This document shows positions 1 through 64,000 of a DNA stretch of 64,000 bases, in pieces. The stretch spans positions 1 to 64,000 of IMG/VR virus record IMGVR_UViG_3300037067_011000, one strand, 5' to 3'. The stretch's first letter is position 1. Each line of letters begins with the position of its first letter. A program made the position numbers and the translations under genes. This stretch comes from a virus (lineage: Duplodnaviria; Caudoviricetes). The notes under the pieces are model-generated. The model searched no databases, was not told the origin of the DNA, and worked only from the letters and a program-made list of their open reading frames with translations.

Positions 1-104
1 CTTGTAACAGCGACAGGATTATTGAAGGCTTGCATCAAAAGTCCATCATCCTTAATTTCAGGAGTCCTTGGTCGTGTTCTTACAAATTCAAGAGTTTCCG
101 ACAT
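1..104 (-). CDS. Probable terminase large subunit, N-terminal fragment (runs off the window)
   Basis: ATG at 104 (MSETLEFVRTRPRTPEIKDDG...) overlaps the end of terS and the frame is open to the window edge. The call is positional only. Confidence 0.4.
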   Translation of the reverse strand, partial: MSETLEFVRTRPRTPEIKDDGLLMQAFNNPVAVT

Positions 105-585
105 TCTCTGTCAATTGTGTTTTATGTATGCTTTCAATAAGTGCTAATTGTTCTGGTGTCATGGAAGTCAAATCCAGTTTTGCTATATTAATATTGGTAT
201 GAACTGATTCTGACCTTTGTACTTCTGACCAATGTTCTTTGTCTTTTACTGCAAGTATTTTGACACAGGCATAAGCATTTGGTTTTGCATATTTTTTTAA
301 AGTTACAATTTCCACTTTTCCCTGATACCCCACAGCAGTTTCTTCTTCATAATAAAACCCATTTGCTATTTTAAAAATACTCTCTGCCACTTCCCCAAGG
401 GACATTATTCTCCCTTGTTGCAGGGCTTCATAAAATCCTGGTTTGTTGTTCTTCCATTTTGTAAGACAATCAGGAGTAACACCCCACACAGTTGCAATCT
501 GAACATCTGAAAGTCCTAACTTTGCAAGCTGTGTGGCTTGCTGAATATACTTGTCGTCCCATTTGGATGTTTCTTCCCAACCCAT
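88..585 (-). CDS. terS: Terminase small subunit
   Basis: N-terminal HTH (LAKLGLSDVQIATVWGVTPDCLTKWKNNKPGFYEALQQGR) is typical of phage TerS; size and position fit. Confidence 0.75.
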   Translation of the reverse strand: MGWEETSKWDDKYIQQATQLAKLGLSDVQIATVWGVTPDCLTKWKNNKPGFYEALQQGRIMSLGEVAESIFKIANGFYYEEETAVGYQGKVEIVTLKKYAKPNAYACVKILAVKDKEHWSEVQRSESVHTNINIAKLDLTSMTPEQLALIESIHKTQLTENVGNS

Positions 586-775
586 TTTCTAAAAAATTTC
601 CCAAAAGATATAACATTATTTTGGATAATCAGATAAAAAGGTATTAATATCTTTTTCTACTTTGTTGGAAACTGTTGTGTATAGGGTGTTTGAGATATAC
701 AGGGAAGTTTAAAAGGAGTTTTTAAGATGTATTTTAATGAATAAAGGATAAAAAGGTCTGAATATATTTATATAG

Positions 776-861
776 CATTTTGATTTATCAACATGTTATA
801 AAATAAAAAATCCCCTAACATTTCTGAAAGAGGACTAAGACCATTTTGATTTATCAAAATG
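776..861. promoter_or_regulatory. Two 20-bp palindromic operator-like sites
   Basis: CATTTTGATTTATCAACATG (776-795) and CATTTTGATTTATCAAAATG (842-861, perfect 9-bp arms) lie upstream of terS. Confidence 0.5.
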
Positions 862-1065
862 CTATTTTTTGGTGAATATTCTTCTTATTATATATCCTCT
901 ACCAATACTTGCAATTGTAAATATGAATGTTATCAAGATATTTTGATGTAAATTTACAGGGATATCCATTAATGGAAATAAAATTAATTGGATGAGAAAA
1001 CTAATCCCCATTCCTACAAAGGTATTTGTCAAACTTTCAATTAAAGATTTTTGTTTTGTTTGCAT
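862..1065 (-). CDS. Small two-TM phage membrane protein
   Basis: 67 aa with two hydrophobic segments; QTKQKSLIESLTN...RGYIIRRIF pattern resembles a recurrent phage family. Confidence 0.6.
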   Translation of the reverse strand: MQTKQKSLIESLTNTFVGMGISFLIQLILFPLMDIPVNLHQNILITFIFTIASIGRGYIIRRIFTKK

Positions 1066-1877
1066 AATGGAAACATTTTCTTAACTACTTCTTCATAATT
1101 TGTTTCAAAGAATCCTTTTCTCTGAAAGTTTTTAATTGACATTTCACTAATCCACCAGTAAAATGCTTCATAAGGATCTTGAAAGAATTTACTTATGCCT
1201 TTTTCTGCTTTAATATTCTTATCTATTGCTTTAATTACAGCATACACATATCTTGGAAACATTTTATATTCTCTTATCCTTGCTTTACTCACTAAAGGAC
1301 ATCCTATGCAACCCAATCTGTCAAATCCTTTATCATACCATTCTGAATAAGGTAAATTATTTTCTTTAATATAATCCCACACATCTTTTGTAGTCCAATA
1401 CATAATTGGGTAGACATGTATTTTCCCTTTTAGTCTTGTGTCACAACTTTCAGGTTCTTTTAATTCCTTTAACCTCTTTCCTCTTTTTACTCCCTCATCA
1501 ATTCTCAACCCTTCAAACACTTTAGCATCTTTCCCAACATACTCTTTTAAATGTTGACAACAAAATCTGTGTTGACGGGTTGGCAATCCATATTTTGCCA
1601 CAACCTGATAAAAAGATAACTTGGGTTGGATAATTTCTACATCAGGATAATTCTTTCTGATAAAATTGATATGCCCTGGAGGATCAATAGTAGTATTGGT
1701 GTAAACAAATCTAAACTTTAATCCACTCAACTTTGCTAAATGATAAATTGCAACAGAATCTTTACCACCTGAAAAAGCAAGAATATTTTCTTTCTTTTCA
1801 TCATACAATCCTTTTATAATTTGCAAACTTTGCTTTTCTTTTTTTATTAGTTCTTCATTCATATTGTAATTATACAA
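1041..1877 (-). CDS. PAPS/APS reductase family (PP-loop) protein
   Basis: AFSGGKDS PP-loop, YTNTT, FCCQHLK, WTTKDVWDYI and GFDRLGCIGCP (CC plus CxxC). Confidence 0.88.
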   Translation of the reverse strand: MYNYNMNEELIKKEKQSLQIIKGLYDEKKENILAFSGGKDSVAIYHLAKLSGLKFRFVYTNTTIDPPGHINFIRKNYPDVEIIQPKLSFYQVVAKYGLPTRQHRFCCQHLKEYVGKDAKVFEGLRIDEGVKRGKRLKELKEPESCDTRLKGKIHVYPIMYWTTKDVWDYIKENNLPYSEWYDKGFDRLGCIGCPLVSKARIREYKMFPRYVYAVIKAIDKNIKAEKGISKFFQDPYEAFYWWISEMSIKNFQRKGFFETNYEEVVKKMFPLCKQNKNL

Positions 1878-3334
1878 ATAATCTTTGACATTTTCCAGAA
1901 ATTCATTTTAAATTTTTCAAAATTTCTGCTTGCAGACAAATGTTTGTAGAAAACCAAATAAATTTGGAGATTCTGAGGGAGGTTGGGCAGGGTTCACACC
2001 GGTTCCCATCTGTCAACTGACCCAACCTCCTCCTGATCCCTGATCTATTACTACAGGTACACAACTATCATATTACTGTTATACTGTCTTATTTGCCCTT
2101 GTATGGGTGGGGTGGGGGAGAGGTTATTTTTCACTGTCATATTGTCTATTTTACATAATATTAATTATAGGACAGTAGGGGCACTATGTTTTATAACATA
2201 CTTTGTTCTGATCCTTACTTTATTGTTGTTCCCCAGCCCTTCTTTATTTGTTTATCTAATTACAAGTCCCAAGCTGCATACGTGCAGGATACGGGAAAAT
2301 TTTCAGAAATCTGAATCTATAATTATAACACAATACTGGAAATAGTACACTTATACTATATACAGGGTACCTACTACATTATACTACATATTCAGATAAT
2401 AATTTATTAGTTAACTTATTGAGTAGTTTTTTTACTCATTATTGGGTAATTTATTTACTCATCTTATTTATAATCATTATAAATTACATATTTCTTTTAA
2501 AGTTTCTTTAAATATGTATTGTTATGTCAATTATTAATTATACATTTACATAACAATTAATACATACTCATTATGAAAGCAATACTACATTTTTTACCCT
2601 TTGCACCCCTTTACATTTTTTGCCTGGTTGCACTCTTTTTATTAATCCAGTCCTTTGCTCAAATGTTTGTTAACCCATCTAAAAAATAACCTATTATGAA
2701 AACAGAAAATAAACCTCTTGCATACTACCATTACAACACCCCAAAAGTAACTATTAACTGGAACAATCATAAACAAATGGGTTCTTATTTTTCTGCATTA
2801 TCTGCATTAAATAAAATTTGTGAATTAAATACACATCCACAAAAATCTGATATTTGGGAAATTTGCACACCAGATGGAGTTTTGAACGTTTCAAATCTTG
2901 TAAATAATAACCTATTATGAAAACATTAGAAAAATCCCGCTTCATTGCATTTTTTGCAATTACTTCAATTCCTATTTTATTAACCTTTATAATATCTTCC
3001 TTATTATGAAAACAGTAACTAAAAAAACAATCAGAAAACCGGCCAAAACTAAGAAGCTCCTAAATTATGGTATCATAAAAAATACCTTTGACTCTTTTCA
3101 CACTTACCAAAGAAACAATTAAAAAACTAAGAAAATGAAAACATTTGTCACATTTGTAAACGGTTACCAAGAGGTAGCAAACATGGCTGAAGCCATTGTT
3201 GTAGCAAAAGAAAACGACAATACTAATTTTATTGTTGAGGTAGATGAGTCAAAATTACCTGAAGGTTTAAAAGCCGAAGAATGCTTATATGCCGAAGAAG
3301 ATGGGGCAATAAAAAGAACAACATTGTAAAATAC

Positions 3335-3377
3335 TTAGCAGTACCGGGGCGATAATCTCAAAACCGCGTACTGCTAA
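3335..3377 (+). terminator. Intergenic hairpin (possible terminator or processing site)
   Basis: TTAGCAGTAC (3335-3344) and GTACTGCTAA (3368-3377) form a perfect inverted repeat followed by an AT-rich tract. Confidence 0.45.
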
Positions 3378-3411
3378 ATATTAATTTTATTAACTAAAAA
3401 CTATTAAGAAA

Positions 3412-3775
3412 ATGAAAACCAACGCCACAATTGATCAATTAAATGATGCTTTGAACTTCATAAATATGAGATTCAAAAACAATGTACAATTTTAAGGAAA
3501 TAAAACAAATCTCCTCTAAACGTGTTAATTTTACTTTGAGGGTGAAAAGTTCTTCAGGTCCTGGAGCAAAAATAGGTTATTCAGGTCGCAAAACTATTTC
3601 CGCTTGTTGGCATGTACATGGATATTTCTTTGAATACCTGTTTTTATCATATCCTGGAATATACATAATAAGTCAGGGTAAAAAAATGACAAGTAATTCA
3701 GATAATTGGCAAGATCAGAATATTGGATCAATAATGCAACCTTTATATTTTTCTGAAGCTTGTAATTGTAACTAA
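3412..3775 (+). CDS. Hypothetical phage protein interrupted by a +1 frameshift at TTT-TAA (3490-3495)
   Basis: ATG at 3412 (MKTNATIDQLNDALNF...) stops at 3495; the +1 frame continues KEIKQISSKRVNFTLRV...ACWHVHG...NWQDQNIGS to 3775. Confidence 0.5.
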
Positions 3776-4283
3776 CTTTTGCCGGTTCAAAGTCCGGTTT
3801 AATAATGATGACTACAGGATATACAAAACTATTCTGTAGTAAATTAACCAAAAGTTTACAAACCAAAAAAGAAATTAAACGTTAACCAAATATTTACTAT
3901 TATGAAAACAAAAACTATTATTTTATACCAATTTGCTGAATTATCAGAAGATAAAAGCAAATAACAAAATTCTGCAAACTTTGTCAGAATTGGAAACTGT
4001 GTTAAGAAAACTTTATGATCCTTTTGATTATACTTGTTTAAATGCAAAAACAAGCAGATACCTTAATTTATAAAGACAGAAAAGGAAATGAAATTGTAAT
4101 GGAGGAATTTTATGAGGATCTTCAACATTTTATTGACATAAATGAAACAATGTTAATAAAAGATTCAGCAGAAAATTTTGAAACAATTAAAAAGTTAAGA
4201 AAATACCATGTTGATAAATCAAAATGCTTAAATAACTGAAATACAAACAACTAAAAATACAAACAATTTAAACTGCTAAGAAA

Positions 4284-4715
4284 ATGAAAATATATAGAGC
4301 CATACAAACAGACAACATAGATATTAATAACGTCGGTTGTCATTGGACATGGAATCGTGAAGTTGCAGAAAACGTACATAAGGTTGTTTATGGCGGTTGT
4401 TCAGATGACTTTGACGAAACAGCAGTGGTGAAGATTATTGAGGCAGAAATAGACCAAAATGCGACAGACTTTGAAGCAACAATGTATTCAATATGTGAAT
4501 ACCCTGCCGAATTTGAAATCGTATTGAAAAAAAATGTTCAAATAGGTGAATATAATACAGGTAGCAGGGTTGATGATTGGGTTAATTCTATTGAGAGAAG
4601 CGAAGATGAAACTATTGGAAACGTAATACATCAAATTACGTACAGAAACACAAATAGAGAAGCATTTGCAACGAGCCTCAATATGATGCGTGAATTATTT
4701 CAACTTGAATATTAA
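4284..4715 (+). CDS. Hypothetical protein, possible ADP-ribosyltransferase-like fold
   Basis: IYRAI ... GCHWTWNREVA ... AEFEIVL spacing resembles the R-S-E ART motifs. Confidence 0.35.
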   Translation: MKIYRAIQTDNIDINNVGCHWTWNREVAENVHKVVYGGCSDDFDETAVVKIIEAEIDQNATDFEATMYSICEYPAEFEIVLKKNVQIGEYNTGSRVDDWVNSIERSEDETIGNVIHQITYRNTNREAFATSLNMMRELFQLEY

Positions 4716-5537
4716 CTAAAAACTATTAAGATGAAAACCTCAAAAAGAACTTTTAGATTTGCTCAAAAGAACTGTAAACGAAAAAGCAAATGAAGCAACT
4801 GTTTTAAGATACAAATATCCTGAACCGGAAAACCAAAAATTTTATTTTGGCAGGTATATGGCATTTTCTGAAATGTATTCTTTATTATGTAACCTTGAAA
4901 AACATATAAAATGAGACACAAATGTACTTTAGAGTCTATTGCATTAACTACTTTAAAACCTGGTAATTGTTTTTATTCTCACAAACAGGATAAAGATTTA
5001 ACTGCAATTGCTTCATACTACAAAAAGAAAATAAAAACTGAAAGGTTAATGTTGATCAATCCACAAAAAACAACAATTGAAAAAATAACTAAAATCACAA
5101 TATTATGACAAATATTAAAGATGTTAATGGGTATAGCTGTTATTGGATTGAAAAAGGTATTTATTCTTTCTCAAAGAAAACCCCCACAAGTCCCACAAGG
5201 TATTCTACAATAGAGTGTGAAGAAGAACAGCTAACTAATGGGGACATAGAATTTATGACCTTAAATGGTCTTACATTAACCAAAGCACGTAAAAAAGCTT
5301 ATCAGAAGAAATTTACGAACAACATTAAAAAATAATATTATGAAACTACTCAATTTAATCGTATCAATTACTTTTCTGACACTTTCACTTATTTGTGGTG
5401 CATCGGCCCTGATTCTGAAAAGAATTGATTTAGGAGGCCTTTCCTGCATTTGTGGGGCAATTTCTTATGTAGCCTACAAAGATTTTGAAAATCCTGAACA
5501 AATTTAATTTTTATTAATCACATAAAAAACTTAAAAA

Positions 5538-6470
5538 ATGAAAACAACTATTGTTATTAAATCAATTTTTGGAAAGGTCTTATTTGAATTTGAAAAAGAA
5601 AACAATTCAATTAAAGAAACAGTAGAGGAAGCTGTCAGAAGACATATTTCACTTAATTGTGCTTCACTTGACGGTGCTTCACTTAATGATGCTTCACTTA
5701 ATGATGCTTCACTTAATCGTGCTTCACTTAATCGTGCTTCACTTAATGATGCTTCACTTGATGGTGCTTCACTTGACGGTGCTTCACTTAATGATGCTTC
5801 ACTTAATCGTGCTTCACTTAATCGTGCTTCACTTAATGATGCTTCACTTGATGATGTTTCACTTAATGATGCTTCACTTAATCGTGCTTCACTTGATGGT
5901 GCTTCACTTAATGATGCTTCACTTAATGGTGCTTCACTTAATCGTGCTTCACTTAATTGTGCTTCACTTAATGATGCTTCACTTGATGGTGCTTCACTTG
6001 ATGGTGCTTCACTTAATGATGCTTCACTTAATGGTGCTTCACTTAATGGTGCTTCACTTAATGGTGCTTCACTTAATGATGCTTCACTTAATCGTGCTTC
6101 ACTTAATCGTGCTTCACTTGATGGTGCTTCACTTAAAAAATTAATAAACCAAACAACAATCCTTCCTGAAGGTGAATTGGTTGTATGGAAAAAATTAAGA
6201 GAAAATTTAATTGCAAAACTTCTTATCCCTGCAAAAGCAAAACGTGTAAATGCAGCAGGATACAGAAAATGCCGATTTGAATTTGCAAAAGTAATTGCAA
6301 TTTATGATGGGAAAAAGAAAGTTAAAGAAGGTATTTCAAAACAACAAAGTGATTTTATGTATAAAGTAGGAGCGATTGTTACACCTGACAGTTTTGATCC
6401 TTCCCCTTTAATAGAATGTTCTCATGGGATTAATGCCTTTATTACCAAACAGGAAGCAATAGATTATTAA
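5538..6470 (+). CDS. Pentapeptide-repeat protein with conserved phage C-terminal domain (DUF5758-like, from recall)
   Basis: 33 ASL(N/D)x units, followed by LPEGELVVWKK...IAKLLIPAKAKR...RKCRFEFAKV...CSHGINAFIT. Confidence 0.85.
   Translation: MKTTIVIKSIFGKVLFEFEKENNSIKETVEEAVRRHISLNCASLDGASLNDASLNDASLNRASLNRASLNDASLDGASLDGASLNDASLNRASLNRASLNDASLDDVSLNDASLNRASLDGASLNDASLNGASLNRASLNCASLNDASLDGASLDGASLNDASLNGASLNGASLNGASLNDASLNRASLNRASLDGASLKKLINQTTILPEGELVVWKKLRENLIAKLLIPAKAKRVNAAGYRKCRFEFAKVIAIYDGKKKVKEGISKQQSDFMYKVGAIVTPDSFDPSPLIECSHGINAFITKQEAIDY
5646..6140 (+). repeat. 15-bp tandem repeat, 33 units
   Basis: Near-invariant GCTTCACTT core plus variable (AAT/GAT/GAC)(CGT/GAT/GGT/TGT). Confidence 0.95.
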
Positions 6471-7167
6471 TATGAAAACTAAAAAACGAAAATACTATTG
6501 TCTGCATTGCAGAAAAGCATGAAATGAACCTTATTTGGCAGACTTATGTTTTAAAATGGATATGGAAAACTTAACAAAAGAAAAAGATGAAAAGAGAATT
6601 AATGGGGCAAATGATGGAAGCCACAACAAATCAGGAATTAAACAAAATAAGAGATGAAAATCTTGACTTTTTGCATGAAAATCCTGAACTGTATTCTTCT
6701 TTACGTCAGGCAAGAAAAAGAATAAACAGGATAAGAAAGGAATCAAAAAGAAATTGGAAACTTCAAATGAATTAAAAATATGAGGACAACAGAAAGATAT
6801 TACACATTTGGAGATTCTGAAATTCACACAATTTCAGATGTTGAAAACGGGGAATATTTGGACACCACAATTTTAATAGGAAGATCTTATATCTGTACTA
6901 TTGAAGGAAACAAAATTCCTGAATTTATTTCAAAATTACAAACCATTGTTGAAAATTATAGAATATGAAACAATTAGCAGACGGAAAACAAGTAGCAGCA
7001 AGAACATATTATTATCTTCTTGATTATATGGATAAAAATTTTGATAATCAACCTTTGTATAAAGCATTTGGTAAAATCAGATTGTGTGATATAACAATTG
7101 ATGAATATGTTCAATTTTTTGAAAGGTGTACTAAGAAGGATTTACAAGATTTACAATTATTAAACCA

Positions 7168-8778
7168 ATGACTAAAAACATTGCCTCAATAGCAGAAAAC
7201 AACAAAGGAGAAAAGGTTGTAAAAATAACTTTTGAATATGAAATTACTCTCCTTAACAAAGTCCGAGAACTTCCCGGAAGGTTATGGCATCCTGCTGACA
7301 AATGCTGGTCTGCTCCTTTACATGAAGAAACTGTAAACAAATTGAAATCTTGGGGATTTTTGATTGATAGTAAATTACAGGATCATCTGTTACAAAACAA
7401 TAAGGTAACTAAAGAAATAGTTATTAATGGAATCCCTGAATTGAAAGGGACTTTAAGACCTTTCCAAACTCTCGGTGTGGCTTTTATTGAAAACAAAAAT
7501 GGGCGATGTTTAATTGCGGATGAAATGGGACTCGGAAAAACCATTCAATCAATAGGTTACATAAGTTTGCACAGAGATAAAACTCCTGTTATTGTTGTTT
7601 GTCCTGCTTCATTAAAACTGAATTGGGAAAGGGAAATGGAAAATTGGTTAACAAATCCAAAAACAGAAGTACTTTCAGGTACTACTCCTTACAAAACAAA
7701 AGGGGGAATTCTTATTATCAATTATGATATTGTGTTTGCTTGGGTTGAAGAATTGAAAAAATTAAAACCACAAATTATTATCCTTGATGAATCCCATTCT
7801 ATAAAATCATCAGCAACACGAAGAACAAAAGCAGTTAAGAAACTTTGCAAAGATGTTCCTCATATAATTGCTTTGTCCGGTACACCAATTGTAAACAGAC
7901 CAATTGAAATTTATAATACTCTACAAATACTTGATAAAAATCTGTTTCCACATTACCTAAATTTTACAAGACGTTACTGCGATGCTCACAATAATGGATT
8001 TGGCATAGATGTAAATGGAGCAAGTCATACTGATGAACTTCATAATACTCTTACAAGCACTGTAATGTTAAGACGTAAAAAAGCAGATGTTCTGAAAGAA
8101 CTCCCTGACAAAATATATTCCTTTGTTCCTCTTGCTTTGGACAATACAGAAGAATATAGAGAAGCTGAGAAGGACTTTATTGCTTATGTCAGACGTGAAA
8201 AAGGAATTGAAGCAGCACAAAGGATCAAATCTGTTGAGGCACTTGCAAAGATTGAAGGACTCAAACAACTTGCAGTAAAAGGGAAGTTAACAGAAGCAAT
8301 TGAATGGATAAAAAACTTTCTTGAGTCTGATAACAAATTAGTAGTTTTTTGTACACACAAGTTTGTTATTGATAAGTTAATGGAAGAATTTAAACATATA
8401 GCAGTTAAGATAGATGGATCTGTTACAATTCCAGATAGACAACGTTCTGTTGATATATTTCAACACAATCCTAAATGCAAATTATTTGTGGGAAATATAC
8501 AGGCTGCTGGGACAGGAATAAATCTTCAAATTGCTTCTAATGTGGTTTTTCTTGAACTCCCTTGGCATAGTGGTCATGTGAGTCAGGCAGAGGATAGATG
8601 TCACAGAATAGGACAAAAGGATTCTGTAAACGTACATTTTTTGCTTGCAAAGAATACCATTGAAGAAAAAATTGCAAAACTTATTGACAGCAAAAGAAAA
8701 ATAACTGACTCTGTTCTTGATGGAAAAAAAACAGAACAAGAAAATTTACTTTATGAAATTATGAAATCCTATTTATAA
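7168..8778 (+). CDS. SNF2-family helicase (SMARCAL1/HARP-like)
   Basis: LIADEMGLGKTIQ, VVCPASLKLNW, ILDESH, ALSGTPIVNRP, QAEDRCHRIGQ. Confidence 0.93.
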   Translation: MTKNIASIAENNKGEKVVKITFEYEITLLNKVRELPGRLWHPADKCWSAPLHEETVNKLKSWGFLIDSKLQDHLLQNNKVTKEIVINGIPELKGTLRPFQTLGVAFIENKNGRCLIADEMGLGKTIQSIGYISLHRDKTPVIVVCPASLKLNWEREMENWLTNPKTEVLSGTTPYKTKGGILIINYDIVFAWVEELKKLKPQIIILDESHSIKSSATRRTKAVKKLCKDVPHIIALSGTPIVNRPIEIYNTLQILDKNLFPHYLNFTRRYCDAHNNGFGIDVNGASHTDELHNTLTSTVMLRRKKADVLKELPDKIYSFVPLALDNTEEYREAEKDFIAYVRREKGIEAAQRIKSVEALAKIEGLKQLAVKGKLTEAIEWIKNFLESDNKLVVFCTHKFVIDKLMEEFKHIAVKIDGSVTIPDRQRSVDIFQHNPKCKLFVGNIQAAGTGINLQIASNVVFLELPWHSGHVSQAEDRCHRIGQKDSVNVHFLLAKNTIEEKIAKLIDSKRKITDSVLDGKKTEQENLLYEIMKSYL

Positions 8779-9073
8779 ACTTAAAAATCAGAAATTATGA
8801 AAACATTTGTAGGTATTATTTTTATTTTAAGTGCTTTTTTTCTTTTGTATATAACAGGAAATAATTTTCTAAAAAGCCTTGGAAAACAACAACAAGAAGC
8901 ACAAGAATATGGTTATTTTGAAGGTCAAAAAGATGCACTTCAAAATGAATTTCACATTAAACAAATAAATGATTCTATTTTTGTTTGGGTAGATTCCCCT
9001 TGGAAAGATAAAAGAGAAATTATATATTTTCCACAACCAAATAATAAATAAACTAACTTAAAAATTAGAAATT

Positions 9074-9364
9074 ATGAAACAAATGACAGAAAAACAAGCT
9101 ATAAAAATAGCAAATTCAGAAATATGGAAAGACATGACAGATGAGGAAATTGTAAAATTTCAATTATTTACAGATCGTCTTTGTATGCCTTTTGGAGAAT
9201 TTCATAGAGCAATAGAAACAGTATTGCAACGTCCTGTATATACACACGAATTTGCTTTTGTAGATAATTTAAAAAAGGAATTTCTTAAAGAAAAACTACC
9301 TCCTACTTTTGAAGAAATTTGCAATTTAATACCTAAAGAAAAAAGAATAATTATAAATATCTAA
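9074..9364 (+). CDS. Conserved phage hypothetical protein
   Basis: Clean ORF with typical start context; FQLFTDRLCMPFGEFHRAIETVLQRPVYTHEF pattern. Confidence 0.55.
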   Translation: MKQMTEKQAIKIANSEIWKDMTDEEIVKFQLFTDRLCMPFGEFHRAIETVLQRPVYTHEFAFVDNLKKEFLKEKLPPTFEEICNLIPKEKRIIINI

Positions 9365-9369
9365 TCTAT

Positions 9370-9825
9370 ATGGAAAACGAGAAACTTCTAAAAAAATTAG
9401 CATCATCTTACTCTGCAACAACAGGGGTAGAATTTGATGACCTGTTTCAGGAAGCCTATGTAGCCTATCTTGAAGCAATGAAAACTTTCGACCCAAACAA
9501 ATCCAAACTTTCAACCTACATTTGGTATTGTGTTTCTTCACACCTGAAAAACTATGTGAAACTTGAAAAACCTTATCTTGAAATGATGTCAATTGAAACT
9601 CCTGAAGTTCTAAACAAATCGGGTTTGTCTGTTTCAAATTTCTTTGATGCTTTGTCTTTTGAGGCTCAACAGATAGCAAAAATCATGTTTGAACGGTCGG
9701 GATTTTATATCTTTGCTAAACCAAAAGAAAGAGAAAAGAAAATTACACAAACTCTTATCAGAAGAGGTTGGGATGAAAAGAAAATAAGAGTTGGTTTGTA
9801 TGAATTGCAAACTGTTTTGCAATAA
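9370..9825 (+). CDS. Sigma-70 family RNA polymerase sigma factor (region 2)
   Basis: EFDDLFQEAYVAYLEAMKTFDPNKSKLSTYIWYCVSSHLKNY. Confidence 0.8.
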   Translation: MENEKLLKKLASSYSATTGVEFDDLFQEAYVAYLEAMKTFDPNKSKLSTYIWYCVSSHLKNYVKLEKPYLEMMSIETPEVLNKSGLSVSNFFDALSFEAQQIAKIMFERSGFYIFAKPKEREKKITQTLIRRGWDEKKIRVGLYELQTVLQ

Positions 9826-9849
9826 AGTCAAATAAAAATTGTATAATGT
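9822..9849 (+). promoter_or_regulatory. Conserved 28-bp promoter-like motif, copy 1
   Basis: ATAAAGTCAAATAAAAATTGTATAATGT matches the copy at 15945-15972 at 26 of 28 positions. Confidence 0.6.
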
Positions 9850-9869
9850 TAAATTAAATACTTACTAAA

Positions 9870-10713
9870 ATGATAATTCAAAAAGGCTTAGTCACAGATG
9901 TTGAATTTTCTAAAACAAAAGAAAATGGAATTGTGTCTGTTGGGGTTGACCCTAAAACATCTTTACTTTTACAACCGTTAACTGGATTTAGAACTGTAGG
10001 AATGTCTTTAGAAAATGATTTAAACATGATTGAAGACCTCCCAGCGGTAAGACTCAATTTCTATAATAAAGAAAGTGTAGATGTTGTTATTGCTGCTCTT
10101 GAACATATTAAAAAGAATATAGAAAATCCGTATAATCAATATACTTCTGCTTGTTAAATTAACTAAATCTTTAAAATTATGACAACACTAATTATTGGAA
10201 TTATCCTTTTTTTAATTTCTGCCTTCTTTTATTTTTTTGTATTACTATCAGAAAAGGATGGTATGAAAATTATTAAAATTATGTTAATGTATTTTTGTGG
10301 TATAATGGGTGTAATACTCATTGTTGAGTTCTCTTATAAATCACCGAAACATTCAAAAGAGTACTCTTTAAAAACAGAAATTAAACAAGAATTTATAAAT
10401 GGAAATCTTATAAGTACAGATACAATTTATTATTTTACACCTAAAAAGAAATAAAATGAAAAACACACCTTATGTAAAAGAGTATGACAATATGGGAAAT
10501 GTTAAAAATCCCATACCCACAGGGTATTTTCACAACTTCCCAAATAGAAAAGAAAGAAGGGAACCTTTATACAAACCTCCTTTTTTTGGATGCGGTAAAA
10601 ATGAACCTTTAACAGTAATTGGAATATACAAATATTTACGTTACAGACAAGTATTACTTGATACAAAAACGAAAATATTAAAAACAATAGAACACTACCT
10701 TCCTATTAAATAA
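9870..10713 (+). other. Three small hypothetical ORFs (9870-10157, 10179-10454 with N-terminal TM segments, 10456-10713)
   Basis: Adjacent same-strand ORFs with typical start context. Confidence 0.55.
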
Positions 10714-10891
10714 ATTAAAACCGTAAGAAAATGATTACAAAAACAGAACATAGAAAAAGAAGTTATAGCATAAGTGGGCCTTCTACATATGATAAGAAAA
10801 AACATATTGAAGATCATTTAATAATCACCTACTGGTTTTTATTTATCCCTATATTTCAATACAAAAAACTTATTGGGACTAATTTATAACC

Positions 10892-11815
10892 ATGAATATC
10901 ATACAGCTTTATCAGGATTTTGGAATACCTTATCAAACAGAGGGGCACAAACACTGCCGTCCTGGATGGGTAAATATTGAATGCCCTCTTTGCATTGGTG
11001 AACATGAAGGATTACACCTTGGTTTTAATTTAGAAGGTAACTATTATTCCTGTTACAGATGTGGTGGAAATTCCATTTATAAAGTCCTTTCTGCCCTTCT
11101 CAAAATAAATAACTACGAAGAACTTAAAGCTATCATCAAACGATATGATACTGTAACACTCAAAAAAGAACCAATTGTCAAAATACGAGCAAAAGCATTC
11201 AGACTACCTTCCAACTGTGAACCTTTGCAAGCAAATCACAGGCATTATCTGGAAAAACGTAACTTTGATCCTGATTATCTTGAAAAGACTTGGGGACTTC
11301 TTGGAACCGGTGTTTACAGCAAACTTTCAACAGGAGATGGAGGAAAAGAACATTTAGTTGATTACAAATTCAGAATTGTTATTCCTTTCATTTGGGAAGG
11401 TAAGCAAGTCAGTTTTGACAGTAGGGATATTACAGGAAAAGATCCTGGAAGATACAGGACTTGCCCAAAGGACAGGGAATTAATACCACACAAAAGTATA
11501 TTGTATGGAAAACAAGAAAAGTGGAAAGAAACAGCAATTTGTGTCGAAGGACCCACTGATGTATGGAGATTGGGCACGAATGCCTTTGCCGTCTCAGGGA
11601 TTAAATACACACCAAAACAAGTTAGATGTATTGCAAGCAGTTTCAAACGTGTTGCCGTCTGTTTTGATGATGACCCACAAGCAAAAGTGCAAGCTTCTAA
11701 AATTGTGGCTGAATTGAAATTTAGAGGTGTAGATGCTTTCAGGGTTGATATTGAAGATGATCCTGGAAGTATGAAACAGGAAGATGCTGATTATTTAGTT
11801 AAACAACTATTATGA
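10892..11815 (+). CDS. DNA primase (zinc finger plus Toprim)
   Basis: ECPLC...YSCYRCG zinc finger; ICVEGPTDVW and VCFDDDPQA Toprim acidic motifs. Confidence 0.88.
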   Translation: MNIIQLYQDFGIPYQTEGHKHCRPGWVNIECPLCIGEHEGLHLGFNLEGNYYSCYRCGGNSIYKVLSALLKINNYEELKAIIKRYDTVTLKKEPIVKIRAKAFRLPSNCEPLQANHRHYLEKRNFDPDYLEKTWGLLGTGVYSKLSTGDGGKEHLVDYKFRIVIPFIWEGKQVSFDSRDITGKDPGRYRTCPKDRELIPHKSILYGKQEKWKETAICVEGPTDVWRLGTNAFAVSGIKYTPKQVRCIASSFKRVAVCFDDDPQAKVQASKIVAELKFRGVDAFRVDIEDDPGSMKQEDADYLVKQLL

Positions 11816-12970
11816 CAGAAATTTTATCTATTCCTGCAAATCATGAAGGGGACAAATTATTTATAAAACATTTTCATACAATGAATAAGAGAATGTTTTG
11901 TAGTTATAAAAGTACTTATAATGATATGCCATTTCAAGAAACAGAATTATTCTTTGCAGATAATAATAAAAATGTAGTTATCTGTGGAGAAGATGGTACA
12001 GTTCTTTGGAGAATACCCTATAAACTATTAATACATTAAAATTATGAAAACAAAATTTATTTTTGTTGTTTTTATGTCTTTTTTTATTCTGTTTTTTATA
12101 ATAGGAATAATACAACACCATTATGCAGGTATATGGGTTTCTTGGAAATTTGTTCTTTTATATGCTTTAATAGCATCTTCAATTCTTACTTTTGCTTATT
12201 TTATTATGAATCAAATTATAAAGAAATGAAAATAAAATTTGTAAAAATCAGTTCAGACTTCTTTAAGATTTCTGAAAAAGGAAAAACATTTAAAGGATAC
12301 ACTTTAAATGAAAGAAATCTTGACTCAAGCCAATGGTGTTTATATCTTGAAACAATATATATGACAGGAAATAGATACCAAACTTTAGTAGAATTGTTTT
12401 CCCCAAAAGGATTTGTAACAACTGTCCCAATGAAAGAAATAAGACTTTTAAAACTGAAGAAATGAGTCACTCTTGGCAAAAATCAGATGGGTTTCGTACA
12501 GATGTTTGTGTTCATTGTGGGTTGATAAGATATTGGGATGATAGTTTTAAAAAACTGATGTACAAAACCAAATGGAGAATCTGGTACTTTGGTATGCCTT
12601 CTTGTAAAAGCACTTACACTTGTGATAAAATAGAAAAACCGGAAAAAGAAACAATAAATTTTCTTAAACATAAAAACTTTATAGCATGAAATGGATTCTT
12701 TACATTACAATTATTTCCTTTATTGGGTTTGTCTTTTCACTTGTAAAAGCAAGAAAGGATGCCCAAAAGGAACCTGAAAATGGAACAACTATTGTTTATC
12801 CTGATGAAGAAATGTTTCAGGAAAATGATATTGATGAGTTTTCACCTGATAGTATGATTTCCGATCAGACTATAAAAGATGTTTCTTTAAAGTACAAACT
12901 TAAAAAAATTGAGGAAGAAGAAACAAAAATTGACTCTTTTGATTTTGATAATCGTGAAGATGGAAAGTAG
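11812..12970 (+). other. Run of small hypothetical ORFs (11812-12039, 12044-12229 membrane, 12226-12465, 12462-12689, 12686-12970 membrane-anchored acidic)
   Basis: ATGA-overlapping chain of short ORFs. Confidence 0.55.
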
Positions 12971-13017
12971 AATAGGTGGTGGGTTGAGAAGGGTGAAAGA
13001 AGAAATATTGGAAAATG

Positions 13018-13049
13018 TTTGTTTATTAAATTTATTAGTTGTTACTTTG
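13018..13049 (+). promoter_or_regulatory. Bacteroidota-type promoter candidate
   Basis: TTTG (13018-21), a 20-nt spacer, then TTACTTTG (13042-49), a one-mismatch variant of TAnnTTTG. Confidence 0.45.
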
Positions 13050-13065
13050 TAGGGGTATTTAAAAA

Positions 13066-13201
13066 CCAGAGCGAATATGAGATTGCAAATTAACGTCTTT
13101 TTATATACTGCCTTCACAGGCATAGATTATCCACAAAGGTTGTACAGGTCGCTCTGGATTCCCAAGTGGATTTTTTATTAACCTGTGAGGGCTTTTATTT
13201 T
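13066..13201 (+). promoter_or_regulatory. Structured leader/attenuator-like element 1
   Basis: CCAGAGCGA/TCGCTCTGG (13066-74/13149-57) crosses GCCTTCACAGG/CCTGTGAGGGC (13110-20/13182-92), which is followed by a T-rich tail. Confidence 0.55.
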
Positions 13202-13207
13202 ATAGAT

Positions 13208-13843
13208 ATGGAAAATGAAGGGTTTTTTATTATGTCAAAAGAGATGAGGATTGAATTAGAAAATTCTAAAAATAATTACATTACTTCATTAAATAAAAAA
13301 TACAGTTCAATGGGGTATACAAAAATTAAATCATCACATTTTGAAAAAGTTTGGAAGATGTGTCCTTTTGAACTTTCTAAATATGATAACAAAGAAAAAG
13401 CTCAAAAAGCATGGGATATATTGTGTGTTGAAAATATTACACCAACATTAGAAGTAATAGAGGCTCTTTTAAATGAAGTTAAATATCTTATTCAAACCAA
13501 AATAGAACTTGCAGAATTGCATTTTAGTGCAATTATTGATAATACATCTCTTATTGAGCACATAACAACAAGATATTTAATATGTAAATTAAACAATAAA
13601 AATGCTTTTCTTACTTATAAAGAACAGTTACAACATCCTTTGTGGCAAAAGAAAAGATTAGAAATAATGCAAAGGGATAATTTTAGTTGTAGACAATGTG
13701 GGGATAACCAAAATGTTTTAAATGTGCACCATAAAAAATATATTTCAGGAAATAAACCTTGGGAATATCCTGATGAGGATTTAATAACTCTTTGTGAAAC
13801 CTGCCATTCTAATCTTGAACTTAATAAAAAAAAGAATGGCTAA
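13208..13843 (+). CDS. HNH endonuclease (C-terminal domain)
   Basis: PLWQKKRLEIMQRDNFSCRQCG...LNVHHKKY...DLITLCETCH. The start is uncertain (GTG 13166, ATG 13208 or ATG 13232). Confidence 0.85.
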   Translation: MENEGFFIMSKEMRIELENSKNNYITSLNKKYSSMGYTKIKSSHFEKVWKMCPFELSKYDNKEKAQKAWDILCVENITPTLEVIEALLNEVKYLIQTKIELAELHFSAIIDNTSLIEHITTRYLICKLNNKNAFLTYKEQLQHPLWQKKRLEIMQRDNFSCRQCGDNQNVLNVHHKKYISGNKPWEYPDEDLITLCETCHSNLELNKKKNG

Positions 13844-14630
13844 AGATCCTGCATTTTTATTCTATACAAATGACTTCTATACAGGTACTATTTTCATGTC
13901 AGATGAACAGGTAGGAATGTATGTTCGTTTACTCTGTTTACAACATCAAAAAGGACATTTAGAAGAAAAACATATGTTAAACATATGTAAAACATATGAT
14001 AAAGATGTGTTTTCTAAGTTCATTCAGGATAATGAAGGAAAGTATTTTAATGAACGTCTTGAAATAGAAATAGATAAACGTAATAAATATTGTGAAAATA
14101 GAGGAAAAAACAGGAAAAAGAAAAAATCATATGATACAACATATGAAAATCATAGTGAAGATGAAGATATAGATAATTTTTTAAAGGGGGTACAGGGGGA
14201 AGAAACCTCCCAAGAAAAAAACGGTTTTATAACACCAAAATTGTTTGAAGACTTCTGGGAACTATACCCAAAGAAAACAGATAAAGGAAAGGCTCTTTCA
14301 AAATGGAATCAAATTTGTTCAAGAAAAGAAAATCGTCCTGTGTGGAAAGAATTAAGAAAAGCTATACATGATCAAAAAAAATCAGATCGTTGGCAGAACA
14401 AAAAATTTATACCTGTACCAACAACTTGGTTAAATCAAAGTCGGTGGTTAGATGATCCAAAAGAAATGGTATCTTATAATTTTGATGAAGATAAGCAAAC
14501 TTTTTCATGTCCTGAAAATTGGGTTTTTGGTGTAGATTATGCAGAAGGTAAACAGGGTTGTAGAGATTGTGAAGAATTTCATTCAAATATTTGTAATGCT
14601 TGTATAAGTAAATTTCAACTTAAAAAATAA
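13836..14630 (+). CDS. Phage replication initiator (DUF1376/YdaU-like N-terminus)
   Basis: MAKDPAFLFYTNDF...QVGMYVRLLCLQHQKG; C-terminal FEDFWELYPKK...FIPVPTTWLNQSRW. Start taken as the ATG at 13836. Confidence 0.78.
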   Translation: MAKDPAFLFYTNDFYTGTIFMSDEQVGMYVRLLCLQHQKGHLEEKHMLNICKTYDKDVFSKFIQDNEGKYFNERLEIEIDKRNKYCENRGKNRKKKKSYDTTYENHSEDEDIDNFLKGVQGEETSQEKNGFITPKLFEDFWELYPKKTDKGKALSKWNQICSRKENRPVWKELRKAIHDQKKSDRWQNKKFIPVPTTWLNQSRWLDDPKEMVSYNFDEDKQTFSCPENWVFGVDYAEGKQGCRDCEEFHSNICNACISKFQLKK

Positions 14631-14633
14631 AAT

Positions 14634-15923
14634 ATGGCTATAAAATACTCAGAAGATCATGGACACCCAAATACTTTTGTTGAAAGAAAAATAACACTTG
14701 GTTTATTAACCTCCACAGAGTTTTGTGATAAAGTTGCAAAAATTTGGGATATTGGTTTGATTGAATCCTCCACAGATAAAATGATTTTGTCTTGGGGTTG
14801 GGAATATTATTTGAAATTTAAAAAAGCTCCAGGAAATACTATTGCAGATATTTATTACTCCAAACTTAAAGAAACAAAAATTAACCCTGATATTGCAAAT
14901 GAGATTGAAGAAGTTCTTCTTCCAAATTTATATACTGATTTTAAACAGGATAATTATAATTTAGAATATCTTGTTGAAGAAACAGAAAAATACTTCAATG
15001 ACAGAGGACTTCAAATTTTCCACGAAAGCGTGGAAGCCTTGAGAAAAGCAAATAAACATGAAGAAGCAGAAAAACTTATCAGGGAATACAAACCCCCAAG
15101 TAAAATAGGGAAACTTGCAAAATATATTTCAACTGTAGCAAAACTTAAAAAAGATGAAACACCCACACCAACAACAATTATGCACCCTTGGCTTAAAGAA
15201 GGACAGATAACAATCATCTATGCAAACTATGGTGTGGGGAAGTCCCTGCTTTCAATTCTCGTGGGATATATGTGTGGGTTGAAAGAGTTTGATACCAGTG
15301 ACTGTGAAATAGGAGAATGGTTTGTTAAAACACCAACAGGGTGTTTATATGTTGATGGGGAACTTGGAGAAAAAGAAATGGTAGAACGTATAAAGCAGTA
15401 TGAGTGGCTTGGTATTCAGCATAGGGATCACAAAATGCAAATACTTTCAATCCCTGATTATCAAATCAAAACAGAAGATGTGTTTTATCTTGGTAATAGG
15501 AAAAATCAACTTGAAATTGTGTCTTGGTTAAAAGATCACCCAACTTACAAACTCATAATTCTTGACAGTGTGAGTACCTTGTTTGGATTAGCAAATGAAA
15601 ATGATAACAGTGAGTGGGGATATAAAGTAAACCCATTCTTGAGGGATCTTAGGGCACTAAACGTGGCTTGTTTGCTTTTACACCATTCAGGGAAAAGTTC
15701 AAAGACAGGGTTGAGGGGTGCTTCTGCAATGGGGGCAATGGCACAGAACATATTTAAACTTGATTCCCATAAGAAATGTGATGTGGACAATGGTGAGGCT
15801 TGGTTCGTTTTGAAGAAAGATAAACAGAGAAGTGGAGGTAAACAATTTAAAACTTTTTCTATTCACTTCTTCCAAAATGAGGAAAAAACAAAAACTAATT
15901 GGAAAATAACTGAAAACTACTAA
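14634..15923 (+). CDS. Replicative helicase, RecA-like AAA_25/SF4 type
   Basis: Walker A YANYGVGKS, YVDGEL, Walker B LIILDSVSTL, LLHHSGK. Confidence 0.82.
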   Translation: MAIKYSEDHGHPNTFVERKITLGLLTSTEFCDKVAKIWDIGLIESSTDKMILSWGWEYYLKFKKAPGNTIADIYYSKLKETKINPDIANEIEEVLLPNLYTDFKQDNYNLEYLVEETEKYFNDRGLQIFHESVEALRKANKHEEAEKLIREYKPPSKIGKLAKYISTVAKLKKDETPTPTTIMHPWLKEGQITIIYANYGVGKSLLSILVGYMCGLKEFDTSDCEIGEWFVKTPTGCLYVDGELGEKEMVERIKQYEWLGIQHRDHKMQILSIPDYQIKTEDVFYLGNRKNQLEIVSWLKDHPTYKLIILDSVSTLFGLANENDNSEWGYKVNPFLRDLRALNVACLLLHHSGKSSKTGLRGASAMGAMAQNIFKLDSHKKCDVDNGEAWFVLKKDKQRSGGKQFKTFSIHFFQNEEKTKTNWKITENY

Positions 15924-15944
15924 AAATAGATTCAAAAATTTTAA

Positions 15945-15972
15945 ATAAAGTCAAATTAAATTTGTATAATGT
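15945..15972 (+). promoter_or_regulatory. Conserved 28-bp promoter-like motif, copy 2
   Basis: ATAAAGTCAAATTAAATTTGTATAATGT, 18 nt upstream of the ParB-like ATG. Confidence 0.6.
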
Positions 15973-15990
15973 CTAAAATGAAGTAAAATT

Positions 15991-17280
15991 ATGAAAATTA
16001 CAAAAGATGATTTATTCGTAGCAGCAAGGGAAATGATAGATGTCATGGAGTTAGTAAACAACCAGACTGACAAAATTCCTATTCAACTTGAAGACACAAA
16101 GACAGAAGATGAACTGAAATCTTTCATCCTCACAGCAGCAAAGGACAGGTATGATTCTGATAAGTTCACCGAACTCACAGAGGATATTATCAAGGAACTT
16201 GCAGACAATCCTGCACCAACAGGGGATACTCTTGCAGATGACATTGCACAGGCTGATACCCTGAAAGAACTCAGGAACATTGCCAAGGCAGAAGATGCTT
16301 TCAAGTCCATAAGGGGAAACCTGATGTCCTACAAAGAAGTTGAATTTCTCAAAAATGACATGTTGGAGATTTTAAGTGATACTCCCAACACTGACAAGAT
16401 TGTGGAGGAAAAAATCGTTGTAAATGCCCTTCCCGAAGCACAAGGGGCATCCAAAACCAAAAGTGACACTCTCATATCAAAAATGATGAAAGTGTCAGAA
16501 ATCATCACAAAAGAGCCTTTTAGTGGGTTATTTAAAATTGACCCACTTACAAGAGAAAAAATCAAATCTGACATGGAAGAAAATGGATTTGACAGGGCTT
16601 TTCCAGTAATTCTTTGGGGAAATGTGTTGATAGATGGCAATACAAGACTTCTCGTTGCACGAGAACTTGAAATTGAAGAAGTGCCTGTTGAAGTGAAAGA
16701 GTTCTTTGATCAGCAAGAGGCTTTGGAGTATGCTATTCATGCACAGAGGGACAGGAGAAATATTACTGATAGTGAGATACTATCTTGTATTGAGGTATTG
16801 GATGAGAAGATGTCAAGGAAAGAAGCAGGAGCAAAAGGTGGGAACAAAGAAAAGAAAGAGGAACCAAGTCATGTGAAAACTGCAAAGACTTTGAAAGTTA
16901 CCAAGACAAAAGTGAGTGATGCAAGGGCAGTACTGACTGATGCAGTGGCTACGGAAGAAGTGAAGTCGGGCAAGAAGACAATTTCAAAAGCTGCAAAAGA
17001 GGTAAGGGAAAAGAAAAAACCTGTAAAAGAGGTTAAGGAAATAAAGAAAACAAGGTTGGAAGCTGTGGCAGAGGTGGCAAAAGGTTTTATGAGTGCAAGT
17101 ACTACAATGCAGGAATTGATTGAGGAATCTGATATTCTCTTTGAAGATTGGGGAGGAAAAACTGATATGAAAGAAATGGAAAAGGTTGTTATGAACACTC
17201 TTGATGTGCTCAAAGCCTTTGGTCTTGTTGTATTTTTAGGGGAAGATGAAATTTCGGTAAAAGGAGTTTTAATAATATAA
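15991..17280 (+). CDS. ParB N-terminal-domain protein
   Basis: IKSDMEENGFDRAFPVILWGNVLIDGNTRLLVARELEIEEVPV, then HAQRDRRN and an HTH-like segment. Confidence 0.8.
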   Translation: MKITKDDLFVAAREMIDVMELVNNQTDKIPIQLEDTKTEDELKSFILTAAKDRYDSDKFTELTEDIIKELADNPAPTGDTLADDIAQADTLKELRNIAKAEDAFKSIRGNLMSYKEVEFLKNDMLEILSDTPNTDKIVEEKIVVNALPEAQGASKTKSDTLISKMMKVSEIITKEPFSGLFKIDPLTREKIKSDMEENGFDRAFPVILWGNVLIDGNTRLLVARELEIEEVPVEVKEFFDQQEALEYAIHAQRDRRNITDSEILSCIEVLDEKMSRKEAGAKGGNKEKKEEPSHVKTAKTLKVTKTKVSDARAVLTDAVATEEVKSGKKTISKAAKEVREKKKPVKEVKEIKKTRLEAVAEVAKGFMSASTTMQELIEESDILFEDWGGKTDMKEMEKVVMNTLDVLKAFGLVVFLGEDEISVKGVLII

Positions 17281-17296
17281 ATTTAAAAATTAAAAA

Positions 17297-17620
17297 ATGA
17301 ATCCAAAAATTAATGAGATTGTTATTGATGGTGTAACCTATGTTCCTAAAAATTCAGTAAAAGAATATGATGGGGATATTAAAATTGTAATCCTCCAAAG
17401 AGGGTGGGTGTATGTTGGTCGTTTTGAAAGAAATGGAACTGATTGTAAACTCCACAATGCTTCTTGTATTCGGGTTTGGGGGACTACAAAAGGGCTTCAA
17501 GAACTGGTGAATGGTGTTACAAGTTCTACAAAACTCGATAAATGTGATGGTGTTGTGGAATTTGATTGGCTTACGGTTGTACATACTATAACTGTAAATA
17601 AATCCAAATGGCTTCTGTAA
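17297..17620 (+). CDS. Conserved phage protein (DUF6948-like, from recall)
   Basis: IVILQRGWVYVG...LHNASCIRVWGTTKGL; directly followed by a Gly-X repeat ORF. Confidence 0.6.
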   Translation: MNPKINEIVIDGVTYVPKNSVKEYDGDIKIVILQRGWVYVGRFERNGTDCKLHNASCIRVWGTTKGLQELVNGVTSSTKLDKCDGVVEFDWLTVVHTITVNKSKWLL

Positions 17621-17919
17621 GGATTGCTATGAATTTTGAGGATACTCAAAATTTATACGGGAACGGGTACGGGAACGGGTACGGGAACGGGGACGGGTAC
17701 GGGTACGGGAACGGGTATGGGAACGGGTATGGGAACGGGTACGGGAACGGGGATGGGGACGGGTACGGGGACGGGTACGGGGACGGGTATGGGAACGGGA
17801 ATGGGAACGGGAACGGGAACGGGAACGGGTACAGGAACGGGAACGGGTACGGGAACGGGTACGGGAACGGGTACGGGTACGGGAACGGGTACGGGAACGG
17901 GTACGGGTACGGGTATTAA
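17608..17919 (+). CDS. Glycine-rich (G-N/Y/D)43 repeat protein
   Basis: 17-aa unique head followed by 43 Gly-X dipeptides (one Arg). The overlapping frame 17636-17935 is also open as (GT/GM)n. Confidence 0.5.
   Translation: MASVRIAMNFEDTQNLYGNGYGNGYGNGDGYGYGNGYGNGYGNGYGNGDGDGYGDGYGDGYGNGNGNGNGNGNGYRNGNGYGNGYGNGYGYGNGYGNGYGYGY
17659..17916 (+). repeat. 43 x 6-bp GGGNNN tandem repeat
   Basis: Units are GGGAAC, GGGTAC, GGGGAC, GGGTAT and minor variants; strongly GC-rich relative to the flanks. Confidence 0.95.
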
Positions 17920-17947
17920 AATTTTTAAAAAATAATTACAAAAGTTC

Positions 17948-17976
17948 TTTGATATTAAAATAATTGTTTATCTTTG
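17948..17976 (+). promoter_or_regulatory. Bacteroidota-type promoter candidate
   Basis: TTTG (17948-51) and TATCTTTG (17969-76), a perfect TAnnTTTG; the 17-nt spacer is shorter than consensus. Confidence 0.55.
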
Positions 17977-17979
17977 TGG

Positions 17980-18110
17980 CTGGATTATATGCTCAGTATG
18001 GCTACAAAAACACAATTTATTGATATACCATTATGGTTAGGGAGTAAGGTACTTTCCCACCTAACAGTGAGCAGTAATCCAGACTTACTCCCCCCATAAT
18101 GTGTTTTTTT
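17980..18110 (+). promoter_or_regulatory. Structured leader/attenuator-like element 2
   Basis: CTGGATTA..TGCTCA pairs with TGAGCA.TAATCCAG, crossing CATTATGG..GGGAGTAAG / CTTACTCCC.CCATAATG, which is followed by TGTTTTTTT. Confidence 0.6.
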
Positions 18111-18534
18111 ACGTTGGTAAGTCAAAGCCAAATATCAAAAGACACTCCCGAACAAAGGATGCTTCTAAGCTAAAAAACTTAATTTTAACGAAAACTAACG
18201 ATGATGGGCACACTGCAAGACAGAAAATTCTGTAAAATCCCTCACTTTTTTGGGGGTAGGGGGCACTTGCAGGAGCCCTGAATTGAAGATTTGAGTTCTG
18301 AAATTTGCGTTAGCAACTGAAAATAAGATTCTGCGTTAGCAGATGTTTTACTGGTTCAAATTTATGGGTACTGTACCTAAAAGTGTAGAAAATGGAACAA
18401 ATATTATACATGATTCAAGAAATAGAAAATATGGAGGATTTTATTAAAATATCTTCCATAGATTTTAAAATAGATAAACAAGTAACTAATGAATTGTTGA
18501 GATTATTACAAAATATAAAAGAAATTGGTTTAAA

Positions 18535-19173
18535 ATGAGAGTACTAAACCTTTATAGTGGCTTAGGGGGGAATAGAAAACTTTGGGAAAGTGTTGAAGTA
18601 ACTGCTATTGAAAACAATCCTGAAATAGCTAAATTCTACCAAGAACACTTTCCCAAAGATATAATGATAATTACAGATGCTCATGATTATCTACTAAATC
18701 ATTATTTTGAATATGACTTTATTTGGAGTTCTATAAATTGTCCTTCACATAGTCGTGCCAGGTTTTGGGGGAGTAAACCAAATGGAAAAATAAAACCGGT
18801 ATTTCCAGATATGAAACTTTATGAGGAAATTATATTTTTAGAACACTATTTTGAAGGTTTGTGGGTAGTGGAAAATGTTGTACCATATTACACACCTTTA
18901 ATTGTACCTTCTGTAAAACTTGGGAGACATTTATTCTGGTCTAATTACACTATCCAACAACAAAAATTTGAGGATGCAGATATAAATAGAGGGAATAAAG
19001 AAGAATGGCAGAATTTACATGGTTTTGATATAACAGGATATAAATTTACTTCCAGAAGGGATAAGATACTTCGTAATTGTGTAAATCCTCAACTTGGGTT
19101 GCATATTTTAAATTGTGCTTTAGGTAAACAAACAGAAATTTTAAATCGTCCAGAAACATTTTTTAATTTATAA
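18535..19173 (+). CDS. C5 cytosine DNA methyltransferase-like protein
   Basis: VLNLYSGLGG (motif I), FIWSSINCPSHS (motif IV variant), VVENV (motif VI), LRNCVNP (motif X). Confidence 0.78.
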   Translation: MRVLNLYSGLGGNRKLWESVEVTAIENNPEIAKFYQEHFPKDIMIITDAHDYLLNHYFEYDFIWSSINCPSHSRARFWGSKPNGKIKPVFPDMKLYEEIIFLEHYFEGLWVVENVVPYYTPLIVPSVKLGRHLFWSNYTIQQQKFEDADINRGNKEEWQNLHGFDITGYKFTSRRDKILRNCVNPQLGLHILNCALGKQTEILNRPETFFNL

Positions 19174-19175
19174 CT

Positions 19176-20195
19176 ATGAAAATTAACAAAACAGACTTAC
19201 AAAATGCTTTGGAGAGGGTTAAGCCAGGGTTGAGTAGTAAAGAAACTATTCAACAAAGTACCTCCTTCTGTTTTTTAGAAGGAAATGTAGTAACGTATAA
19301 TGACGAAATATCAATCGCTTCGCCTGTGGAAAATCTGAATATTACAGGTGCAGTACAAGCCACTGAACTCTATCAACTGCTCAAAAAGCTAAAGCAAGAG
19401 GAAATTTCTCTTGAAGTCAGCGAAAATGAGATACTGATAACTTCAGGAAAGACAAAAGCAGGTCTTATACTTCAAACGGAGATAAAGTTACCACTTTCCG
19501 AAGTGGAAAGGAAATCCGAGTGGAAAATCCTTCCAGAAGGATTTAAAGAGGCCTTACGCTTCGTTGTAAGTTCCTGTTCAAAGGATATGTCCAAACCTGT
19601 CCTTACCTGTGTCCACATTAATGCTGTGGGGTTTATAGAGGGTTGTGACAATTACAGGGTGGCACGTTGGATGTTAGAAGGGGAATTTCCGACAGGAACA
19701 TTTTTGATACCTCAAAGTAGTGTCTTGGAACTTCTGAAACTTGAACCTGTTAAGGTAGCACTTGATGGTGGGTGGGTACACTTTATAACAGAGGACAAAA
19801 CCATGATGAGTTGCAGGGTGATTGACGATAAATTTCCAGACACAAGTAAACTACTGAACCAAAGTGGAAATGAAGTAAGTTTGCCTGATGGAATTACAGA
19901 AGTGCTCGATAGAGCAGGGATTTTTGCGAAAAGGGACAGTCAGTTAGACGAGGATATTTCGATTATATTGGACAAGGGAAAAGTCAGGGTTGAAAGCAAA
20001 AGCGAAACAGGGTGGTTCAAGGAGGAGGTCCCCAATGAAATTTATAAAGGTGAGGAGGTTCAGTTTGATATTACTCCAAGTTTGCTGAAAGACATTCTGA
20101 AAGAAACTAATGTTTTCAGTCATTGTGGTAGGATGTTGAAGTTTGAAAGTGGAAATTGGAAATATGTTGTTAGTTTAAGAGGTGGAAAACAATGA
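19176..20195 (+). CDS. dnaN: DNA polymerase sliding clamp (beta-like)
   Basis: 339 aa; SKDMSKPVLTCVHI, EGCDNYRVA, CRVIDDKFPDTSKLL mirror the beta-clamp motifs. Confidence 0.78.
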   Translation: MKINKTDLQNALERVKPGLSSKETIQQSTSFCFLEGNVVTYNDEISIASPVENLNITGAVQATELYQLLKKLKQEEISLEVSENEILITSGKTKAGLILQTEIKLPLSEVERKSEWKILPEGFKEALRFVVSSCSKDMSKPVLTCVHINAVGFIEGCDNYRVARWMLEGEFPTGTFLIPQSSVLELLKLEPVKVALDGGWVHFITEDKTMMSCRVIDDKFPDTSKLLNQSGNEVSLPDGITEVLDRAGIFAKRDSQLDEDISIILDKGKVRVESKSETGWFKEEVPNEIYKGEEVQFDITPSLLKDILKETNVFSHCGRMLKFESGNWKYVVSLRGGKQ

Positions 20196-20812
20196 CACAG
20201 GAAGGGATCTTCTCAAAGACAGAGGTGCAATCTATCAACAGACCTGGTGGTAAAACATTGAGTTGCCATTCTTGCGGATTATATCAAAATTGTAACTCTC
20301 CTTGGATGAAAGTGCAGGGCACCGGCAAGAAGCATATTCTCAACGTGTTTGAGTACCCCCCCTTTGAGGATGATAAAGCAGGAAGAATGTTTCAGAGTAA
20401 ATCAGGCAGGCTTGTAACCAAAACTTTGAAATCCTTGGGTGTAGATATACTTGGGGACTGTTACAATATCCATGCTCTTTCTTGTTTTCCTGATAACAAA
20501 TATACGGCACATAGTGTTGATTGCTGCCGAAAATTTGTATTGAAAGCAATACAGGAACATCAACCTAAAGTGGTGTTACTATTTGGTAACTTACCTTTAC
20601 AGACGGTGATTGGACAAAGGTGGAAAAGGGATTTAGGAGGGATTAACAAGTGGAGAGGTTGGACGATTCCCGACCAGAATTTCCAGTGTTGGATTTGCCC
20701 TGTGTTTAGTCCTGAATATGTGGAAAGGAGTTTTGGGGAGTTTGACAAGATTACCGCAGAGAATACAGTTTGGGTAAATGATTTGAAACAGATAATAAAT
20801 TTAGTGGTATGA
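20192..20812 (+). CDS. Family-4 uracil-DNA-glycosylase-like protein (SPO1 polymerase N-terminal-domain type)
   Basis: CHSCGLYQNC and DCCRKF Fe-S ligands, IQEHQPKVVLLFGNLP, GINKWRG; the catalytic motifs are degenerate. Confidence 0.72.
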   Translation: MTQEGIFSKTEVQSINRPGGKTLSCHSCGLYQNCNSPWMKVQGTGKKHILNVFEYPPFEDDKAGRMFQSKSGRLVTKTLKSLGVDILGDCYNIHALSCFPDNKYTAHSVDCCRKFVLKAIQEHQPKVVLLFGNLPLQTVIGQRWKRDLGGINKWRGWTIPDQNFQCWICPVFSPEYVERSFGEFDKITAENTVWVNDLKQIINLVV

Positions 20813-23367
20813 TAAAACTTCTTCTTGGTGATAGTGCAGACATTTTAAAGACTTTGGAAGATAATTCTGTTGATTCTGTTGTAAGCGATCCCCCAGCGGG
20901 CATCGCCTTCATGGGGCGTTCGTGGGATTCAGATAAAGGTGGTAGAGATTTATGGATAAAATGGCTTAGTGGTATTTTTGTTGAAGTAAAAAGAGTTTTA
21001 AAGCCTGGAGGTCATTGTTTAGTTTGGGCATTGCCCAGAACCTCACATTGGACAGGAGTGGCATTGGAAGATGTGGGGTTTGAGGTGAGGGATTGTGTGT
21101 ATCATGTTTTCGGGTGTTTGTCGGAAGATACAGAAATATTAACAATTAATGGGTGGGAACATTACCATAAAAATATTTGTTTATATCCCGTATTGTGTTA
21201 CCTTTGTGAAGAAAATAGATTTGAATTTCACAAACCAACAAAAAAATACTTCTATGAAAACAAATATCCCGCTTACAGAATACAATCAGATCATACAGAT
21301 CAAATCGTCTCCAGAAATCATCGTGTCCTTGTTGAACGAAGCGGAAGAAAGGAATTTGTTTTTGCCGAAACATTGGAACAGCAAGAGAACATACCCTTTT
21401 TGGAAAGTCTGTCAGATTTGCCAGAAACCCTTTCCAACATACACGAAGGAAAAAGCATTACGAAACAAGACTTGTTCTATCGTATGCAGAGGCATACAAA
21501 TATCCAAAGCAAAAAAAGGAGTTTCTCATGGAAGAACAGCACCTTGGATAAAAGAACCTTGTGCACATTGTGGAAAAATAGTGGAAATGAGGAAGAAACA
21601 ACGCAAGTACAGCAAAAAGGTATATTGCAGTTATTCTTGTCGTGCAAAAGAACACTCCAAACACTTACTTCTTTTTTGTTCAAATGGCAAAGGGAAGAAA
21701 AATCCCAAAAAGGGCATGAAATTAGAGAAAAATCCTGCATGGAAAGGTGGTGTAACATATTTCAAAACACATGGGAATTATGTTGGGGTAAAATATGTCA
21801 GATGTCCAATAGAGTATTTATCTATGGCACGAAAAGATGGGTATGTTATGGAACACCGTCTTATTGTAGCCATGCAGCTTCAACGTCCTTTACTTCGGAC
21901 GGAAACAGTTCATCACATAGATCACAACCCAACGAACAACGATCCTTTAAATCTGATGTTATTCAAAACAAATCAGGAACACAAACTGTACGAGGGACAA
22001 CAGCGACAGTTACAGAAATAGAATATAAAGGAAATGTGTGGTGTGTAGAAGTTCCCACAGGAGCTTTTGTTGCTCGAAGAAATGGAAAAATATTTATTAC
22101 AGGTAATTCTGGCTTTCCGAAAAGTATGAACATTGGGAAAGCTGTGGATGCAATAGGTGGACAATCTTTATCTTGGTTTATAGATTATATTTTAGAAGTT
22201 GCTGATGAAAAAGGTATAAGTAGAAAGGAATTAACAATGTTATTTCCAAGTAAAAATGGAAATCCTACGGGGTGGTTATGGAATAAACAAAAGACACAAG
22301 GGATAACTATTGATCAATTTAATAAAATAAAAACCTTTTTAAATTTACCATTTGAAAATATAGAAGAAACTAAACGAGAAGTTATAGGAAAAGGAAAAGC
22401 AGGTTTAACAGCAGGGAGTATTGCTAACTTTGCAGGGGAAAAAGAATTTGATTTGACCAAAGGCACTTCTGTATTTGAAGGTTGGGGTACAGCACTTAAA
22501 CCTGCTGTTGAATGTTGGTGGTTGGTAAGGAAACCCATAAGTGAAAATACAATAGCAGAAAACGTGTTAAAACATGGTACAGGGGGGTTGAATATTGAAA
22601 TGTGCAGAATCCCTTTACAAGAAACAGGGGAAGATTCTCGTTTAGGAGGGAAGGGTACATGGTCAACTGAAAATGCAGGTTGGGTTGTAAGTGGGTCAAA
22701 AAGAGAAAGGGTTAGTTCATCAGAAAAAGGCAGATTTCCAAGTAATCTTATTCATGATGGTTCAGAAGAAGTCCTTTCATATTTCCCAAATGCAGGGGGT
22801 CAGCAAGGGGATCTTACAAATCATACAAGGGTTATAAAATCTCCAAATGGGATTTGTGGAACACAAACCCCACGTTTTGATGCAATAGCAAGAGAAGAAA
22901 ATGATAAATCAGCAGCAAGATTTTTCTATTGTTCTAAGCCTTCTCCAAGTGAACGTCAGTTTGGTTGTGGTGAAATAGAAGAAAAGTTTGACAGTCCACG
23001 TCCTTGGTGTACAGAAGAAAGTGACAGAGGTAGAATTGCAACAAGAATGGTTTCCCGTACAGGGAAGAACAACCATCCTACGGTAAAATCCATAAAATTA
23101 ATGAGTTACCTCTGTAAATTGATCACTCCCAAAGGCGGGATTATCTTAGATCCTTTCATGGGGAGTGGTAGTACAGGAATTGCTGCAAAAATAAATTCTT
23201 TTAGTTTTATTGGAATTGAGAAAGAAGAACCTTATTTGAAAATTGCAGAAGCAAGAATAAAAGCCCACACAGTTGGAAAAGTAACTGTGCCTAAAGTAAA
23301 AAAGGAAAAAGTGTTAAAAGTAGAATCAAGTAGTGAAACTGTTCAAAATACTTTATTTGAATTATGA
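20809..23367 (+). CDS. N6-adenine/N4-cytosine DNA methyltransferase (beta class) containing an intein
   Basis: DSVVSDPP (motif IV), RVLKPGG, HPTVKSIKLMSYL, ILDPFMGSGSTG (motif I); splicing restores VFG-SGFPKS. Confidence 0.9.
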   Translation: MIKLLLGDSADILKTLEDNSVDSVVSDPPAGIAFMGRSWDSDKGGRDLWIKWLSGIFVEVKRVLKPGGHCLVWALPRTSHWTGVALEDVGFEVRDCVYHVFGCLSEDTEILTINGWEHYHKNICLYPVLCYLCEENRFEFHKPTKKYFYENKYPAYRIQSDHTDQIVSRNHRVLVERSGRKEFVFAETLEQQENIPFLESLSDLPETLSNIHEGKSITKQDLFYRMQRHTNIQSKKRSFSWKNSTLDKRTLCTLWKNSGNEEETTQVQQKGILQLFLSCKRTLQTLTSFLFKWQREEKSQKGHEIREKSCMERWCNIFQNTWELCWGKICQMSNRVFIYGTKRWVCYGTPSYCSHAASTSFTSDGNSSSHRSQPNEQRSFKSDVIQNKSGTQTVRGTTATVTEIEYKGNVWCVEVPTGAFVARRNGKIFITGNSGFPKSMNIGKAVDAIGGQSLSWFIDYILEVADEKGISRKELTMLFPSKNGNPTGWLWNKQKTQGITIDQFNKIKTFLNLPFENIEETKREVIGKGKAGLTAGSIANFAGEKEFDLTKGTSVFEGWGTALKPAVECWWLVRKPISENTIAENVLKHGTGGLNIEMCRIPLQETGEDSRLGGKGTWSTENAGWVVSGSKRERVSSSEKGRFPSNLIHDGSEEVLSYFPNAGGQQGDLTNHTRVIKSPNGICGTQTPRFDAIAREENDKSAARFFYCSKPSPSERQFGCGEIEEKFDSPRPWCTEESDRGRIATRMVSRTGKNNHPTVKSIKLMSYLCKLITPKGGIILDPFMGSGSTGIAAKINSFSFIGIEKEEPYLKIAEARIKAHTVGKVTVPKVKKEKVLKVESSSETVQNTLFEL
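21115..22107 (+). mobile_element. Intein, 331 aa
   Basis: Block A CLSEDTEILTINGW, block B IVSRNHRVLV, block F EIEYKGNVWCVEVPTGAFVARRNG, terminal GN followed by Ser+1. Confidence 0.92.
21254..22021 (+). CDS. HNH homing endonuclease nested in the +1 frame of the intein
   Basis: CQIC, CSIVC, CAHC, CSYSC, NPAWKGG, GYVMEHRL...ETVHHIDHNPTNNDPLNL. The ORF is open from 21149; ATGAAAACA at 21254 matches this phage's usual start context. Confidence 0.82.
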   Translation: MKTNIPLTEYNQIIQIKSSPEIIVSLLNEAEERNLFLPKHWNSKRTYPFWKVCQICQKPFPTYTKEKALRNKTCSIVCRGIQISKAKKGVSHGRTAPWIKEPCAHCGKIVEMRKKQRKYSKKVYCSYSCRAKEHSKHLLLFCSNGKGKKNPKKGMKLEKNPAWKGGVTYFKTHGNYVGVKYVRCPIEYLSMARKDGYVMEHRLIVAMQLQRPLLRTETVHHIDHNPTNNDPLNLMLFKTNQEHKLYEGQQRQLQK

Positions 23368-23714
23368 AAATAGTTTACATAGCACACCCTGTTTCGGGAG
23401 ACATTACAGGAAATCTGAAAAAGATACAAAGTATCATTCGTCAAATTAATCTTTACTACCCTGACATTTTACCTTTTGCACATTATGTAGTGGATTGTTA
23501 TTCTTTGGATGATGACAATCCTATTGAAAGATTAAGAGGTATAAAAAATGATATAGCTTTGTTAAAAGCAGGTTTCGTAAATGAAATGTGGTTGTATGGA
23601 AATAAGATAAGCGAGGGAATGAAAGCTGAAATTAAATTAGCAAAAGAACTTGGTATTCTTGTTTGTCCAAAAACAACAGAAACTATGGAAGAATATATAA
23701 AATATAATCTATGA
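23364..23714 (+). CDS. Nucleoside 2-deoxyribosyltransferase-like fold protein (DUF4406-like)
   Basis: KIVYIAHPVSGD...EMWLYGNKISEGMKAEIKLAKELGI. Confidence 0.65.
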   Translation: MKIVYIAHPVSGDITGNLKKIQSIIRQINLYYPDILPFAHYVVDCYSLDDDNPIERLRGIKNDIALLKAGFVNEMWLYGNKISEGMKAEIKLAKELGILVCPKTTETMEEYIKYNL

Positions 23715-24298
23715 GAGAGTTTCCCATATACAAAGAATCTTCCATTGAAGTCATAGAAGACTTAGAAATTCTAAGGACAATAACTGAACCATTTGCATGG
23801 GACATAGAAACAAATTCTATTAAAAGCCATTCACAGGAAAGTAAGATAATATCAGTTGCTATTTGTGATAGTGAAGAAAGGGTTTTTGTTTTTATGATGC
23901 CTCAGAAGAGAAGTTTGAGGCTTCCACTTGTGGAATTATTAACAAACCCCAACATAGGTAAATATGCACACAATTTAAAATTTGAACATTCTTGGGTTGA
24001 AAGCAAGTTGGGTATAGTTGTTCGGGGATGGCAATTGGATACAATGTTAATGTGTCATTGTGAAGATAATCGTTCAGGGATAACTTCATTAAAATTTCAG
24101 ACATTTGTAAATTTTGGGGTGTTTGATTACAGTTCGGAAATTGAACCTTATTTAAAAGCAAAGGAAGAAAAAAACGCAAATTCTATAAATCATATTGAAG
24201 AATTAATTTCAACAGAATCGGGTAAAGCAAAACTATTAAAATATAATGCACTTGATGCTTTTTTTACTTATAAGTTAGCTAAAAAACAAATGTCATGA
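23711..24298 (+). CDS. Stand-alone 3'-5' exonuclease domain of a family A DNA polymerase
   Basis: ExoI AWDIETN, ExoII AHNLKFE, LDTML, ExoIII YNALDA. Confidence 0.88.
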   Translation: MREFPIYKESSIEVIEDLEILRTITEPFAWDIETNSIKSHSQESKIISVAICDSEERVFVFMMPQKRSLRLPLVELLTNPNIGKYAHNLKFEHSWVESKLGIVVRGWQLDTMLMCHCEDNRSGITSLKFQTFVNFGVFDYSSEIEPYLKAKEEKNANSINHIEELISTESGKAKLLKYNALDAFFTYKLAKKQMS

Positions 24299-24848
24299 AA
24301 AAAGGAAAAAGGAAATCACGAGTAGGGGATCTGAATAGTAATTGGAAGGGTGGTATGACAATTGAACCAAGTGGACGAGTTTTAATTCGTGTAAATCAAA
24401 AATCTGTGTATAGGTACAGATTAGTAATGGAAGAACAATTAGGAAGAAAACTAAAAAGAGTGAAATTGTACATCATATCAATAGTGTTGTTGATGATGAC
24501 AGACCTGAAAATTTACAAGTATTGTTCCAAAGTGAACATGCAAGAATACATGGTTTAAATTGTTCTGATGAATCAAGACAAAAAAGAAAAAGATTAGGGG
24601 AAGACAATCATTGGTTTGGAAAACATCATAAACCTGAAACTATTGAAATATTTAAAGAAATAGCAAGAAATAGGGAACCTACAAGAACAGGAGCAGTATT
24701 AACAAGGGATACATGTAATAAAATATCAGAATCTCTCAAAGCATTTTATCAAACAAAAGAAGGAGAATTAGCAAAAAAGAATATCAGCAAAGTTCATAAA
24801 GGTAAAAACTTCAATGAAAATCAACAACCTACACTTGGATTATTATGA
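24295..24848 (+). pseudogene. HNH endonuclease with NUMOD3-like repeats, frameshifted at the A5 run 24453-24457
   Basis: NSNWKGG...YRLVMEEQLGRKLK continues in the other frame as SEIVHHINSVVDDDRPENLQVL...GEDNHWFGKHHKPET. Confidence 0.7.
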
Positions 24849-25459
24849 CCCTAAAATCAAAAGTAACACCAGTTGAGGATTGGCAGAAAGCTGTCAAGGA
24901 ACACATTGATAAACTTGATGAAGATGAAAAAAGAGAGTTTGCACATAAAGTGATTTATGAAATTGCACTTTGGACAGGATATAATGGATATGAGATGATA
25001 GGTTTGTTGGAGTGTGTGAAAATAGATTTGTTGAACGATTTAAATTATATTGAGGACGAAGAAGATGAATAAAATTATAATTGACAACAGAAGTGATTTA
25101 TTTGCTGATGAAGCCTTTGAATTAGTTTTGAGAGTTATTAAACGAGGTAGAATATCAAATAATAATACTCAATATTGTTATTTAACTGTATTTACAATTG
25201 ATCCATGTAAATATCAAGTTAGTACTGATTTGAATAAATGTTCTGACAGATTTGTAATTGTTAAAGAACCAAAATGATGAATAAAAATGATAAGGGGAAA
25301 TTCTTGGCTGCTATACAAACAGCAAGGAGTTTACATTTTATAGATTTTGTAATTTGGGATGTGTTTAAGTCATATAAAAGCAAGAAGTTTATGGAATGTA
25401 TTAAAAATGGTATGCATTGGGAAGCAGCATTTCAAACAGCAAAGAAAGTAAAAAGATGA
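24845..25459 (+). other. Three small hypothetical ORFs between the exonuclease and polymerase genes (24845-25072, 25065-25277, 25274-25459)
   Basis: Chained overlaps; no recognisable motifs. Confidence 0.55.
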
Positions 25460-26832
25460 TATATAATCCCCATACAAAAGATGCATATGACTTGCTGCAT
25501 GCAGGAACTTTAGCCTTACAAAGAGCAGAAAGTCAAGGATTTAGAATTGACGTGCCATATTGTGAACGTAAAATCCATCAACTTGAACGGAAGATGACAT
25601 CCTTGGAAGAAGAATTTAAGGAAACTACATTCTTTCGTCATTGGGAACATTCCACAAGTGGAAAAGTCAATATCAATTCTCCTACACAACTTTCCAACTA
25701 TCTCTACAATATCAAAAAGCTGAAACCTACAAAACTTACCGAAACCGGTAAAGGTTCTACTGACGAAGAGGCTTTGGATGCTTTGAATATTCCTGAACTG
25801 AAAGCCTTGGCACAAAAGGGGAAGTTGAAGAAGTGTAAGGATGTGCTTCATGGTTTCTTGACGGAACAGGTAGATGGGGTGCTTCACCCAAGTTACAATT
25901 TGTATTTGGTGGTTAGCTATAGGTCAAGTTCCAACAATCCTAACATGCAAAACGCCCCCAAGAGAGACCCTGAGGCAATGAAAATTGTTCGTACAGCAAT
26001 CATTCCCCCAGAGGGTTATCAGTTTATGGAAGTAGACTTCAAGGGTATCGAGGTAGCCATAAATTGTGCATACAATAAGGATACAAACCTTGTTAAATAT
26101 GTTTCTGACCCTACTACGGATATGCATAGGGACATGGCGATACAAATATTTAAACTCGATGATTATGACAAGTCTATTCATAAAGGTTTAAGATATACAG
26201 CAAAGAATGGTTTTGTGTTTCCACAATTCTACGGTGATTATTACAAGAATTGTGCAAACAATATGGCTTGTACACAGTGGCAGCTCCCACAGGGAAAATG
26301 GAAAGCAGGACAAGGGTTAAAGTTTGGGGATACTCATTTATCTGATCATTTAATAAGTAAAGGGATAAAGTCGTTTGACAATTTTGTAGATCATATCAAA
26401 GAGATTGAAGATGACTTTTGGGGAAACAGGTTTCAGGAGTATGGTGAATGGAAGGATATGTGGTGGAAAACCTATCGCAAGTACGGGTATTTTACAATGC
26501 TTACGGGGTTTCAGTGTTCAGGAGTGATGAACAAGAAAGAAGTTTGCAATTATCCAGGACAGGGGTCAGCATTTCATTGTTTACTAAAAACTTTCATTGA
26601 TACAGATGCTATGATTATTAAAGAAAAACTAAGTTCACGTTTAATTGGGCAAATTCATGATTCGGAAATTTTGACAGTTTTGCCCGATGAGTGTGCTTTT
26701 TTAAAGGAGAGAATTAACAAGATAGCAACAGAGGATCTTCCTAATGCTTGGAAATGGATTAATGTACCACTTGCTGTGGATTTTTCAATTGGGAGTGTAG
26801 ATCAACCTTGGTCAGAAAAAATTGAGGAATAG
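25456..26832 (+). CDS. polA: Family A DNA polymerase, polymerase domain only (SPO1-like)
   Basis: NPNMQNAPKRD, motif A EVDFKGIE, motif B RYTAKNGFVFPQFYG, NYPGQGSA, motif C QIHDS. Start taken at the ATGA overlap, 25456. Confidence 0.92.
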   Translation: MIYNPHTKDAYDLLHAGTLALQRAESQGFRIDVPYCERKIHQLERKMTSLEEEFKETTFFRHWEHSTSGKVNINSPTQLSNYLYNIKKLKPTKLTETGKGSTDEEALDALNIPELKALAQKGKLKKCKDVLHGFLTEQVDGVLHPSYNLYLVVSYRSSSNNPNMQNAPKRDPEAMKIVRTAIIPPEGYQFMEVDFKGIEVAINCAYNKDTNLVKYVSDPTTDMHRDMAIQIFKLDDYDKSIHKGLRYTAKNGFVFPQFYGDYYKNCANNMACTQWQLPQGKWKAGQGLKFGDTHLSDHLISKGIKSFDNFVDHIKEIEDDFWGNRFQEYGEWKDMWWKTYRKYGYFTMLTGFQCSGVMNKKEVCNYPGQGSAFHCLLKTFIDTDAMIIKEKLSSRLIGQIHDSEILTVLPDECAFLKERINKIATEDLPNAWKWINVPLAVDFSIGSVDQPWSEKIEE

Positions 26833-27316
26833 TTGAAAGATATTTCAGTTTTTACTATCTTAATTGGAAAATTAATTGTATAATGTACTATGAAAGCAAA
26901 AGCAAAAGCAAAAGAATCTATCATAGGTAAACCTGAAAAGATAATCAGGAAATATGGTTACGAGTATCATCTTGTCGAAAGTGATGACAGGGATAGTTAT
27001 AAATTACCAAATGCTTGTGCTTTTGGGTATGTAGGTTGGGCATTAAAATCTGTAAATAAAATAAAAGAGGGATGAATGTTGTTATAAATCAGATTAAAGA
27101 AGAAAAAATAGATGTTACAACATCGGATTTTCCTGGCATATCACAAGGATTGAGGGATTATTTAATAACAGGATGGAAAATAATGTTTACTATATATTTA
27201 CCAACTTTTATATTACAAGGGGAATGTTGGAGAACGCATGATAAACACAAAACAATTGTAATTTTAGAAAAAGAAATTCTTGATAAAATAACAAATGAAT
27301 TAAAAGCAGATTTGAA

Positions 27317-28228
27317 ATGAGTCTTTATTTAAAATACCGTCCTACGGAACTTTCCGAAATTAAAGGTAACACAGACATTGTTGCTTCACTGGAAAAGATG
27401 CTTTCAAACAAAGATACTTTTCCCCACTCAATTTTGCTACATGGTGGTACAGGTCTTGGGAAGACGAGTCTTGCACGAATCATTGCTTCACGTTTAGGGT
27501 GTGTAGGAAACGATTTAAAGGAGTTAAATGCTTCTGATGTGAATGGGGTTGATACAGTAAGAGAAATCATTAAAAACAGTCAATTTGCCCCTATGGAGGG
27601 TAATTGTAGAGTGTGGATAATGGATGAAGTGGGAAAATTAACCTCAAGTGCTATGAATGCTTTCCTCAAAATCCTTGAAGACACCCCAAAAAATGTTTAC
27701 TTTATATTATGTACAACTGATCCTGAAAAACTCCTTACTACAATAAAGGGAAGATGTCAACAGTTTCAGGTGAAACCCCTGACAGATTCCCAAATGTTTT
27801 CTTTGCTTAGAAGGATTGTAAGAGAAGAAGGGGAAACTTTGGAACAAGAGGTTTATGATCAAATCATCCAAGACAGTTTGTGCCATCCCCGCAATGCTTT
27901 GCAGATACTTGAACAAGTATTGAGTGTTGCTCCTGAACGTCGGTTGGAGATGACAAAGCAAACAGCAGAAATTCAGAGTCAGGCAATTGAACTTTGTCGT
28001 GCTTTGATAAAACATGAGAAGTGGAGTTCGGTAAGTAAGATTCTTACAGGGTTGAAAGGACAAGAAGAAGAAACTATTCGGAGAATTGTTTTAGGGTACT
28101 GTCAAGCAATACTTTTGAAAGAGGACAATACCTGTGCAGGTTTGATAATGGAAGAAATGTTTGAACCCTTGTATAATGTGGGGTTCCCAGGTTTGGTTTA
28201 TAAATGCTATACTATAACTAAAAATTAA
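27317..28228 (+). CDS. dnaX: Clamp loader, DNA polymerase III gamma/tau-like
   Basis: LYLKYRP, LLHGGTGLGKTSLAR, IMDEV, AFLKILED, FILCTT, TIKGRC. Confidence 0.88.
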   Translation: MSLYLKYRPTELSEIKGNTDIVASLEKMLSNKDTFPHSILLHGGTGLGKTSLARIIASRLGCVGNDLKELNASDVNGVDTVREIIKNSQFAPMEGNCRVWIMDEVGKLTSSAMNAFLKILEDTPKNVYFILCTTDPEKLLTTIKGRCQQFQVKPLTDSQMFSLLRRIVREEGETLEQEVYDQIIQDSLCHPRNALQILEQVLSVAPERRLEMTKQTAEIQSQAIELCRALIKHEKWSSVSKILTGLKGQEEETIRRIVLGYCQAILLKEDNTCAGLIMEEMFEPLYNVGFPGLVYKCYTITKN

Positions 28229-28451
28229 GTTGATATGAAACTTTATGAATTTATGAATAAAAGTAGTGTTGAATACATATTTGTTATAGCAAAGAACACA
28301 AAAAGAGCAATTAAATTGGCAAATAAAAATTCAGATTGTGTTGATCCTGATTATGATGAGTATGATATTATAAGTGATGATTTAGAAGTTGATATGTCAA
28401 ATAAAGAGGGTGTATATGAAAAAATTATTAGATAACTAAAAATTAAATATC

Positions 28452-28658
28452 ATGGAAAAATTATTATTGATTTTAGGTGCTATTATGTTAGTGCTGCTTG
28501 TTGCTTTTTTATTAACATTACCTGTAATGTGGTTATGGAATTGGTTGATGCCCCTTATTTTTGGTTTGATAAAAATAAATTTTTGGCAAGCATTAGGAAT
28601 AAATATTCTTTGTGGGTTTTTATTTAAAACATCTATTCCAAGTTCTTCAAATAAATGA
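28452..28658 (+). CDS. Small membrane protein
   Basis: Hydrophobic; VMWLWNWLMPLIFGLIKINFWQALGINIL pattern recurrent in phages. Confidence 0.55.
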   Translation: MEKLLLILGAIMLVLLVAFLLTLPVMWLWNWLMPLIFGLIKINFWQALGINILCGFLFKTSIPSSSNK

Positions 28659-29014
28659 AATGTGCAACGGAATCCTGTGAAAATGAAGCAAGGCTTCATA
28701 GGAAGTTGTGTCACAAATGTGAAAAGAAAAAATACAGAGAAAAGTACCCTTTGAAATATTGGTACGACACATTAAAAATGAATGCAAAACGCAGAGGAAA
28801 AGATTTTAGTTTGACAATAGAACAATATGGAACTTTTTGTATGAAGACAGGATACGATGAAAAGAAAGGAAGAACAGCAGACAGTTTGTCAGTTGACAGG
28901 ATTAAGCCTTGGCTTGGGTATTCAGTTGACAATATCAGGGCAATCACTTTGTCAGAAAATGTAAAAAGAGAACGAAATCCTGAATATGAGGTAAAAGAAA
29001 CTTGTCCGTTTTAA
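28655..29014 (+). CDS. HNH-like endonuclease
   Basis: NAKRRGKDFSLT...LSVDRIKPWLGYSVDNIRAITLSEN. Confidence 0.6.
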   Translation: MKCATESCENEARLHRKLCHKCEKKKYREKYPLKYWYDTLKMNAKRRGKDFSLTIEQYGTFCMKTGYDEKKGRTADSLSVDRIKPWLGYSVDNIRAITLSENVKRERNPEYEVKETCPF

Positions 29015-29032
29015 ACTTAAATAAATACAATT

Positions 29033-29518
29033 ATGGCAGAATTAAATTATGAGAAGGATCTTAAAATAGATGAAGACAGTCTTGATTTGGAAATGTTCAA
29101 TCAGGCATCCTTGTTTATGAAATATGCAAAACATTATGCAGAAACAAGAAGGACATTGGATGAAGAAAAACAACGTCTTGATATTGTCAGAGCAGACATT
29201 GACAAGCAAATTCGGGAACACCCTGAAAAGTTCAAAATTGAAAAAGTTACAGAGGGTGCAATACAATCTGCAATTTTAACAGAAGGGACATACAATATTG
29301 CTTATAAAAAGTATCTTGATGCAAAATATGAATCAGATATGGCAAGTAATGCAGTACAGGCAATGAACACAAGAAAGGAGATGTTGGAAGGTTTACAAAA
29401 ACTTCTTGCACAATCATATTTTGCAGGACCATCTGTTCCTCATGATCTTTCAAAACTGAAAGCAGAAAGAGAAAAGAAAACAGAAGTAGGAGTAGGAACA
29501 AGACTAAGGAGAGGGTAA
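29033..29518 (+). CDS. Coiled-coil protein, possible UvsY-like recombination mediator
   Basis: DLKIDEDSLDLE...helical; located just before the SSB and RecA genes. Confidence 0.45.
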   Translation: MAELNYEKDLKIDEDSLDLEMFNQASLFMKYAKHYAETRRTLDEEKQRLDIVRADIDKQIREHPEKFKIEKVTEGAIQSAILTEGTYNIAYKKYLDAKYESDMASNAVQAMNTRKEMLEGLQKLLAQSYFAGPSVPHDLSKLKAEREKKTEVGVGTRLRRG

Positions 29519-29907
29519 TATGTGGCAAGTGATAGTAGGTATTCTTTTAGGATTACTTGGCATTTTCATATTGCTGATTGCAATTTACATTGTTTCTGGT
29601 ATTCAGGCAAAAGCGTGGATTGATGTTTTAGATAAATATATTGGTGATAAACTTAATAAAAAGTAGAAAATTATGAAAAAGAAAGATTGTACAAAGTAAA
29701 AGTAGGTGGGACTAAATTAGTTTTTTATGTCCTTGCAAATACTTGCAGTGAAGCAGAAACTAAAACTATTTCTCTTTTAAATGAGAATAGAAAAACAAGC
29801 ACAGAACCTTATTTAACTTTTGAAGGTGAAGTTGTAATACATAGTGTGAAACTTTTTTCACGAGAAACATACAACATTCAATAATTAACATTAATAAATT
29901 TGAAAAA

Positions 29908-30960
29908 ATGAAAGAAAAAACAAACAGTTTTCGTGGTAAAGTAAGAACAGATGGTGAACGAAGTTCAAAAAATGATTCTTCATATCTGAATCTTCCAAGT
30001 GGAATAAAGCAATACAACATTGAATCAGAGGCAAGGAAAGTAAAACTTGATATTCTTCCTTATACAATTTCTGATCCTTATCATCCTTGCAAGGATGTTG
30101 TAAACAAGATTGCCCTTCAGGGGGATTTGTGGTATCGTAGACCAATCAAAGTTCACAGGAACGTTGGTCAGGGAAACCTGAAAGTCATTTGTCCTACAAG
30201 TATCGGAAAGAAGTGTCCTATCTGTGAATATCAGAAGAAGCGTTTCAACGAAGGTGCACCGAAAGAGGAAACTGTACCAATGTATCCTCAACAGAGAAGT
30301 TTGTATATTGTCATTCCTGATGGGGAAGATGATATTTATGTTTGGGATATGAGCAATAAAATGTTTCAGGATATGTTGATTGAGGAACTCAAGGATAATC
30401 CTGATAATGAGATTTTCCCTGACTTGGAAGAAGGGAAGACTTTGGAAATGCGCTTAAAGTGGAAAACCATTGGGGAAAAAGGCAAACCGTTCCCAGAGGT
30501 AACAAATATCAGTTTTCTCGATAGAGAACCTTACAAGGTAAGTATTTTGGATGAAGTACCTGATTTGGATACAATTCTTAATGTAAAGAGTTATGATGAG
30601 ATAAAGAACTTGTTCTTTGAACTTGATGAGGAACCTGATGGGGGAAGTCTGAAATCAGAAGAGGATGAACCAAAACCTGAACGTAAAAGTCGGAAGGTAG
30701 AGAAAGAAGCAGAACCAGAAGAAAAGACAGAAAGACGTTCAAGAAAGTCTGAACCTGAACCTGAGAAGGAAAAGGAACCTGAGAAAGAGGAAAGACGTAC
30801 AAGAAGAAGTGAACCTGATAAAGAAGATGACAAAAGTTCAGGAAAAAAATGTCCTAAAAATCTGATATTTGGAAAAGATTTTGAAAAAATAGATGATTGT
30901 GACAAGTGCGATCTTTGGGACCCTTGTTATGATGAGCATAAGAAACTCAAAAAAGGTTAA
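29908..30960 (+). CDS. Single-stranded DNA-binding protein (gp32-like)
   Basis: VHRNVG...ICPTSIGKKCPICEY, YVWDMS, long charged tail ending in a Cys cluster. Confidence 0.72.
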   Translation: MKEKTNSFRGKVRTDGERSSKNDSSYLNLPSGIKQYNIESEARKVKLDILPYTISDPYHPCKDVVNKIALQGDLWYRRPIKVHRNVGQGNLKVICPTSIGKKCPICEYQKKRFNEGAPKEETVPMYPQQRSLYIVIPDGEDDIYVWDMSNKMFQDMLIEELKDNPDNEIFPDLEEGKTLEMRLKWKTIGEKGKPFPEVTNISFLDREPYKVSILDEVPDLDTILNVKSYDEIKNLFFELDEEPDGGSLKSEEDEPKPERKSRKVEKEAEPEEKTERRSRKSEPEPEKEKEPEKEERRTRRSEPDKEDDKSSGKKCPKNLIFGKDFEKIDDCDKCDLWDPCYDEHKKLKKG

Positions 30961-30962
30961 TT

Positions 30963-31316
30963 ATGGTACTTTTAAAAAGAGACAACCATACAAAAGGTTA
31001 CAAGCTCATAGGGGTTTCAGTGCCTCTATGGGTGCATAACTATATTTCTTTATATTGCCTTGCTAAGAATAAAACCAAGTCAGAAATAATGAAAGGATGG
31101 GTGGGGGCTTGGCATGATCAGGTAAAGTCCAAGGAACCAGAAGAAAAACTTGTTCAGGAAATTATAGATATGTCAAATACTGAATGGGCAGGTATAAAGA
31201 AAAAAACCCCTGAAAAAACATTTGTTGAATTTAAAGAAGAATTAGAAAAAGAACTTGTGTGTCGGGGAGTAAGCATTTATCAAATACGTATTATACTTAA
31301 AGCAATAAAACAATGA
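30963..31316 (+). CDS. Possible ribbon-helix-helix DNA-binding protein
   Basis: KLIGVSVPLWVHNYISLYCLAKNKTKSEIMK strand-helix-helix pattern. Confidence 0.35.
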   Translation: MVLLKRDNHTKGYKLIGVSVPLWVHNYISLYCLAKNKTKSEIMKGWVGAWHDQVKSKEPEEKLVQEIIDMSNTEWAGIKKKTPEKTFVEFKEELEKELVCRGVSIYQIRIILKAIKQ

Positions 31317-31458
31317 AAAAATATATTATAACATTTGTATTCAAAGGGAAAAAAGATTCAAAAATTGTTGAAGCAGATATTTTTATAAATGCTTATCAAA
31401 CTTTTATTGAATCTTATGAATGGCATGAAATTCTCTGTATAAAAAAACATGAAGTCTA

Positions 31459-32505
31459 ATGGAAAGAAAGAAAGAAGAATCTTTAAGTTCACAGATGAAA
31501 AAGAAAGTTGAGAAACCTGTGGAAAAGGAGGAGGTGTTTACTGGTAATTTTAAAACTGTTATAAGTACGGGCAGTACATTAGGAGATTTGGCAATATCTG
31601 GAAAAAGAATAAGAGGGGGAGGATTACCAGGGGGTATTTTTGTGGAAGCATTTGGACCAAGTCAATCAGGAAAAACAGCTTTTTTAAGTTCAATTGCAGG
31701 CAAAATAGAAGAAAAAAAGGGTGAAAACCAATTTAATGATCCAGAAGCACGTTTAGATGAAGAATTTACACGTATTTTTGGTATGCACATCCCTAAAAAA
31801 AATTATCATCAACCAGATACAGTTACACAATTGTTTGAAAATATAAGAAATTGGGATGTTACTGATCTAAATGTTGTAAATGGTATTTTTGGAGATTCCT
31901 TAACAGCCCTTTCAACACAAATGGAAATGGAAAATGATGATGGGGATAAAATGGGGGGGAGAAGGGCAAAAGAATTTTCTGAAGGATTACGTAAAACTTG
32001 CAGAATACTCAAACAAAATAATTATTTGTTTGTTGCTTCAAATCAAATTAGAATGAATATGGATGCAAATAAATATAGTCCAAAATTCAGAACATCTGGT
32101 GGGGAAGCTATTAAATTTTATGCAAGTGTACGATTAAAATTTAACAATCCTAAAAAAATAACAGAAACACATTCTTTTAATAAGAAAGATATAGAAAAAG
32201 TTATAGGGATTGAAACTGAAATAGAAGTTATTAAGACTGTGGATGATCCATTCAGAACATTTCCTTTAATTATTATTTATGGGTATGGAATTGATGACAT
32301 TCGAGCAAATTTGCAATATTTAAAAAAATACAGAGCTACCACTGTCTATTGTTTAGGAGAACATAAGTTATCTAATGATATGGATGAAGCTATTAGAATA
32401 GTTGAAGATAGTAATGCTGAAAATGACCTCAGAGAGGAAGTTATAAATCTCTGGGGTGAAATAGAGGAAAAGTTTGTACAAGAACGAAAACCGAAGATAC
32501 AATGA
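31459..32505 (+). CDS. recA: RecA/UvsX-like recombinase
   Basis: ISTGS, GGGLPGG, EAFGPSQSGKT, DPEARLD, GDSLTAL, ASNQIR, TSGGEAIKFYASVR. Confidence 0.9.
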   Translation: MERKKEESLSSQMKKKVEKPVEKEEVFTGNFKTVISTGSTLGDLAISGKRIRGGGLPGGIFVEAFGPSQSGKTAFLSSIAGKIEEKKGENQFNDPEARLDEEFTRIFGMHIPKKNYHQPDTVTQLFENIRNWDVTDLNVVNGIFGDSLTALSTQMEMENDDGDKMGGRRAKEFSEGLRKTCRILKQNNYLFVASNQIRMNMDANKYSPKFRTSGGEAIKFYASVRLKFNNPKKITETHSFNKKDIEKVIGIETEIEVIKTVDDPFRTFPLIIIYGYGIDDIRANLQYLKKYRATTVYCLGEHKLSNDMDEAIRIVEDSNAENDLREEVINLWGEIEEKFVQERKPKIQ

Positions 32506-32676
32506 AAGAAGGAGATATTGTAATGCTGTTTGGAAATCCAATAACCAACACACATCCAATAGGACAAGCAAAACTGGTTACTAAATTAAGTGATTATGGA
32601 AAATCATTGGAAAATTGGAAAGTAGAATATCTTGATGATGAGGGTCATTTTTATAATTGTTTAATAAAGAAAGAAG

Positions 32677-33171
32677 ATGGAGAGAGTAAGTAAAAGAATT
32701 TTCATTGGAATTGATAATGGTGTGAGTGGGGCTGTTACTATTCTTACTGAATCGGGGAATATTATAGCACACATAAAAACACCTGTTAAGAATTGTCTTA
32801 ATTACACTAAGAAAAAAGCATTTCATAATAGGGTGGACTTTGTACAACTCCATAAAGAGTTAAATTTTGGCAGTAATTACACCCCTTTTTGTATGATAGA
32901 GAGGTCGATGGTGAATCCTATGCGATGGGTTGCTTCTGTAAGTGCTATAAGGTGTTTAGAGGCAACTGAAATAGTTCTTGAAGAACTTCAAATTCCTTAT
33001 CAGTTCATTGATTCTAAAGAATGGCAGAAGGTATTGTTGCCATCAGGGTTAAAAGGAGATCAACTGAAAAAAGCAGCAGACGACGTTGCAAAGAGACTGT
33101 TTCCAAAACAAAAGATAGTAAATTCAGATTCATTATTAATAGCAGAATATTGTAGGAGAGTAAAGAGATGA
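32677..33171 (+). CDS. RuvC-like Holliday junction resolvase
   Basis: IFIGIDNGVSGA, MIER, SKEWQK, DSLLIAEY. Confidence 0.8.
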   Translation: MERVSKRIFIGIDNGVSGAVTILTESGNIIAHIKTPVKNCLNYTKKKAFHNRVDFVQLHKELNFGSNYTPFCMIERSMVNPMRWVASVSAIRCLEATEIVLEELQIPYQFIDSKEWQKVLLPSGLKGDQLKKAADDVAKRLFPKQKIVNSDSLLIAEYCRRVKR

Positions 33172-33316
33172 AAAATTTTTATATTAGTATATTAACCTAT
33201 GAAAGTGTAATTTTAATCCCTACTATTTTTTGGGATAATCAAAAATGGAATGAACACTACTTTAGTGTTTCTATTGGTTGGATTAAATGGAGTATTGATT
33301 TTAATATAAGAACAAA

Positions 33317-34366
33317 ATGATAGATTCCATTTCCTTATCTAATTTTCAGTCCCATAAAGACAGTACATTGAAATTTTCCGATGGTGTAAATGCCATTGTT
33401 GGGAGTTCTGATTCCGGTAAAACTGCAATTCTTCGGGCAATCCGAAAATTGGCATTTAACAAACCCTCTGGGGATGAAATGAAATCTCATTGGGGTGGAA
33501 AAATGCAAATTGAAATGTTAACTGATGATGCCCATGTTGTTTATAGTAAAGACAGAGAAGCAGAGTATATTTTAGGAGATACACATTTTAAAGCATTTGG
33601 TACAGAAGTTCCACAGGAAATCGGAGATGCTTTGAATTTGAATACAGATAATGTGCAAAGTCAGTTAGATGCACCTTATTTACTTTCTGAAACAGCAGGT
33701 GCAGTGGCAAGTCATTTCAATGCAATTGCTCATCTTGAAGTCATAGATCGGGCAACTTCTAATATCAATAGTGCAATCAGAGAACTTACCTCTGATATAA
33801 AGTATTCAGAAGGACAAGAAGTTTCGTTAAAAGGAAACTTGGAAAAATTCCAATATCTTGAACAGTTTGAATCAGAAGTCCAGGAATTAGAAGGGTTGAA
33901 AAAACAATATGATGCTTTAGTTGATTCACGTAGAAAACTACAAGTACTTGTTGATAAAATTGGATTTCTTAAAATAGACATTGATAAAGCAAGTAAGTTA
34001 CTACCACTTGAAAAACCAGTAAATGATATTCTTGTACTTATTGAACTTCGTGCAGAAAAGGATATTGAAGCAGTTAAATTGGATAAATTGATTGTTCAAA
34101 TAAAAGAAGTTCGGAGCAAGTTGACAAATCAAAATGCTGTTTTGTCAATTGAAAAACCTGTGGATGATTTGTTGAAGTTGTATAAGGAGAAAGAAACCCT
34201 CGTAAAACAGCGTGAGAATTTAAATAAGGCATTAACTAATTTAAGAAATACCCAAGATAACTTAAATAAGGCAAGGGTTAATTATGCTTCCCTGACATTG
34301 ATGTTTGAAAAAGAAATGGGTTCAGTGTGTATTTTGTGCGGTCAAAAGATAGAGAATCACAAATAA
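33317..34366 (+). CDS. SbcC/Rad50-like ATPase, N-terminal half
   Basis: ISLSNFQSH, Walker A IVGSSDSGKTAILRA, Q-loop VQSQLD, coiled coil ending at the zinc hook CILCGQ. Confidence 0.85.
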   Translation: MIDSISLSNFQSHKDSTLKFSDGVNAIVGSSDSGKTAILRAIRKLAFNKPSGDEMKSHWGGKMQIEMLTDDAHVVYSKDREAEYILGDTHFKAFGTEVPQEIGDALNLNTDNVQSQLDAPYLLSETAGAVASHFNAIAHLEVIDRATSNINSAIRELTSDIKYSEGQEVSLKGNLEKFQYLEQFESEVQELEGLKKQYDALVDSRRKLQVLVDKIGFLKIDIDKASKLLPLEKPVNDILVLIELRAEKDIEAVKLDKLIVQIKEVRSKLTNQNAVLSIEKPVDDLLKLYKEKETLVKQRENLNKALTNLRNTQDNLNKARVNYASLTLMFEKEMGSVCILCGQKIENHK

Positions 34367-34561
34367 ATTTTGTATAATAGGGTATGGAAAGAATAAAACC
34401 AAATGACAGAGAAATGATTATTATGGATGATCCATATAATGATGTACCTTTAACAAGTAAACAAAAAAAGAAATTTGAAAAATGGTTCACAAAAACAATG
34501 TCAAAAAGATTGGGTTCAAATAATGATCACATTGAATTTTTTCATTCAAGAATAAAAGATA

Positions 34562-35437
34562 ATGGAAAGAATAAAACCAAATAAAACTGTTACAGCAATC
34601 CTGACTTCTGATTGGCATTTGCGTGAAGATACTCCTACTTGCTTCATTGGGAATTTCCAAAAAGAACAATGGGATGCTGTGGATTTTATAAGTGAATTAC
34701 AAAAGAGACACAACTGCCCTGTTGTACATGCAGGAGATTTATTTCATACGTGGAAATCGAGTCCTTGGTTGTTAAGAGAAACAATGAAACATTTACCCAA
34801 AATGTTTGGGACGATTTATGGGCAACATGACCTACCCTCTCATAATTTACAATTAGCAGATAAGTGTGGAATCAATGTTTTAGAAGAAGCAGGGAAATTA
34901 ACAGTGTTAGAAGGGTGTCATTGGGGGCAAACACCAGAAACATATGAATCTACGGATTTTATAAAAAACAGACACACTCTCATTTGGCATCATTTAACTT
35001 ATCTTACTAAACCCTTCCCTGGAGCAGATGGTGGTATGGCAGAAGGAATTTTGAGAAAATATCCTATGTATGATATGATTTGTACAGGAGATTGTCATCA
35101 GAGTTTTACAGTAGAATACCAAGGCAGAAGGTTAGTAAATCCAGGTAATCTCACACGTCAGACAGCAGATCAGGCAGACTTTCAGCCACGAGTAGCACTC
35201 TGGTTTGCTTCTGACAATTCTATTGAATGGGTGAATTTACCAATACAGAAGGATGCTATTAGTAGAGAACACCTTGAAGTCAAGGAACAAAGGGATGCAA
35301 GAATAGATGCTTTCGTGAGTAGTTTAAATGGGGATTATAAAACTGAAATGTCTTTCGAGCAAAATCTTGAAAGTTTTTTTCAGGTTAATCCTGTACGTGA
35401 ATCAGTAAAAAACATAATTTATAAAAGTTTGGAGTAA
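34562..35437 (+). CDS. SbcD/Mre11-like metallophosphoesterase nuclease
   Basis: TSDWH, AGDLFH, YGQHD, GDCH, NPGNL. Confidence 0.88.
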   Translation: MERIKPNKTVTAILTSDWHLREDTPTCFIGNFQKEQWDAVDFISELQKRHNCPVVHAGDLFHTWKSSPWLLRETMKHLPKMFGTIYGQHDLPSHNLQLADKCGINVLEEAGKLTVLEGCHWGQTPETYESTDFIKNRHTLIWHHLTYLTKPFPGADGGMAEGILRKYPMYDMICTGDCHQSFTVEYQGRRLVNPGNLTRQTADQADFQPRVALWFASDNSIEWVNLPIQKDAISREHLEVKEQRDARIDAFVSSLNGDYKTEMSFEQNLESFFQVNPVRESVKNIIYKSLE

Positions 35438-36185
35438 AATGAAAGATGAGATTTTAAAATTATTAGAAGATGAATATGATCATTATGTCCAATCTACTAA
35501 TATCTATGCAGCATCAGAAACTATAACAAAAATGGTCAATGATTTTATTGAATGGTGTTGTACAACACACATCAAATTACATAAAGTTTGGTGTGGTTTA
35601 TATCAAGATCAAAGGAATGAAAAGAATCGGAAAACAACAGAAGAACTTTTTATATATTGGAATACTAATATAAGAACTAAATAATTTACGACAACTACAA
35701 GAAAACTTTTAGAGCAATATGTCTGTGCGTGGAATATCTATTTGAAAGATGTTGTACAGAAAATGGATTTACTAATCCTGTTGAGAAATGCACCACCTAC
35801 ATACAGGGGAACTTTTGCTTTGACTTTGATGAATGAAAAGCAGATAAGTAAAGATGAATGTAAGAAATTTGTTAAATTAGTAGGAAAATGAGTTTATTAC
35901 CTGTGGAATTACTTCAAAAAGAACTTGCTGTTTATAAAAAGGCATTGGAACTCTCAGATAAGAAATTTGCAGAAGGTAAAATAGATGCAAAACTTCATGA
36001 AACTCATGTGAGCAATTTGAAACCTAAAATTGCAACTTACACACAAGCATTAAGAATTTTAAGATTTTATATGGATTAATTATGGAAAATCACTGAACTT
36101 AAGAAAACCATGCCCTGTAAGTGAATCATTTAAATAAAAAGAAACCCATCACTTAAAAGTGAATTAATTAAAAAAATAAAAAATT

Positions 36186-36425
36186 ATGAGTATGAACGAA
36201 AAACAACTTTTAGATTTAAAGGAAGACGTAGGGGATGCAAAACAGAAAGTTGCAGAACTTACTGGACAACAAACTGCTCTTATGTCTCAACTGAAAACTG
36301 AATATAGTTGCAAAACTATTTCAGAAGCAGAGATAAAACTCAAAGAAATGAATGATTCTATTTCTGTAATTGATAAGAAGATTGAAAAAGGATGTTTAGA
36401 GTTACAAGAAAAATATGAAGTATGA
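36186..36425 (+). CDS. Small coiled-coil protein
   Basis: 79 aa, heptad-rich, shortly upstream of the Rad50 C-half. Confidence 0.55.
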   Translation: MSMNEKQLLDLKEDVGDAKQKVAELTGQQTALMSQLKTEYSCKTISEAEIKLKEMNDSISVIDKKIEKGCLELQEKYEV

Positions 36426-36675
36426 AAAATATACCAATTTTAGAATTTGCAAATGGTTTAACAATAAAAGGAAATAGAAATATTTATATTACAATAACAA
36501 AAGAAAAAAATGTAAGTATTAAAAATGATAAAGGATTAAATTTAATTCTTTCTATTTCTATGTGGGAATCTTTTTATTTTATTAAATTTTAAATTTATGA
36601 GTTACGAAAAATTTACTACAATTTGTACAATCATTGGTTGGTGTTTATTGGGTATTGGGTTGATATGGAAAATAT

Positions 36676-37287
36676 ATGATGGATATAAAAACATTAAGAA
36701 ATAAATTGGAGCGGTCCAAAGGTGCTAAAGCACAACTGGAAAAATCCTTATCTACTCTCCAAACAGAACTAAAGGAGAAAGGACGTTCTTTGAGACAACA
36801 TGAACAGGCAAAGGAGATTATCAGAGAAGTCGGGCAAAAAACCCAAAGCCAAATACAATTTCACATTGAAGATATTGTTTCAATGGCTTTAGATGCTGTG
36901 TTTGAATCCCCCTACAAATTTGCCGTAGAATTTTTACAGAGACGTAATAAAACAGAATGTGACTTGTATTTTGTAAGGGATGGGAACAGAGTAGATCCTT
37001 TGACTGCAAGTGGTGTGGGTGCTGTTGACATTGCTTCTTTTGCTTTGCGAATTGCAAGTTGGGGTATGAGTATACCTCATAGTAGGAATACAATAATTTT
37101 GGATGAGCCTTTCAGATTCCTTAGTGAAAATTATCAAGAACAAGCAGGGATTATGTTGAAGGAAATAAGTCAGAAGTTAGGAATACAATTTTTGATAATA
37201 AGTCATAACACCACATTAGCAAGTTGTGCAGATAAAACATTTGAAGTAAGCATCAGGAACGGTGTCAGCAAAATAAAAGAAGTATAA
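36676..37287 (+). CDS. SbcC/Rad50-like ATPase, C-terminal half
   Basis: Coiled coil, signature variant ASGVG, Walker B/D-loop IILDEPF, H-loop LIISH. Confidence 0.85.
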   Translation: MMDIKTLRNKLERSKGAKAQLEKSLSTLQTELKEKGRSLRQHEQAKEIIREVGQKTQSQIQFHIEDIVSMALDAVFESPYKFAVEFLQRRNKTECDLYFVRDGNRVDPLTASGVGAVDIASFALRIASWGMSIPHSRNTIILDEPFRFLSENYQEQAGIMLKEISQKLGIQFLIISHNTTLASCADKTFEVSIRNGVSKIKEV

Positions 37288-37302
37288 ACGAAAACAAGTA
37301 AA

Positions 37303-37704
37303 ATGAAGGTATTTATGATAATTCTATTCTTAGCCCTGTTTCAGACGATTTCCGGCCCTCCACTTCGGGAAGTGGTAATCTGTCAGCCGGAACAAATAAA
37401 CCCATACAGCAACATAATACGGGCCGTCACGACTATCGAAAGTGCAAACGGTAAGTATCTGTATAATGCAAAAGAAAATGCTGTCGGTTGGTTCGGGATA
37501 AGACCTGTAAGACTTCAAGACTATAATAGACGAACAGGACAGAATATAACTCATGCTCAGTGTTATGATTACGAGATAGGCAGAAGGATCTTTATTTATT
37601 ATGCAAGTAAGATAGATTATAGGGACATTAAAGGCATTTGCATCGCATGGAATGGAATGAGCAAGCATAACAAATATTATAACAAGATTAAGGCAGTATT
37701 GTAA
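37303..37704 (+). CDS. Lysozyme/lytic-transglycosylase-like protein with N-terminal hydrophobic signal
   Basis: IRAVTTIES (catalytic Glu), ENAVGWFGIRP, ICIAWNG. Confidence 0.62.
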   Translation: MKVFMIILFLALFQTISGPPLREVVICQPEQINPYSNIIRAVTTIESANGKYLYNAKENAVGWFGIRPVRLQDYNRRTGQNITHAQCYDYEIGRRIFIYYASKIDYRDIKGICIAWNGMSKHNKYYNKIKAVL

Positions 37705-37727
37705 TTTGATAATGAAATCATTTAATA

Positions 37728-40662
37728 ATGGAAAATAGTCAGAAAGCAAATATAAAATATCCTAAATATAAAATCATAGAGGGAGTATTTGAATGTGGAT
37801 ATCGAATATTAGTTCCTCCAGAGGGTGTATTTTCATGGGCAGGACATACTCATTTTTGTTCTCACGAATCTATTAGGGAAGAAAAAAAGACTTGTGAATT
37901 TGAAAAAGATTATGGATGGTCAATCAATAAAGGCAATTTTCCAATTTATTGTCCATTAAAAAACATAAGATAAAAATGGTAAAAGAATTAATGTTTACAA
38001 AAAAAGTAGGAATCACAGATTCCGATTTATTTGATTGGATTGAGGCATTTTATTCAAAACAAGGAATAAAAGCAAATAAATCCATTGTGATATCTCATAA
38101 TATTACAGAAAAATTAGTGGATTACTTATTTAATGAAATTGATAAAAAAATTAATAAAAGCAACTAAATAACTATAAGATGGAAACAGATGGTAAAAAAT
38201 TAATTGAAAAAATATGCAATCTTTTAAGAGAAGAAGACATATTACTTTACGATGCTCATATTAGACAGAAAATAGAGTCACTTTCTGCACAACAATTAAA
38301 AGACTTAATTGAGGGTAAAGAGATATGAAAATACACTTTGAATTTAATTTCTGATTATGGCTTTGTAGGTTCTCTTATAAGAGGATGAAAATAGCTATTA
38401 ATAAACTTCCAGTAGGCATTCTGGGAATGCGTGACCCCGACAATAGATGTGCTGGATATACTCCAAAAAAGCGATTACGGGGAGACGCTCTTAATGATTG
38501 TGAAAGCGACGAGCATTATCTTTGCAATGAATGTGCATTTAAAAACAAAGGTGAATCAATTAATGAATAATTATACTATGAAAGAGCAAATTGTATTTTT
38601 AAAAACTAAAAAAGGATAGAACATGAAAATATTAAAAGTAACTTATAGAGCGATCACTTGGGATAATTATCAGGGTGGTGCCGGACTTCCGTTTAATGGA
38701 ACTGAATATATTAAAGTTGGAGGTGATGAAACGATATTTGATTTAGAAGGAATTGCAGAAAGAACAATAAAGTCAAAGAAAGGGACATTTACTGAAATAT
38801 TTGAAATAATGACTCTTGAAATAATCAATCCAATTGAACCTAAATAACTACTCCTATGAGCAAAACACCTAAAGAGTTTGTAAAAGACAAACTAAATGAA
38901 AAAACAGGGCAGGGGACAACCCTCTATGAGCATTATTTGGCGCACGATACAACAGTAAGCATCGGGACGGTTGTTTCTTGGATGGAGGAATACGCTTCAC
39001 TATCACAACCAATTGGCAAAACAGATGAACTGATAAGTAAACTAATTTCCTCATTAGAATATCAAATAAAGGAAATTAAAGTATTACATGATACAATGGA
39101 TGAAGTATCTTGGAATGATCAACAAGGTGTAATTATTACTGGTATTGAGGCTGAATTTATTATTTCAAAACTTACTGGCCATGTTGATAATGAACCTATT
39201 TCGTCCTTGAAAGAACAGATTAAAAAGGAAGAGACATTACCAAGTGATGCAAAAGAAGATAAGCTCAAGGGTATTATCCGTGAAGTAATCTGGCAGTACT
39301 GCTATGGCAAGGGAAGTACTGATGCTTTGTTTAATTATAAAGACATCGAGGATGTTACGCATGATATAATAGAACTATATTTTCAACCGGAATAGGCTTA
39401 TTTAAGTCTCAAATCAAACAATCAAAAATATGAATAAGAAAACACTTAAAGAGATACTTTATTCTTTTGTTAATAAAGAATATTTAGAAGTTGCTGGAAT
39501 CCATGATGCCATTATTTGTGCAATGAAAGAATATCAATTACAGTTTTCTCAACTCCCTGCCGTAACAGATGGGCAGATAGATATGTTTATATCTGAAGTT
39601 GATCTATGTCAATTTAACAATTATTATGAAGCAATAAGGTTTGGCATAACATCTTACCGTGACGGTCTTATCCCTGCTTCCAGCAATACTGTAAAGGAGG
39701 AAATCGAAACAGTAGAATTTCCAAATGACACTTTTGAAATAAGTACTACAAAAACTTGCAATAAGGTAATTACTGAGGTAGATAAATGTGAGTGTGGTCA
39801 TATAGTACCTTTGGGTTTTATTATTTGGAATCAGGATGGGGATAGTACCTGTATTAATTGTATAAATGACATATTAATTGACAGACTTGTTAAAAAAAAT
39901 AAGCAGATTAAAAGCCTTAAAAATAAACTTAAAAAGATTATCTCTTCCGCCCCAGACATTAAGCAGGGGAAAGAAGACTATAAGACTAAATACGAAAAAT
40001 GTATTAAAATCATTAAGAAGTTTGATGCAGGTATTATTGGAATGTATGATTTATAAACTAAGTCAAATGGAAGAAAAAGAACTTATATTAAAGATGAAGG
40101 AATTGATTCACTATTTAAAAAGACAGATTAATTATGGTGAATCATATTCTTGTATAAATGTAATTAGAAAATACGAATTTGAAATTCCATCTATTGAAGA
40201 TAAGATTAAAGAAAAGGAAAAAGGAGAGTACTGTTCTTGCATTAATGAAGGGTGTACAAACAGAAACGGGATAACTGTATGTGGGAATTGTTTACAACCA
40301 ATTAATCCTATTTATCTAAAAGGTAAGTAATTGATTAACTAATAACAAAACAAATGACAGACAAACAGAGTGCTATAATTGAAAAACAGGATAATGAAAT
40401 TAATTACATGCAAATACGAGAATTAACAGATGAAGAATGGTTAAAACTTCCCAAAGAAGAAATACTTCAACTTTATAAGAATTGTTATTCAATACTTATG
40501 AATTATATTAAGTTATCCAAGAAAAGTTCTTCTGGTATGCGTGAATTTGTAATATCTGAAATTCAAAAAGGCATTGTTCACCCAAATCCTTTAACAACGT
40601 CAGAAATGCGAGTTTTGGATCTTTGTTGTAAATATATGGAAACTCATCCTGTAAAAAAATGA
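37728..40662 (+). other. Accessory cluster of hypothetical ORFs (37728-37973, 37976-38167, 38385-38570, 38623-38847, 38856-39395, 39430-40056, 40067-40330, 40354-40662)
   Basis: Same-strand ORFs, several with Cys-x2-Cys clusters; no recognisable families. Confidence 0.5.
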
Positions 40663-41075
40663 CAGTAGCAGAAAAAAAAGAGATAGTCTTGATTAAAAAC
40701 CAATTAAATACTATACTTGAAAAGATAAATAGTTTTGAAGTGCAACGTCCTATGCCTCAACTCATCCTTAAAAAGGATGACAGGATAAGATATGTTATGG
40801 ATACTATATGTGATTACTATGGAGTAAATCAGGCAACACTTGTGAAAAGGTATAGAGATTCCCACTATGCATTACGAAAAAAACTTACTATAAAATTACT
40901 CAGGGACATTGCAGACATCACTTATCAGGATGTGGGGGATGCCTTAGGGATGACTCAGGAAGCATCCCAAATCTCATATACAGAAATAAATGAAATATTG
41001 CAAGAAGATACCTATGGAAATAAAGAACTTAAACAAGAATATAAAACCCTTCTTAAATATTTATTAAGGATATAA
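40659..41075 (+). CDS. HTH protein resembling DnaA domain IV
   Basis: VMDTICDYYGVNQATLVKRYR...ALRKKLTIKLLRDIADITYQDVGDALG. Confidence 0.55.
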   Translation: MTVAEKKEIVLIKNQLNTILEKINSFEVQRPMPQLILKKDDRIRYVMDTICDYYGVNQATLVKRYRDSHYALRKKLTIKLLRDIADITYQDVGDALGMTQEASQISYTEINEILQEDTYGNKELKQEYKTLLKYLLRI

Positions 41076-41078
41076 CAT

Positions 41079-41113
41079 AAAAAAAGGAGTTTGACCAATC
41101 ATATCAAACCCCT
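41079..41113 (-). terminator. Rho-independent terminator of the minus-strand late/lysis operon
   Basis: On the minus strand: AGGGGTTTGA-loop-TCAAACTCCT followed by a T run, between convergent genes. Confidence 0.75.
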
Positions 41114-41130
41114 ATTACAAAGATGCTTGT

Positions 41131-41772
41131 TTACTTGTTATTAAATAATTTAATTCCTGTTTTAATACTATGTATATTTGTAGATCCAAATCTTTGGTAT
41201 TCATACCCTATTAAAGTTTCCTTTTTAGTTATAAAATCTAATCCACCACCGAATAAAAATGCAGATTTATTTCCTCCTGCTGTACCATACCCATAAAATC
41301 CATTTTTAGGCACTTTAACGATAGTTTCTATTGGATAAGGTTTGGGGACGAAAATACTGTCAACCTCTCTTATAAAAGTTATTACAGGTGTGTACTGCCA
41401 TTTTCTATTAAGTAACGTTCCTTTGATTTTTAAATCCACAGAAACATTGATATCTTTTCGTGTTAAAGCATCATGATAATACTTAATAGTTGTGTCTTTT
41501 GAATCTATAACCGGCATAGGGATAAAGTTATCTATAAAAACAGTATCTCCTTTTTGATAAATTGTATCAATATGAATAATAGGGGGTTTATCTGCCAAAG
41601 CAATCATACTATCCCAAATATCTTTTTTTACAATTACTTCATCCTTTGCAGGGCAAGGCTCTGATCTTTTACATTCTCTTAAATAAAGAATATAGAATAT
41701 TGCCACTATAAGGAGAACTAAGAAACCGTTCCCTAATATTTTCTTTAATAATTCTTGTACCCATGTTTTCAT
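41131..41772 (-). CDS. Putative spanin-like or membrane-anchored lysis accessory protein
   Basis: N-terminal TM segment; last gene of the lysis cluster; C-terminal beta-rich segment. Confidence 0.4.
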   Translation of the reverse strand: MKTWVQELLKKILGNGFLVLLIVAIFYILYLRECKRSEPCPAKDEVIVKKDIWDSMIALADKPPIIHIDTIYQKGDTVFIDNFIPMPVIDSKDTTIKYYHDALTRKDINVSVDLKIKGTLLNRKWQYTPVITFIREVDSIFVPKPYPIETIVKVPKNGFYGYGTAGGNKSAFLFGGGLDFITKKETLIGYEYQRFGSTNIHSIKTGIKLFNNK

Positions 41773-42008
41773 TTTGGTTCAGGAGTTAAAATATCACCTT
41801 TGGAATTTGTTAATAAATTCTTAACTAAATAAGATAAGAATGCAATAATAGCAGCAATCCCCATTCTTTTAAAGAGGGATAAATCCACAGAAGAACCTAT
41901 TTGCAGTTCATTAGCAAGAAATGTAATTACAGCAGTAATCACAGCAAGGACAAGTCCTTTAAAAAAGTCTCTTGCATTTAACATAAATAATTTAGCTTTT
42001 GTTTTCAT
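41769..42008 (-). CDS. Holin
   Basis: 79 aa, two TM segments, charged termini, adjacent to the endolysin candidate. Confidence 0.65.
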   Translation of the reverse strand: MKTKAKLFMLNARDFFKGLVLAVITAVITFLANELQIGSSVDLSLFKRMGIAAIIAFLSYLVKNLLTNSKGDILTPEPK

Positions 42009-42012
42009 AGTT

Positions 42013-42465
42013 TTACTCTTTAATTGTTATAAATGTACGTTTACCTTCTTTTTTTGCATTGTCAATAAGATCAATAATATATTTTTCCCAATAATCCCCA
42101 TTTATTAAACTACCTTTAATTTTATTTTCCCCTACACCAATACACCCTTCCGTACCTTTTGCAGTTTTTAGTTTATGTATTCTTATTCCTGTAAACCCAA
42201 CTACATCTAAAAACAAAGGAAGTCTTCTTTTTAATTTGGGGGAATCAGAAACAATTACTTCATATCTCCCACAGGAGATTGCTGTTTCCCCATAAATCTT
42301 CCCTTCCCCTTCATCTGTAAAATCCCCATCATGGTTGGTGTCTTGTAGATTTCTTACTTTATCTTCTAATGAATTGCACAAGAACTTCCCATCACATAGA
42401 AAATTTCCTATTGTATAGGTTGGAAGAAACCATTTTCTAAATACAACTAACTCTAATGTTTTCAT
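42013..42465 (-). CDS. Putative endolysin (DUF5675-like peptidase)
   Basis: TYTIGNF, CNSLED, IYGETAISCGRY, GFTGIRIH...TEGCIGVG. Confidence 0.72.
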   Translation of the reverse strand: MKTLELVVFRKWFLPTYTIGNFLCDGKFLCNSLEDKVRNLQDTNHDGDFTDEGEGKIYGETAISCGRYEVIVSDSPKLKRRLPLFLDVVGFTGIRIHKLKTAKGTEGCIGVGENKIKGSLINGDYWEKYIIDLIDNAKKEGKRTFITIKE

Positions 42466-42986
42466 TATTTCACTAATTTAACTGAATCACTTATACCCTG
42501 GATATTGTATTTAACATAACCCCCTCTTGTTACCTTTGATACACCCTCTTGCATACGTATTTCTCTTTTGACTGTATCTTTTACTTCTTTGCCATTAGTA
42601 AAGTTAAAATACACCGTAAATGCAAAACCAAGAGCCACAATTAAAAATGAAAGTGCTTTTATCCACATAGCAATTACAGTTCTTTTTTCAGTTTTAATTT
42701 CTTTCTCTGTTTTACCTGATGCCTTTTTTCCTATGGATTCTTCATGTAATTCTTTAACTATTCCAGAAATCCCTGTAAGTTTTTCATTGATTTGATTTAC
42801 AGTATTCCCCATCATATTTAATTTATACACATACCCTTCTTCTGGGGTTCCGTTTCCAGTAATTATTATAGATAATTTATCTGTATTTTTTATCAACTTT
42901 TCAATTTTCTCCTCTTGAGTACACACATGAATAACTTTCACAGGGATTCCCTTTTTAGGACTTTTTCTTAAAGATGATGTTTGCAT
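42465..42986 (-). CDS. Membrane protein (coiled coil plus one TM) of the lysis region
   Basis: Single hydrophobic segment IAMWIKALSFLIVALGFAFTVYF. Confidence 0.5.
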   Translation of the reverse strand: MQTSSLRKSPKKGIPVKVIHVCTQEEKIEKLIKNTDKLSIIITGNGTPEEGYVYKLNMMGNTVNQINEKLTGISGIVKELHEESIGKKASGKTEKEIKTEKRTVIAMWIKALSFLIVALGFAFTVYFNFTNGKEVKDTVKREIRMQEGVSKVTRGGYVKYNIQGISDSVKLVK

Positions 42987-43007
42987 AGTGTATAGTTTTT
43001 AGTTAGT

Positions 43008-46000
43008 TTATAATGAAGAAAAACCAATGCCTGTAGCATACCATTCGGAATGTCTTCCATCCCATATAAGCGTAACTGTTTCTCCTGGCATTAAATCAAT
43101 AGATGTTTCTACCCCCCCTGCCCAAATAATATTATTCCCATTTCCATTTATTGTAAATATTGGTTTAGTCCAATCAGGGATTCCCAAATTATAAGTTAAA
43201 GAATTTATTATTGTTGTTATTTGCCCAATTGGAGCATTTTCTAATTCAGATGTTTCAGGTAATGTTAAAGTGGTATTCGTCCCTCCATTATCTAATGTAT
43301 ATACACGGGATAGAGTATGTACTTCAAGATTTCCTTGAACAGAATACACATAAAAAGATTGACCATCATGACATATATTTCCATTTGATTTTAAATAGAA
43401 CATATCAGAAGTACCACAATACAATTTATCTGTCCCTATATTCCATCCTGCTACTGTACCACTTGTAGCTTTTAATACTCCTGCTAAAGTCACACTAAAA
43501 GGGGCACTTGCAAAAGTATCATGTCCTAAGTGTATTCCTGCTGTAGTACTTAGACTTATTCTTGTAGCACCGAAACCTGCTATTAATGTTGTTGTAGATA
43601 ATGTGAAACCTCCCACAGTTCCAGAACTTGCTGTAAGCACACCTGCTGATGTTACTCTAAATGGTGCTGATGCTTGTGCCGTTGCTCCTGCCCAAAAGCC
43701 ACCTGCTGCTTGCATTTCTACTCTTGTAGCACCTGTCCCTGCATATAATTCACTTGCAGTAATAGTAAATCCACCAATGGTTCCTGAACTTGCTGTAAGT
43801 ACACCTGCTTCTGTTACTCTAAATGGAGCAGAGGAAGGTGTTACATGTCCTGCCCAAAATCTAACATCATCACCTACTGTAACAGTACTGGACATTCCTA
43901 CAACACCTGCTGCATCCATTAAAGTTGTTGTCCCTATAACCCAACCTCCTATTGCCCCTGTTGTTGCTGTTATACCTCCTATAATAGTTAAATCTGCACC
44001 ATCCCATTTAAACCCTTTTACTAAAGCCCCACCTGAAACAGTCCCAACACGCATTTTATATGTTGTGTCTTTTCCCATCCAAATACCATCTTGCACTAAA
44101 AATCCCGATGGTAGTATTGTCCCCATAGCAAATGACAAGCCTGTATGATCTAATTTAACAGTATTTATAGCACCATCATAAAGTAGTAAATCAATTCCAT
44201 GTAATTCAAAATGTTGATCAGAAGCTAAAAAATATTGTTGGGCGGTTGTATTACCTGCAAAAAACCCCCACTCATCTCCAATTCCTGCAATACCATCTAA
44301 TTGTCCTGTACGAGTACGTACTGTTTGTGTCCAAGGATCAGTTTCCCAAGTTACCACTTGTTGGTAAGGACTCCCCGCAGCATCTATTGTTGTCGTTTCA
44401 ATGAATCCATCTCCTGTTACTCCAAAATCTAAAATAATTGCACCTTTTAAAACAGTCTCCCCAGAAGCCGTTCCTGCATCTATTGCAGACCTACTAAAAG
44501 TATAATGTTGATACCCAGGTTCATCTCCTGTTGCTGCATGATGGTCTATAAAAGTTACCCTCCCCCAAGCATTTGCTATAATAAAACTCCCATCATCATC
44601 TCTATTAAACAACCTTAGTTGAACCCAATCATTGTTTGCAAATACATTTGCTATGGAACCTGGAAGATCCTCAACTTCTATTTGCACACTTGCTCCTTTA
44701 GCAGGAATTACAACATCAGCATGTAATATAGCCACACTTTTTGAAATTACCTGTGCCCCTGCCAATGCTTGTTCTAAATCTGCAACAAATCTTTTAGCGT
44801 GCATTTCATCAACAGACAAATATCTAAAATCTGCCCCACCACTTCTTCCATCTGCCATATGGTAAATTCCCCATCCTGTTGTTCTACTTACCCAATCTGC
44901 TGAACAAATTGTATCTGTATGTGGAATTAAAATATCATTTCCAGTAGCAGCAATAGTTAAGTCTCCATTTGTATCCGTTGTAAAGGAGGTATATTTTGCA
45001 TCATCATACCCCAATCTTAATTGTTCTGTTGTAGCTAACGAATGTATTTTAGCAGACACCGTTGTTGCCCCAGCTGAAATTGTCCCGTCTACTAAAATAT
45101 TATCTATGCCTGGATCAGATGTTCCCCCAACATGGATACCCCCGACTGTTTTTATAAGTCCTGTAAATGTGGATATGCCTGTTACTCCTAAAGTGCCGTC
45201 TATTAGTGCATTATTATCACCAGCATCACTATCCCCTCCAACATGCAGACCCCCATTAATTGAAAGTTTTGAACTCGGAGTGGCAGTACCAATACCTACA
45301 TTTGCACCTTTTAATACTACATTATTAGTAGTCGCATCACTTGAAATTCGCAATGGGTATGTACCATCGGTATTGTTTTTTAATACAAATTCATCAACAG
45401 TAGCCCCAAAATAATACTCATCAGCTCCTGTAACGGCCAATCTAATATGTGTATTGGATGTTATTTCATTAACAGTTGTAACCCCAGTAAATGTAGGACT
45501 TGCAGAAAATACAATATTGGTAGTTGCCGTTCCTGTTGTACCTGTTGCCCCTGTTAGATAATTTAATTTTGTGGAAGTACTTGTTAAAGCAACTGCCTCA
45601 TTTATATTCGGACTGGTTAATGTTTTATTTGTTAAAGTCTGTGTCCCATCTATAGTAACCACACTTGTTGCAGTATTTGTAGGTGTGGTAATTTTTAAAG
45701 TACCTACATTGAGTGTTAATATTCCTGAACTATGAGTTAATGTCACATTAGAATTTGCATAATTTAATACTGCACCTGAAGCAAGAAATAAGTCAGACCA
45801 TCCTAATGAAGTTGTTCCTAAGTATGCTCCATCGTTTGCATCTGGAACTATACCTATATTTGAAACCATCAAACTGTCAAATATAGTATGATGTGCCTCC
45901 GTATGTTCCCCAATATGATCTGCAAGTATTGTTGTAGTATGTATTGTTGTGGCAGATACTGTCCCTGTAAATGTGGGGTCTGCTAATTTAGCATATAATG

Positions 46001-46208
46001 CACTTTCAACACCATCAAATAAATCTGCATCTAATCCTGATCCTGCCCCATCCACACCCAATAATGCAGTAAGAATTTCCCCAGCAGTCATTGACCCACT
46101 ACCCCCACCAGATACACTCACACCTTTACTTGAAGTTGATCCTCCTGAATATATCTGTTTATCCCTGCGAACAGGTAGTAGTGATTTTTGTGTGATTATA
46201 ATTGCCAT
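43008..46208 (-). CDS. Tail fibre / distal tail protein
   Basis: 1066 aa, Thr/Gly/Ala-rich; LDADLFDG motif; three F(R/S)VTxAGVLxAxSGT(I/V)(G/A)G repeats; after the tape measure. Confidence 0.7.
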   Translation of the reverse strand: MAIIITQKSLLPVRRDKQIYSGGSTSSKGVSVSGGGSGSMTAGEILTALLGVDGAGSGLDADLFDGVESALYAKLADPTFTGTVSATTIHTTTILADHIGEHTEAHHTIFDSLMVSNIGIVPDANDGAYLGTTSLGWSDLFLASGAVLNYANSNVTLTHSSGILTLNVGTLKITTPTNTATSVVTIDGTQTLTNKTLTSPNINEAVALTSTSTKLNYLTGATGTTGTATTNIVFSASPTFTGVTTVNEITSNTHIRLAVTGADEYYFGATVDEFVLKNNTDGTYPLRISSDATTNNVVLKGANVGIGTATPSSKLSINGGLHVGGDSDAGDNNALIDGTLGVTGISTFTGLIKTVGGIHVGGTSDPGIDNILVDGTISAGATTVSAKIHSLATTEQLRLGYDDAKYTSFTTDTNGDLTIAATGNDILIPHTDTICSADWVSRTTGWGIYHMADGRSGGADFRYLSVDEMHAKRFVADLEQALAGAQVISKSVAILHADVVIPAKGASVQIEVEDLPGSIANVFANNDWVQLRLFNRDDDGSFIIANAWGRVTFIDHHAATGDEPGYQHYTFSRSAIDAGTASGETVLKGAIILDFGVTGDGFIETTTIDAAGSPYQQVVTWETDPWTQTVRTRTGQLDGIAGIGDEWGFFAGNTTAQQYFLASDQHFELHGIDLLLYDGAINTVKLDHTGLSFAMGTILPSGFLVQDGIWMGKDTTYKMRVGTVSGGALVKGFKWDGADLTIIGGITATTGAIGGWVIGTTTLMDAAGVVGMSSTVTVGDDVRFWAGHVTPSSAPFRVTEAGVLTASSGTIGGFTITASELYAGTGATRVEMQAAGGFWAGATAQASAPFRVTSAGVLTASSGTVGGFTLSTTTLIAGFGATRISLSTTAGIHLGHDTFASAPFSVTLAGVLKATSGTVAGWNIGTDKLYCGTSDMFYLKSNGNICHDGQSFYVYSVQGNLEVHTLSRVYTLDNGGTNTTLTLPETSELENAPIGQITTIINSLTYNLGIPDWTKPIFTINGNGNNIIWAGGVETSIDLMPGETVTLIWDGRHSEWYATGIGFSSL

Positions 46209-46209
46209 A

Positions 46210-48666
46210 TTACGCTATTGTTTCTCGTGTATCAGTCAATTCAATCATTTCCACATCTAACATTTCTTCTTTGTCTATATATGTTCCTGATACTATATAA
46301 AAAGATTTATCTGGTAAAAATGCAGAATCTTGTATTAGTTTAGTACGAATATTTAATGGTTGATCTATCATATTTAAACGACCTTTTAATGTAAGTCTGG
46401 GATTTTTATATTGACTCATAAAAGATTGTAAACACAATTGTGTGGTAGAATATAAATCAGAATCAACACCCCTATGTAACCCCTCTATATTATCTCCTGC
46501 TAAAGTACACAAAGAAGATTTAAACGCCCCTCTGCTACAACCATAAGGTCCTGTACCGGATGTTACAGATTTTTCAAAATCATCTTCTCCTGTTAAATTA
46601 GTACTAAGAATTGCTTTTTCTTCTATTCCATTATTTCCTATATTTTCTCTTGAAACAGTATGGACAACTTCAATTTTTATATCTTTTATAAATACCCTTA
46701 CTGCCAAATATGTATAATTATATACCATATTTGTAGAATACCCAGATTCAATGTGATTATACCCCACACCGAAATAAGGAGTGCCGGAAGTAGTAATACG
46801 AAATATAAGTGTATCTGTTAATGTTGTATAAGATATTATTTGATATGTTGTTTCTGCTACAGTAGAACCAAAAGCTGTTGGATTATTACTTACATCATGC
46901 CAAACACCAGAAACAACACTCCCAGAAGGAACTGTTGTGTTTATACCTGTTACAGCATTGTTAATTACAAGATACTCTCTATCATCTAAATTTGCATGTG
47001 TTTTAAATCCTACAACAGTCACATCAATAGAACTGTCTGTTACTCTTGCCCATGTTACCCCTGTTGTACCATGTGAATTTGTTTTTGCTGTGGTAATGGC
47101 TGTAAAAAACGAGGTTGTATTTGGTATGATTTGATCATCTATTACAGGAGCCGTCGACATATCATCTAATATTTCTACTATAACATCCCCTGAAATAATG
47201 GGATCAACATATCCCCAAAGAGGAATATCAATACTTGCAGTTACCCATTGACCATTAATTGTACTTGTAAGATAATCTGCCTGTAATTCACTTCCTGCAA
47301 CCCATAATTCTTGCCATTTATCTGTACCAGAGGAATCCTCTGAATTGTCCCAATCTGTGCCACCTTTCCAATAATACTCACCAATTTTAACTGTAACAGG
47401 AATAATTAAACGATTTATTTCCACACCTTCTGTAGAAACATACATATCTCTACCACTATCTAATTTTGTGCAAAGATATACTTCCATACTTAATCTTAAA
47501 CAAATATTCTCATCCTCAATTACAACAGCATCCATAAATTCATAACTTATTTCTTCTTTAGAATCTGTTAATTGTAACCCATATTCAGGAGCAGAGTATT
47601 CATATTGTTTAATAGCAATTTGTATATTACTTGCAGAAGAAATCACCCAGTTTTTATATTCTATTGTATTGTTTAAATACCATGATCCACCATCCTGACT
47701 AACAAAACTCCCTTCTACAACCCAATTATCCTCATTATCAAAAGTGTAAGTACTTTCTGTAAAATTATAAGGATCATATTTAATTATAGCTTTACACACA
47801 TTTGCAACAATATCTTCTTGTGTATTATTGTCCCCCCAACGAATATCTCTATCAGTAATATTTAAGTATCCCCCTAAAACAATAGGTGTTTCTGATCCCC
47901 ATGTATTTTGATTGTATGATTTTCCTTTTGATGTGTCATGTAAATTAATTGGGTCAACCACATAAATAGAGTCTCCTTCAAACCACATACTTAATCCCAA
48001 ACCTCCCATAATACTTTCTAATACTTCTCTACAAGACATTGGTTCAGCATTCTCATCTATAAAATTTTCATTGAATAACTCCAAATAAAGAAAAGGATTT
48101 GTATCCGTACTGGTTATTTGAATGTCATTGCTTGTATAAACAAGATTCCAAGAAAGTTCTAATTTAGATAGTACATTATTTATAATTTGTCCTACTGTTT
48201 GTTTTCCTGAATAATTATCTGTTGTTTTATAAAGAATTTTATCTAATAATGACATCCCATCATTACAATTTATTTTTATTTCTGAAATAACAGGATTACT
48301 ATATCCCTCGGAAAATACTCTCGCATCTATAAATCCTTGCCATCTTAAAATACCACCTGCATCACTACTTGCATCACTATCTGTGTCTGTTACACCATCC
48401 CAAACTTGTACTTTCCATTCCTGTGGGTCTGCTGTATATAATTCTAACATTGCTAAAGGTGTTCCCACAACAGAAATTGTTGCCCCAGAACCTGTAGTAG
48501 GAGTAAATATATCTTGTAAATCCCCTTCCCAAGAATATTCAAATGGAGAAGCCCCCCCTTTAAATGTATATATGGTAGAAGAATACCCTCTTTGAAGAAT
48601 GTCTATTGTTGTAAATCCTCCACTTAGTCTATAATACTGTAAACGATATTTTACACCATGAGCCAT
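46210..48666 (-). CDS. Tail/baseplate hub-type structural protein
   Basis: 818 aa directly after the tape measure; INCNDGMSLLD...CREVLESIM pattern. Confidence 0.6.
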   Translation of the reverse strand: MAHGVKYRLQYYRLSGGFTTIDILQRGYSSTIYTFKGGASPFEYSWEGDLQDIFTPTTGSGATISVVGTPLAMLELYTADPQEWKVQVWDGVTDTDSDASSDAGGILRWQGFIDARVFSEGYSNPVISEIKINCNDGMSLLDKILYKTTDNYSGKQTVGQIINNVLSKLELSWNLVYTSNDIQITSTDTNPFLYLELFNENFIDENAEPMSCREVLESIMGGLGLSMWFEGDSIYVVDPINLHDTSKGKSYNQNTWGSETPIVLGGYLNITDRDIRWGDNNTQEDIVANVCKAIIKYDPYNFTESTYTFDNEDNWVVEGSFVSQDGGSWYLNNTIEYKNWVISSASNIQIAIKQYEYSAPEYGLQLTDSKEEISYEFMDAVVIEDENICLRLSMEVYLCTKLDSGRDMYVSTEGVEINRLIIPVTVKIGEYYWKGGTDWDNSEDSSGTDKWQELWVAGSELQADYLTSTINGQWVTASIDIPLWGYVDPIISGDVIVEILDDMSTAPVIDDQIIPNTTSFFTAITTAKTNSHGTTGVTWARVTDSSIDVTVVGFKTHANLDDREYLVINNAVTGINTTVPSGSVVSGVWHDVSNNPTAFGSTVAETTYQIISYTTLTDTLIFRITTSGTPYFGVGYNHIESGYSTNMVYNYTYLAVRVFIKDIKIEVVHTVSRENIGNNGIEEKAILSTNLTGEDDFEKSVTSGTGPYGCSRGAFKSSLCTLAGDNIEGLHRGVDSDLYSTTQLCLQSFMSQYKNPRLTLKGRLNMIDQPLNIRTKLIQDSAFLPDKSFYIVSGTYIDKEEMLDVEMIELTDTRETIA

Positions 48667-51455
48667 TATCTGTATGAATTTGATTTACGACTTTGATAAT
48701 TCATATATCCTTGCAATGAACCATTCTCAAATCTTATAAGTACTTCTTTTGGGAAAGTACTATCCCCCATACTTAAATTCCCCAAATTCAAACCTTCTGG
48801 AAGTACTGTTTCTCCTGATGAAAGCATTGCAGGATAAGAATCATTTGGAAATCCTTGTGGAATTGTACCACCAGAAGCCATTTGAGCAGCACTGTTTATA
48901 TGACTTGTATAACTTCCCCAAGCTGCCATTAAAGCACTTACAGCAATCATACCTGCAATTAAACCCACAACAGGAACTTCTATTGCTTTGTGCATTAATA
49001 ATGCTGCTGCTGCTTCTGCAAGAAATATAGAAATAACTTGTTGAGCAGTGGACAAGATAATGCTTACCATAGATTGAAATCCAGATTTAGCATTTACAAA
49101 AGCCTCCCCTATAGCAGATGCAAAATCTACAAAAGCATTAGAAATTGTACTTAACACTTGTTTTTTTCTTTCAACTTTATCAAATTCTAATTGAAGTTTT
49201 TCAAGATTAACAATCACTCCTTGTATTCCTTCTGACCATTCCAATCCCCGTTCTTGTACAGGAATATTTAAGTATCCCTCTAAAGCATTTGAATAAGCAT
49301 TTATTTGAGCAGATATAGAATTGTATAAATCTCTGTTTTGTCCTAATGTTGTGTTTAATGTAGATTCTTTTAAATTAATATATTCCAAAGATGCTGCCAA
49401 ATCATCCATTACTTTTCTTTGTTCTGTGCCAGATGATTGTGGAGTAAGATTCATTTTATTTAATTGTAATCCAAACATATCAGGACCTGATACAGCATTT
49501 GTTTTAGAAATTGGTTTAAATAAATCAAATGCTTTTGCTGGATTGTTAAGTCTTCCCTGATTTAATTTTTCAAATGCTTTTAAATCTATTTCTGCCCAAG
49601 CATCTTCTAATCTTTTAACAGCTTCTATTTGAGTTGTAGTATCTGTTGTAATTTGTACAAGTTTCTTTTGTAATTTATTAAATTCAGGCAAATTCCCTAA
49701 TAAATAGGCATTTGTCATGTCATTATATAATTTACTATATTCTGTTATTTGTCTTGCATATTCTAATTGTTGTTTAAGATTTTCTTTCTGATTGATTTTC
49801 CATCCCAAACCTTTATTTTTTTCTGCTTGTTTCCATCCTGTTTCAGCAGCAACCCATGCTGCTCTTACCTGATCCATAGCAACAGCAACTTGGGGTTTTG
49901 TCATTGCTTCTACATCATTTCCAGTTAAATCTTTTAATTTTTTTAATTCCCCATTTACATTTACCAATGTTGTATAATACAAATCATGTTCTTTTGCTAA
50001 TTCCTTAACTTTTTTAGCATATTTTGTTACAGCAATTGTAGCACCCCCTACAGCAATTCCTACACCACCTATAATAGCTGCTAAACCCGAATTTCCTAAA
50101 AATTCTAAAATAGGAATTAAAAATTGTTTTAAATTTGGTAATGTTAATTTACTCAATTTCAATGTAGCAAATCCCATTATATCCATTGCCTTTCCTGCGG
50201 ACATGATTACTTTTGATAAAATTTTAAAAGTTGAAACCAACCCAGATAAGGAATACCCTATAACAGATATTAATAAACTTGCAGGACCCATTGCAGCAAT
50301 TAATGCTAACCATTTTAATCTATTCTCTTTTTGTGTATCTGATAATGAGTTAAACCAATTTGTAACACCCCCCAATTTTTGTACTAAACTATTTAAAAGA
50401 GGTAGAAAAGTTTCTGCTACGGATTTTCCTAAAGATATTAATGACACTTGTGCTTGGGAAATGGCTGCATCATACTTAAATTTAATAGTATCCGATACAG
50501 CAGCAAATGATTTGGCTAAAGAACCACTTGCATTTGTTACCCTATTCATTAAATCTGTATTATATTTGAAATTTTTCCCTGCTAATGATAAATAGCCTGT
50601 TAATGCTCTAATATTTGGAAGAACATCACTTAATAACTCATCCCCATATTTTACTTGAATATCTCTTAATCTTTGCATTAAAGGAATTATTCCTTGTTCA
50701 CCTAAAATCTTTCGTAATCCTACATAACTATTCCCTGTTTTTTGTAATGCAGCTTCTCCTTGTGTAGTTGCTTTTAACAAAGAATTAAATACTCCTTTAA
50801 GATATACTGCTGCTTGTGAAGATGAAGAACCTGTAAGTGTGATTGCAGCCATACCACCTGCAACTTGGTCAAAGGAAACTCCTAATTGAGATGCAATAGG
50901 AATAATTTGACCCATTGCAGAACTAAAACCACTTGCTTCTGCTTTACCTTCTCTCACAGCAGCTACAAGCACATCCGTTGCATAAGCAGCAGTCAATCCT
51001 GTTCCTTTATAAGCATTAAGTGCAGATGTTAATAAATCAGCAACATCCTTTGTTTCCCCAAGTCCTGATGCAGATGCTTTGGCAGATAATTTTAAAACAT
51101 TCATTGCTTCTGCTCCTTTAATACCAGAAGAAGAAATAAAATATAAAGCATCTGCAAGTTCTTGTGGTGTTTTTGCTAATTGAGGTCCTATTTTTAATAC
51201 TTCCTCACTCCATTTATTAACAACATTTTGAGCAACACCAGTTAAACCCACAATCTTTTGCATAGCAAATTCATAATCTTTTGCCATATTTAAAGATGCT
51301 TTTCCTGCCATAACCATAGGTGCTGTAAGTGCAGCAGATGCCAAATACCCAAAAGTTCTAAACTTCTGAGCAGTTGTACCCAGTGATTTAGTAATATTGT
51401 TTAATTGTGTTGCATCTACCCCAAGAGTAACTACCAAAGTTCCCAGATTTGCCAT
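48666..51455 (-). CDS. Tape measure protein
   Basis: 929 aa, Ala/Leu-rich helical, TP901-type core (FEFAMQKIVGL-like YEFAMQKIVGLTG...VSFDQVAGGMAAIT). Confidence 0.9.
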   Translation of the reverse strand: MANLGTLVVTLGVDATQLNNITKSLGTTAQKFRTFGYLASAALTAPMVMAGKASLNMAKDYEFAMQKIVGLTGVAQNVVNKWSEEVLKIGPQLAKTPQELADALYFISSSGIKGAEAMNVLKLSAKASASGLGETKDVADLLTSALNAYKGTGLTAAYATDVLVAAVREGKAEASGFSSAMGQIIPIASQLGVSFDQVAGGMAAITLTGSSSSQAAVYLKGVFNSLLKATTQGEAALQKTGNSYVGLRKILGEQGIIPLMQRLRDIQVKYGDELLSDVLPNIRALTGYLSLAGKNFKYNTDLMNRVTNASGSLAKSFAAVSDTIKFKYDAAISQAQVSLISLGKSVAETFLPLLNSLVQKLGGVTNWFNSLSDTQKENRLKWLALIAAMGPASLLISVIGYSLSGLVSTFKILSKVIMSAGKAMDIMGFATLKLSKLTLPNLKQFLIPILEFLGNSGLAAIIGGVGIAVGGATIAVTKYAKKVKELAKEHDLYYTTLVNVNGELKKLKDLTGNDVEAMTKPQVAVAMDQVRAAWVAAETGWKQAEKNKGLGWKINQKENLKQQLEYARQITEYSKLYNDMTNAYLLGNLPEFNKLQKKLVQITTDTTTQIEAVKRLEDAWAEIDLKAFEKLNQGRLNNPAKAFDLFKPISKTNAVSGPDMFGLQLNKMNLTPQSSGTEQRKVMDDLAASLEYINLKESTLNTTLGQNRDLYNSISAQINAYSNALEGYLNIPVQERGLEWSEGIQGVIVNLEKLQLEFDKVERKKQVLSTISNAFVDFASAIGEAFVNAKSGFQSMVSIILSTAQQVISIFLAEAAAALLMHKAIEVPVVGLIAGMIAVSALMAAWGSYTSHINSAAQMASGGTIPQGFPNDSYPAMLSSGETVLPEGLNLGNLSMGDSTFPKEVLIRFENGSLQGYMNYQSRKSNSYR

Positions 51456-51456
51456 C

Positions 51457-51857
51457 TTATTTTTTTGTTTTCTTAACAGGTGGTTTATTTAACCTTTCTA
51501 CTTTCTTATTTTGAGAATTTGCAATACTCCTCAGTGCTTGTTTCATTGCTTCCACACTTTGTTGTTTTACCACTGGTTTTCTTTCTCCTGCCCAATCAAT
51601 CATAAAATCTAAGGGATTTGTTAATTTTGGTGTGTGTCCCTTCTTTGCATATAACTGTTGAACTATATTAGTTATCAGACTTTCAATCTTTGCTAACCTG
51701 AAATCATCCCTCCATGTACCTATTGGATCTATCTTATCATAAGCCTCCCATTCACTAATCTGCCTTGAAGTAAGCAGATCCAATAAGTAATCTGGATGAA
51801 TTATCCCTAATTCTCTACAGAGCCGGAATTGGAATTGTCTTCCGGTTCTGGACTTGA
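51457..51857 (-). CDS. Tail assembly chaperone, -1 frameshift extension (GT-like)
   Basis: The -1 frame after the slippery site reads LKSRTGRQFQFRLCRELGIIHPDYLLDLLTSRQISEWEAY, continuous with ORF 51457-51783. Confidence 0.75.
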
Positions 51858-52238
51858 GTTTTTTACAAGGTCATCTTTATCTTGTTCCGAAATTGCATTC
51901 AACTTCTGAGCAGCATTAACAATCTTTTCCAATCTTGCTGCACTCATATTCTGGCTCAATATGGAATAATCTCTTGGTTCAAGTAACAGTTTTCCTGTCT
52001 CATCACATAATGTAACAACAGCTAATTTGGCACGAAAATCTTCCGTTGCCTGCTCATATCCTACTACTTGTCCTTTAGTATCCCTGTTCTTTTTTAAAAG
52101 AGACTGTTCAAAATTGTCCCTTTCCCTTCCTGTCATTTGTTTTACATAAACAAATTCATCATTTCCAAGTTCAACCTTTTCTACTTCGAGTTTTTCTTTT
52201 TCGAGTAATTTTGCTCTGTTTAATAAATTTTTTCCCAT
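51807..52238 (-). CDS. Tail assembly chaperone (G-like)
   Basis: Lies between tail tube and tape measure; slippery A-AAA-AAC at 51864-51858. Confidence 0.8.
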   Translation of the reverse strand: MGKNLLNRAKLLEKEKLEVEKVELGNDEFVYVKQMTGRERDNFEQSLLKKNRDTKGQVVGYEQATEDFRAKLAVVTLCDETGKLLLEPRDYSILSQNMSAARLEKIVNAAQKLNAISEQDKDDLVKNSSPEPEDNSNSGSVEN

Positions 52239-52299
52239 GATTAAGAAATTTTAATTGTTTGTGATAAAATAAATCTTGATTAGACTTTGTTAATTGTTT

Positions 52300-52737
52300 T
52301 TAAACGGTTCCTGTTCCAGAACCTGAACCGGAATTTTCTACTACCTTACCACTGATCTTGATGGTTACATCCGATGAAATCTTATCATCCACAGGAATCC
52401 CCAAACCAAGTTCAGTTACCAATCCCTCAAATTCAAATGATGTATGTTCAGCATCAGGGAGATATATCTCATAGTTCTGAAGAACATCACTCTCATAATC
52501 GGCATTCATCTCATCATAGGTATCCCTGCTGAAATTCATGGAAAGTGAAACAGTTCCTCCGTCTCGTAACGATCCAAGAAATTCACGATACCCATCCACA
52601 GAATCCAACGAGGTCACGTCTATCGTGTCTCGTGACTTGGTAGGTCCATCAATATTAGTTATTTCAGCGAGTTCCTTCCAAGTGGAATTGTCCCATCGCC
52701 TAAAACTTGTACCTACACCTGCTACAGCATTGCTCAT
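52300..52737 (-). CDS. Major tail (tube) protein
   Basis: ELAEITNIDGPTKSRDTIDVTSLDS...GSLRDGGTVSLSMNF...TIKISGK; strong SD AAGGAGGT upstream. Confidence 0.85.
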   Translation of the reverse strand: MSNAVAGVGTSFRRWDNSTWKELAEITNIDGPTKSRDTIDVTSLDSVDGYREFLGSLRDGGTVSLSMNFSRDTYDEMNADYESDVLQNYEIYLPDAEHTSFEFEGLVTELGLGIPVDDKISSDVTIKISGKVVENSGSGSGTGTV

Positions 52738-52759
52738 TTGTTTTTACCTCCTTCTTAAA

Positions 52760-53185
52760 TTACACAGCCCTTCGCTGTATGTTAAAATTACACACCAATC
52801 TACAATTTTCGTTATCATCCCAATCAAGCAGAGCGGGGCTGCTGACAGCGTAGATAACACTATATAAAGTCCCATTCCACGTTTGTTGGTGTCTCCCATG
52901 TAATGAGTTCTTTATCCCTTCTATAAGAGTCCAAGCAATAGACTCTTTTGCATTTCTTACTCGTATCTGAATAGATGGTCTTTCATAACCACTTGCACCT
53001 CCCATATCCAAATCAGGTGCAAATCCTGAAGTATCAAATATTGTAACACAATTAATAGGTTTGGTAGGTTCCCTGTTTATAAACAAGTTTGTACCAAACA
53101 CCAATCCTAATCCAGTTCCAGATGATTCAGAATCATCTAATCCTGCTTCCAAAATGTGTCTTATGTCTTCACTGGGAACGTTCAT
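52760..53185 (-). CDS. Tail terminator / completion protein
   Basis: Position before the tube gene; YERPSIQIRVRN...CNFNIQR. Confidence 0.65.
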   Translation of the reverse strand: MNVPSEDIRHILEAGLDDSESSGTGLGLVFGTNLFINREPTKPINCVTIFDTSGFAPDLDMGGASGYERPSIQIRVRNAKESIAWTLIEGIKNSLHGRHQQTWNGTLYSVIYAVSSPALLDWDDNENCRLVCNFNIQRRAV

Positions 53186-53186
53186 A

Positions 53187-53768
53187 CTATCCTTTTATTT
53201 GAGATTCATTTGCAATAATCTTTAAAATATTCCCTTTTTCACTATATATTGTATTCTGAAACCACTTTGCATTTGATCCTATTCGTGACCATCTGATATT
53301 TGGGTCTATAAATTCATGTACAAATCCTGCATAAGGGGCACTGTAACCCAACATTAAAAATTTCTTATTTGCATTTGACATACTTGCAACTTCCCCTCTT
53401 GCCTGTTCTACTACTCCTGAATGACCTGCCTGTACTTTTGCTCCTTTAGAATCACTTGAAAATTTCTTAGAACCTTTTACAGGGGGTGTAGAATTTGGGG
53501 TTACTATAAAAAAACTTGCATTCAAATTTCCTTTATCAACTGGAGTTAAATCAGATGCTTTCCCTTCATCATTTGTCTTTGCACGAATATGAGCAGCAGC
53601 AAGAATTAAACCTCTCATACTACCATTTTTAATTTTCTCTATTTCTTTATTAAGATTTGACATAACAGTATCCATCCCTTTTAGGTAATTTACTCCACCA
53701 CTTGCTCCTGGTGTTCCTGGAATATTTGTTAAACCTCCTCCTAATCTTGCCATCTTAAAATCCTCCAA
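53187..53768 (-). CDS. Neck / tail completion protein (HK97 gp10-like)
   Basis: TPVDKGNLNAS, GYSAPYAGFVHE, AKWF. Confidence 0.7.
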   Translation of the reverse strand: MEDFKMARLGGGLTNIPGTPGASGGVNYLKGMDTVMSNLNKEIEKIKNGSMRGLILAAAHIRAKTNDEGKASDLTPVDKGNLNASFFIVTPNSTPPVKGSKKFSSDSKGAKVQAGHSGVVEQARGEVASMSNANKKFLMLGYSAPYAGFVHEFIDPNIRWSRIGSNAKWFQNTIYSEKGNILKIIANESQIKG

Positions 53769-54159
53769 ATGATAAACTTGGTGTCAAATATGCTTTTCTT
53801 AAAAATCCTTCCCCATCCAAAGAAGGGACTTTCTGAAATCTTTTTATAATATATGTCCCATCAATGTTCTTTGGGTCTGCTATTGCATCTGCACTACTTT
53901 CTGCACTGTCATACAATTCTTCCAATGTACCATGATATAAATACCCTTCTACATCCAAATCCTGAAGAACAAATACTAATGCTCTTGAAGTTATTTCTTT
54001 TCCCTTATTGTCCGTTACAATCTGACTAATATCTTCCCAACGACAGGAAATCTCAATAGCATCATTGAAAGTAAAGAAATTTCTACCATCATTAATTGGA
54101 TTGCCCCAATAAACTGCTTTATCCAAGCAATTATTCTCTATACTTTCCTGTATGCTCAT
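53755..54159 (-). CDS. Head closure / head-tail adaptor
   Basis: Position and size in the head-tail module; ISCRWED. Confidence 0.6.
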   Translation of the reverse strand: MSIQESIENNCLDKAVYWGNPINDGRNFFTFNDAIEISCRWEDISQIVTDNKGKEITSRALVFVLQDLDVEGYLYHGTLEELYDSAESSADAIADPKNIDGTYIIKRFQKVPSLDGEGFLRKAYLTPSLSFGGF

Positions 54160-54530
54160 TCATTGAATCCTTTTACAGCGTATATACTCGCTCTCATTTT
54201 CCCTGTATTAGCCATCTTCCCTGTTATGTCCATCATCAAAACTGCCTGACCATAAGGAGTAGATTCTAATTTAGTTCCATACTTCCCAATATACTTTACA
54301 GAAGCATCCCCAAGTTTTTCCTCACTTGACATTCTCATAATTGTACTTGCAATGAAATGAGCAGACAACCATGTTTTAATTTCTGCCAATAAAGTGCTTC
54401 CAAGTTCATCATCTTCTGAAAACACAGCATCAGCCACTCCCCCTGCCATAGTAATAAAAGGTAATGCTTGTGCATCTGATAATTGTGCTTCTGTTTTCTT
54501 TAATATCAACCGAACATCTGCTGCTGCCAT
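54156..54530 (-). CDS. Head-tail connector protein
   Basis: WLSAHF...EKLGDASVKY...LESTPYGQAVLMMDITG pattern. Confidence 0.65.
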   Translation of the reverse strand: MAAADVRLILKKTEAQLSDAQALPFITMAGGVADAVFSEDDELGSTLLAEIKTWLSAHFIASTIMRMSSEEKLGDASVKYIGKYGTKLESTPYGQAVLMMDITGKMANTGKMRASIYAVKGFNE

Positions 54531-55183
54531 TATTTGCTCCTTTCTCTTTGACGACTATTCCACATTAACGGTGTAACCATATCTATTACATCATTGTCCC
54601 AAGTTAATCCTGCCCATTCTACCACTTCTTTTATCTGGTTGTAATCACCCATTGCCATTCTTTCAGGCCAAACTTCCTTACAAACAATCCCTGCCTCAAT
54701 CATCTCATTGAACAATTTTATATGTTCATGCACCCATCCTGTCCATCCTTCTTTATCCTTATAAGCCCTCATATATCCTGTCTTCAAACAAGATTCTACA
54801 ATATCAGGAGTTCTCCGTCTCACAATAATCCATTTAGCATTTGGAAAAGCATATTGCCAAATAGGCCATGTCTGGCAAAGTCTGGAACCTTTTAACATCC
54901 AAGGTTCCCCTTTCCATTCTTGTAAACATTCTTCTGTTTTGGATTTCCAATTTGTTGGTATTATCAATTTCTTTGTATCTGGTAAAGGATATTGTCCTCT
55001 TATATCTGCCCCAAGAAGTTCATAATACTTGTCCATCAATCCTTTAACCTCTATATTCTCTAACATTTCTGTACTCATCCCTGTAAATGCCCCACAATGT
55101 TTTATAATCTTGGCAATAATGGTACTTCCTGAACGTTCTATTCCAGTTATAAAAATTGGGCTATTTACTGCATTTTGTATCAT
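54530..55183 (-). CDS. Sulfotransferase family protein
   Basis: PIFITGIERSGST (PAPS-binding loop), FPNAKWIIVRR...DIVESC. Confidence 0.75.
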   Translation of the reverse strand: MIQNAVNSPIFITGIERSGSTIIAKIIKHCGAFTGMSTEMLENIEVKGLMDKYYELLGADIRGQYPLPDTKKLIIPTNWKSKTEECLQEWKGEPWMLKGSRLCQTWPIWQYAFPNAKWIIVRRRTPDIVESCLKTGYMRAYKDKEGWTGWVHEHIKLFNEMIEAGIVCKEVWPERMAMGDYNQIKEVVEWAGLTWDNDVIDMVTPLMWNSRQRERSK

Positions 55184-56490
55184 GATGTCTTTTTATATTT
55201 ATTCACTACCTGTTTCCTGTTTACAGTTCTTTTTACCTTATCAACCTTCTTTATCAATTGTTCAGAATGTCTGCGGTAAAAAGCCAAAGAGGAATTACAA
55301 TATCCTATTTTCATTCCCATCTGTAGACACCGAACATTAAACTCAAATTCTTCAAAAGACTTAACCTGCTCTGTTTCATTCAATAATCCTACTTTTTGAA
55401 ATACCTCTTTCCGGTACATTGTTGTTGCACTATGAATAGTATTCTTTGCTAACAATTGTTGTAAAGTTGGGAATTTAACTTTTGGTTTCCAAACAATTTT
55501 ATTTCCCGATACCTGACTGTATTGTATTGCATTTCCATGAATAAAATCAACCCCCTGCTCCTCTATTGCTTTTACAGAATCCTCAATACAATTTAGAGTT
55601 AGCATATCATCCTCATGGAGATACTTAATATAATCCCCTGTGGCTTCATTTAAGACCTTATTAAAATTCTGAGGCCAACTACCATCTCCCTGACTTACGA
55701 TCAACTGTACACTGTCAGGAACGCTTGCTATGGCATCTTTTAAATACCCCCTGTCAATGTTATATGGAATTATAACAGTTACCTTCTTCTTTTCAACAGG
55801 TTTTTGAAATACCTCTTGATTAACATACTCTTTTACCCATTGCAAACTCATGGAAGCATTTGCTGCTTCAAATATTCTTGGTCTACCATGAAAACAAACT
55901 AAATTTGCATCCTCAGGGACTTGTTTAAGTACCCCTGTTTCTTTTGGTTTAAAATCATATATGGTATTTGTAAGTTGTTGCCAGAACATGTCTGGTTTTA
56001 CAACCTTACGTAAAAAATAATCCATCCTGCTATGCCCTACCCCTTCTTTTTGCCATGCTTTCCAAATAGTACTTATCTTCTCTGAATTGGCAGGAATCCA
56101 AGCAAGTCCAGTAGCCAGTTGTCCTTTTTGGTAGAAATCTTCTAAGGGGATAAACATACTTGGTTCCTTTACCAATTCAAATATATTTTCAAGTGACTTC
56201 ACAATAACTGTATCCAAGTCAACATAAAGGAAAGGACGATACTGCTCCATTTCCGGTGAATACAGCATCATCCTACTCCACCACTTTGGATAATCGTTGG
56301 ACAAGGGTAGAAGTTCCAGGTTACCCAAATCATAATATCCTGAGGCATTATCCCAAAGACAAATAATTCTCGGTCTGGTAGAAGATTGCCATTTCCCATT
56401 AATGTGTCTTGCAATCAATCCCACATCACGAAAAGAAAAATCTCCTCCTGAACGTAAAACCACAACAATTGTATGTTTTAAATTAATCAT
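55180..56490 (-). CDS. Two-domain glycosyltransferase (GT-A with DxD plus C-terminal GT2)
   Basis: WWSRMMLY...LYVDLDTVI...CFHGRPR; then VTVIIPYN...YIKYLHEDD...FEEFEFNVR. Confidence 0.82.
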   Translation of the reverse strand: MINLKHTIVVVLRSGGDFSFRDVGLIARHINGKWQSSTRPRIICLWDNASGYYDLGNLELLPLSNDYPKWWSRMMLYSPEMEQYRPFLYVDLDTVIVKSLENIFELVKEPSMFIPLEDFYQKGQLATGLAWIPANSEKISTIWKAWQKEGVGHSRMDYFLRKVVKPDMFWQQLTNTIYDFKPKETGVLKQVPEDANLVCFHGRPRIFEAANASMSLQWVKEYVNQEVFQKPVEKKKVTVIIPYNIDRGYLKDAIASVPDSVQLIVSQGDGSWPQNFNKVLNEATGDYIKYLHEDDMLTLNCIEDSVKAIEEQGVDFIHGNAIQYSQVSGNKIVWKPKVKFPTLQQLLAKNTIHSATTMYRKEVFQKVGLLNETEQVKSFEEFEFNVRCLQMGMKIGYCNSSLAFYRRHSEQLIKKVDKVKRTVNRKQVVNKYKKTS

Positions 56491-57320
56491 AATTTACTGA
56501 TTATTGTTTTAGCACATCCTTCAAATGTAAAGAACTCTTCATAAATCCTTTTTCCATTATCAATGTACTTTTCAATATCCTCTTTTGTTTTACTTTTAAT
56601 TATGTTTAAAATATCTGGTATTTGCTTCTCTGATACAAGTATTCCTATTTCATTGAAATCAAACTTATCCTGAAAAGGAATCCAGGGTTTATCATAAACA
56701 TAAATTGGAATAGAACCATGTTGTAAGGATTCACAAATCCTGAATGAAGTTGCACCGTATCCTCTTGGGCACAATGAAAAAATACTCCTTTCCATTCTAT
56801 TTATAAATAGGTCATAACCCCCATTTTCATGTATTACAAAATTCTTAAAAAATAAATTTGCTATCTTTCTTCTTATTGGGTGGTTTTTGGTACTTCCTAC
56901 AAAACTGCACAATACATCCCTATTTTGTTCTATTCTTGGACTTGGTTGACACAATAATGGAATAGGAGTACCTAAATTTCTTTCTGATAAAGTCTTCTTC
57001 CCCCCACCACCTGCTCCAAATATAAGTATATCCAAATCTTTTAAATCCTGCAAAATACCATCATCATATTGGAGGATTGTAAAATACTTTTTACTCCTAT
57101 CTAATGAATCTAAAAACTTCTGTAAATCCCCCATAACAACAGTCCCATATTTTCTACTAATATAAAAGTTAGTCCAAAGAATAGGTAGATAGACATATTC
57201 TGTCTTAACAGTATTTGTCTTATACCAATTCATAAAGTACTCTTCAAATATCATTTTATTGAAAGGTGGATACTCATGATTTGTATGAGTCTGAAATATA
57301 TTTGGAACCTGCTCTATCAT
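56487..57320 (-). CDS. Exostosin-like glycosyltransferase (GT47)
   Basis: CSFVGS...SIFSLCPRGYGATSFRICESLQHGSIPIYV. Confidence 0.82.
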   Translation of the reverse strand: MIEQVPNIFQTHTNHEYPPFNKMIFEEYFMNWYKTNTVKTEYVYLPILWTNFYISRKYGTVVMGDLQKFLDSLDRSKKYFTILQYDDGILQDLKDLDILIFGAGGGGKKTLSERNLGTPIPLLCQPSPRIEQNRDVLCSFVGSTKNHPIRRKIANLFFKNFVIHENGGYDLFINRMERSIFSLCPRGYGATSFRICESLQHGSIPIYVYDKPWIPFQDKFDFNEIGILVSEKQIPDILNIIKSKTKEDIEKYIDNGKRIYEEFFTFEGCAKTIISKL

Positions 57321-58096
57321 ATCTTCATCTTTTTATTATAATACCTGTCTGCCCAAGGTAACATCATTGTTCCTGCTGCTAAATGTCTTACAATAATCTC
57401 ATCAAATGGGCAATATCTTTCTTTCTTTACAAATCTGGCAACTACCCTATAAGTCTTGTTTGAATCTTTAACCCCATTAAACCCTATATTTGTAAAAAGA
57501 TTTGTGTCATCAGGATGAAAGGTACAACCCCAATTTGCAGGTAATATTTTTATATGTTGTTCCAATTCTTCTTTGGTAAAAGGAGTTGTATTTCTTGTTC
57601 CCATCATTTTAGGATCTTGCCCCCATTCTAAACCAAGTATTTGAAATATTGCATCATTGTCCTGCCAAGTATTCCAGTGAGATAAACCTTTGTTAATTTC
57701 CTGTAATTTATCACTGCACATTTCATTAATAAATCTACGACTCCATTCTGATATTCTAATTGACCATGTTCCCATACAAAGTATCCCTGTGGATTCCTGC
57801 ACTATTGAAAAATCTGCATCAAATACAGCAGGAAATCTCCCATCCATAATACAACAATCAATATCCATATAAGTAATCACATCCCCATCATTGAACCTTC
57901 CCATATTCTTATTTATCCAGAATATCTTTGCAAAAGGAATTTCGTAAGGGGCTGCTTCATTTTTTGTAATTTCTACAAATTCAAATCCATGTATCTGACA
58001 ATATTTAATAAAACGAGGTCTTGTCTTTTTCTCATAGACAATCCGAACCTTATGGTTTTTTGGGTATGTGCATAATGTGATAAAATACTTTTTCAT
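57317..58096 (-). CDS. GT-A glycosyltransferase (GT34/GMA12-MNN10-like)
   Basis: KYCQIHGFEF...FAKIFWI...TYMDIDCCIMD...WQDNDAI. Confidence 0.62.
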   Translation of the reverse strand: MKKYFITLCTYPKNHKVRIVYEKKTRPRFIKYCQIHGFEFVEITKNEAAPYEIPFAKIFWINKNMGRFNDGDVITYMDIDCCIMDGRFPAVFDADFSIVQESTGILCMGTWSIRISEWSRRFINEMCSDKLQEINKGLSHWNTWQDNDAIFQILGLEWGQDPKMMGTRNTTPFTKEELEQHIKILPANWGCTFHPDDTNLFTNIGFNGVKDSNKTYRVVARFVKKERYCPFDEIIVRHLAAGTMMLPWADRYYNKKMKI

Positions 58097-58097
58097 A

Positions 58098-58673
58098 TTA
58101 CCACTCCATATAAATTAAATGTAAAGGGCCACAAACTACTTTTGTATGATGTTGTTTTGCAAACTCATCAATAGCCTTTGTTAAATTTGGATAACTTGGA
58201 TGATGATAATCATGACAAGAAATTACCCCACCTTTTCTGATTAACTGACTATAATTAATCAAGTCCTTTTTAACCTGATCATAAGAATGAAACCCATCAA
58301 TGAATACAAAATCATATCTTAATTCAGAATCTAATAATTGAAATGCTGTATCACTTGTCATTTTTAAAAGTTGATACCTTGTGGGAGATAATCTTTTAGC
58401 AACCAAATCACATAAACAATCAAAATCTTCCTGACTTTCTATTCCACTTGGCATTCCCCCATGTTTATAAATCATATAAGGATCAATCCCAATAAGAGAA
58501 TGCAATTCCGTAGTTCCCAATATCCTTCTTGCATGCCCTCCTGCAAACACACCTATTTCAATACCTATCTTATACCCTCTCTTACGAATAAGATTTGGAA
58601 TTACATCATAATATGCTGCAAAATGTTTATCTGTATCTGCCATAAGGGCAAGCATTCTTTCTTCTCTTGTCAT
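58098..58673 (-). CDS. Class I SAM-dependent methyltransferase (Methyltransf_24-like)
   Basis: GIEIGVFAGG, IDPY, YDFVFIDGFHSYDQV, GGVISCHDY. Confidence 0.85.
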   Translation of the reverse strand: MTREERMLALMADTDKHFAAYYDVIPNLIRKRGYKIGIEIGVFAGGHARRILGTTELHSLIGIDPYMIYKHGGMPSGIESQEDFDCLCDLVAKRLSPTRYQLLKMTSDTAFQLLDSELRYDFVFIDGFHSYDQVKKDLINYSQLIRKGGVISCHDYHHPSYPNLTKAIDEFAKQHHTKVVCGPLHLIYMEW

Positions 58674-59389
58674 AATTCTTTTATTTTAGTCTTAATTATA
58701 TCAAAAACTGAACGTAAGGCTTTTCTGTTGTTTAAATAATAACTCCCATCATGCACCCTGTGTATATAAGATAATTCAGGAACTATTTTTAATTTGTATC
58801 CTTGTAACAACCACAAATAACTAAAATAGAATGAATCTAAAGTACTTAATCTTACATCTAAAACAGTTTGTTCAACCACATCTGTATATCTTTGTCTGTT
58901 GAAAAAATAATTTCCTGTATTCAACCATGTACTGAAAACTGAATTATCTATGTGTTCTTTTACATTTGTTCTATCTATATCCAATGTATTAAATTCTTTA
59001 TATGTCCAGTTAACCCCTTCCTTATTCAATTTGTACATTACCTCTGGACAATAAATTGTATCCTTATCCTTTTCTAAATTACTTACTTTTTCAATATAAT
59101 CATTATCAATAATATTATCACAATCCAATAAGATACACCATTCATTATTACATTGTTTTACAACTTTGTACTTATTCAAAAATGGACCAATATTTTCTAC
59201 ATTCCGATACAACTTTACTTTATCTGTATTTAATCCCTGAATAAGATTCCATAGTTTAGCATATTTATTAACATCAGAAAAATCATCCTGTATAATAATT
59301 TCACCCACCAAGGCATTACCCAAAACCTGAATGAATGACTCAATTGTCATTTCTACCCTATCATAATTTGCAATTGCTAATGAAATCAT
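58670..59389 (-). CDS. GT2-family glycosyltransferase
   Basis: ISLAIANYDR, IIIQDDFS, ENIGPFLNK, ILLDCDN. Confidence 0.8.
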   Translation of the reverse strand: MISLAIANYDRVEMTIESFIQVLGNALVGEIIIQDDFSDVNKYAKLWNLIQGLNTDKVKLYRNVENIGPFLNKYKVVKQCNNEWCILLDCDNIIDNDYIEKVSNLEKDKDTIYCPEVMYKLNKEGVNWTYKEFNTLDIDRTNVKEHIDNSVFSTWLNTGNYFFNRQRYTDVVEQTVLDVRLSTLDSFYFSYLWLLQGYKLKIVPELSYIHRVHDGSYYLNNRKALRSVFDIIKTKIKEL

Positions 59390-59390
59390 A

Positions 59391-60011
59391 CTAAGTATAT
59401 TTTAAATATAAAGCATCACCCCACGACTTTGGTTTGGCATCTGTGAGTATTCTCACAAACCCAAACTTCCCTAAGAACTTATCTAAATCATCTACAAGAA
59501 CACACCCTTTGTAAACTTCCTCAAAATTGACTTCTGAATAAATAATGTCAATTGTTTTTAATGTTTCTGTTGCTCCTTTAAATACTTCTAATTCATATCC
59601 CTGAGTATCAATATTGATCATATTAAACTTTGTACGATCAAATTCTATATTATCCAATTTATCCATTCTCACAATTTCCTTTTTATCAAACTTGATTTTT
59701 GGATATTGTTTCAAATGTATTTTAGGTTCAAGTATGGAACAACTCTGCCCTTTATTTGCTGTTTCCACAAACATTTCTTTCTCTCCTGTTTCATTTCCAA
59801 GAGCAAGTTGACAAATCAAAATGCTACCATCCACAGGTAAATTTTCTAATAGTTTAATAAAATTGTCATGAATAGGTTCAAAAAAGATCATATTTTTAAT
59901 CCCCTGCTTTTTGTAATCAAGATATTCCTGTCCATAGTGTGCCCCAATATGAATAACCCCATTAATTTGAAGATTATAATTGTTTACAATATTTTGCAAT
60001 TTCATCATCAT
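59391..60011 (-). CDS. FkbM-family methyltransferase
   Basis: VIHIGAHYG, IFFEP, CQLALG, INIDTQGYELEVFKGA. Start taken at the ATGA overlap, 60011. Confidence 0.88.
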   Translation of the reverse strand: MMMKLQNIVNNYNLQINGVIHIGAHYGQEYLDYKKQGIKNMIFFEPIHDNFIKLLENLPVDGSILICQLALGNETGEKEMFVETANKGQSCSILEPKIHLKQYPKIKFDKKEIVRMDKLDNIEFDRTKFNMINIDTQGYELEVFKGATETLKTIDIIYSEVNFEEVYKGCVLVDDLDKFLGKFGFVRILTDAKPKSWGDALYLKYT

Positions 60012-60784
60012 AATAATTTCCATTCTTTTGGTAAACAGAACTCTTTCATAAATTTTACCTGATTCTCTTCCTTTGTTCTCCACTGCTTTGGTGCAACAAC
60101 CACAGAATTTGAATCTTCATTTAATAATGCTGCCCAAGCACTAAATGTACTGTTGGCAATTATCTTTTGTTTGCAGGATTTTAACAATTCAAAATCAAAA
60201 TAATCCCCACCCTTTATAAACATCACATTTTGAAATCTTCTTCCTGTAAAATATTTTTGACACCATTTTATATCATCACTAAAAACAAGAATATCCCCTT
60301 TTACATATCTCAAAGCATTCTGATAATATGATAATGGTAAAACATTAAAAGCATTGTTTTTTACATAATCCCCTCTTCTGACATGAATCCCCACAGAATT
60401 GGTATTAAGAATCTGATTTTTTAATGTAATAAATTCAGGAATATAAAATTCTTCTTTCACACAAAATTCTTTTCTCAAAATTGGAAGAACATCTTTGTAA
60501 ATATTGATATACTGCCAATATCCCCAAAAATTACAATTGTCTAATTTTGTATATAATGGAGAAAATTCTTTCTCTCTGATTGTTCGTTGATTTAAAAAAG
60601 AACTGATTTTAACATCAGTATTGAATTTATTCAACCTGTATGGCCTTGAATCCTCATCAGCATGAATCTTCACCCTATAAGTCAAATCATATCTTACTTC
60701 AATTCCATTGGATTCCATTACTCTTCCAAAAGCATATTGAAATAATTGATTTCCTAATCCACCATATATCCTGATAACATTCAT
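60008..60784 (-). CDS. Alpha-1,2-fucosyltransferase-like (GT11)
   Basis: GGLGNQLFQYAF, GYWQ, GIHVRRGDY, VFSDD, IIANSTFSAWAA. Confidence 0.88.
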   Translation of the reverse strand: MNVIRIYGGLGNQLFQYAFGRVMESNGIEVRYDLTYRVKIHADEDSRPYRLNKFNTDVKISSFLNQRTIREKEFSPLYTKLDNCNFWGYWQYINIYKDVLPILRKEFCVKEEFYIPEFITLKNQILNTNSVGIHVRRGDYVKNNAFNVLPLSYYQNALRYVKGDILVFSDDIKWCQKYFTGRRFQNVMFIKGGDYFDFELLKSCKQKIIANSTFSAWAALLNEDSNSVVVAPKQWRTKEENQVKFMKEFCLPKEWKLL

Positions 60785-61512
60785 TCTTTATTAACTTTTT
60801 CTTTTTCTAATACATCTTGCACTTCATCTAAAGACATCTTGGGAAATTCTTTTATGGCACTGTCAGGACATATATTCCAAATAGTAATTCCCCTTCTTTT
60901 TGCATCTTTAGCAATATCTGCAAATCCTCTTAAATGCCTGTCAAATGGTAATGTAATTGGTTTCTTTGAAATCTTGGCAATTATACCCTTTCCATATAAA
61001 TCATGCCAATGTTGTCTTCTGTCATCACTTAATTTCATATCAAACCCAAGTAAAATAATTCTCTTTGCCCCTGCGTTAGCGGCTATGCTGATTGCTGCTG
61101 CCCCACTATTCCCATTCCAACTTGTCATTTGTGGATTGTCACTTATACCCTTTGGATATTTCATATCTCTTGGTGTAAATTTAACCCAATCATATTTCCC
61201 CATTTGGGGATGGCAAGAGACTTTTAATCCAGGGAATTTTGCCAATCCCTGTTGATGTTTTAAAAAGAACCCAATATCTCCAAAGAACACTATGTCAATC
61301 CAATCCCCAATCAAATATGCTACATTAATACCAATTACGTGTTTGTCATGTAAAAAACTCATATAAGGAGAATAGACGTTGGCAGGGGAAATCCCTTTTA
61401 TTACACTATCCACAACTTCATCTGGAATCCCAAACTGTTTTGGTATAGAAGCACCTCCCCCTATAATCCAAACATCTCCCCCTTCCCACATTCGAGGAAC
61501 CTGCCAAATCAT
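60781..61512 (-). CDS. DUF115/MptE-like (sialyltransferase-like fold) protein
   Basis: WIIGGGASI, VIGINVAY, GNSGAAAISIA...IILLGFDM. Confidence 0.62.
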   Translation of the reverse strand: MIWQVPRMWEGGDVWIIGGGASIPKQFGIPDEVVDSVIKGISPANVYSPYMSFLHDKHVIGINVAYLIGDWIDIVFFGDIGFFLKHQQGLAKFPGLKVSCHPQMGKYDWVKFTPRDMKYPKGISDNPQMTSWNGNSGAAAISIAANAGAKRIILLGFDMKLSDDRRQHWHDLYGKGIIAKISKKPITLPFDRHLRGFADIAKDAKRRGITIWNICPDSAIKEFPKMSLDEVQDVLEKEKVNKE

Positions 61513-61895
61513 TTTGTTCCTTTTAGTAAGTCTGCAACCAATGCTTCTGCAACATCTTTCTTGAGTGACTTTTCATTCATCACCTTTCCTGTATTGCTTA
61601 CAACATCAAACAAAAACAAACTCTTCCCATGAGGGACTGCCTCAAATGTAGGTTTTGTTATTTCCTTTGGTGTTTCAACATTCTCTTTTTCTTTTGTTGC
61701 AAGAGGTAGAAAAGTTGCATCCCCACTTAAAGGGATAACAAACTTTCTAAATGAAGATGATATTTCCTCTGGATAGGCTTCAAACTTCTCATTTGGTTTG
61801 ATAATTCTATTCCCTATTCTCAAAGAACCTCCTCCTATTTTTTGCCATCTTGGTTTTGATTCTACTTTAATGTCTTCACTTTTTGCTCGTTCCAT
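61509..61895 (-). CDS. Hypothetical protein directly after the major capsid gene
   Basis: 128 aa, same operon; no recognisable motif. Confidence 0.5.
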   Translation of the reverse strand: MERAKSEDIKVESKPRWQKIGGGSLRIGNRIIKPNEKFEAYPEEISSSFRKFVIPLSGDATFLPLATKEKENVETPKEITKPTFEAVPHGKSLFLFDVVSNTGKVMNEKSLKKDVAEALVADLLKGTK

Positions 61896-61946
61896 AATTT
61901 TATAATCTTTAATTTAAAAAATAATTTCTTGATTAGAAATTTTAAC

Positions 61947-63044
61947 TTATGCCAATTTTACTATACCGCACTTGCCATTCTGATCACTACGTATTTGCGG
62001 GACCTGAATGCAAAATGCCTTGAATTTCGTAACAAAAACACCTTCTTCTTTCCACTGTACATTTGTCAAACCAAGACCATTGACCAAACGAACTACATCA
62101 GGAGTCATTTGTACAAGAAGAATTGTATCATCTGCAAGAGTATCAATAACTTTAATACCTTTGATAACATCAATTTTCATAATACGATCCTTAATAGTAG
62201 TCCCTGGAGTAGTGGTATCATAGTCATCATACAGTACAATCCCATATTCTGTAGGAATGTACAACATGAATGGGCCATAATAGTAAGCAGCGTTTGCAGA
62301 TTTAATCATGTTCAATACATCATTTAAAATACCAGCAGCAGTTTTTGCTGAAGCATCCCAATGAGTACCAAGAGTAACAAGATTAATATCAGGAAAATTA
62401 ATATAACTATAAATCTTATTTCTGCTTCTGTCATCCACTTCTCCATAACCATAGGTCGTGTCAGTAAAAAGCATATTTTCCAATGTTTCATTAATTGCTC
62501 TTGCTGCCATCCTTGCATCAGTTGTATCCAATGGATTCCCCATATTACGACTGGTTGCCAATTCCCTTGCATTAATCTCATAATCAACATGAGTTATAGG
62601 AATTGGTAAATAATTGTGCTGATAATTAGGACGTTGATTTTCCCCTTTTGGAAGTCCATCCATACTAACAACAGCAGTCATCTTACCAGCCACATCATGC
62701 CATTCGAGAACAGTTGTTCCCATAGCATTGCCTAAATTGTAGGTAAGTCCATTTGCTCTCAAATCATCAATACCACCGAGACGGTACATTTTTTCCGCCA
62801 TTAAAGCAGCATCCAACTGTTTCCACTCATCCCTACGGAGAGTAGCATTAGATACAAGCTGAAGACCCCAATTTTCCCTTTTTGCAGGATCACCTCCTTT
62901 ATACATGGAAATATAAGGTCTCCCATCTGTTCCAATGAACGGACGTTTTGCCCCTGCATTAAATGTTCCATTGTTTTGGAGCATTTTAGCAAAATCTCCT
63001 TGGGCATGTCCGTTTGCCATTAAATCTATTTTTACATCAGGCAT
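61947..63044 (-). CDS. Major capsid protein (HK97 fold, encapsulin/Linocin-M18-like type)
   Basis: TLRRDEWKQLDAAL, PIPITHVDYEINARELATSR...LDTTDARMAARAINETLE, YYGPFMLYIP; strong SD. Confidence 0.85.
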   Translation of the reverse strand: MPDVKIDLMANGHAQGDFAKMLQNNGTFNAGAKRPFIGTDGRPYISMYKGGDPAKRENWGLQLVSNATLRRDEWKQLDAALMAEKMYRLGGIDDLRANGLTYNLGNAMGTTVLEWHDVAGKMTAVVSMDGLPKGENQRPNYQHNYLPIPITHVDYEINARELATSRNMGNPLDTTDARMAARAINETLENMLFTDTTYGYGEVDDRSRNKIYSYINFPDINLVTLGTHWDASAKTAAGILNDVLNMIKSANAAYYYGPFMLYIPTEYGIVLYDDYDTTTPGTTIKDRIMKIDVIKGIKVIDTLADDTILLVQMTPDVVRLVNGLGLTNVQWKEEGVFVTKFKAFCIQVPQIRSDQNGKCGIVKLA

Positions 63045-63072
63045 TTTCTTTTCCTCCTTTTTTCTTTTATAA

Positions 63073-63564
63073 TTACAGTATCATTACTTTTATACGAGGA
63101 TTATGATATGTCCCCCCTGCACTGGATTCTGAACCTTCTGGAAGAGTACTCAAATCCACAGCTTCTGTAGCAATACCAATAATGGCATTCTGTACAGAAC
63201 CAGTAGTTGAATCCCCAGGATCAGCAGCATGTAACTGTAATCTACCATCCCCATCTGATTCAAGAAATTGTCCAATCGTAATTGTCTGCTCATCTCTCAA
63301 AAGGGCATTTACAATATCCCCTCTTCCAGGAATCCATACCTGAACCCTGTCAGCAGCAGCATAATCATCATCAATCCCATGTCCCTGAAGAGCATCCTCC
63401 ACAGCAAACATTATAGGCACTACATTTCCACTGGCAGTGGCATGTGCAAGAACCTCATCATCTGAGTTAAATGCAACCAACATCCCAGGAATTATAGTAG
63501 CATGTGCTATCTTTTCTATGATAACATCACTGTACTTTTTTAACTTAATAGTATTTGCAGCCAT
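63073..63564 (-). CDS. Capsid decoration/cement protein
   Basis: Before the MCP; IIPGMLV...GHGIDDDYAAADRV...LESDGDGRL; strong SD. Confidence 0.65.
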   Translation of the reverse strand: MAANTIKLKKYSDVIIEKIAHATIIPGMLVAFNSDDEVLAHATASGNVVPIMFAVEDALQGHGIDDDYAAADRVQVWIPGRGDIVNALLRDEQTITIGQFLESDGDGRLQLHAADPGDSTTGSVQNAIIGIATEAVDLSTLPEGSESSAGGTYHNPRIKVMIL

Positions 63565-63576
63565 TCCTTTTCCTCC

Positions 63577-64000
63577 TTATTTTTTAACTTCAAATTCAAT
63601 TCCGGTTGGCAGTAAAATCTCTTCCGTACCTGCATTAGCATTCATGTTATTTGCATTTAAAGCATAATTCCCTGCTGTTGCACTTTCCTCTTTCACAACA
63701 GAATCATACACCCTTTTAATCAGGGCATCTGTCATAGTTCCAAATCCAGTATCAGGCCACAACTCTTTTGAAGTATTTGCCTGAATCCCCTGAATCATAG
63801 CATCCCTTTTTTCTTTTCTCTGCTGTCTTGCCCAAGCTACATCAGCCTGATCTTCTGCGGAGAGTTTATTAATTTCCACTGTCTTCTCAACGATCTTCTC
63901 TTTTTCAATCACCTTTGGAGTAATTGCTTTATCAAGAGCCTTTTCGCTAAGGACTTCCAACCATTCCCTATCTGTCTCATCAAAACCAGACTCCTTGTTT
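63577..64000 (-). CDS. Scaffold / prohead protease C-terminal part (5' end outside the window)
   Basis: The frame is open to the window edge, is charged and helical, and precedes decoration and MCP. Confidence 0.5.
   Translation of the reverse strand, partial: NKESGFDETDREWLEVLSEKALDKAITPKVIEKEKIVEKTVEINKLSAEDQADVAWARQQRKEKRDAMIQGIQANTSKELWPDTGFGTMTDALIKRVYDSVVKEESATAGNYALNANNMNANAGTEEILLPTGIEFEVKK

Follow-up and report, generated by a model that had tools for sequence, protein, structure and literature searches.

A probable selfish element in a phage DNA methyltransferase gene, with an intein and an HNH endonuclease in overlapping reading frames

Can one stretch of phage DNA encode, in one reading frame, an intein that would splice out of its host protein and, in another, the homing endonuclease that would spread it? 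The question is raised by a DNA methyltransferase (MTase) gene in the 64,000-nucleotide stretch analyzed here (hereafter, the window; positions 1 to 64,000 of the Caudoviricetes record IMGVR_UViG_3300037067_011000). An initial annotation, made from the letters of the sequence, had placed an intein within the MTase and an HNH endonuclease in the +1 frame of the same DNA. We consider it probable (about 0.85) that the gene contains a selfish intein/homing-endonuclease element in which two proteins are encoded in one stretch of DNA, a reading that rests on both frames and their conservation, frame-specific selection, fold predictions, and start-codon signals. The features are listed in Table 1.

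Table 1. Coordinates in the window of the methyltransferase gene, the intein, and the overlapping endonuclease gene
Feature	Coordinates	Strand	Details and basis
Host gene, N6/N4 DNA methyltransferase precursor	20809..23367	+	852 aa, stop included in coordinates; ORF list
N-extein, 102 aa, ending ...VFG	20809..21114	+	Alignment with L001 and tblastn pieces; host-frame wobble
Intein, 331 aa, frame 0	21115..22107	+	Motifs, 56-sequence alignment, AlphaFold, Foldseek, dN/dS
Candidate internal promoter in intein coding sequence, TTTG-N19-TACCTTTG at 21176-21206	21176..21223	+	Pattern rarity, relatives
Candidate promoter, second TAGATTTG	21216-21223	+	
A-rich leader from candidate promoter to HNH ATG	21224-21253	+	
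Homing-endonuclease (HNH) gene, frame +1	21254..22021	+	255 aa and TAG; Pfam, PHROGs, AlphaFold, dN/dS, homologues
Dual-coded segment, HNH aa 1-50 (+1) over intein aa 47-96 including block B	21254..21402	+	Nucleotide diversity, pLDDT
Shadow part of intein frame, about intein aa 97-301	21403..22018	+	Wobble periodicity, dN/dS, pLDDT, codon choice
C-terminal splicing region, blocks F and G	22022..22107	+	Starts directly after HNH stop; host-frame wobble back from aa 301
C-extein, starting SGFPKS	22108..23367	+	Translation and alignment

The MTase open reading frame (ORF) matches Pfam PF01555 (N6_N4_Mtase; E 3.6e-25) and runs in frame 0, uninterrupted, through the whole intein. Its intein region is covered by 1267 homologues, and the family sample comprises at least 120 clusters of methylases that read through the entire intein, 826 homologous HNH proteins that had been called separately, and 57 distinct DNA loci. 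The C-extein holds a variable region, the sequence GTALKPA, and the AdoMet motif DPFMGSGST. A nucleotide search of GenBank phages returned no close relative of the MTase gene, the sole match (146 nt, 71%) being to a cyanophage methylase. Related methylases without the intein, with an uninterrupted ..YGSGFPKS, were found.

The intein begins with Cys1 (TGT at 21115), right after the N-extein, and ends in FITGN|SGFPKS, with the junction at 22107|22108, the terminal residues T-G-N331, and Ser at +1. In an alignment of 56 intein sequences, Cys1, H69 of block B (S66-R-N-H69), and Cys310 of block F are invariant, and S66 and N331 are at least 90% conserved. The length of 331 aa, the position of Cys1, blocks B and F, and the GN/S junction all stand as first annotated. 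In the intein frame, the splicing blocks have a dN/dS of 0.04-0.13. AlphaFold models the intein frame with a pLDDT of at least 87 over aa 1-130 and of 91-95 over aa 290-331, and a Foldseek search with this model retrieves many solved inteins at probability 1.00 (best E 3.4e-5). A genuine intein, with a predicted HINT fold and the catalytic residues in place, is thereby supported. Pfam and NCBIfam intein models do not match the window’s intein, so the call rests on motifs and predicted fold; among the relatives, 22 of 56 match a curated intein-containing model and 9 of 56 match TIGR01445, all weakly.

At the penultimate position (block G:6), Gly330 takes the place of the His looked for in a class 1 intein, which is not strictly defining: this residue varies in phage inteins and can be Gly, Lys, or Ser (Kelley et al. 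2016, PMC5050341). That survey includes DNMT-1/2, mycobacteriophage N6_N4_Mtase inteins that we liken to ours by description only; the type of host gene is the same and the penultimate His is often replaced, e.g., by Gly as here, while no overlapping nuclease ORF is reported there. Class 3 inteins, defined by the lack of a position-1 nucleophile and by Trp-Cys-Thr at B:12, F:4, and G:5 (PMC5050341), were considered and rejected, as the intein has Cys1 and carries Val at B:12. The resemblance to that class is partial, consisting of Cys310 at F:4 and Thr329 at G:5, and the best Foldseek match is a class 3 split intein.

The +1 frame of the same DNA is free of stops from 21143 to the TAG at 22019-22021, which lies 29 codons before the intein end; most loci have 86-95 nt between the HNH stop and the intein end. 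As the initial annotation had proposed, this frame encodes a zinc-finger and HNH protein, with a helical N-terminus, two CxxC...CxxxC zinc ribbons, and an HNH_3 core. The Pfam HNH_3 match (HNH aa 218-241, about 21905-21976) is borderline in the window, at 25.1-25.4 bits against a cut-off of 24.8; 66 of 70 relatives match HNH_3 (best E 6.6e-12), and the window’s ORF matches ten PHROG HNH families (best E 2e-16). Residues H201, N233, N240, and H243 are invariant, conservation is at least 90% at H220, H221, H224, and N229, and the zinc-ribbon cysteines are conserved. AlphaFold predicts the protein with a mean pLDDT of 88.9, and of 92-98 over aa 1-45. In a comparison of structures for the beta-beta-alpha-metal fold, its top match, found with an exhaustive aligner, is I-HmuI (1u3e) and is modest (Z 6.0, 79 residues aligned); Foldseek with the whole multi-domain model gave nothing at E<=1e-3, and a profile search of PDB sequences gave weak zinc-finger matches at most.

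The initial annotation had suggested frame-specific dN/dS and stop-codon avoidance among homologs as checks, and both were run. By codon position, nucleotide diversity follows the host frame, becomes mixed at intein aa 41-100, follows the HNH frame over aa 101-300, and returns to the host frame from aa 301, in keeping with the HNH stop having been placed at the start of block F. In the dual-coded segment, each of the three codon positions shows reduced diversity (0.28/0.20/0.33 over intein aa 61-80), and there is no clear wobble, unlike in the flanks. In comparisons with two close relatives (L083 and L084), the middle of the intein has a dN/dS of 0.11-0.25 when read in the HNH frame and of 1.2-2.9 when read in the host frame. 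Intein aa 145-288 (21547-21978) are predicted to be disordered, with pLDDT <50. These results support the description of the intein frame between blocks B and F as a passive shadow, kept open yet without protein-level constraint. The passive part has no sharp boundary, because intein aa 100-140 are predicted to be ordered despite overlying the first zinc ribbon.

The same data support the +1 ORF as an HNH gene under purifying selection, conserved in 57 distinct loci. There is only a slight chance that it is a decaying, unexpressed relic and that what survives is a mini-intein carrying a long linker: the window’s copy of the ORF has its full length, every invariant catalytic and zinc-binding residue is present, and the HNH-frame dN/dS against close relatives is low.

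Canonical HNH inteins have the nuclease in frame, and the initial annotation had named two compensating indel errors, with the HNH truly in frame, as a finding that would overturn its reading. Comparative data speak against such an assembly artefact. In all 80 viral-contig loci and in phage LR756508.1, the HNH lies in the +1 frame relative to the MTase. Among loci with a host-frame match, the host frame is open over the HNH in all but L065, which is cut off by the contig end within the element (L057 has no host-frame match). A +1 HNH over an open host frame is found in 57 distinct intein loci from independent viral metagenomes, in a 484-kb GenBank phage, and in the two close relatives. When proteins >447 aa were searched for in-frame HNH/intein versions, one was found, P0241, with the order HNH, C-terminal intein, C-extein; it appears to be an L046-like locus with a frameshift and was rejected as proof of an in-frame lineage.

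Codon choice bears on the same point, as a frame arising by accident would hold about 13 stops. Over the remainder of the MTase gene (about 559 codons), 47 stops interrupt the +1 frame. Within the window’s HNH core, codons that precede codons starting with AA, AG, or GA end in T in 0 of 60 cases and elsewhere in 58 of 150; family-wide, the corresponding counts are 0/3516 for at-risk codons and 2327/8914 elsewhere. Synonymous shuffling of the window’s HNH sequence introduces a mean of 13.2 host-frame stops and leaves the frame open in 0 of 200 shuffles, and for the family it does so in 1 of 11,400. Because a frame-0 stop requires NNT before AA, AG, or GA, and NNC is always synonymous, the host frame can be kept open at no cost to the nuclease. 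The open host frame over the HNH is more than chance, as had been argued from its length. Since independent assemblies share the layout and codon choice keeps the host frame open, we consider a two-indel error excluded on comparative grounds, with a negligible residual probability.

How the nuclease is expressed had been left between two routes, a start at ATG 21254 and +1 frameshifting; comparative data favor the first and disfavor the second as the main route. By these sequence signals, ATG 21254 is the most likely start, and frameshifting would be unnecessary. An ATG is found 52 codons (51-55 with indels) before the first zinc-ribbon Cys, the position of 21254 in the window, in 37 of 57 loci, and a +1-frame stop often immediately precedes it. 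The Shine-Dalgarno motif AGGAG or GGAGG occurs 4-20 nt upstream of this conserved ATG in 11 of the 37 loci, against a background of 2.3% (P 4e-10, relatedness ignored). In the window phage, Shine-Dalgarno motifs precede 5 of 58 ORFs and leaders are A-rich (0.50); the HNH leader is similar (0.55). The conserved start is not universal, because 20 of the 57 loci have no ATG there and need another, either an ATG at about -66 to -72 or a TTG or GTG. A start at ATG 21149, two codons past the +1 stop, was rejected: it is shared by close relatives only, in many loci +1 stops separate it from the conserved ATG, and upstream of 21254 the wobble is purely that of the host frame.

The nuclease could also be made by a programmed +1 ribosomal frameshift near the end of the N-terminal splicing domain, giving an N-extein/N-intein/HNH fusion. 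Such a shift would find a T-rich run, CCC TTT TTG G (21393-21402), just ahead of the first zinc ribbon, and would suit the 20 loci that lack the conserved ATG. However, frame 0 has no stop or rare codon at this putative site, and every full-length intein locus keeps the +1 frame free of stops over 52 or more codons ahead of the zinc ribbon, which a shift site would not need. The stops directly before the conserved ATG and the enrichment of Shine-Dalgarno motifs also count against it, as do a dual-constraint signature that starts at the ATG, the confident predicted fold of HNH aa 1-45, and non-intein relatives that carry an ATG 8-15 codons before the zinc ribbon. Finally, one locus (L087) has an intact HNH ORF in a decayed MTase and intein, with no host frame to shift from. 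We regard frameshifting as highly unlikely and retain the internal ATG.

Upstream of that ATG lies a candidate promoter (Table 1). The pattern TTTG-N18-21-TAnnTTTG occurs three times on the + strand of the 64-kb window, once at the candidate; the candidate’s motifs are kept in L083 and L084, and several low-GC loci also have the -38 motif. It is possible that this internal promoter drives the HNH gene. Conserved intein residues partly explain the motif.

From these observations we infer splicing, nuclease expression, and homing. Frame 0 would be translated throughout as the MTase precursor, and the HINT halves (aa 1 to about 140 and aa 290-331) would fold around a disordered shadow loop of ~150-200 residues and splice the methylase at VFG|SGFPKS. 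The 255-aa zinc-ribbon/HNH_3 endonuclease would be made from its own ATG within the intein coding sequence, possibly from its own promoter, and would cut or nick intein-less methylase alleles, leading to the whole element being copied in. Judged by its divergence, the element seems to be mobile: intein blocks retain 70-90% identity where the exteins share about 40%, and in the same pairs intein dS is 0.14-0.31 versus 0.75-1.2 for the exteins, although constraint, rather than recent transfer, could partly account for the lower value.

An alternative is that the +1 ORF has been domesticated and no longer homes, acting, e.g., with the methylase in defence, counter-defence, or packaging, with the intein now fixed. 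The arrangement is old and very widespread (>1000 proteins), other phage roles exist for HNH proteins (PMC11855218), and the dS of the HNH core exceeds that of the splicing blocks. We nevertheless judge domestication unlikely, given the related methylases with an unbroken ..YGSGFPKS, an intein far less diverged than its exteins, an HNH_3/I-HmuI-type architecture with zinc ribbons that is typical of homing enzymes, and the presence of the same nuclease lineage at another, intein-less site of the same gene family.

The initial annotation took intein endonucleases to be normally in frame with the splicing domain, a statement with published exceptions since 2025, and it overrated the novelty of the locus. 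The principle was already published in 2025-2026 by the Gogarten lab, in the form of the ShiLan hidden HNH and of out-of-frame endonucleases in actinophage and cyanobacterial dnaX inteins. Actinobacteriophages have non-canonical inteins with the homing endonuclease in a separate reading frame, for which invasion of a mini-intein by a free-standing endonuclease gene was proposed (Gosselin, Arsenault & Gogarten, bioRxiv 10.1101/2025.01.02.630785). As here, a bona fide intein has a centre without recognisable fold and a same-strand overlapping endonuclease ORF. The same-strand nuclease there is endonuclease VII-like, in “frame 3” of TerL, DNA polymerase, minor capsid, and ThyX inteins, whereas here it is an HNH_3 enzyme with two zinc ribbons, in the +1 frame of an N6_N4 methylase. 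Their secondary ORFs are said to lie mostly outside the splicing domain, while the first about 48-50 HNH codons here overlap block B; the family here also has hundreds of metagenomic members, unlike the actinobacteriophage case.

Mycobacteriophage methylases can harbor the ShiLan domain, an HNH hidden out of frame (Arsenault, Gosselin & Gogarten 2025, PMC11855218). Its methylase family is the one studied here (Mantra gp64 has YGSGFPKS...GTALKP...ARKP), a zinc-finger HNH likewise lies concealed in a different frame beneath an open methylase frame, and the nucleases are distantly homologous (36% identity to that of locus L078). ShiLan, however, has no splicing domain and its insert stays in the protein, whereas the HNH here sits inside a complete intein at G|SGFPKS; its site follows ...ARKP, and it uses the +2 frame with a GTG start, which we checked, in place of +1. 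A ShiLan-type insertion as the identity of the element is ruled out by the complete intein around the HNH.

The cyanobacterial dnaX intein has an out-of-frame LAGLIDADG endonuclease (Phillips, DeSimone & Gogarten, bioRxiv 10.64898/2026.09.14.751524). It shares with ours an overlapping ORF between the splicing halves, a disordered intein frame there, a Shine-Dalgarno sequence before the inner start, and frame-dependent dN/dS with an inflated host-frame ratio; it differs in nuclease type (LAGLIDADG, not HNH), frame (+2, not +1), and host (a bacterial chromosomal gene, not phage methylases). In “fractured genes,” split inteins flank a free-standing endonuclease gene (Dassa et al. 2009, PMC2677866), which supports a history in which the splicing domain came first and the nuclease invaded later. 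In contrast to canonical HNH inteins and fractured genes, the intein here is neither fused in frame nor split, and its two products share DNA, not polypeptide.

The present family adds a very large and well-sampled case to selfish elements that were first recognised as a class in 2025, with unusually clean comparative evidence for the sharing of DNA: synonymous stop avoidance, a sharp switch in periodicity, and a doubly constrained segment of about 48-50 codons. It supports the route of intein evolution in which a mini-intein is invaded by a free-standing nuclease gene. For annotators, intein “linker” regions and odd inserts in phage methylases can conceal genes suppressed by gene callers. The family also offers compact HNH enzymes whose targets, the DNA coding for methylase motifs, are easily guessed.

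Two settings share one nuclease lineage in the same +1 phase: in the intein at G|SGFPKS, and in about 17 intein-less loci in which the HNH lies directly in the methylase variable loop, 5-25 codons downstream. Tentatively, and with the odds somewhat against it, the HNH gene and its stop-free -1 frame may together form a mobile cassette, self-contained and frame-tolerant, that can occupy any tolerant coding spot. If so, the methylase family would record repeated cassette moves between two lifestyles, “spliced out” and “tolerated in the protein,” and inteins would acquire nucleases by cassette invasion, not by in-frame fusion. A maximum-likelihood tree of HNH cores does not show in which direction transfer ran between intein and non-intein settings; it needs at least four context changes, of which well-supported branches force one only. 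The related ShiLan-type lineage (+2) occupies a third site, sometimes in the same gene, as in locus L085, where both the ShiLan-type element and the intein/HNH element are present in one methylase gene.

We re-checked the ORFs, the intein and the +1 frame of the methylase gene (see table) and recovered every coordinate of the initial annotation, including Cys1 of the intein at 21115, its S-x-x-H block B and the junction at which the translated C-terminal end, ...VWCVEVPTGAFVARRNGKIFITGN, gives way to SGFPKS of the methylase. The +1 frame has no stops from 21143 up to the TAG at 22019-22021, compared with 47 in ~559 codons over the rest of the gene, and its translation has two CxxC...CxxxC zinc ribbons together with an HNH_3 motif (Pfam, PHROG), i.e., the coherent zinc-finger HNH nuclease that had been proposed. 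With family alignments, AlphaFold predicts the 255-aa product at a mean pLDDT of 88.9; in structure, its nuclease core matches the homing enzyme I-HmuI best (Z 6.0, a modest score). In the intein frame, the two HINT halves (aa 1 to ~140 and aa 290-331) are predicted with confidence and match solved inteins in Foldseek with probability 1.00, and aa 145-288 have pLDDT < 50. The boundary of the unconstrained part is soft, as aa 100-140 are predicted to be ordered. We infer that the methylase precursor is spliced and that the nuclease is expressed.

Coordinates of features in the window and in the L085 viral contig
Feature	Position	Strand	Basis or remark
N6_N4 DNA methyltransferase ORF, 852 aa	20809-23367	+	Pfam E 3.6e-25
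Intein, 331 codons, directly after ...VFG	21115-22107	+	Cys first, block B S-x-x-H
Promoter-like pattern, Bacteroidota-type -33/-7, TTTG-N19-TACCTTTG	21176-21206	+	motif match
Second TAnnTTTG	21216-21223	+	motif match
L085 intein with +1 HNH	2998-3798		first of two nucleases in the L085 methylase ORF
L085 ShiLan-type insert after ...ARKP, HNH in +2	4172-4825		second of two nucleases

Two compensating indel errors could mimic such an arrangement, with the HNH in frame in the true sequence. However, searching GenBank phages at the protein level turned up this layout in LR756508.1, a 484-kb uncultured phage with a 783-aa intein-containing methylase and a 294-aa +1 ORF (40% identical), and a scan of viral contigs, with extein, intein and HNH pieces placed by tblastn, yielded 80 loci, in every one of which the HNH is shifted by +1 from the methylase frame. 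The host (methylase and intein) frame is open over the whole HNH ORF in all loci with a host-frame match (L057 has none) except L065, whose contig stops inside the element. Distinct intein copies are present in 57 loci, and the best 120 of 1267 protein-database matches are host-frame products that span the whole intein. The layout is neither chance nor error. P0241, a database protein of 801 aa, is the only one found among proteins longer than 447 aa whose HNH continues in frame into further coding sequence; it begins at the HNH ATG, extends into block F/G and the C-extein, and probably derives from a locus like L046 by a 1-nt frameshift.

Selection on the two frames was separated by computing nucleotide diversity by codon position over the 57 loci, where a third-position excess marks the protein-coding frame. 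In the exteins and intein aa 1-40 this excess falls in the host frame, at aa 101-300 in the HNH frame, and from aa 301 in the host frame again; at aa 41-100 no position clearly wobbles, and diversity is reduced at each of the three. Between the window and two close relatives picked by identity (L083 and L084), dN/dS in the middle of the intein is 0.11-0.25 in the HNH frame and 1.2-2.9 in the host frame, the latter an artefact of the kind that selection confined to the HNH frame would produce. For the splicing blocks the ratio is 0.04-0.13. The HNH frame is thus under selection, and the earlier view of the host-frame stretch as a passive insert between the splicing halves agrees with both the wobble pattern and the low pLDDT.

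The passive stretch is kept open by codon choice, as the suggested analysis of stop-codon avoidance bears out. A host-frame stop requires an HNH codon ending in T before a codon starting with AA, AG or GA. T-ending codons occur at 0 of 60 such positions in the window versus 58 of 150 other codons, and family-wide at 0/3516 versus 2327/8914. Synonymous shuffles of the window HNH gave a mean of 13.2 stops and left the frame open in 0/200 cases; family-wide, it was open in 1/11,400. By the genetic code, keeping it open should cost the nuclease nothing, because for any NNT there is a synonymous NNC.

The nuclease had been suggested either to start at 21254 or to arise by +1 frameshifting. We favour separate initiation at 21254, on the combination of several observations. 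An ATG equivalent to that at 21254 lies 52 codons (51-55 with indels) 5' of the first zinc-ribbon Cys in 37/57 loci, although it is not universal in the family, and the +1 frame of many loci opens just a few codons ahead of it. AGGAG or GGAGG precedes this ATG by 4-20 nt in 11 of the 37 loci, compared with 2.3% as the background rate of these genes (P 4e-10, with no correction for relatedness). Shine-Dalgarno sequences are scarce in the window phage (5/58 long ORFs), whose leaders are A-rich (A fraction 0.50), and for the 20 nt preceding 21254 this fraction is 0.55. The dual-constraint pattern in codon-position diversity sets in at this ATG, the 45 residues gained by starting there form confidently predicted helices, and 826 database proteins of ~255-290 aa cover ~97% of the ORF. 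In L087 (locus 2766-3798), the 290-aa HNH ORF is intact in a decayed methylase and intein (Cys1 lost, the host frame stopped at 3705-3707 within what was the passive stretch, no C-extein after the ORF), a natural case in which the nuclease gene has outlasted its intein. The promoter-like pattern, which has just two other occurrences on the + strand of the window, lies inside intein coding sequence closely 5' of the HNH start and suggests a dedicated internal promoter; we treat this as a lead, not a result, because the motif partly coincides with conserved intein codons.

Between the window and L083/L084, dS is 0.14-0.31 for the intein parts outside the overlap versus 0.75-1.2 for the exteins, and family-wide, intein blocks share 70-90% identity in cases where the exteins share ~40%. 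Intein-less versions, which the initial annotation had proposed to look for, exist among related methylases, reading ...YGSGFPKS uninterrupted. At the sequence level this pattern fits horizontal spread by homing, with the HNH as the presumed cleaving and homing enzyme.

An out-of-frame endonuclease within an intein is not new in principle, contrary to what had been implied: a full-text literature search found descriptions of actinophage inteins whose endonucleases are read from a different frame or from the other strand (bioRxiv 10.1101/2025.01.02.630785) and of a cyanobacterial dnaX intein holding a +2 LAGLIDADG ORF (bioRxiv 10.64898/2026.09.14.751524). The same laboratory described the ShiLan domain, an out-of-frame HNH hidden in mycobacteriophage methylases that lacks a splicing domain (PMC11855218). 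The three papers describe no methylase intein that holds an HNH_3 gene in +1. In the sequence of Mantra, a phage with a ShiLan domain, the methylase belongs to the window methylase's family and the nuclease is ~36% identical to a nuclease of the present family, but the insert follows ...ARKP with the HNH in +2, whereas the window HNH lies in +1 inside the intein.

Homologous HNHs in the same +1 phase also occur without intein blocks, and with YGSGFPKS uninterrupted, in ~17 loci (L054, L056, L058, L062, L063, L066-L069, L072, L073, L075-L078, L080, L081; e.g., L077:2953-3429). There the module sits in the methylase variable region, 5-25 codons downstream of SGFPKS, often between CxC and CxxC motifs of the host frame, and its ATG is 8-15 codons ahead of the zinc ribbon. 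The intein-class locus L071 (2661-3614) has the short (169-aa) +1 nuclease otherwise seen in non-intein loci, with its ATG 11 codons ahead of the ribbon. The two contexts are interleaved in the HNH tree, from which neither how many moves took place nor which way they went can be read. L085:2562-5552 is a single 997-aa methylase ORF with two hidden nucleases.

The best Foldseek match of the window intein is a class 3 split intein, from which it differs in having Cys1 and in B:12 not being Trp. Its block F Cys (VWCV; blocks F/G, 22036-22107) is invariant, Thr occupies G:5 and Gly the penultimate position; its splicing chemistry may be unusual. The ORFs that bracket the methylase together with a small gene downstream of it (20192-20809 and 23711-24295) match one PHROG DNA-polymerase profile, phrog_17, at consecutive positions (477-621, then 653-825), so that a polymerase appears, by profile matching, to be split around this insertion.
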